The position numbers were made by a program, and so were the translations under genes. Shown here in pieces: positions 1-42,011 of a stretch of DNA of 42,011 nt (within the stretch, counting starts at the first letter, position 1; every line of letters begins with the position of its first letter). Location of the stretch: assembly GCF_004010195.1 (NCBI RefSeq), contig NC_057719.1, positions 15,580,589-15,622,599 on the forward strand, read 5' to 3'. Source of the DNA: Chiloscyllium plagiosum (Eukaryota). The notes under the pieces were generated by a model. The model was not told where the DNA came from. It saw nothing but the letters and a program-made list of their open reading frames with translations, and did not search any database.

Positions 1-281
1 GCAGATGCTGGAAACTAGATTCTTGATTAGAGTGGTGCTGAAAAAGTACAGCAGTTCAGGCAGCATCCGAGGAACAGGAAAATCGACGTTTCGGGCAAAA
101 GCTTTTGCCCGAAATGTCAATTTTCCTGCTCCTCGGATGCTACCTGAACTGTGCTTTTCCAGCACCACTCTAATCTAGAACTCTATTCCCGATGAAGGGC
201 TTTTGCCCGAAACATCGATTTTCCTGCTCCTCGGATGCTGCCTGAACTGCTGTGCTTTTCCAGCACCACTTTAAACTAGAA
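1..281. mobile_element. Penelope-like pseudo-LTR array (inverted plus direct copies) with decayed hammerhead cores
   Basis: Palindrome centred on gggcaaaag|cttttgccc (101/102), followed by a direct copy with ccgatgaagggcttttgcccgaaacatc. Confidence 0.8.
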
Positions 282-379
282 CCCCATTACAGAAACAAAC
301 CCTTCAGTCCAACTCATCCATACTAACCAGATTACCCAGCTTGATCTTGGGTATAAAATATTTTTATATGGACAGTTCA

Positions 380-560
380 TGAGGTTGAGTCAAAAAGTCT
401 GGCGCTGGAAAGTCAACATTTCATCAGGAATTTCTGATAAAGGGTTAATGCCCGAAACGTTGACTCTCCTGCTCCTCGGATGCTGCCTGACCTGCTGTGC
501 TTTTCCAGCACCACACTTTTTAACTCTGACTCTCCAGCATCTGCAGTCCTCACTTTCTCC
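380..560 (+). mobile_element. Penelope-like pseudo-LTR copy
   Basis: ctgataaagggttaatgcccgaaacgttgactctcctgctcctcggatgctgcctgacctgctgtgc...; same repeat as the one attached to the Penelope ORF at 24610. Confidence 0.75.
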
Positions 561-626
561 TAGTTCAGTAGGTTGGACCTGTACTTATTGGAATTTACAA
601 GAATGAGAGTAAACCTTATTGAAACA

Positions 627-1676
627 AAGGTGGGAGACAGAGGATGGTGGTGGAGGGTTGCTTTTCAGACTGAAGACCTATGACTAGAGTTGTGCCGCAA
701 GGATTCGTGCTGGGTCCACTGATTTTTGTCATTTATATAAATGATTTGGATGTGAATATAGGAGGTACAATTAGTAAGTTTGCAGATGACACGAAAATTA
801 GTGGTACAGTGGACAACCAAGGTGTTTATCTCAGAGTACAGCGGAACCTTGATCAGATGGGCTGTTGGGATGAGGAGTAGCAGATAGAGTTTAATTTAGA
901 TAAATGTGAGGTGCTACATTTTGGTAGGGTAAATCAGGGCAGGACTTCCACACTTAATGGTAAAGTCCTGGGGAGTGTTGCTGAACAAAGAGACCTTGGA
1001 GTGCAGGTTTATAATTCCTTGAAAGTGGAGTCGCAAGTAAACAGGATGTGAAGAAGGTGTTTGGTATGCTTGCCTTTATTGGTCAGGGCATTGAATGTAG
1101 CAGTTAGGTGGTCATGTTGAGGCTGTATAGGACGTGGGTTCGGCTACTTTTGGAATACTGCATTCAATTCTGGTCACCCTGCTATGGGAAAGATGTTGTT
1201 AAACTCAAAAGGGTTCAGAAAAGATTTACAAGTATGTTGTCAGGATTGGAGAGTTTGAGCTATAGGGAGAGGCTGAATTTTCCTTGGAGTGTCGGAGGCT
1301 GAAGGGTGACCTTATAGCCCTCTTAAAATCATGAGAGGTGTGGATTGGGTGAATAGTCAAGCTCTTTTCACCAGGGTAGGGGAGTCCAAAGCTAGAGGGC
1401 ATAAGTTTAAGGTGCGAGGGGAAAGATTTAAAAGGAATCTTAGGGGCAACGTTTTCATGCAGAGGATGGTGCTTGTATGAAATAATCTGCCAGAGGAAGT
1501 GGTGGCTGGTACAATTACAAAATTAAAAAGGCATCTGGATGTGTATATGATTAGGAAAGGTTTAGACGATATGGACCAAATGCTGGCAGATGAAACTAGA
1601 TTAACTTCAGATATCTGGCTAGCATGGACGAGTTAAACCAAAGGATCTGTTTCTGTACTGTACAGCTCTATGACTG
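627..1676 (+). mobile_element. 5'-truncated CR1 (HER1-like) LINE inserted in an older CR1
   Basis: RT motifs VPQGFVLGP and KFADDTK, CR1 3' UTR ending ctctatgact; TSD tgaaaca at 620-626 and 1677-1683. Confidence 0.9.
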
Positions 1677-2300
1677 TGAAACACACAAGATTCTTAAGGG
1701 GCTTGACATTGTTGATACTGAGAGATTGCTTCCCCTTCTAGGACGAGAAAGTATAATCTCAAAGTAGCGGTTTCCCATTTAAATCAGAGATGAAGAGGAA
1801 TTTCTTTTGTCAGAGGGTAGTGAATCTGTGGAATTCTTTACCAGAGAATCTACGGAGGGTTTTTGAAGTTGGATTGTTCATTTATTCAAGGCTGAGGTTG
1901 ACATTTTTAATCAGCAAGGGAATCAAGGGTTATGTGGAAAAGGCAGGAAAGTGGATTTGAAGATTATCAGATCTGCAAATGATCCCATTGAATGGCACAG
2001 CAGACTCAATGGGCCAGTGGACCTACTTCTGCTTCTGTGTCTTAGAGTCTATTGATGATGAAGATAAATTAGAGAAGTGGAGAATATTTTCCTCAGAGAT
2101 AAGGCAGCCGACAGAAGATCTGATTGAAATATTCAAAATCATGTGAGGTCTCGACACAGTAATAGGGATAAATTGTCCTCATCAAAAGAAGGATTGGGGA
2201 TGGGGCAAAGATTTCGAAGCAAAGGTGGTATTAGGAAAAGCGTTTCATGCAACAAGGGGTTAGGATCTGGAATGTACTGCCTGACAGTATGGTGGAGGCA
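1677..2300 (+). mobile_element. Older CR1 3'-end fragments
   Basis: cagagggtagtgaatctgtggaattc (QRVVNLWN) followed by a CR1-type 3' UTR; a second, more decayed copy follows. Confidence 0.75.
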
Positions 2301-2303
2301 AGT

Positions 2304-2728
2304 GGAAATGATGGTCTTGTGCTATTATTGCTAGAGTGTTAATCCAGCGACCCTGGTAATATTCTGGGGACAATTGAATTCATTAAATATCTGGAATTAA
2401 GAGTCAAATGATGACCATGAATCCACTGTTGATTGTCGGAAAAACTCGTCTGGTTCATTCATGTCCTTTAGGGAAGGAAACTGCCATCCTTACCTGTTCT
2501 GGCCTACACATCCTTAATCTAGCTTTGTACTGCTTGGAGTCCTCATAGCTGCTGCTTATGTGATTTCATTTTGGACCTTAACTCAATGGTCAGCGCTAAC
2601 AGCATTAATATAATTAAAACCATGACTCCAGACCCACAGCAATGTGGGATTGTCTCTGGGCAATTAGGGATGGGCAATAAATACTGGTCTGACTAGTGAT
2701 GCCCACATTCCCATGAATGAAGAAAAAA
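2304..2728 (+). mobile_element. tRNA-headed SINE-like element, interrupted at 2505-2624
   Basis: Head and body match minus-strand copies at 27765-28087 and 38340-38602; tail gggcaattagggatgggcaataaat...atgaatgaagaaaaaa. Confidence 0.75.
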
Positions 2729-2749
2729 TTCCACCTGAACATCAGCAAT

Positions 2750-3020
2750 TTTCATTCTCCACGATTGGTGGCTGCTCCTTCAGCCATTTGGACCATAAGC
2801 GCTGAAATACCCTCCCTATTTCTCTCCCATGACTCCTTCCCTCTCTCCACCTTTCAGATGTACCTTAAAGCCCAACTTTTTGACCAAGTTTTTAGTCACT
2901 TATCCTAATATTTCCTAATGTAGGTTAGTGTCAAATTGTGTTTAATAATGCTCCCCATAAAGCACCATTGGGCATTTTATGATGCTAAATGCTTTATAGA
3001 AATACAAGTAGTTGTTGTTA
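2750..3020 (+). mobile_element. L2-like LINE 3' end
   Basis: ccttaaagcccaactttttgaccaagttttt...gctttatagaaatacaagtagttgttgtt tail. Confidence 0.55.
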
Positions 3021-4219
3021 GTTCGCTAAGCTAAGGAGTGGGGAAAATGGGGAAAAGTATTTCTGTTTCTGGTTACTATCCAGTGACTGGTACTGGAGGT
3101 CTGTTTAGATATTGTGGAGAACAGAATTATAATTGTGATGATATATGTAGTCAAATATTTGGCCAGAACTTGCTACTGAGGCATTTTCATGAAAAATGGT
3201 TGCCTGTATGAGCTATGGGAATGGAAAGACTCAGGAAATAAAAATCACTTGCTTATCCTTTTGACCTCCTACCCCACTATCCTAGCTGAGAGAGTGAACA
3301 CAGACATATGATCCATTCACAGGAAATTGCCAATATGACTGCACCAGCAAGATAATGCAAGCACTTTGGGGTACTGCATTGTACAGGAAGCAGATAGCAA
3401 ACCTCTATCCTTTATATAGTGTGTTGATAAAATAATCTGATCTCAGCATACGATGGTCAATTATTCTGTGTGTTAGTGAGTCTGTTTACTATTGCTGATC
3501 ACTGTGCTTGTTGGCTTAAGCCTGGGTGTGGACTTAGAAAAAAAACAAGTTGGAGAAGGAAATGGAAGTCAGAGCTGCAGCATGAAATAGACATTTATAG
3601 CATCCAAGTAAAATCTGTTATTCACATAGAATCTGGCATCATCCCTTCATTGATCGAGATATAAAATATTTAACATAACACACTGGCTAACTGCTGGATA
3701 TGATAGGAATAAGGCCAGACTTGAAAAAAATGTTTCCCTAATTCACACCACTTAGATATCTCTATATATTTCTGCTGAAGTCAGGTACAGCAATATTCCG
3801 ATGATTCCTCCATATCCAGCCATAAGCAAAAGATACAACATCGCAGCCTCATGATTGAAGCTCTTTGTCTGCACAGGGAGGTATATGTGGGGAGATGGTA
3901 ACAGGGCACAAACAGGGGTCTCAATGCCACATCATGGTTTTAATTATATTAATGTTGTTAGCACTGACCATTGAGTCAAGGTCCAAGATGAAATCACATG
4001 ACCAGCAGCTAGAGGACTCCAGGTAGTACAAAGCTAGATTAAGGATGTGTACCTAAGTTGCTTTGTAATTGCAAGTTATCACTTTCCATGTTGTAAAGAT
4101 GACTCTAAGGCTGATACCAAAATGGTTACCCCAGCCACTCAGAGCAGGTTAGCAAATCCAAATAAGAACACAGAATTTCATAGAAGTAGACAGTATGGAT
4201 ATCAAAGTAGAAGATGTCA

Positions 4220-4580
4220 GGGGCAGCACAGTGGTTCAGTGGTTAGCATTGCTGCCTCACTGTGCCAGGAATCCGGGTTTGATTCCAGACTTGGTCAACT
4301 GTCTAGGTGGAGTTTACACATTCTCCCCATGTCTGTGTGTGTTTCCTTTGGATGCTCCAGTTTCCTCCCACAGTCCAAAGATGTGCAGGTTAGGTGAATT
4401 GGCCATGCTAAATTGCCCCACAGTATACAGGGATGTGCAGACTAGGTGGATTAGCCATGGGGAATAAAGGTTTAATGGGTAAGGAGAGGGTGGGTCTGTG
4501 TGGGATGCTCTTTGGACTGTCAGTGTGGACTCAATGGGCCGAATGGCCTGCTTCCACACTGTAGGGTTTCTATGATTCTA
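4220..4580 (+). mobile_element. HE1-like tRNA-derived SINE
   Basis: Head ggcagcacagtggttcagtggttagcattgctgcctcac, core ccaaagatgtgcaggttaggtgaattggccatgctaaattgccc, tail ttccacactgtaggg..tctatgattct. Confidence 0.9.
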
Positions 4581-4696
4581 TATGCTTAAAGTCGATTTGA
4601 TAAATGTCAGTCCATGCAAGTGCAAACAACTTGGGCAAAACAGCTAATGAGCCATCACTCAAGGCACTTTGGGGAATCACCAGAGGAGGAAGTACG

Positions 4697-5001
4697 ACTG
4701 CCTCACAGCACCAGGGCCCCAGGTTCGATCCCATTCTTGTGGAGTTTGCACATTCTCCCCGTGTCTGCGTGGGTTTCCTCCGAGCGCTCTGGTTTCCTCC
4801 CACAATCCAAAGATGTGCAGGTTAAGTGAATTGGCCATGCTAAATTGCCCATAGTGTTCAGGGATGTGTAAGTTAGGTGCATAGTCAGGGCTATATGTAG
4901 ACTAATAACGATAGGGGAATGGGTTACTCTTCAAAGGGTCAGTGTAGGCTTGTTGGGCTGAATGACCTATTTCCACAATGTAGGGATTCTATGATTCTAT
5001 G
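4697..5001 (+). mobile_element. HE1-like SINE
   Basis: B-box ggttcgatccc, same core and tail as the 4220 copy. Confidence 0.9.
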
Positions 5002-5587
5002 AAGGATGGCCTAATATAATAAAAGAGATGCGAAAAGATGCTTTTGACCGTACAAAAATAAACTAGGTATGCCAAGAGACATAAATTTTAAAGAGGAAGA
5101 AGTGTTTTCCAGGACATATTGTTACCACTACAAGAAGAACATATGGACTTTAAGCAACCAAGAGGCTTGATATGGGGTACTGTATATTGGCCAGGGATCA
5201 GCAATGACATTGAGAAAATGGTGAGGGCATGCTAGAGTCACCATCCATAACAAAACAAAGAATCTGCACACACTCACTAGATTCCATCAGTCCGTCGGAT
5301 CAAAATTGCTTTCCTCATCATATATGGCAACAGTTTTCTACTGCTCTCCAACTACTTTTCACATTTTCAATTCTGAGACCGTTAAAGGAATTTTCAAATG
5401 CATCCGTGACTGAATATTACAGTCTATTCAGTTTATCTGAATAGATCATATCTAATAACAGGCCACAGAATACAGGCAGTTCCTTTATTGACGTGCGATA
5501 ATTGTGCCATAAACCATGTGGGTAAATGGTTTGTGTATTAAAGCACTTATCACGAAGTGGAGGGTGACAAAACAGGATCTTCACATT

Positions 5588-5692
5588 AAGGAGGAGAAAG
5601 CGAGGACTGCAGACGCTGGAGATCAGAGTCAAAAGCACAGCAGGTCAGGCAGCATCCGAGGAGCAGGAGAGTCGACATTTCATCAGGAATCA
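5588..5692 (-). mobile_element. Penelope pseudo-LTR copy, hammerhead stem II deleted
   Basis: gcacagcaggtcaggcagcatccgaggagcaggagagtcgacattt|catcaggaat. Confidence 0.75.
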
Positions 5693-5767
5693 GGAGCCAT
5701 AACCTTTCCAAATTCTCAGCAATATACGACAAACTCATTGAAAAACAAGGAGGAATGAAGATGATCA

Positions 5768-6056
5768 GATTAGATTCCCTACAGTGTGGAAGCAGGCCCT
5801 TCAGCCCAACAAGTCCACACCGACCCTCTGAAGGGCAACACACCCAGACCCATTTCCCTCTGACTAATGCACCTAACACTATGGGCAATTTAACATGGCC
5901 AATTCACCTGACCTGCACATCTTTGGACTGTGGGAGGAAACCGGAGCACCCAGAGGAAACCCATGCAGACACGGAGAGAATGTGCAAACTCCACACAGAC
6001 AATTGCCCGAGGCTGGAATCAAACCTGGGACCCTGGTGCTGTGAGCCACCGTGCCG
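5768..6056 (-). mobile_element. HE1-like SINE
   Basis: Reverse complement of the HE1 head and core, with an aatct-type tail. Confidence 0.9.
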
Positions 6057-8799
6057 AGCCACCATGACTAGCATGCAGGTATTGAACTACCTAATCTGCA
6101 TACAGGACAGAAGGTGGCATTCCAAGTGTATAGTGAGCTTAGATCCTATCAAGTTAGACAACCTAATGGAGCAACACTTAAAGGAAACTGAAGCCAACTG
6201 ACCCATAAAGATATGATTGGATAATGAAGGTGTCAAAGATTACCATGCCAACAATCATCAATAATGACACACAAGAAAATCAACTCACATGCACGTGGGG
6301 AGCAACTAAGTTAAAAATTCCAGAAGGTTATTCTATTACAAAACCTGTAAAGTTTGTTAAACCTGCTTATTCAGACCCTTATACTGTTAAACTGATGCAT
6401 TATACAGTTCTTATGTCTGTGTAAATAGTTTTGCAACTACCTATTGTACATGTATTTTTATTCTACTGTGTGAAATTTTACTATGAAAGTAAAGAGAATT
6501 CTGTGTTACTGCTTTAAGATCTATGCTGGTGATCCAAAATGAACATATGACTAGCAGCCATAAGGAGTCCAAGTAACTGCATGTCAAACTAAGGATGTGT
6601 ATGTCAGTTGGTGTGTAGCTGCAAGTTGTCAGTGTTTTTTTTAAGTAAACCTGTTTGAGATTTTATCAGTCCACCATGAGAGTAGTCATTCTGTATTAAG
6701 GAACACAACACAAGAATGTGGCACCGATATTTTCTGCCAGAGACCTCCTGCATAAAATACACATGAGATGAAATGTAAATCGCAAATGTTGGCAATCTAA
6801 ACAAAATGAATATGTGTTGGAAATATATAACAAGTTAACGTCTGAAAGAGGAAAGACAGGCTGATGCATATGCTATGGTCCTAGGTCCCACTTTTCTGAT
6901 CATCAAAGATTTCATCCAGAAGGCTAATTTTCTTGACTGACAATTGATCTTCTTTACATTTTCAGCAGTTTTCCTTTGTATCATGTCTGAGACAGGGTTC
7001 TAAATCCCTACTGTGACATCTCCACCCTCCAATATATGTGTTGCTGTAAATGTTAGTGAGGACTGAATTGAATAGCTCAACAGTCAGTATAATGATCATA
7101 ATGTATGTAATGTATAATACGTGAAATGTGTCATATTTGAAATGTAGACAGCTCACTAAGCTGCCTGCTCACTTAAAAGATGTCTACCTGTAGTCATTGT
7201 TAACCAGACTATTGGTTGGCTCAATGCATCAGTGCATCAACCATAAGACCTTCAAACTTTTAAAAATTAGCCTCATGTTTAAATAGGGAACTAAATCTGC
7301 CTGGTGCTGAGAATTAATCTTTCCTGTGAAACAGTGAGGATTGAAAGAGAGCAGGCTTCAAGGTTTTTAGGTGCTGCACTGGAGGTTTTATGGAAAGGAG
7401 GAGAGAAAAGAGTGGGGTGAAGAGCATATCAGCCATGATTGAATGGCAGAGCAGACTCATTGGGCTGAATGGCCTAATTATCTTACATCTTATGAACTTA
7501 TGAACTGTGTCTGCAAGGTGCTCTCCAGAAATATGGTCAAAAGACAGTCGGAGAAGATAGTCATGACGGTCAATACCAAGCCTCAAGCTGTAAGGACTTG
7601 GATACAGTGCTAACAAGAAGTTTAGGGATGTCATATCAGTAAACAAAATCAGTGTATTCACCTTCAACTGCTATGCTCCATCCAACTGTATCACTAGACT
7701 TAGAAAATGTTCAGTTCACCAAACCTCTTGTAGGTTCTCCTTCAATTCACAGACCATCCTGACATTGAATTATATCCCTATTGTGTCAAAATCCTGCTCC
7801 ATCTTCCCTAACAGAACTGTGAATGTACCTACTCCACATGGTCCTAGCCTTGCCAACAATACTCATATCCTGATAATGAATTAAATAAACATCATTGATC
7901 TACCAGCAATCTTTATCCATCAGGACTCCTCACCAAGATTCAGAGCTTCACCTCATCTTCACGCACTTTCTACTATTGCAAGGCTCACATCCACATCTCG
8001 CACTGCCAACTAACTGTTCAACCACATTATCAAAACTGGTTGCATAGTACTCACTGACAAACTTCCAGGGTAAGGTGATGCACATAGGCATCACCAGAGG
8101 TAGTCGGAAATGTTCAAAAGGAGACAGTTACGCCTGCAGGTCCTAATTTCCAAGAGGTAGGGAAAGGTAGGGAAATACTTTTGGCAATTACTAAAATGTA
8201 CCCATATCCAGTGGAACTGCTGCAACCCAATATGACAGTCACTGTGTATCTAACATTTCTTCAGAAATCCAATTTCTCACTATCTCTCCTGATTTACAAT
8301 CTGCAGAAAGTGTAAGCATGCACTTCTTAATTTCCTGCTCCCTTCACCACAAATCTAGCCCTGTGCCTTTCTCCTTTCACTACCTGAGAACTATAATCTG
8401 GAGGAACACCAATGAAAGAGTGATGATGAAGACACAGGACTCATCAAGTTTCACACTCATTGTCTCCAGCTCAGATACTGACACTGATTGAGAGAGATTA
8501 GAGATGGGACCTGCAAGTGGTGAGACACAGAGTGTGAGTGCAGTGCAGCTGGGGGAGGAAGGCTGATGCAGATGCCACCTTACTAGATACTGAGATGCCA
8601 CAAAGCTGAGCAGATTCAGATGATGCAGCCAACAGAAGAAGGCTGATGGATTTATTTGTGTACAATGAAATGATTGGTTTATGCCAAAAAGCCTGTACAG
8701 TATTCAATATCAAGAGATATTGAAGTATTAAACACTAACCTCGTACGGGAGCTTGTACAAATTATGGAGCCCATCCTTTCCAACATTGTTTACACACTT

Positions 8800-9210
8800 G
8801 TGCACTACTTCAAGACACATCCCAAGGCACTTGGTAGACAGTTAAGTTCTTTCAGATCTAATCACTGAGCTGTTATGATGTGAGCAATATGACAGCCAAT
8901 TTACACATAGCAAGATCCTGTGAAAATAATGCAATAGTCTGTGCTTGTTGCTGTGTTACTTAAGAGTTAACCATTGGGCAGTTCACTCATAACATCTTCC
9001 CTGCTCTACGTCAAAAGAACACCGTGATGTCTTTTACATTCACCTGAGAAGATCGACATCTGAATATCTCATCTGAAAGAAGGCACTGACAACAGCCCAG
9101 CACTCTGTCAGTATTGCACTAAAATGTCTTTATGGTCAAGAATCTTGTCTGGGACTTGAACCTAAAATTTTCTGACTCAGAGCCAGGAGTGCAACCAAAT
9201 GAGCCAAAAC
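8800..9210 (-). mobile_element. DeuSINE (SacSINE1/AmnSINE-like)
   Basis: tRNA-like head (reverse complement of gggacttgaacc...ctgactcaga...gagcca), tctcatctgaaaga...cagcactct.tcagtattgcact body, Deu-domain-like cagccaatttacacatagcaagatcc. Confidence 0.65.
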
Positions 9211-10279
9211 TGCTACATCGATTTAAATATAGTTCATGCTCCTTGAATAGATGACAGCCTCAGTGACTGTCCCTTACACAACAGTGGATGGAAAACAGAA
9301 ACATGATACAAGAATCACCAGTTCTAATGTGGAAGGATCCCCAGCCAGATAAATGTTCATTACCATCATCACTTTCACTGACTATGTAATCCTTGCTGTA
9401 GTCAGAGGTTACAGTTGTTACTACAGTAAGTAGCAAATTTAAGCGAGAGCTTCTTTATTAAAACACAACTGTCTCACACATTGTGCATCAGGAAAGTGCA
9501 GCTGGAGAATTCCTCCCTGAACATTTTGCTGGATAAGTCTTGTGGCCAGGAAAAAGTCAGAAGCCACTACCTGCAATGCCACTCCTTTGCTGCAGACTGT
9601 TGTAGTTTGGATGAATTGTAGAGAATGCCAAACATATATGGTTGCAGCAACAGACAGAAGAAATTATTCTGCATATTAACCTGCATATAGCTGATAACCT
9701 CCTTTAAATACTCTTGATAATGAAGTAGTAGGGGAATCCTTCCTGCTATTTAATATGAGCTGAGCTGTGCTAAGTTGCAAGAAAACATTAACCAGTGTGT
9801 TAAATTCACCAGGTTTGTACACTCACTTATGAAGACATTCTGCTCTGCATATCAAGAGGCAATTAGCTACACCATACTACGATCCCTCACCGAGCATGAT
9901 TCATGGCAAAAGTATATGAATGCTCATTCCATACCATTTTAGTCCCCAACCATCACCCACAGCGTCCAAACAACTGGTACTATGGAATCCAGTTTTGCAC
10001 CCAGTGCCTTGGAATGGAATGTCTTAGCGTTGAGATAAAGCAAACACTGTTAATCTCTCCCTGCAACCTTCCCACTGTAAGAATGCACACAATCATTTCT
10101 CAGGATCCTGAGCCAATGCTAGTTTCAGCCTCACTCAAGCGTGCGGATTACTTAATCCTGAGTTGTTTTAGTGTGATCGCGTGACTTCCGATTCCCACAC
10201 TTTGCTTGATGAGTATATCATGGTGAGTTACCCACAATGGACTTGACATCAAAGAGAAACACATCAAAAGTCATTCTCA

Positions 10280-10525
10280 TCACTGGAAATAATAAGGATA
10301 GTATGGGATTTGGGAGAGGGAAGATACATTGATATTGGAGGTATAACCTTGATATAATCCTCATAACATTTAAGTATTTAGAAGTGCACTTGTGATGCCA
10401 AAACATACAAGGTTGGAGGCCAAGTGCTGGAAAATTGGATTAGAATAGTCAGGCGGTTGTTTATATCTGGCACAGATGCGATGGACTGAAGGGACTTCTT
10501 TTGTGCTGTGGACATCAATGACTCA
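10280..10525 (+). mobile_element. CR1 3'-end fragment
   Basis: aacatttaagtatttagaagtgcacttg...ggactgaagggacttcttttgtgctgt resembles the CR1 3' UTR. Confidence 0.6.
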
Positions 10526-11299
10526 TTGAGGGTTGATTTGTGAAGTGATGAGGAGAGGATGGATATTCTGGTGTTTGTCTGCCAAAAAGTGTGGCTTACC
10601 TGTTAGAAACCCTTCAGGCTTCCCTGGCTAAGGGATGTCAAGGAGATGATGTTTGTTTGAGGAGTAATTATAGCACCACAAAGTGAAGTTAATCTACAAA
10701 CAACAGATCTTGAGTTAAACTGTACTGTTTAGAGAAGACTTCTGTTCAGATGTCTCCCATGGAGGCAGAAGGAAGAATTGAAAAGGAATAGGAAAATCAT
10801 TATTAGATTGATGCTGGATACCTACTAGGCCTGAACCAAAGAGCAGCAATCATCATTCACCATAACACAGTGAACCTGCCCCCTAATAACGGGATTTGGG
10901 ATTGAGAACTATTGCAAGGCAGAAGAGGGAAAACAAAGAACCGTTACACCCTGAAATACATTATTAAACAAATCAGTTCTTACCATGGTACGGTAAATTT
11001 GTGAAATTGTTTTAAAAAAGAATGTTTGACCTCCTAATTCAATTTCAGATCAATTGGAATGTTTGAAAATGGATCTCCAGCTCTCCTGACACCACAACCT
11101 AAAGCAATGTAAGCAATGAGATTTACTGTGCTAACAGATCAGAAATCATGGCTTGTGGGTCTCTGAGTAGATGCAGGGGAATCAGTTTGCCTGCCTACTA
11201 GAGAAAGTGGTTATGTTCTATGCCATCACATCAGGATAGAGCCTGATTTCCAACGGTCACTAAACAACATCATACATGTGAAACCAGCCACTCAATGAA

Positions 11300-11520
11300 G
11301 CACCAAGCTCTGATCTCTTGTGACACCACCTGCAAGCATTTCTCCAAGCCACTCACTATTCTTGAATATATGTATTACTGTTCATTCAACGTGCATGGGT
11401 CAAAATCCTGGAATTCCCTCCCTAACAATATTGTGGGTCTGCCTACACCAAGTGAACTGCAGCCATTCACCACACCTTCTCAGGGACAGTTATGGATAGA
11501 GAATAAATGTCATTGAATTT
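11300..11520 (+). mobile_element. 3' end of the APE/RT LINE family also present at 22430-28087
   Basis: gggtcaaaatcctggaattccctccctaac (GSKSWNSLP) followed by caccacaccttctcaggg...aataaatg. A similar decayed end lies at about 7700-7890. Confidence 0.6.
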
Positions 11521-12027
11521 TTTAAAAATGCAATTGTCTGATGTAATATCTGCAGAAGAGTAAATGGTTAACTACCGTTGATTAATATAATTTCCTCTGG
11601 AAAACAACTCCATAAACAAAGGAAGGCATAGCTAAGTACCAAAGTTAATCAGATTGTTGGCAGATTCAATTCAATGTTGGAGAAATCTGAACTCATATAC
11701 TGTATACTGTAGAAGCAAGAACAGAGAAAGGAAATATACCTCAAATGGATTACAGCAGCAGAGGGAATTTAGTGTGTTGATGCATAGCTTTATGAAGGTA
11801 AATGCATGAGCAGATAAGGCCTGATAAAAGACAAATGGGATCTTTGGTTTTGTACCAAGAGACAGGACTGGCAGCTCAACATTCCATGGTATAGAAGTTT
11901 CAGGCACAACCGAGGGAGAAGTAAGAGAAGTGGGGGCATTGCATTATTGATAAAGGAAAGCACCATTGGAGTAATGAGGGAGAAAGTTCGAGAAGAGTCT
12001 TCAGATGAGGCCATCTGAGTACAGCTT

Positions 12028-13170
12028 CTGGTAAAATGGAGGTGAGGCTCATCCACTCCATTTGCTTTTCTCTTTGTTCTTATTTTTTCCTCCGTTTTTC
12101 TTGTTTCTTTTCTTTTTTTCTTTTATTTATTTTACCCATCTTTCGTTGAAGAATTCAGTCGCAGCGACAGCTTCGGTAGTGGTGACTGAGCCCAGCATGG
12201 ACTCGTGACAGCAGCATCGGTTTGGGTTCCTGCCAACATCTGCACCCAACGCAGATTCATGGAGGCAGCAGTGGTGGAGGAGAGTTTGGGGCCAATATGA
12301 GACCCAACAGTATCAACGAGGTGGGCCTGAAGCAGACACATGGCGGTGGCAGAGTAGAGTTTGGGCCAGTGTGGCACCCCGCAGCATCCTTAGCATCTGC
12401 ATTGGCAAGGTCTAGCGAGGACTCAAAGTGATGAGGGGGTCAGTAGAGGCAAGATGGTGCCAAAGAGTGGCAATTTTCGTTTGAGCAGTGACAGCGCAGT
12501 AAAGGGGACTTGTGTCTGGCCACTAGGCCCACAGGGCCTAGAACATTACAGGCCCTTCAGCCCTCGATGTGGCGCCAAACTGTTAAACCAATCTAAAGCT
12601 CATCCAGCCTACACTACTCCATTATCAACCATATGTTTATCCAATGACCATTTAAATGCCTTTAATGTTGGCGAGGGGCATTCCACGCCCTTACTATTCT
12701 CTGAGTAAAGAACCCACCTCTGACATCTATCCTATACCTATCATCCCTCAATTTAAAGCTATGATCCCCCTATGCTAGCCATCACCATCTGAGGAAAAAG
12801 ACTCGCACTGTCCACCCTATTTAATCCTCTGATTATCTTGTATGCCTCTATTAAGTCACCTCTTAACCTTCTCTCTAACAAAAACAGCTTCAAGTCCCTC
12901 AGCCTTTCATCACAAGACCTTTCCTCCATACCAGGCAACATTCAAGACTCCACCATGGCCCATGGTGCAGCATTTGACAAGAAGGACTGTAAAGTTGAAT
13001 ACTTTTTCTTAAGTTCTTTATTTTTCCACCTTTATATTCTATGTTTTAGTTTATTTTTCTGCATTTTAGGATGGCACCAGACAGTGGCAAACTACACAAT
13101 ACATTTCACTGTATTTTGTTAAAAAAAAAGTGATAATAAATAAATCAGTCAAATTAAAAAAACTCAAATA
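12028..13170 (+). mobile_element. Unclassified retroposon-like insertion containing a minus-strand CR1 3' end (about 12540-12941)
   Basis: Interrupts the CR1 between agct at 12022 and agct at 13171 and has an A-rich tail. The nested ORF 12759-12941 reads LERRLRGDLIEAYKII. Confidence 0.55.
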
Positions 13171-13773
13171 AGCTCAGAAACAAAAAAGGGGCAGTTACCT
13201 TGCTGGGATTATAGGATAGGCTTCCCAACAATCAGAAGGAGATAGAAGAGGAGATATGTAGCCAAGTCACAGAAAGGTGTGAGAGAAACAGGGTTACAAT
13301 TGTAGGGAACTTCAACTTTGCTAACCACTATTGGCATCCCCTCAGTGTGAAAGGATTAAATAAGTGGAATTTTTAAAGTGCATCATGAGAGCTTTTTGTG
13401 CCAGTGCACAGACAGAGCTACTGGAGATGGCGCAGTGCTAATCCTATGGAATGAAGCTGGTCAAGTGGTTGAAGTTTCATTGGGCGCGCATTTTGAGAAC
13501 TGTAACCAAAACTCTGAAGTTTCAAAGTCATAGTGGAAAGGGATAAGGATAGTGCACAAGTTAAGTGGCTAAATTGGGAGAAGCTTGATTTGAACATCAG
13601 ACACAATCTGCACAATCCGGCAAACATTAACTGGGGACAACTACTTGTAGGTAAGTCTATATTTGGAAGCTGGGAGTCTTTTAAAAGTAGTATAGTGAGA
13701 ATTCAGGGCCAGCATGTTCCTCTTAAACGCAAAAGCAGTTAGTAGAGGGAACCTAGATGTCAAGGAACCTTCC

Positions 13774-13908
13774 TATTCCTGATGAAGGGCTTTTGCCCGA
13801 AACATCGATTTTCCTGCTCCTCGGATGCTGCCTGACCTGCTGTGCTTTTCCAGCACCACTCTGTTCTAAACTCTGGTTTCCAGCATCTGCAGTCCTCACT
13901 TTTGCCTA
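13774..13908 (+). mobile_element. Penelope pseudo-LTR copy with hammerhead core
   Basis: attcCTGATGAaGGGCttttGCCCGAAAcatc; flanked by the direct repeat gtcaaggaaccttcc at 13759-13773 and 13909-13923. Confidence 0.85.
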
Positions 13909-14348
13909 GTCAAGGAACCTTCCAGCTCAGTGAGCAAACCTACATCCAGAACCTCAACCTGAGCTACAAATCTTCTCAAAACTCGTTAATGTCAAGGGAT
14001 ATTGAGAGTTTGATAAAGAAAAAGAAGAAAGCATATTTCAGGTACAGCGTATTAATAACAGGAGGGGAGGCCCTTCGCAGTACAGAGAATGTAGGGGGTT
14101 GCTTAAAAGGGAGATTAGGAGGTTAAGGAGGCGCCAAAAATATCTTTGATAGATGGGATCAAGGAAAACCACAAGGCTTTTTATAATTTATTAAGAATAA
14201 GAGAATTATTAGGGAAAGCGACCAAAGGGCAACCTGTGCATGGAGCCAGTGGACATGGGTGAAGTCTTAATGAATACTCCTCATCTGTATTCACAGAGGG
14301 GAAAGACATTGTAGGGGATGTCAATTGGGATGATGAGGTTCTAGAAAA

Positions 14349-14571
14349 TGGGTTTCCTCCGGGTGCTCCGGTTTCCTCCCACTGTCACAAAGATGTGCAG
14401 GTTAGGTGAATTGACCATGCTAAATTGCCCGTAGTGTTGGGTTAGGGGTAAATGTCGGGGTATGGGTATGGGTGGGTTGCGCTTCGGTGGGTCGGTGTGG
14501 ACTTGTTTGGCCGAATGGCCTGTTTCCACACTGTAATGTAATCTAATCTAATCTAATGTAATCTAATCTAA
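14349..14571 (+). mobile_element. 5'-truncated HE1-like SINE with (aatct)n tail
   Basis: HE1 core; tail tgtaatctaatctaatctaatgtaatctaatctaa. Confidence 0.9.
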
Positions 14572-14795
14572 GATAAATAAGGAAGAGATATCAGGTGTTT
14601 TACTGGAGATTCAGGTGCATTAATCCACAGGACCTGATGTTTGTATTCCAAGTTACTATGAGAAGAAATGGCTGGAGCGCTGGCAGAGACATTTAGGAAC
14701 GTTGGAACAGGAATAGGCCATTCAGCCCCTTGAGCCTGCTCTGCTATTCAGTAGATCTGTGGCCTAACACCATATGCCTGCCTTATCTCTTGATA

Positions 14796-14973
14796 GAACT
14801 GGAAATGTGTTGCTGGAAAAGCGCAGCAGGTCAGGCAGCATCCAGGGAACAGGAGAATCGACGTTTCGGGCATAAGCCCTTCTTCAGGAATGGGGAAAGT
14901 TTGTCCAGCAGGCTAAGATAAAAGGTAGCGAGGAGGGACTTGGGGGAGGGGCGTCGGCTGTGCAGAGGAGATG
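14796..14973 (-). mobile_element. Penelope pseudo-LTR copy with 12-bp TSD
   Basis: TSD tatctcttgata at 14784-14795 and 14974-14985. Confidence 0.85.
14856..14891 (-). ncRNA. Minimal type I hammerhead ribozyme motif
   Basis: Minus strand auuc-CUGAAGA-A-GGGC-uuau-GCCC-GAAAC-GUC-gauu; stem I is weak. Confidence 0.65.
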
Positions 14974-15760
14974 TATCTCTTGATATCCTTGCTTAATAAA
15001 AAATTCTCTCTCTCTGATTCAAGTTAAACAATTAAATTAGCATCGACCACCATTTGAGGAAGAGACCTCTGCAACTCTATGCATGTAAAAGTGATTTCTA
15101 ACAGCTTTCCTGACTGGCGTGGCTCTAATTCTTAGACAATGCCCCTTGGTTCTAGAATCTTCAACTAGTAGAGGCTGTTCATCTTTGTCTACTTCCCTGT
15201 TAATATCTTGAAGACCTCAATTAGATCACCCCTTAACCTTCTAAATTTCAGGGAATTAAGGCCTAATTTGTCTGATCTTCTCATAACTTACTGCCTGACC
15301 CCCAGGAATCATCCTTGTAAACATGCATTGAACTCCCTCCATGGGCCAAAACATTCTTCATAAAGTTTGGTGCCCATATCTGCTCACTGTACTTGAAGTG
15401 GGGTCTAACTAGGGTTTTGTATACATTGCAGCATAACCTTTGTATCCTTATACACCAGCCCTTTAGATATGAAGGCCAGTATTCTATTCGCCTTCTTGAC
15501 TATTTTTTGCCTCTGTTGTGGCATTTTAAAGAGTTCTACATTTGAACCCTCAAATCTGGCTGGGCATCGACTGCATTTAACTTTGTGCCTGATAAAAACA
15601 TCCTGATCTTTTTCAGTCTGAAATGGATAACCTCACACTGGCTTATTTCAAAATCCATCTACAATAGCTTGCCCATTCACCTAGTTCCTTCATTTAAGAA
15701 AGGCTGAAACTTTATTGCTGGAACAGCACAGCAGGTCAGGCAGCATCCAGGGAACAGGAG

Positions 15761-15796
15761 ATTCGACGTTTCGGGCACAGGCCCTTCTTCAGGAAT
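15761..15796 (-). ncRNA. Minimal type I hammerhead ribozyme motif
   Basis: AUUC-CUGAAGA-A-GGGC-cugu-GCCC-GAAAC-GUC-GAAU; stem I AUUC/GAAU, palindromic ACGU stem III. Confidence 0.75.
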
Positions 15797-16096
15797 GAGC
15801 AGAGAGTGTTCAGCAGGAGAAGATAAAAGGTAGGGAGGAGGGACTTGGAGGAGGGGAGTTGGAAATGTGATAGATCACCAGTTTCTTCATCCCCCCTCCC
15901 CCCACCTTGTCTCAGCCGGATCCTTCCAGCCCGGCACCGCCTTCCTGACCTGCAGTCTTCTTCTTGACCTCTCCGCCTCCATCCTACTCCGACCTATCAC
16001 CCTCACCTTGACCTCTTACCTATCACATTTCCAACTCCCCTCCTCCAAGTCCCTCCTCCCTACCTTTTATCTTCTCCTGCTGAACACTCTCTGCTC

Positions 16097-16132
16097 ATTC
16101 CTGAAGAAGGGCCTGTGCCCGAAACGTCGAAT
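16097..16132 (+). ncRNA. Minimal type I hammerhead ribozyme motif
   Basis: attc ctgaaga a gggc ctgt gccc gaaac gtc gaat. Confidence 0.75.
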
Positions 16133-16227
16133 CTCCTGTTCCCTGAATGCTGCCTGACCTGCTGTGCTGTTCCAGCAATAAAGTTTCAACTTTGATCTCC
16201 AGCATCTGCAGACCTCACTTTCTCCTC

Positions 16228-17075
16228 CATTTAAGAAAGGCACCAAGGATAGGCCAGGTAACTGCAGATCATTTGGTCTGACATCAGTGGTCAGGAAATT
16301 ATTGGAAAAAAAATCTGAAGAAGAGAATTAATCAATAGTTGGAAAGGCAAGGATTACCCAGGAGTATTCAGCACAGATTTGTTATAGGGAGATCCTATCT
16401 AACTAATTCGATTGAGCTTTTGAAAAAGTGACTAAATATATTGTTGAAAGTACAGGTATGGAATCCTTTATCTGAGATCCTTGGGGCCAGTTGTTTTTCA
16501 GAATTAAGAATTTTTCAAATTTCAGAATAAATGACATTTTCACAGTGAAATTTAAAAAAAAATACCTAAACAGCAGACGCACATGTGACTAGTATGAGCA
16601 GTGAGACGCAGTTGGCGCCTGCCAGTGCTGGGCCTCACCGCTACGTCACATCTGAGTGATGTGGTTTGAGTTGGGTCACCTGTTTGCATGCCAAAATGGC
16701 ACTCCACACTCCACGAAAAAGATTTCAGAGCTTTTCTGATTTTGGACAAAGGATTGTGTGCCTGTAGTGCACTTGGTGTGGTTTACATGGATGTCAGTAA
16801 GGCTTTTGACAAGGTCTCACATAGAAGACCCATCCAGAAGGTGACAGGCCATGGGATCCAAGGCAAGTTGGCAAACAGGCTCCAAAACTGGCTTGTAAAT
16901 AGGCTACAGATGGAATACCATGTGCAGCTTTGGTCGCCACATTTTTGGAAGGATGTGATTGCACAAGAGAGGGTGCCGAGGAGATTCATCAGGATGTTGA
17001 CTTGGATGAAAAGTCTCAGTTACGATGAGAGACTGGAAAGGTTGGGTTTGTTTTCCTTGGAGCAGAGGAGGCTGT
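16228..17075 (+). mobile_element. Internally deleted CR1 RT fragment
   Basis: VVYMDVSKAFDKV and EYHVQLWSPH...LGLFSLEQRRL. Confidence 0.85.
16453..16764. mobile_element. Tc1/mariner-Tigger-type MITE
   Basis: Imperfect TIRs caggtatggaatcctttatc / gacaaaggattgtgtgcctg, TA TSDs at 16451-16452 and 16765-16766. Removing it restores the CR1 sequence. Confidence 0.8.
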
Positions 17076-17434
17076 ATTATGCACTGCTTTGAACACCCGA
17101 TTTACAGGTTGGTCTAAAAATAGTCAAAATGGTGCAACATAAGTTGACTCAGAGGTAACCAGGAATGAGAGGCTATAGTGATGGAAAATTTTGAGAATAC
17201 ATGACTGAGAAGATTAAGAGGTATCTAATTTAAATTTTGAGATTATTTGAAGTCTAATAAAGATAAATGGTGATACCAGTTGGTGAGATGTTAAGACATT
17301 TCAAATAATCTTAAAAGAGATTAGAAAAAATGTTTCTTTAGACTAAATTTAATTCGATCTTGATACGAAATCAATATAGTCTTTATGGAAGAGTGCTAGC
17401 AAAGTGCCTGAAAAAGAAATAAAAGGAATAAGCA

Positions 17435-17630
17435 AGAATAAAAATTGGTGGAGAAACTCAGCAGCATCAGCAGAGAGAAGAGGTAAAGATTAGTCCAGTG
17501 ACCTCAGTTCTGAAAAAGTGTCACTGGACTTGAAACATTAATTTTATTTTCTCTTCACACACCTACTGAGTTTCTCCAACAATTTCTATGTTTGTGTGTT
17601 TCACATCTCCAGTATTTGAAGTTCTTTGGT
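17435..17630. mobile_element. Older Penelope-type pseudo-LTR (second family), imperfect palindrome
   Basis: aaattggtggagaaactcagcag ... ctgagtttctccaacaattt inverted arms around a decayed core ctgaaaaagtgtcactggacttgaaacatt. Confidence 0.55.
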
Positions 17631-17883
17631 TCATTTCATGAATAAATAAGAGTTGATTGCATCCAAATGGGGAAACACCAGTACACATTGATGGGACAAT
17701 GACTGACTTCTTTGCTGAGACATCAAATGATCTTTTGTAGTACGTATTTCATGCTTTATCCATAAATTACTGGATTTATGTGGATATATGTGGATCACAG
17801 GATGGTGAAATGGGGTTCAAGTGTCTACTAAATATCAATATCATGATAGAGAGAAATCTTCAAAGTAAATGTAAATGACTGAC

Positions 17884-18078
17884 CTGAAAATCATTAGCTT
17901 TGTTGTAGTGCATGTTGAGAGCACGGTAAAGTTCAGTGTCTCTGGTGACTTTTAGATCATTGGCGTTGGTTATGCCATCATTTACAGCCTGCCGGGCGAA
18001 TTTCTCCATCTGGATATAGTAAAACTCTCGAAAATTGCTGAACCATTTGATAAGCTGTGATGTGATGCATCTGTTAAA
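17884..18078 (-). CDS. PROX1-like: Prox/Prospero-family homeobox gene, internal coding exon equivalent to PROX1 exon 4 (homeodomain helix 3 and Prospero domain)
   Basis: Translates [65 protein letters not shown] (65 codons, 195 bp). Acceptor ttttaccaccag|TTT and donor CAG|gtcagt; phase 0 at both ends, in frame with the 108-bp exon. Confidence 0.97.
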
Positions 18079-18329
18079 CTGGTGGTAAAACAGATTAAAG
18101 AGAAGTTGGTCTTTACAAATCAGATCTGTCTCTGCATCACCTAATACGTCCTTAATTCCTTTTGTTAAATCATATATTAATGAACTTATTAAAAATATGC
18201 AAATGATGACAAAGACAGTATTAAATATCTGATAAATGTTCCCGAAATTCACAAGTAGGTATTATCTCATGATTAAGGAATTATATAATATGTATCAGAT
18301 CTATTTAAAACCATGTAAATAGTTGCTTG

Positions 18330-18800
18330 GTCATACAGTATTTCTGATAAAGGAACAGGCTGTCGAATGTTTTCATCCTGGATTCATCAGGGCAGACACA
18401 GCAATTTCAAAGGAAACAATTGTTTATTGGCATGAGAAACATGGTGCCGACGAGATACCAAGGGGACTCTCATTTGGTCCAGGAGTTGTCATAGAAAACA
18501 CAAGGTTTGTTTTAATTGAAAAGGTACAATCCATGGACAAGATTCTTTTCCTGCAGACGACCAGTCCCTGCATTTCAATATGTGTACCCTCTCACACCCA
18601 TGAATGAACCAACTTGCAAACTGAATTGATAATCTTCAGCTGGTTTTTACTGTAATTCTTAGCACACGCAGGATTGTTCAGTAAATGCTGTGTGATTGCG
18701 GAATACCATTTAATGCTGAACACCATATTCCACGTTTTGAGAGTACAGGCTGTTTTAGGATAATCTTTGCTTGTTGTGATCCACCAGTCAATAGGATGTA
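18330..18800 (+). mobile_element. Possible decayed PIF/Harbinger transposase remnant
   Basis: Scattered peptides VVIENT and RIIFACC resemble the Harbinger DDE C-terminus (RVVIE...IIVVCC) in the expected order. Weak. Confidence 0.3.
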
Positions 18801-19624
18801 TGGGTTATGTATCCAGCACTGCACCAACACTGAAATTCATTATACCTCATTACTTATTTGTAGAATATCGTTTTAGCCAGACAGCTGTATCCTATTAATG
18901 GAGAATAATTTTATGACTGTATAGTAGCAAAATGTGGCAGTTAGCTTTTCCTGTTCCTCAAATTCTTGAGATAGCTGACTATTCTAGGGTATCTTGAGGT
19001 AGATTGGACGTATTTCAGAACTGAAAATGACAAACTTGGGCCTATTTGTGAATTCACATGTTATGTACTGGGTGCTGCATAGCTATTTGGGCATCAAGCT
19101 TACAGGTTAAGCAAATAGCTTTGGCCCTTAATAGCAGAGGGTGATAAAACCAGTCATAGCAGGTGGAGCTATAGGAATTCCAATTGTATATGTCAAATAG
19201 TGAAGGAGGCTTGTTGTAAATTATCACATTGTGTAAAGGGACCGCTCCCTTTCAAATTTCTAGTTAATTGAGAGATGAAGCTCGTTAAGTGCTCTGTGCA
19301 CTTTCTATGTTGCACTGAAAACTTGTAACTTTGGCCTGAATTTTTGTAATGGTGGAGAACATCTCTAACTTAGTCAATTTATCACTGAAGCCCCCATTGT
19401 GGAATCCCACCCCTGGGAAAACATGCAACCTCCAACAAACAGATCTATTTTTTTGTTGGTGGGAGCACAGTTTGTGAATTTTATACTTTGCAAGAGAAGG
19501 TTTAAACTTATTGGAGCTCTTTGGAGAGGTAGAGTCTCCTTTTGAAGAGGCAAAATTTCTTTTTGGGTAGGTCCAGGGACCTCTTTGGGGGAGATCAGGT
19601 ACCCTTTGGGAGGGAAAAAATCAA

Positions 19625-19800
19625 CGAGGTAAAAACAATGACTGCAGATGCTGGACACCAGATTCTGGATTAGTGGTGCTGGAAGAGCACAGCAGTTCAG
19701 GCAGCATCCAAGGAGCAGCGAAATCGACGTTTCGGGCAAAAGCCCTTCATCAGGAATAAAAGCAAAGAGCCTGTTCTCTTCCAGCACCACTAATCCAGAA
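19625..19800 (-). mobile_element. Penelope pseudo-LTR copy with short inverted tail
   Basis: ttctggattagtggtgctggaagag is inverted at 19776-19800. Confidence 0.85.
19722..19757 (-). ncRNA. Minimal type I hammerhead ribozyme motif
   Basis: Minus strand auuc-CUGAUGA-A-GGGC-uuuu-GCCC-GAAAC-GUC-gauu. Confidence 0.7.
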
Positions 19801-20069
19801 GCAGATGGTCAGAGCCGAGCCAATGCACTGCAGCACTGGCCGAGGGTGGGGACTAACTGCACTGCACCAAAATATCCTGGCCCCGTTCCAACTCCCAACA
19901 ACAAACCTTACACTTCCCCAATTCTGCAGTGTCCCTCCTCCGGTCCAAAAATGAGTGCTGTCTTTCCTTCTGTTTGCTGGTTGATATCTGGTATAAAGAC
20001 TTGATTGGCAGGAACACTTTTCAATCAGAAGGAATTATCCCAGCATCACTACGGGGCGGATGAGTCCAT

Positions 20070-20667
20070 TTGTAGAGGAGACCGCATCTGGAGCAACGGA
20101 TACAATAAATGATATTGGTGGATGTGCAGGTAAAACTTTGATGGATGTGGAAGGCTCCTTTAGGGCCTTGGATAGAGGTGAGGGAGGAGGTGTGGGCACA
20201 GGTTTTACAGTTCCTGCGGTGGCAGGGGAAGGTGCCAGGATGGGAGGGTGGGTTGTAGGAGGACGTGGACCTGACCAGGTAGTCACGGAGGGAACGGTCT
20301 TTGTGGAAGGCGGAAAGGGTAGGGAGGGAAATATATCCCTGGTGTTTGGGTCTTTTTGGAGGTGGCAGAAATGTCGGCGGATGATTTGGTTCATGCAAAG
20401 GTTGGTAGGGTGGAAGGTGAGCACCAGGGGCATTCTGTCCTTGTTACGGTTGGAGGGGTGGGGTCTGAGGGCGGAGATGCGGGATGTGGACGAGATGCAT
20501 TGGAGGGCATCTTTTACCACATGGGAAGGGAAATTGCGGTCTCTAAAGAAGGAGGCATCTGGTATGTTCTGTGGTGGAACTGGTCCTCCTGGGAGCAGAT
20601 ACGGCGGAGGCAGAGGAATTGGGAATACGGGATGGCATTTTTGCAAGAGGTAGGGTGGGAAGAAGTG
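20070..20667 (-). mobile_element. Penelope-like ORF fragment (RT thumb, linker and start of GIY-YIG endonuclease)
   Basis: DRMPLVLTFHP and TFPCHRRNCKTC...FTCTSTNIIYCIRCSRCGLLY, split by frameshifts. Confidence 0.9.
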
Positions 20668-20869
20668 TTTTTTAAGAATATGAAGTCAGCATAGACTTAC
20701 AACATTATTGTATTTAATTTCAACATGGGTCCTGAGGTCTGCCCATTTGGATGTTAGGTGAGTTGGCATGAGAGTTTAAGAGCAAAGGATGGTGATTAGG
20801 GGTATGGGCTGACATAAGTTGGCATAGATGCTACAAGGGGATATTATAGAATGGTTAGAGAGGCACACA

Positions 20870-22315
20870 TTGAAGTTGGAGCAGGAGAAAGCACAGGGCC
20901 CCACAAGCCTGCTTTATCATTCAATAAATCCTGGATGATCTGATCACTCCACCACTGCTCACCCCTGTTGATCTACCATCCTTTGTTTATTAAGAATTGA
21001 TCTAGCTCTGCTTTTAATATATTCAAAGACGCTGCCTCTATCACAGTTTGAGGAAGACATTCAAAGTACTCAACAAAGAAAATGTTCTCGATCTTGAATG
21101 ATTAAATAGTGACCTGTAGTTCTATATTGTCCTTTCATTCTCCCACTGTAAGAAATATCTTTTCCACATGCACCTTATCAAGATCCCTTAGATTCCTATA
21201 TTTCAAGTGTTGCACCTTACTCTTCTAAACTCCAGCAGGTACAAACCTAGCTGATATACACTGTCCTCAAAAGGTAATACCACTCAAACACACCCCCCAA
21301 CCCCGCCTCCATGTATTAGCTTTTACATTCTTAAATAAGGAGGCTAATGCAATATCCAGCACTTCAAATGTAGTTTCACCAATGCACTGTATAACAGAAA
21401 CATAACCTCACTATTTTGTATTAAATTCTCCTTACAGCAAATAATTATGAAAGGTAATAGAATGTTATCATTTATTGCATCTGAATACTAACATTTTGCA
21501 ATTCATGCACTGGATTACCCAGATTACACTTCATCTCAGAGTTTTGCAATCAATTACCATTCACATATTTTAATCCAAAAATATGCAGATTGGTTGGATT
21601 GGCCATGCTAAATTGCCCAGGGATATGCAGACTGGATGGATTAGCCATGGGAAATGCAGGGTTACAGGGATAGGATAAGGGAGTGGGTTGGGGTGGGATG
21701 CTCTTAGGAAGATCAGCATGGATCCGATAGACCAAATGGCCTGCTTCCACATTGTAGGGATTCTACGATTCTGCCAAAATGGATGATTTCACATTTTCCC
21801 ACATTGTATTTCATTTGTCAGATGTTTTCCCTCTCACTTAATATTGCCGTATCCATTTATAGCCTCATTATGTTCTTTTTACAGTTTACTTTGCTACCTA
21901 CCTTTGTGCCATCAGGAAATTAGACAACCATATCATACCCAATACCATGAGCTTATATTTCCACAATAACGTTTGATGTGGTGCCTCATCAACTATGTGC
22001 TATAAATCTAAGTATAATACTTCCACTAGTTCAATTTTAACCACAACACATATTACGTCTTCGAAGACCTCCAATAACATGGTTAAACATGATTTCCCTT
22101 TTGCAAAAGAATATCTACATTGCCCGATTATCTTGAATTTTACTAAGTGATCTTCTATAATGTCTTTAATAATAGCTTTGAACTATTTCAGATGTTAAAC
22201 TAACTGGATTGTAGTTTCCTGCTTTTTACGTCTGTTCTCTTTTGAATAAAGGAATTGCATTCACTATTTCCCAATCTAATGGAATTTTCCCCAATCTACA
22301 GAATTTTGGAAAATA
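20870..22315 (-). mobile_element. Old CR1 LINE fragment
   Basis: Reverse CR1 tail at 20875-20930; reverse RT motifs (gtgccatcaggaaat, FADDT-like; gttaaactaactggattgtagtttcc, GNYxPVSLT-like). Confidence 0.7.
21572..21772 (+). mobile_element. 5'-truncated HE1-like SINE
   Basis: HE1 core and gtagggattctacgattct tail. Confidence 0.85.
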
Positions 22316-22317
22316 GA

Positions 22318-22406
22318 AACAGAAATTGCTGGAAGATCTCAGCATGTCTGGCAGCATCTATGAGAGAATTCAGAGTTAATGTTTCAGGTCCAGTGACCAT
22401 TCTTCC
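22318..22406 (-). mobile_element. Older pseudo-LTR fragment (second family)
   Basis: cagaaattgctgga...gcagcatct...cagagttaatgtttcaggtccagtgaccattcttc; matches 35020-35105. Confidence 0.6.
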
Positions 22407-25400
22407 CAACTAGAGATCTAATCATTTGTTGTAAAGGGCTTTGAACAAAGGAACTTTTGAGTGTTGTTGGAGTTGCAACCATCCAGACAAATTAGGAGTA
22501 TTCCATCGCACTCCTGACGTGTAGATGATGTACAGGCTTTGTGAAGAAAGGAGGGGGGTTACTCAGTGCAAGGCTCCTGGCTCCTGTTTTCATAGTCGCA
22601 GTATTTATGTGACAAGTTCAGTTCAGTTTCTGTCAATGGTGAACTCCAGGATTTTGGTAGTGAAAGTTTCAGTACCAGTGAATATCAAGGGCCAATGATA
22701 AATGTTCTCTTCTTGGAAATGGTCATTGCCTAGTATTTGGCATGAATATTACTGTTACTTGTCAACTTAAATTTGCATGTTGTCTAGATAATGTCGCATT
22801 AGGGGATCTGGAATGCTTCAGTGTCTGGGAGTCACAAATGATGCTGAACATTGATGACTGTACAATGAACATGCCCACTTCTAACATTATCATGCAGGGA
22901 AGGTCATTGATGAAGTAGCTGAAGATGATTGGAATAGGACACTACCCTTAAGAACCCCTGTAGAAATGTCCTGGAGCTGCAATGATTGACTCCCAACAAC
23001 CACACCATCTTTCTTTGTGCCTGGCATGACTCCAACCAGTGGAGAGATTTCCTGCTGATTCCAGTTTTGCTAGGGCTCCTTGATACCGCACTCGGTCAAA
23101 TGTCACTCTCAACTCACCTATGGAATTCAGCCTATTTGTCCATCTTTGGACAAAGGCTGTAATGATGTCAGGAGCAGAGTGACCCTGGTGGAGCCCAAAC
23201 TAGGTGTCAATGAGCAGGTTGTTGCTGAGCAACTGCTCTTTGATAACACTGTTGATGATATCTTCCATTACTTTACTGATGATCAAGATGTTGGGATAAT
23301 TGGCCAGGTTGGATATGTCCTGCTTTGTGTGGACGGGACATGCCTGGATGATTAGAGAGATGTCAGGCTTATAGATGCCCTGGAACAGCTTGGCTTAGGG
23401 ATTGGCAAGCTCTGGTGCACAAGTCCTCAGTATTATTGCTGGAATGTTGTCTGGGCCCATGGCCTTTTCAGTATCCAATGTCTCCAACTGTTTCTTGACA
23501 TCACATAGAGTGAATCAAATTGGCTGAAAACTGATATCTGTAATTCTGGGACCATTGGAGGAGACAGAGATGGATCATTCACTCATGACTTGCAGTCAGT
23601 GCTTCAGTCTTATCTTTTGCAATGACATGATGGGCTCTTCCATCATTGGGGATGTGGATATTTATGACACCTCCTCCTCCAGTGCGTTGTTTAATTGTCC
23701 ACCACCATTCATAACAGGATGTGTCAGGACTGTAAAGCTTAGATGTGTCTTTCACTTGTTGTTTATGGCTATCTGGCTATTTGTTGACTTCTTCAGGTTG
23801 ATACCTCACTTTTAGTTCTGCCTGGTGCTGCTCCTGGTATGCCCTTCTGCACTCTCCATTGAACCAGGGTTGGTTCCCTGGTTTTATTGTAATGGTTGAT
23901 TGGGGGGAATTTGTGGGCCATGAAGGTGCAGATTGTGTTGGAGTACAATTTGGCCATCGCTGATGGCCCACAGCATCCCATAGAATTGAATTGCTCTGTC
24001 TGTTCTAAGTCTGTCCCTTTTTGCACGGGAATAGTGTCACACAATAAAAAGGTGGATATTCTCAACAAACGTGTGGAGGTCACTCTCACCACCACTTCCA
24101 TGGACAACTGCATATGCAGCAGGCAGATTGGTGATGATAAGTTCAAGTATGCTTTTTGCCTCGTTAGTTTCCTTATCAACAGCCACAGATCCAGTCCTGT
24201 AGCAATGTCCTTTAGGACCTGATCAGCTCAATCAGTAGTGATGCTGCCAAGCCAATCTTGATTGTAGATATTGTAGACCTCTACCCACAGTATATTTTGC
24301 ACCCTTGCTACTCTCGGTGCTTCCTTCAAAATGTTGTTCAAAATAGAGAAGCACTGATTCATTAGCTGAGAGAGGATGGTATGCATAATCAGTCGGAGGT
24401 TTCCTTGCCCATGTTTGACTTGATGCCATGAGACTTAATGGGTTGGAGTCAATGTTCAGGACTCCTTGGGGCAAATGCCTCCTGACTATATACCACTGTG
24501 CCACCACCTCTGCTGCATCTGCCTTGCTGGAGGGTCAGGATAGGATGGTGTTGTTTGGGATGTTGTGTGCAAGGTGTGCTTGAATATGGCTATGTCAGCT
24601 TATTGGGGGAAACTGAGGACTCTAGATGCTGGAGAGTCAGAGTCGAAAAGTATGGCGCTAGAAAAGCACAGCAGGTCAGGCAGCATTTGAGGAGCAGGAG
24701 AGTCAATGTTTTGGGCATAAGACCTTTATCAGGAATGTGGGGGGAAGGGGGCTGAGAGGTAAATAGGAATGTGGGAATGGGGTTTGGGGGCAAGTAGCTG
24801 GGAAGGCGATAGGTGGATGCAGGTGGAGGGTGATTGTGATAGGTTGGTGGGGAGGCTAGAGCAGATAGGTAGGAAGGAAGATGGACAGGCAGGACAGGTC
24901 AAGATGGCAGTGCCAAGTTGGAGAGTTGGATCTGGGATAATCTGGGATAAGGTAGATTTGGATACTAGTGAAGTTGACGTAGATGTTTTGTGGTTGGAGG
25001 GGTCTAAGGCGGAAGACGGGGTGTTCTTCCTCCAGTCGTTCGGTGGCTTGGATTTGTTAGTGTAGGAGGCCCATGACTTACATGTCCTTGGTGGAGTGGG
25101 AGGGGGAGCTGAAGAGGTCGGCCACAGGGCGATGGGGTTGTTGGGTGCGTGTGTCCCAGAGATGTTCCTTGAAATGCTCCGCGAGTTGGTGTGCTGTTTC
25201 ACGGATGTGGAGAAGACCATATCAAGAGCAATGGACACATAGATGAGGTGGGTGGATGTGCAGGAAAATTTCTGCCGGATGTGAAAAGATCCTTTGGGGC
25301 CTTGGACAGAGGTGAGGGGGAAAGTATGGGCACGGGTTTTACACTTCTTGTGGTTAAGAGCAAAGGTGCCAGGTGTGGAGGGTGAGCTGATGGGGGTCGT

Positions 25401-25538
25401 GGACCTAACAAGGGAGTCATGCAGGGAATGGTCTCTGCAGAATACAAATAGGGTTGGGGAGGGAAATAATGTCTCTGGTGGTGGAGTCTGATTGTAGGTG
25501 ATGGAAATGGCAGAGAATAATGCATTACATCCGGATAT

Positions 25539-26821
25539 GATCAGGTGTACCTGAGAACTCTGTGGGAAGCTAGAGAAGTGATTGCTGGGCCTCTTGCTGA
25601 GATATTTGTATCATCAATAGTCATAGGTGAGGTGCCGGAAGACTGGAGGTTGGCAAACGTGGTGCCACAGTTTAAGAAAGGCAGTAAAGACAAGCCAGGG
25701 AACTATAGATCGGTAAGCCTGACCTCGGTGGGTGGGCAAGTTGTTGGAGGGAATCCTGAGGGACAGGATGTACATGTATTTGGAAAGGCAAGGACTGATT
25801 CGGGATAGTCAACGTGGATTTGTGCGTGGGAAATCATGTCTCACAAACTTGATTGCGTTTTTTGAAGAAGTACCAAAGAAGATTGATGAGGGCAGAGCTG
25901 TAGGTGTGATCTATATGGACTTCAGTAAGGCATTCGACAAAGTTCCCCATGGGAGACTGATTAGCAAGGTTAGATCTCANNNNNNNNNNNNNNNNNNNNN
26001 NNNNNNNNNNNNNNNNNNNNNNNNNNNNNNNNNNNNNNNNNNNNNNNNNNNNNNNNNNNNNNNNNNNNNNNNNNNNNNNNNNNNNNNNNNNNNNNNNNNN
26101 NNNNNNNNNNNNNNNNNNNNNNNNNNNNNNNNNNNNNNNNNNNNNNNNNNNNNNNNNNNNNNNNNNNNNNNNNNNNNNNNNNNNNNNNNNNNNNNNNNNN
26201 NNNNNNNNNNNNNNNNNNNNNNNNNNNNNNNNNNNNNNNNNNNNNNNNNNNNNNNNNNNNNNNNNNNNNNNNNNNNNNNNNNNNNNNNNNNNNNNNNNNN
26301 NNNNNNNNNNNNNNNNNNNNNNNNNNNNNNNNNNNNNNNNNNNNNNNNNNNNNNNNNNNNNNNNNNNNNNNNNNNNNNNNNNNNNNNNNNNNNNNNNNNN
26401 NNNNNNNNNNNNNNNNNNNNNNNNNNNNNNNNNNNNNNNNNNNNNNNNNNNNNNNNNNNNNNNNNNNNNNNNNNNNNNNNNNNNNNNNNNNNNNNNNNNN
26501 NNNNNNNNNNNNNNNNNNNNNNNNNNNNNNNNNNNNNNNNNNNNNNNNNNNNNNNNNNNNNNNNNNNNNNNNNNNNNNNNNNNNNNNNNNNNNNNNNNNN
26601 NNNNNGTGTATGGAATGAGCTGCCAGAGGATGTGGTGGAGGCTGGTATAATTGCAACATTTAAGAGGCATTTGGATGGGTATATGAATAGGAAGGGTTTA
26701 GAGGGATATGGGCCGGGTGCTGGCAGGTGGGACGAGATTGGGTTGGGATATTTGGTTGGCATGTACGGGTTGGACCGAAGGGTCTGTTTCCATGCTGTAC
26801 ATCTCTATGACTCTGTGACTC
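25539..26821 (+). mobile_element. Young CR1 LINE inserted in the Penelope element (spans the assembly gap)
   Basis: [38 protein letters not shown], then VWNELPE and the ctctatgactctgtgact tail. Confidence 0.9.
25980..26605. other. Assembly gap (626 N)
   Basis: Run of n. Confidence 1.
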
Positions 26822-28552
26822 TATTAGTGGGGTGGAAGGTGAGAATTGGGTATCTTCTATCCTTGTTGTAAATGGAGGGGTGGAGTTCAAGGGCAGAGGT
26901 GCCGGAGGTGGAGGAGATGCACTGGAGGGCCTTGTTGACAATGTGGGAGGGCAAATTGCACTCCTTGAAGTAGGAGGCCATCTGGGATGTTCTGGAGTGA
27001 AATTACTCCTCCTGGGAGCAGATACGGCAGTGGCAGAGGAATTGGGAGTAAGGGATCATGTTTTTACAGGGGGGGGGGGGGCATGGGATGAGGTATAGTC
27101 CAGGTTGCTATGGGGGTTGGTAGGTATGAAATAGATGTTCATGTTCAGTTGGTTGCCAGAGATAGAGAGGTCCAGGAAGGGGAGGAAGGTGTCTGAGAAG
27201 GTACAGGTGAACCTAAGGTCAGGGTGGAAGGTGTTAGTGAAGTTGATGAACTGTTCCATCTCCTTGTGAGAGCACGAGGTGGTGCCGATACAGACATCAG
27301 TGTAGCGGAGGAAGAGGTGGGGATGTTGCCGGTCTAACTGCGGAGGATAGACAGTTCCATGTATCCTACAAAGAGGCAGGCATAGCTGGGGCCCAGATGG
27401 TGCCCATAGCCCTGGCCAACAATGCCTCATCTTCCCCATGGACATCCAGTCCCTACACACATTCATCCACCATGGCAAAGGCCTCCACGCTTGCCATTTC
27501 TTCCTGTCCTGCCGACCCAACCAGTACCCCACTGCCAACATTCAATTGGGGGAACTGGTCCTGACCCTCAATAATTTCTCCTTCAAATCCTCCCACTTCC
27601 TTCAGAACAAAGGGGTATCCATGGGCACAGTTCTCCCACTTTTGACACAATGTTTGTGAGAAGGGCATTGCAAGATTGACAAGACTGTTTCTGCCATTGT
27701 TGAGCCTGATGCCTTATTCGATGCCTGGTTGTCCATCTGGTTGTCATTCCTTTTCTCCCTTCTAGCAGTTGATTCAACTGAGTGGCTTGCTTGGCCATTT
27801 CAGAGGATAGTTGTGAGTCAGTCACATTGCTGTGGTCTGGAATCACATGTAGGCCAGACTAAGTGAGCATGGCAGTTTTATTCCCTAAAGGACATTAATG
27901 ATTCAGATGGGCTTTTACGACAACCATTTCACAGTCACTATTAGACATGAAATTCTAATTTGAATTCAGAAATTAAATTCACCTTCCACCATCTGCTGTT
28001 GTGAGATGCAAACGCAGGTTCCCAGAACATTACATGGGTCTGTGGATCACTAGTCTAGTAACAATAGCACAAGGCCATCACTCTCCCTGTAGCAGTGACT
28101 GTCTCCTTGCCATCGTCTGGGGCCTAATGCCAACATTTGAAGAATTATCGCATAGATTAATCAATTTATCTTAAAATAATGGTCTTAGCATAAATATAAG
28201 TGTTGCTTACTATTAATGCACTGGGAACAACCTAAGTCAGAGTATTCACAAGATTTTTAAAAAAATTACTCACCTTAATTCTGAGTTACTTCCCACTTAA
28301 AACACAAGTTGTGGGAATTTCACCCCGCTCACCAGCACTGGCTGCTTATTTCAGAAAGCAACATAAATATATCTTGAGTGTACAGAGTCCTGAGACCACA
28401 GAAATGTGATTGCTGTGGGTTGTGGGCTGATACCTGAAATAACTTGATAGAGAACTTCAGAATCAAAAAGAACAACACTGCTTTGTTTTAATTTTCAAGT
28501 TTGGGTGAATTGTAAAGCACTCTTTGTTTTTTGGTGCTTTTATTTTATTTCA

Positions 28553-28835
28553 GAACTTGAGGGCATAGGTTTAGGATGAGAGGGGAAATGGATCTAAGGG
28601 GCAACTTTTTCACACAGGGTGGTGCTTGTATGGAATGAGCTGCCAGAGGAAGTGGTGGAGGCTGGGACAATTACAGCATTTAAAAGGCATCTGGATTGTT
28701 ATATGAATAGGAAGGGTTTAGAGGGATATGGGCCAATTGCAGGCAAATGGGGTGAGATTAGGTTGGGATATCTGGTCAGCATGGATGAGTTGGACCAAAG
28801 GGTCTGTTTCTGTGCTGTACGTCTCTATGACTCTA
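28553..28835 (+). mobile_element. CR1 3' end
   Basis: VWNELPEEVVEAGTITAFKRHLD and ctctatgactct tail. Confidence 0.9.
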
Positions 28836-29067
28836 ATAGAAGCCCGCAGACAAATGTGTTCTGACTGCAGAAGATTCTTCCCAGACTCCTCTGGTACCTT
28901 GCCCAAAACATTTAATCTTTGCACATGATCTGGAATGCTAATTGGGGGCTGACTACATGAAGAGTACCACAAAACAATGGAGAGTTATTCAGGCTCTAGC
29001 TTCCCCCTTCCCCTGGCTTTGCACAGTGGTAAGCTAGTAATTTACAGTATTACAAATAGTTTCTACC

Positions 29068-29720
29068 ATGGCTCATTGGTAACAATCTTTCTTTTGAATC
29101 GGAGGTTGGAGGTTCAAGTCCAGCTCCAGCGATGTCAACACAACAATCTAGACTGCCATCCCAGCCCCATACTGAGCGAATGCAGCACTGCCGATCATAG
29201 TATCTTTTGTGATGCGGCATTAAACTGCAAACTACCCACAAAGTAAAACTGGTGAATGAGATTATACGTATCTGCTATACTTCAAAATAAAGGTGCTGTG
29301 TACCCATTTCCAAGTATCACAGGCTTTTCCCCCTTGGTCATCGGCCCTGTCAATTTGAGTACATGAGAGAGAGAGATGAATAGAAGGATATTCTGATTGG
29401 GCGAGATGGAGTATGATGCGAGGTAGCTCATGTCAAACATTAATTTCAACACTTTTAAGTCTGAATGGTTTCTGTGCTGCAAATAAAAGCACAATTCTAA
29501 GAGCAAAGATGCTAGCCCCGCTGTCCTGGTAATGAGTTAACCTTCAACCAACATAAATTACTCTGTCATTATCAAATGCTGTTTGAGGGACCTTGCTGCA
29601 GTTATATTAGCTGCTGCATTTACGACAGTGCAATAACAACCAGATTTCAAAAGAACTTTGTTGACTGTAAAGAATTTTAGGATGTGCAGATTACGAAAGG
29701 TCCTACATAAATGTAGGTCC
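29068..29720 (+). mobile_element. DeuSINE, interrupted at about 29240-29490
   Basis: Head tggctcattggtaac...ggttcaagtcc, actgagcgaatgcagcactg body, Deu-domain-like tgctgtttgagggaccttgctg...tagctgctgcattt and L2-type tail. Confidence 0.65.
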
Positions 29721-30901
29721 CCAAATATTGCTTTGATTAATTCAGCACCATGTTTCCTCTTCGGCATTGCTTGGCTTCACAACAAGTAGTACTTAAAAGG
29801 GAAAGACTTACATTTAGAGAAAGTGACCCTGAGTAAAACAGAACTCTTATCACAGACACAGTACCATTTCATGACACTGAACTATCTCTAATGTGTTCAC
29901 ATGCAATTGAATGATTCCTAAGTAGGCAAAGAGGGAAGCCATTTGCACCCATTAAGATTCACAAATGAATATTACTTAAGTCATTTGGTGATCACCTATT
30001 ATATCACCATCTCTTCTTCCCTCATTGCCCACTTAGAATTAGCAGCCGTTTCTCCAGTTGAAACAGGTCAACCAAAGTTTGGACACAAGCTTACTTAATC
30101 TGTGACTAAGGAGTGATTGTTTGATAGAATGCTACAGCGGAAGCTATACTCTAGATTAAAGGGGCTGGATGTTAGGCAAGTTGTGTCAACTTCATTTTTG
30201 CGATTCTCCCACTATCAACAATTTTTCTTCAAAGTGAACAGCCATAAGTTTTTAAACTGTGCTGCTAGTGTCGACCTACAATTCTTGGGTGCCTCACATT
30301 CTGCCATCAGCGCAATTGTTTCCTTTGTGGCCCACTAATCCAGGCCAGCGAGTCAGCAGGCTTGTGATGTGAAGCCAAATAACTTCATAAGCGCAACAAC
30401 TGCTGACACATATAGGCTGACCCACCAGAAAATTGTAATTAAAACAATCAAGCTAACAACAACAGGAAGACTCTCACCCAGTTATCTTTAATGATTTTTT
30501 AGATTTAGCTTGGAAAATGTAACCATTAGTGAAGAGCTACTTTTTTGAACAGATCTACAGGAAACTGGCAGTAAGAGAATGACTTACATTGCTGTAGTTC
30601 CCTTTTTTAAGTCACTGTTGTAGAAAGAGCATAATTAAGTTGCAAAGTCGCCAAAACAGAAAATAATTTATCAGATAATCTATTTTAATGATGCTTATGA
30701 TAAGTAAATAATTTCACACAACACATGGAAAAGCTAAAACTGAAACAGCTGGAGTTGCTGTGACTGTATGTCACCGTTACCATTCAGGCCTGCAGTATTG
30801 GGGAATGCTCTGACTTGAGCCAGTTGGAATACTATATACAATTCTGACCACCATACTTTAAGAAGGATGCAAAGACATCGGAAAGAATGGTTGATGAGAA
30901 T

Positions 30902-31499
30902 AAGAGCATAAGACATAGGAGCAGAATTAAACTATTTAGCCCATCGATCTGCTCCACATTCGATCGTAACTGATATGTTTCTCAACCCCATTCTCCTGCC
31001 TTCTCCCCATAACCCTTGATGCCCTTATTAAGAAGAAACCTATCTCTATCTTAAGTACACTCAATGACTTGGCCTCCATATCCCTCTGTGCCACAGTTCT
31101 ATGGATTAACCACCATGTGGCTGAAGGAATTCCTCCTTACATCAAAAGGGTTGTCACTTCATTCTGAGGCTGTTCCCTCAGGTCCTAATTTCCCCTCCTA
31201 GTGGAAACATCATCTTCATGTCCACTCTATCCAGGCCTCCCAGAATTCTCTAAGTTTCAATCAAATTCCCCCTTATCCTTCTAAACTCTATGAGTACAGA
31301 CCCAGAGTCAGCAACCACCCCTCGTATGACAAGCCCTTCATTCTTGTAAAGGAGCATTCTTGTAAGCCCCCTCTGGACTCCCTCCAATGCCAACTCACCC
31401 TTCATTAGGTACAGGGGCCCAAAACTGCTCACAACATTTCAAATGCAATCTGACCAGCCCCTTATACAGCCTCAGCAATACATCCCTGCTCTTGTATTC
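30902..31499 (-). mobile_element. CR1 3' portion
   Basis: Reverse tail cataagacataggagcagaatt; ORF LALEGVQRGLTRML...IRGNLIET. Confidence 0.85.
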
Positions 31500-31536
31500 T
31501 GAGAATGGTTCCAGGGATGAGAAAGTTCAGTTAAGA

Positions 31537-32560
31537 AGTAACAAAGAGGATTCATGAGGGCAGACCAGTGGACGTGATCTGTATGGACTTCAGTAAGGCG
31601 TTCGACAAGGTTTCCCATGGGAGACTGGTTGGCAAGGTCCGATCTCACGGAATACAGAGAGAACTAGCTATTTGGATACAGAACTGGCTCAAAGATAGAA
31701 GACAGAGGGTGATGGTGGAGGATTGTTTTTCAGACTGGAGGCCTGTGACCAGTGGAGTGCCACAAGGATCGGTGCTAGGTCCACCATTTTTCGTCATTTA
31801 TATTAATGATTTGGATGTGAGCATAAGATGTACAGTTAGTAAGTTTTGAACAAAGAGACCTTGGAGTGCAGGTTCATAGCTCCTTGAAAGTGGAGTGGCA
31901 GGTGGTTAGGATAGTGAAGAAGGCGTTTGATATGCTTTCTTTTATTGGTCAGAGTATGGAGTACAGGAGTTGGGAGGTAATGTTGCGGCTGTACAGGACA
32001 TTAGTTAGGCCACTTTTGGAATGTTGCATGCAATTCTGGTCTCCTTCCTATTGGAAAGATGTTGTGAAACTTGAAAGGATTCAGAAAAGATTCACAAGGA
32101 TGTTGCCAGGGTTGGAGGATTTGAGCTATAGGGAAAGGTTGAATAAGCTGGGGCTGTTTTCCCTGGAGTGTCGGAGGCTGAGGGGTGACCTTATAGAGGC
32201 TTACAAAATCATGAGGGGCATGGATAGAATAAATAGACAAAGTCTCTTCCCTGGGGTGGGGGAGCCAGGAACTCGAGGGCATAGGTTTAGGGTGAGAGGG
32301 GAAAGATATAAAAGAGACCTAAGGGGCAACTTCTTCAAGCAGAGGGTGGTACGTGTATGGAATAAGCTGCCAGAGGATGTGGTGGTACAATTGCAATATT
32401 TAAAGGGCGCCTGGCTGAGTATATGAATAGGAAGGGTTTGGAGTGATATTGTCCAGGTGCTGGCAGGAGGGACTAGAGTGGGTTGGGATATCTGATCAGC
32501 ATGGATGAGTTGGACCAAAGGGTCTGTTTCCACGCTGTACATCTCTATGGCTCTATGACT
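31537..32560 (+). mobile_element. CR1 LINE 3' half with internal deletion at about 31846
   Basis: [10 protein letters not shown] and [11 protein letters not shown]; the sequence jumps after SKF (ADD motif lost); LECRRLRGDLIEAYK; tail ctctatggctctatgact. Confidence 0.92.
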
Positions 32561-34180
32561 TTAAGAGCACAGATTGGACTGTTTTACTTGGAGAGGTGAA
32601 GACTAAGAGGAGATCTGATAGACATTTTCTAAATCACATGGGGACTGGACAGAGAAAATATTTTGGAGAAGAAGCAAATGCATGGTGAGAAAAAACATTT
32701 TCATGCAGCAAGTGGTTAGGGCATGGATCACAGAGCCTGGAAGTAGAGGGCAGTAGATAAATAGAAAAATGGAAAATAGAAAGTAAAAAATAGAAAAAAA
32801 AGTGCAGTGTTACATGGCAAATACACAAGTTTGTGACAAGATCAAAATGCTTCACGAGCCAGTACAAACTCAGGGGGGCGAATGGCCTTCTGCATCATAA
32901 CAATTCTGTTATCACAATCTTGATAAGGAAGTTATTTCATTCAAAATATGGAAAAACTAATATTGAAACAGTCAGAATAATACTGATAGCAACCAAAGAG
33001 ACAATCAGATTATAATGTTGTGGCAATACAACAACCGGAGGGAGGACTATTCAGCACAGAAATGAAGGGAAAGTGAAAGAAATATCAGAGGAAGAATGAC
33101 TGGGCTTTGATATTGGGCGTCTTTTCTGAGCCGTTTTCAAGAGACCATTGTGTTGTGGACAAGTTGGTTGGACTGACGTCTCATATGGGATTAACTCGCA
33201 GTTGCAGTGTGCAAATACTCCCATGCACTTCTGAGAAAACACAATATTCATGGGTGAGGGAGCAGATCTGTGTCTTTCCTGGGAGATACTCTCAGGAGAT
33301 TAAGGGATGAGTTTGTGCTTGGGTCACTGATCACCTTCTGATTTAATTGTCTGTTCAGCTGTCAGCTTCTGTCCACTTCTCAGCTGAAGACTGAGCTGTT
33401 TAGAACTTCAACGCTTTTCCACTCAGCACAGTTCCCGAAGGGACATTTCAACTATCCTGTTTGTGAAGATTATTCTCTTTGGGTTAGACTAGTTGGTCCC
33501 TTGCTGTCTCGTACATTCCACATAACTTATCAGCCTGTCATTAACTTTACAAAAATCCGGACCTGCTGTGTTAATGCAACTGAGGAAAGGAAAATTAATT
33601 AATATACAGCTCAGCCATGATCTAACTGAATGTGCAATAAGATCGAGGGCTAAATGGTCTTCCTCTGTTCTTATGTGCAAGTCCAGTTTGGTTGATGATA
33701 AACAATTTATAGATTTTAAAACCAGCACTATCTCCAGCTGAGAAAAAGTATTTGTATGTTGTACCAGTTACAATGAGAGTGGAAAAGAAATGCTTTAAAC
33801 TGCAAAATTTCCTCAAAGTGAAGTACTTTTATTAGGAAATACTGGCACTGAATTCTCCTTCACTTTCTAATGCTGTAGAGAGGTAAAAGAGCCATGACGA
33901 ATTGAGTCAGACACCCGGGATTAGCTTCCCATTGTTCCTGAAGACTCTCTCACGCTGAATTGCAAGAATGGGGAAGGGAAGCAAGTTCACTACATGACCT
34001 GTCAGTGACCTCAAAGGGGGTCAGTGATGCACAAAAACAGGGATCATACTCATAGAAGACCAAAAGGAAGAGATTGCTAGACTAAGACACTAGGATCAAA
34101 CAGTTTGCGCATGGTTATTATCATAACAAGTGTTCTACTATTTAGCGAACAAGCTCCATGATCCACAGGATTGCCCATTT

Positions 34181-34482
34181 CCACAGTGGCTCAGTGGTTA
34201 GCACTGCTGCCTCACAAGACATGGGACCTGGGTTTGATTACAGCCTCGAGTGACTGTATATGTGGAGTTTGCACATTCTCCCCATGTCTGTGTGGGTTTC
34301 CTCTGGGTGTGCCAGTTTCCTCCCACAGTCCAAAGATGTGTAGGTTAGGTGGATTGGCCATGGGAGAGGTGGGTTATGGGGATTAGGTGGGGGACTGGGT
34401 CTGCATGGAATGGTCTTTGGAGGGTGAGAGCAGACTCGCTAGGATGTTTGGTCTCTTTCCTCACTGGGGATTCTCTGATTCT
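34181..34482 (+). mobile_element. HE1-like SINE
   Basis: cacagtggctcagtggttagcactgctgcctcac head and HE1 core. Confidence 0.85.
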
Positions 34483-34816
34483 GAAATGGTGTTCTCATTA
34501 AGGATTTTTATTTTTGCAAGAGCCTATTCTCATGAAAGCTGTACCCATCACTTTTTTTTAACTAGGTGTCAATGTGAGAATAAGTAGAGATTTATTGCTG
34601 TCCTTTTCCAGCGCAGAGCTGACAGGCCTTCAACCTGTCTCAGAGGCCACCAAGAACCCTGCATGCATAATCTAACCCACTGCACTACTGTACAGACTGT
34701 CCCTAACAGACAGTCACACATCCCCTTACTGGAACACGCACGGTTTCTTGTCTCGAACACATACTTCGTGCTCCTCAAGTGTTGCCAAGGATCAGCTACG
34801 ATTTTAATTTGCTTAC

Positions 34817-34924
34817 CTTAACATCCAGGAAGTATGTTTTCAATGTGGTTGAGCTGGGATAACGGATGTAGAAGAACATCAGCTTGGCCTTCTTCAGGTG
34901 ATTAGGCGTTAGTCCGTCCTGAAC
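34817..34924 (-). CDS. PROX1-like: Prox/Prospero-family homeobox gene, internal coding exon equivalent to PROX1 exon 3 (start of homeodomain); paralog unresolved
   Basis: The minus strand translates [36 protein letters not shown] (36 codons), colinear with PROX1 [36 protein letters not shown]. It ends AAG|gtaagc (donor 34816-34811). The 5' boundary is inferred from homology and a U12-like branch site. It is too short for the ORF track. Confidence 0.95.
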
Positions 34925-34944
34925 ATGGAGACTGGTTAAGGGAA
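34925..34944 (-). promoter_or_regulatory. Putative U12-type branch site and 3' splice site
   Basis: The minus strand reads ttcCCTTAACcagtctccAT|GTT. CCTTAAC (34941-34935) matches the U12 branch consensus and ends 10 nt before the homology-predicted exon start. Confidence 0.7.
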
Positions 34945-34991
34945 GATGCACCAGGATGGTCAACACTGCTACAAAACGTTAAACATTTCTG

Positions 34992-35105
34992 AATAAAAAC
35001 TGAAAGAACCGCAGAAGCAAAAGCAGAAATTGCTGGAATAGCTCAGCAGAGTCTGTGGAGAGAAATCAGAGTTAACATTTCAGGCCGAGTGACCCTTCCT
35101 CAAAA
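34992..35105 (-). mobile_element. Older pseudo-LTR fragment (second family) just upstream of the Prox acceptor
   Basis: aacatttcaggccgagtgacccttcctcaaaa is a decayed hammerhead core on the minus strand. Confidence 0.6.
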
Positions 35106-35404
35106 GCTATTAAATATTCCCAACCTACTTTACGTTGTTACAGATTGCCTATTCTTTATATAAACGGTCTTATTCTACCACTCACCAATTCCTAAAGATG
35201 AAACAAACTAAATGGAGATTATTTATTTCTTAGCACACATTGGAAGCACCACAACCTCTGCCTTTTGTGTAATCCCGATCCATTTCAACCAAAGTAGCGA
35301 ATAACATTTAGTTAGAAAATAATATTAAATTTTTGCCTATTAAATTTGTCACACATCAGATGAATTTTAAAAGATACATTGTCAAGATAATATGTTGTAA
35401 AGGA

Positions 35405-35494
35405 CTGAAGAAGGGCTTATGCCCAAAACGTAGATTCTCCTGCTCCTTGGATGCTGCCTGACCTGCTGCGCTTTTCCAGCAACACATTTTTCAG
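35405..35494 (+). mobile_element. Penelope pseudo-LTR copy
   Basis: ctgaagaagggcttatgccc-aaaacg (GAAA mutated) ...gatgctgcctgacctgctgcgcttttccagc. Confidence 0.85.
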
Positions 35495-35539
35495 TAATAG
35501 AAAATAGATTCAGGATAATGGGTCATTTTTACCCCGGGT

Positions 35540-36200
35540 ACGTGCCATCCCATAGGCAAGACAGGCCCACTAGAAGTGGTAGCACAGTGATGTACAGTCA
35601 GGAAGGAGTGTTCAACATTGACTCTGGACCCCACAGTGTCTCAAGGCATTGAGTCAAACTTGTGAAAGGAAATCTCCTGCTGATTACTATCTCCTAGCAT
35701 TCAGCTCAAGAATCAGTTCTATTTAACATTGAATGCCATTTGGAGGAATCACTTCAGGTACCAAGGGCACACAAAGTACTCTGGGTGGAGATTCAATGTC
35801 CATCATCAAGAATGGTTCATTAGCACTTCTACTGACTGAGTTCGTAAAGTCCTCAAGGTCCTAGCTGCTAGGATGGGCCTCCAGGGGTGAGGGAACCAAC
35901 AAGAGGGAAAAATGTATTGATCTTGTCCTTGCAAATCTACCTGAAGCAGATGCATCTAATGACAGTATCAGTAGGAGTGACCACTCCACAGTCCTTGCAG
36001 AAACAGAATCCCTTCTTCACATTGAGGATACCCTGTGTTGTGTTGTATAGCACTAACAAATTGTTAAATGGAATAGATTTTTAGCAGATCTGCTAACTCA
36101 TACCTGGACACTCATGAGATGATGTGGACTATCAGCAGCAGAATTATATTCAACTACAACCTAACTTCACATTCCCAATTTACCATGACCATTAAGGAAG
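35540..36200 (+). mobile_element. APE endonuclease region of the same LINE family as 22430-28087
   Basis: Homologous to the reverse complement of about 23880-24500; ctgggtggagattcaatgtccatcatcaagaatgg (WVGDFNVHHQEW-like). Confidence 0.7.
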
Positions 36201-37540
36201 GATGAGTGCACCTCTGGTAACAACCTTGTTTGGTAATAACGGGAAACACTTGATCACAGACAAAGCCATTTCTTTGTGGAAGAACTTACTTTGTAAAAGA
36301 TGAAGACTGACCAGGTTTATAAGCTCCTGAGAAGTCTGAAGTCACACGCGGCCTTGGTTTTTGTTGCTATGAAACAAGTACATTTGTTTGTGTGTTTGGG
36401 GGGCGGGGGGTGGCCTGATCAGGTCAAGAAGCCTGCGCAAGCGAGGCAGCCACACTGGTCGACAGCAACAACTCTAACTGGGCCATGCAAGCTGAACTCT
36501 AAAGGTTCAAACAGAGGAGAGTTAACAAGAAAGGAATGGCAGGCAATGGAACTTAAAGAACATGGATAGAGGCAAGGAGGAGAAGGAAGGTGGGTACTGC
36601 CTATTTAGGGTGGGGGACACAATGGGGTAATTAAAAGTGCTAGGGAGGGGAGAAAGAGCAAATGAATCGAATACAGGATCAACGCTGACCATGGGATTTG
36701 GATGGGAATGAGATTGAGAAACGAGGAGAACTATCAAGGGAAATAGCCGATTGAAGAAAGACAAAAGACACCAGAGAATAGAAGAGGACCATCTACAGTG
36801 ATGTGGGAAAATTATAGTGTAGAGCGGGAGGGTAAAGAGTGAACAAATCAAGTGCAAAATAAACAGTCTCCTAAAATGCATCACAACAAAAAAGGCCTCA
36901 CAGAGAATGGCCAGCAAGCTGTTTGCACATATTCCTATACAGCACTATCATATTCAACTGAAGTAACCATAACAGAAAGTGTTAAATACTACTGTGCATG
37001 CAATCTGTTAAAGGCTTAGCACTGAGCAAAGGTCACTACAGAACAAAGGCTCTGACAGCTCCAAACACTGACATCCTAACTCATTGATTAATTTAACTCT
37101 GAGAAGAAGGGGACTCAAGACTCTCTCAACAGTGCTGACAATGGTGAACATGATTGGACAGTGATAGAGTGAGTGAGTGCGTGTGTGTGTTATTCCACAT
37201 GCAGCCTTGCAGGAGCATTAGCAGGCTGAGATACATGAAAGCAAAGAACATGGGAATGAAATTGTTACGCAGCTTGTACATTCCAAGGTTGTAGGACTGT
37301 ATTGCGGGGACAATGAAAGCCAGTAACATTAAGATTTGGGTAATTGTCATATGCATGGAGAGCAATGATCCAGGCAACAAAGATCTTTCACATTACTGAG
37401 GAATGAAGGACAGGAAAACCAGTCAGGTTGCGCCTGACCTTGTAGAGATGAGCATGTGAGCAGTATTTCCATAACAAATGTTTCGGTAACCAAACCTAAC
37501 GCTTTACTGGCATTGATGAGGCTAAGGAGGAGGAGTAAAG

Positions 37541-37747
37541 ATTAGATGAGATTACTTACAGTGTAGGAACAGGCCCTTTGGCCCAACAAGTCCACACCGA
37601 CCCGCCAAAGCGCAACCCACCCATACCCCTACATTTACCCCTTACCTAACACTATGGGCAATTTAGCATGGCCAATTCACCTAACCTAACCCGGGTCTCT
37701 GGCGCTGTGAGGCAGCAGTGCTAACCACTGTGCCACCGTGCCGCCCA
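37541..37747 (-). mobile_element. HE1-like SINE with internal deletion
   Basis: ctgtgaggcagcagtgctaaccactgtgccaccgtgccgccc is the reverse complement of the HE1 head. Confidence 0.9.
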
Positions 37748-38084
37748 AGAAGCATCCAGCACCAGCCAGAGAAAGGGGACTACAGTTGTGGATAAGCAAG
37801 TAGTATCTGAAGCAGGAAATCAGAATCTTCAGCACTCTTTAACCATGTACCAAGGCAATGTGTACTGATCGCATTTTATCAACCGAGAGGAGTGAAAGTC
37901 AGTGGTGAAGACATCTTCAGTTGCTGAGTTAGGCAGTCACCTATACCACCACCGCCTAACGGCCAATGTGCAGTCATGCAGCATGGGAAGCAGCGTTATG
38001 ACTGTGCTGCTGAAGATCACAGCGGTATTGAACATGCAATCCACCAGAAAACCTCAAATCTCAATTCAGAACGTTTTATAAATT

Positions 38085-38602
38085 CCTGTGTGGAACATGG
38101 GCCTTGCTGGCTAGCCAGCATTTATTGGCCATCCCCATGTGCTGTTGGTGAACTGCAAGCTACATCTGTGGTATCTCCCAATCAGCAGCCCACACGTGCA
38201 TTTGTGAGCTCAACCCCGATGGAGGAGTTGTGGATGGGAATGGTTCAGGACTTTTTTCCCCAAGAAGAATGAGAGAGCCCTGAGACCATTCTGATGGGGA
38301 ATGGACATGTAAAAGGGCCAGCTGTCCATCCTTTATTGCCCAGATGGCAGTAAAGAGTCAATCACATTGCTGTGGAGTCACGTGTAGGCCAGATCAGGTA
38401 AGAATGGCAGTTTCTTTCTCTAAAGGATATTAGTGAACCAGATGAGGTTTTCCTGACAATCAGCAACACCTTCACGGTCATCATTAAACTTTTAATTCCA
38501 TTTGTTTTTATTAGTTTCAAATACCACCATCTACATGGCAGAATATTATTTGGGTCCCTGGATTAATATTCTAGTAATAATACCACTAGCTGCATCTCCC
38601 CG
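38085..38602 (-). mobile_element. tRNA-headed SINE-like element (same family as 2304-2728)
   Basis: Reverse tail gctggctagccagcatttattggccatccc and body gagtcaatcacattgctgtggagtcacgtgtaggccaga. Confidence 0.7.
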
Positions 38603-41029
38603 CAGCTGATTGGAGTGTTTCTGCTGAAGGATATTGATAAATCAAAAGTTAAAATTGTTATGTTCTGACCTAAAGGATGCTCTGATTGAATATTTTCTCT
38701 TTCTCACATATATATCTGTAATGCAAGTGTATATATCTATACCATTGCATACGCACAGAAAAGAATCTCTTGTCCATCTGGTGTATTTCTTTGTTTAGAG
38801 AATCTGTCTCTATCAATCTCTGTGTTTCTGTGTTTCAGTTTCTCCAGCTCTCGTTCTACTTTTCCATGCTTGGATCCCTGACTACATATTTCCATGCAAT
38901 TATTCCCCATGTATCGAGAATTCAATTAAACTGGTTGCTTTTGCTTCATTTGAATAATAAAAGATGGGCATATCAGATTTCAACCCATCTAATAGTTTGC
39001 GGCACTACTTGAGACACTGCAGACTACATTTGAAATTATATTTTGAAAGGGCTACTTGACTTGTAAAATAAAGAGAAGTGCATCAATGCTGATCACTCCC
39101 AATGATCAACCAGGTAAGAGGACATTATCAGCTGGAAACTATGAGATATTGTATGCATTAACATCAGAGAAGTCACTGGAATAAGAGTGGGACTGGAGCA
39201 GTGAGTAGTAATGGAAAGCTCGGAGCTACTCAGCTTTCCTTGAGTATCACTAAATCTTATTTAAAACAAAGCACTCTAATAATTTACAGTTTGCTAACTC
39301 ATCTTAAATTAAACAAAAAACTTTTTACATACTAAATAAGCAAAAAACAAAAGGTGATCCAATTTTATTTGGGAATATGAATCACTTTAGGGGTTTCTGT
39401 ATTAAGTCGTTCTACTTTCCCATTTCTTAATGTGTCAATGCATTTTTGTCTGTCTTCAACCCTTAGGACTGAAAGTGCTCTGGGGGTGGGGAAGCAATGT
39501 TGGTGGAGTTACAAGTGGAGCAAGTACTTATGAAGAGCATTATGCTAAACTCTCAGTTATTGAGTGAAAAGTTTACTGAACCCCCAATTGTTATATTCTG
39601 GAAGCACATCAAATGATCAAGATTTTTTATTTTGTTAGCTGTCCACATCACAAAAAAATGCTTTATTCATAGATGTAATAGGAATTTGCTGAGAGTTCTG
39701 TTTCACTGGTGTTGTACTTTCTCTACCCCAATCCACCTCCCCAAAACATCCCTCCCCAAAGCTGCCTCAAAAAGGTCGTGACTGGAGCTGTCTGTTCAAT
39801 GGCACGACTGTATAGTGGCCATCAAACAGACTTGTTATGAATCTTAATAGAGGGGATCATCCAAGTCCTGGATCATTATGGACCAACACAACCACCTCTT
39901 GCATTATGCTGACCTGAATATACAATTCCAAAGCTGCTGTCCATGTTTCTTCAAACGTTATCAAGTTCCTTTTGATCATTTCACCCTACTTATGTGTGTG
40001 AGAGAGAGGTGCCTGCAGGAAATCTGCTTGGCAAACCTTTTTTATTCCACTTTCAGATGGCAGGGTAACCAAATGAGCACCACATTTGGCACAATGTCAA
40101 GCATCATTAATGTGGCCAAGTGTTTTGGTATTATTTATAACATTAAACTTGCAAACAAAGGAAAGAGTGGCATTTTAAAATATTCCCTCAGGCAATCCGT
40201 TTAGGAGTGTGATGCATTGTGTCAAAGGAAAAGAAAACTGTTGGAACAATGGACGGACACAAACCTTTATTCAAGATCATGTTGGTAACCCCTCCAGCTC
40301 AGGGATTTCTATCTATTCATTTTAGTAGGTGGTCACAGGCTGAGATGCTCAATTTATTTAAATTGCAGGGGACACTCAAAGTGCAAGGACTCTTCTACGA
40401 AAAACTGGGACACAATTTTCCCATAGGAACAGCGTGCCAGGTGACTAACATATCACCTCCACCACCGAGTTAACTCACCCAATCACACACATTAAGATAT
40501 ACTCCTTAAGAGCTAACAAACAGTTTAGGAGAGATTTTTGGACCATCACCAGCTTTGACACTGGTGGGGCTAGAGGCAGGCAGCCTGTGGTTCCAAAAGA
40601 CTATTGGTGGAGGTCTGCTCCTCAGGGAGTCAAGAAGCCAAGCAAATGTTTTTTATCTTCTTGTTGCATGGTGAGGGTCATAGGGAGAGAGGTGGTCAGA
40701 GACAAGAGTAAGAGGTAGCTTTGAGTCTTGATTCCACTTCTGCCTCCAATTGTCCCCAACTGGGTAAATTACAGCCCCTCCCCAAATTTGGCAGACAGGT
40801 CACCATAACTTCCCTATTGGAAAAATACCCCCCAATCTCACTCATTCGGAAGGTAGGTAATGAGGGAAACAGTGATTGAGGTACTGGTGAGGAATTGAAA
40901 CTGTCCCGAATGGCGCTTCTTAGCAAGCACTTGATTGGTGATCCCTGTACTTCCCCAGAGATAACTCACTCAAATATTGCCCCCTTATTGATACCTCTCT
41001 CTCTCTCAACAACTCCAATTAGAAGGATC

Positions 41030-41479
41030 AGCAAGACGGCTTTTGTGTGGAGCCGCAGAAAATGGGGCAGATACTAAACGAGTATTTTGCATTATTGTTT
41101 ACTGTGGAAAAGGACATGGAAGGTATAGAATGTAGGGAAATACATGGTGACATCTTGGAAAATGTCCATATTACGGAGGAGGAAGTGCTGGATATCTTGA
41201 AACGCATAAAGGTGGATAAATCCGCAGGACCTGATCAGGTGTACCCTAGAACTCTATGGGAAGCTAGAGAAGTGATTGCTGGGCCTCTTGCTGAGATATT
41301 TATATCATCGATAGTCACAGGTTAGGTGCCGGAAGACTGGGGGTTGGCTAACGTGGTGCCACTGCTTAAGAAGGGTGGTAAGGACAAGCCAGGGAAATAT
41401 AGACCGGTGAGCCTGACGTCGGTGGTGGGCAAGTTATTGGAGAGAATCCTGAAGGACAGGATGTATACGTATTTGGAAA
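41030..41479 (+). mobile_element. Young CR1 ORF2 fragment
   Basis: ILNEYFALLFT...KSAGPDQVYPRTLWEARE...KPGKYRPVSLTSVVGKLLE. Confidence 0.92.
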
Positions 41480-41497
41480 TACGTGTATTTGGAAATA

Positions 41498-42011
41498 CAC
41501 CCGCATGGGCCCCAGCTATGCCTGCCTCTTCGTAGGGTATGTGGAACAATCCATCTTCCGCAACTACACTGGCCCCACCCCCCATCTTTTCCTTCGCTAC
41601 ATTGATGACTGTATCGGCGCCGCCTCGTGCTCCCACGAGGAGGTTGAACAGTTCATCCACTACACTAACACCTTCCACCCCGACCTCAAATTCACCTGGA
41701 CAGCCTCGGACTCCTCCCTCCCCTTCCTAGACCTTTCTGTTTCTATCTCAGGCGACCGAATCAACACGGACATCTACTACAAACCAACCGACTCCCACAG
41801 CTACCTGGACTACACCTCCTCCCATCCTGCCCCCTGTAAAAACACCATCCCATTCTCCCAATTCCTTCATCTCCGCCGCATCTGCTCCCAGGAGGACCAG
41901 TTCAAAATACGTACAACACAGATGGCCTCCATAATCAAGGATCGCAATTCCGCCCCCCCCCGACGTGGTCGACGGTGCCCTCCACCGCATCTCCTCCACT
42001 TCCCGCCCCTC
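41498..42011 (+). mobile_element. Young Penelope-like element, RT region; runs off the window
   Basis: The frame from 41505 reads MGPSYACLFVGYVEQSIF...FLRYIDDCIG...FHPDLKFT...LPFLDL...TDIYYKPTDSHSYLDYTSSHP. The YIDD catalytic motif is intact and CpGs are retained. Confidence 0.92.

What the first reader, a model, noticed from the sequence alone, without database searches (positions are those of the whole stretch)
34911..34950. Prox homeodomain exon appears to use a U12 acceptor ending in non-canonical AT, with an in-frame AG 6 nt downstream
Seen: the minus strand reads catcttcCCTTAACcagtctccAT|GTT CAG GAC. The 36-codon homology to PROX1 puts the junction directly after AT, 10 nt after a U12 branch consensus. 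Known: Drosophila prospero has a U12 AT-AC intron (twintron) just before the homeodomain, and from memory vertebrate PROX1 has a minor intron here too. Inference: this paralog may have an AT-AT minor intron, a rare terminus. Alternatively it may have shifted to the in-frame CAG (34921-34919, which loses VQ). The upstream CAG (34934-34932) would add 7 nt and shift the frame if the intron is phase 0. Competing acceptors could alter the homeodomain N-terminus.
Basis: partly seen in the sequence, partly recalled or inferred. Interest (0 to 1): 0.7.

Follow-up and report, generated by a model that had tools for sequence, protein, structure and literature searches.

The report
Shark PROX2 minor intron switched ends
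In a bamboo shark's PROX2 gene, a rare-type intron starts with GT where close relatives have AT, and it likely ends six bases later than the ancestral spot, which would trim two amino acids just before the DNA-binding domain; the odd AT noticed here is the ancestral end and may still be used.

Summary
The sequence is as described and base 34925 is real (two DNA runs, no differences). The gene is shark PROX2. The donor, 11.6 kb upstream and outside the window, reads GTATCCTTT: a U12 donor of the GT subtype, so the AT-AT idea fails. Two in-frame ends remain: the ancestral position (GT-AT, 34925, 11 nt from the branch A) and the CAG six bases on (GT-AG, 34919, 17 nt). The PROX1 paralogue and human PROX1 are AT-AC, human PROX2 is AT-AA, and three other sharks read AT at this donor. 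So the intron has switched subtype in carpet sharks. I favour the AG (0.55): GT-AG is 555 and GT-AT 4 of 770 human minor introns, database models of three carpet sharks use it, and the skipped Ile codon has changed. But 17 nt is a rare spacing, GT-AT splices, gene finders default to this AG, and no RNA read covered the junction. The scan noted the same shift earlier in a ray (e1-9026917); carpet sharks look like a second, independent origin. Modest interest: a natural snapshot of an AT-AC to GT-AG switch, settled by one RT-PCR.

The parts
34925..42011 (-). 3' part of PROX2 intron 2 (U12 type). Whole intron G000:C10:15627089 to 15615513 (11,577 nt to the AT, 11,583 to the AG), including a 1,657-N gap just beyond the window; donor GTATCCTTT at L003:5089, outside the window
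34935..34945 (-). U12 branch site; core CCTTAAC 34941-34935, branch A taken as 34936; core complementary to the genome's U12 snRNA (C39) with one A bulged, flanks with mismatches
   Evidence: pairing read by eye
34932..34934 (-). CAG only 4 nt after the branch A, out of frame; rejected as acceptor
   Evidence: shortest spacing in 41 human GT-AG minor introns was 9 nt
34925..34926 (-). AT at the ancestral intron end, 11 nt after the branch A, in frame; candidate GT-AT acceptor
   Evidence: human PROX2 ends at the same spacing with AA
34919..34924 (-). GTT CAG: former Ile-Gln codons (here Val-Gln); the CAG is the likely main acceptor, 17 nt after the branch A, in frame
34817..34918 (-). PROX2 exon 3 (34 codons from the AG, 36 from the AT): start of the homeo-prospero domain; followed by a U2 donor
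17884..18078 (-). PROX2 exon 4 (65 codons, FNRC to NDFQ), canonical GT-AG flanks; the last coding exon lies outside the window at about C10:15578824

Best explanation
Intron 2 of this shark's PROX2 gene has a U12 branch site and a GT-type U12 donor, and it likely ends mainly at the CAG at 34919, six bases past the ancestral end, which would remove Val-Gln from just before the homeo-prospero domain. Shown: donor, branch site, both candidate ends, frames, gene identity. Inferred: the intron was AT-type in the shark ancestor; in carpet sharks the first base changed from A to G; a G start pairs best with a G end, and the nearest usable AG was the old Gln codon; the minor spliceosome therefore moved there at the cost of two linker residues. 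The C-to-T change at the old end either came first (AT-AT, then GT-AT, both workable) or drifted afterwards. Rays seem to have made the same switch separately.
For: Donor GTATCCTTT at the codon boundary homologous to the PROX1 AT donor. Human minor introns: GT-AG 555, GT-AT 4, GT-AC 0 of 770 (PMC13602164 Table 1); GT-AC and AT-AG disfavoured (PMC3584512). Database models join Asn directly to Asp/Glu-Gly in 3 of 5 carpet-shark species and 6 of 9 batoid species, in 0 of 8 other chondrichthyans and 0 of 120 ray-finned PROX2 models. The C. plagiosum protein has at least 4 RefSeq accessions and C. punctatum two isoforms plus a second pipeline's model, all with this junction. The first skipped codon is Ile in all 88 of 120 ray-finned models that read Ile-Gln (none Val-Gln or Met-Gln) but Val here and Val or Met in Mobula, as expected if released from coding. 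PROX1 introns use 15-16 nt spacing and pass over nearer dinucleotides, so 17 nt is only slightly longer. The two residues lie before Pfam HPD position 1 and at or before the start of the 1MIJ construct, so the loss should be cheap.
Against: No RNA read shows either junction. The optimum branch-to-end spacing is 11-13 nt; in my hand count of 41 of 555 human GT-AG minor introns only 2 (the GPR89A/B pair) reached 17 nt, against 4 at 11 nt and 12 at 12 nt. GT-AT splices productively and occurs naturally (PMC1557818; ADAT2 and SLC8B1), and the old end is AT, not the unusable AC, which looks like compensation. Gene finders choose this same AG by default: 3 of 8 AT-lineage models are mis-joined onto it (Heptranchias, Heterodontus, Pristiophorus), so the models may not rest on RNA. 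Ile to Val or Met is conservative, carpet-shark PROX2 has other changes nearby (Glu to Asp, Thr to Ile), and PROX1 has Met here in tetrapods. Three batoid models keep the two residues.
Confidence: 0.55

Rival explanations
1. Tandem acceptors: the minor spliceosome uses both the GT-AT end (best spacing, weaker terminal pair) and the GT-AG end (best pair, long spacing), giving two proteins that differ by Val-Gln; a subtype switch caught midway.
For: Each end has one advantage; both are in frame; AT and GTT CAG are unchanged in organisms A, B and C; 76% of human non-canonical sites take part in alternative splicing, mostly alternative 5'/3' sites (PMC4176328); U12 3' site choice is error-prone.
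Against: Only one protein is on record for this species; conservation over about 3-4% divergence is weak evidence; no RNA.
Confidence: 0.22
2. A non-canonical GT-AT U12 intron: the ancestral end at 34925 remains the main acceptor and the protein keeps Val-Gln; the database models are forced to the canonical AG.
For: 11 nt spacing is optimal and equals human PROX2's; the penultimate A is kept; AT-AC to AT-AT to GT-AT is a path of single workable steps, and PROX2's last intron base is labile (human AT-AA); aligners mis-place non-canonical sites onto nearby GT-AG (PMC4176328).
Confidence: 0.18
3. AT-AT intron, from an AT donor elsewhere, such as the ATATCCTTT at window 38430 or something hidden in the assembly gap.
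For: A consensus AT donor motif lies at 38430 on the minus strand; 1,657 N lie inside the intron.
Against: Exon 2 ends in GTATCCTTT at the homologous position; about 0.27 such motifs are expected by chance in 11.6 kb; no CCTTRAY lies between 41940 and 36739 to define an exon before 38430; no homologue has an extra exon here.
Confidence: 0.02

Closest known systems
U12 intron 2 of vertebrate PROX1/PROX2 and Drosophila prospero (PMC2831892 table; PMC3291851 passages; PMC13602164 Table S6)
   Same: Same position just before the homeodomain, phase 0, U12 donor and branch site. Human PROX1 is AT-AC, human PROX2 AT-AA, this genome's PROX1 AT-AC.
   Different: Donor is GT, not AT; the ancestral end is AT; the end has likely moved 6 nt. 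No nested U2 intron as in the fly twintron: only a weak GTAAAG 72 nt into the intron, and PMC3291851 limits the twintron to insects.
U12 subtype switching, AT-AC to GT-AG (Burge 1998 as cited in PMC2831892, PMC1557818, PMC3584512)
   Same: Orthologous U12 introns differ in terminal pair; 36 such clusters are reported.
   Different: The passages I read discuss changes at both termini in place, with poorly spliced intermediates such as AT-AG. Here one donor change plus recruitment of an exonic Gln-codon AG would complete the switch without a matching acceptor mutation.
Natural GT-AT U12 introns (human ADAT2/DEADC1, SLC8B1/SLC24A6) and the LKB1/STK11 +1 A>G disease allele
   Same: GT donor with consensus branch site and an AT at 11-14 nt; the LKB1 allele is the same base change in an AT-AC intron and activates nearby 3' sites.
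   Different: Those GT-AT ends are transcript-supported; this one is not. Whether they have an in-frame AG 6 nt downstream could not be seen (only 3 exon bases are tabulated).

Membership tests
U12-type (minor) intron | 5' site RTATCCTTT | tested here: met
   GTATCCTTT at L003:5089, minus strand
U12-type (minor) intron | Branch site CCTTRAY about 10-20 nt from the 3' end, able to pair with U12 snRNA | tested here: met
   CCTTAAC 34941-34935; ends at 11 and 17 nt; one U12 snRNA gene, 144.9 bits, with the complementary sequence
U12-type (minor) intron | Removal depends on U11/U12/U6atac | not testable with these tools
   needs knockdown or minigene
AT-AT (or any AT-start) U12 subtype | Intron begins with AT | tested here: not met
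   begins GT
GT-AG U12 subtype | Transcripts join the GT donor to an AG | tested here: inconclusive
   Database models do; 0 RNA reads laid in 3 of 3 RNA runs
GT-AT non-canonical U12 intron | Transcripts join the GT donor to the AT | tested here: inconclusive
   Sequence allows it; no transcript seen
Twintron (prospero type) | A second, U2-type donor/acceptor pair nested in or overlapping the U12 intron | tested here: not met
   No GTRAG from 150 nt before to 300 nt after the donor; the rest of the intron was not scanned for U2 pairs
PROX2 (versus PROX1) | Separate from the PROX1 clade; lies between FCF1 and DLST | tested here: met
   Quick tree puts 22 chondrichthyan rows apart from 9 PROX1 rows, SH-aLRT 100, no outgroup; a DLST-like gene at C10:15.687 Mb and an Fcf1 match at 15.346 Mb flank it; the human gene order and the DLST motif are recalled; PROX1 is on C9
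Homeo-prospero family | Pfam PF05044 over cut-off | tested here: met
   P0001 residues 539-689, 281.7 bits

The most novel reading that the evidence does not exclude
Carpet sharks carry a living intermediate of the AT-AC to GT-AG switch: a GT-AT end at optimal spacing competes with a GT-AG end six bases on, yielding PROX2 isoforms with and without Val-Gln, and the same intron switched independently in rays. That would show a route for subtype switching by acceptor capture from a Gln codon, taken twice in one gene, and testable in captive-bred bamboo sharks.
Probability: 0.3. Interest if true: 0.6.

Novelty: new variant of a known kind. Interest (0 to 1): 0.38.

Why it matters
How a U12 intron crosses from AT-AC to GT-AG is an open point because the one-step intermediates splice poorly (PMC3584512, PMC1557818 passages). 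[quoted passage not shown] Either outcome is informative: AG use shows a switch completed by capturing an exonic AG; AT use shows a stable GT-AT stage. It also flags PROX2 models in sharks and rays as unreliable at this junction. The effect on the protein is probably small.

Tried and rejected
RNA: no RNA holder was listed; laying two single-cell runs (about 2% and 6% read) and one guessed-RNA contig set gave 0 records, which is no test. Protein search for short spliced or read-through shark fragments found none among 34 candidates. A pattern scan of metagenome contigs gave 3 loci, all PROX1-like from bony vertebrates. No relatives' genomes are held, so orthologous shark and ray acceptors could not be read beyond organisms B and C, which are too close to be informative. 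The three primary papers on U12 terminal pairs and spacing (PMC1370826, PMC86782, PMC60238) are not held; I rely on passages that cite them. The careful tree did not finish; the quick tree is used. Earlier-findings look-ups by sequence and by the first word set were blank. Rejected: assembly error; CAG 34932 (too near the branch, frame-shifting); AT donor; twintron; PROX1 identity. The Pristis and Hemiscyllium models, which keep the two residues, were not used as evidence of real splicing because the residues before them look intron-derived or uncertain. No structure prediction was run: a two-residue linker change is below its resolution.

Full report
Observation. CCTTAAC spans 34941-34935; AT ends at 34925; 36 codons follow to a U2 donor. 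Taking the second A (34936) as branch point, candidate ends lie at 4 nt (AG, out of frame), 11 nt (AT, in frame), 12 nt (TG, out of frame) and 17 nt (AG, in frame). Contigs from two runs of the same organism (2 samples, 2 studies) cover the stretch with no other letter, and three runs of two related organisms list no change at 34919-34927, so the AT is real.

Gene. The window is G000:C10:15580589-15622599. A 537-codon exon lies upstream at C10:15628700-15627090, exon 4 at window 18078-17884 and the last coding exon just below the window. The exon-2 product is 100% identical to a protein that its source names from Chiloscyllium plagiosum (P0001). A second family member on C9 is PROX1 by sequence. 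A quick tree of 34 chosen proteins separates 22 chondrichthyan rows, including P0001, from 9 PROX1 rows (SH-aLRT 100; no outgroup; careful search unfinished). A DLST-like gene lies 58 kb upstream and an Fcf1 match 235 kb beyond the window's low end, the human PROX2 neighbourhood as I recall it. The gene is PROX2.

The donor decides the first question. Exon 2 ends at a codon boundary followed by GTATCCTTTCT. RTATCCTTT occurs 11 times in 478,802 nt scanned, and this one is at the position where the C9 paralogue has ATATCCTTTTT. The paralogue's acceptor is TTTCCTTGAC, 15 nt, AC, then Ile-Gln-Glu. So the intron is U12, subtype GT, and AT-AT is refuted. The genome holds a U12 snRNA gene whose branch-pairing segment matches the core of this branch site. 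A 1,657-N gap lies inside the intron, but no homologue has an exon there.

History. Human PROX1 is AT-AC and human PROX2 AT-AA with an 11 nt spacing (PMC13602164 Table S6); fly prospero is AT-AC (PMC2831892). Models that run past the donor reveal its first base: Ile-Ser-Phe (AT) in Heptranchias, Heterodontus and Pristiophorus and in the ray-finned models that read through; Val-Ser-Phe (GT) in Rhincodon, in this genome and in 3 unnamed proteins of the skate cluster. Heterodontus branches between carpet sharks and rays in the tree, so two separate A-to-G changes are the simplest reading. Donors of Cetorhinus, Carcharodon, Scyliorhinus, Callorhinchus and most rays were not seen, so this is inference.

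Which end? For the AG: human minor introns count GT-AG 555, GT-AT 4 and GT-AC 0 of 770. Of 22 chondrichthyan species, models join Asn directly to Asp/Glu-Gly in 3 of 5 carpet sharks (Hemiscyllium is aberrant, Rhincodon lacks exon 3) and 6 of 9 batoids (Pristis and two Mobula keep two residues), and in 0 of 8 others (5 keep Ile-Gln, 3 are mis-joined). Among 120 ray-finned PROX2 hits none has the clean short junction; 88 read Ile-Gln, none Val-Gln or Met-Gln; the rest are irregular. The change to Val or Met only in GT lineages fits loss of constraint. PROX1 introns work at 15-16 nt. For the AT: the optimum spacing is 11-13 nt (PMC3584512); my by-eye count of 41 of the 555 human GT-AG introns gave 9 nt: 2, 10: 2, 11: 4, 12: 12, 13: 6, 14: 9, 15: 4, 16: 0, 17: 2 (one paralogue pair, motif partly out of view). 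GT-AT splices productively (PMC1557818) and the old end is AT rather than AC. The three mis-joined AT-lineage models also land on the +6 AG, so gene finders pick it without RNA; that several isoforms share the junction hints at RNA support but does not prove it. No RNA read could be obtained. I put AG-dominant at 0.55, both at 0.22, AT-dominant at 0.18.

Mechanism and effect. Shown: signals, spacing, frames. Inferred: after the donor became G, the preference for a G end drew splicing to the AG of the old Gln codon, within reach of the branch site and in frame. The AT either served as the stepping stone (AT-AC, AT-AT, GT-AT) or arose by drift. The two residues precede Pfam HPD position 1 (P0001 residue 539) and sit at or before the first residue of the Drosophila 1MIJ construct, so the fold should be intact; an effect on the N-terminal arm is untested. 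No twintron signal was found near the donor.

Known and new. The intron, subtype switching and GT-AT ends are all known. I found no paper on PROX2 splicing in sharks or on this switch in eight searches. Papers seen as passages only: PMC2831892, PMC1557818, PMC3584512, PMC1874599, PMC4176328, PMC8199999, PMC3291851, bioRxiv 2022.09.24.509304; PMC13602164 as passages plus parts of supplement 2; others as listings. Dietrich 2001 and 2005, Levine 2001 were not held, and Hastings 2005 was seen only as cited.

Verdict. Real feature, first interpretation partly right. New variant of a known kind; interest 0.38.

Noticed in passing
human PROX2 intron (PMC13602164 Table S6): Human PROX2's minor intron is AT-AA, so the last base of this intron is labile in PROX2 in a third lineage.
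   Followed up: partly
L024:180-200 and L025 (metagenome contigs): Two fish PROX1-like genes have AG at the ancestral end, 15-16 nt after a U12 branch site, keeping Ile-Gln; donors not seen, so they may be AT-AG or GT-AG switches in place.
   Followed up: no
proteins P0002, P0005, P0006, P0007, P0122, P0134 and about a quarter of 120 ray-finned models: Database models of PROX2 are often wrong at this U12 junction (donor read-through, intron-derived residues, missing exon 3 in the whale shark model).
   Followed up: partly
window 34817-34918: Carpet-shark PROX2 has changes at usually fixed homeodomain positions: Thr to Ile (also zebra shark), Glu to Asp and Pro/Ser to Leu (bamboo and epaulette sharks).
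   Followed up: no
proteins P0131, P0132, P0009: Two Mobula species keep Met-Gln or Val-Gln and Pristis keeps Ile-Gln although other rays' models drop them; may mark a canonical AG at the old end or accepted non-canonical ends.
   Followed up: no
window 38430, minus strand: A perfect ATATCCTTT inside the intron, with no branch motif defining an exon before it; consistent with chance.
   Followed up: yes
window 25980-26605; G000:C10:15622600-15624256: Assembly gaps in PROX2 introns 3 and 2.
   Followed up: no
window 16670-17090, 19997-20690, 31827-32420, 41403-42011: Open stretches resembling retroelement reverse-transcriptase fragments (family assignment from recall) in the PROX2 introns.
   Followed up: no
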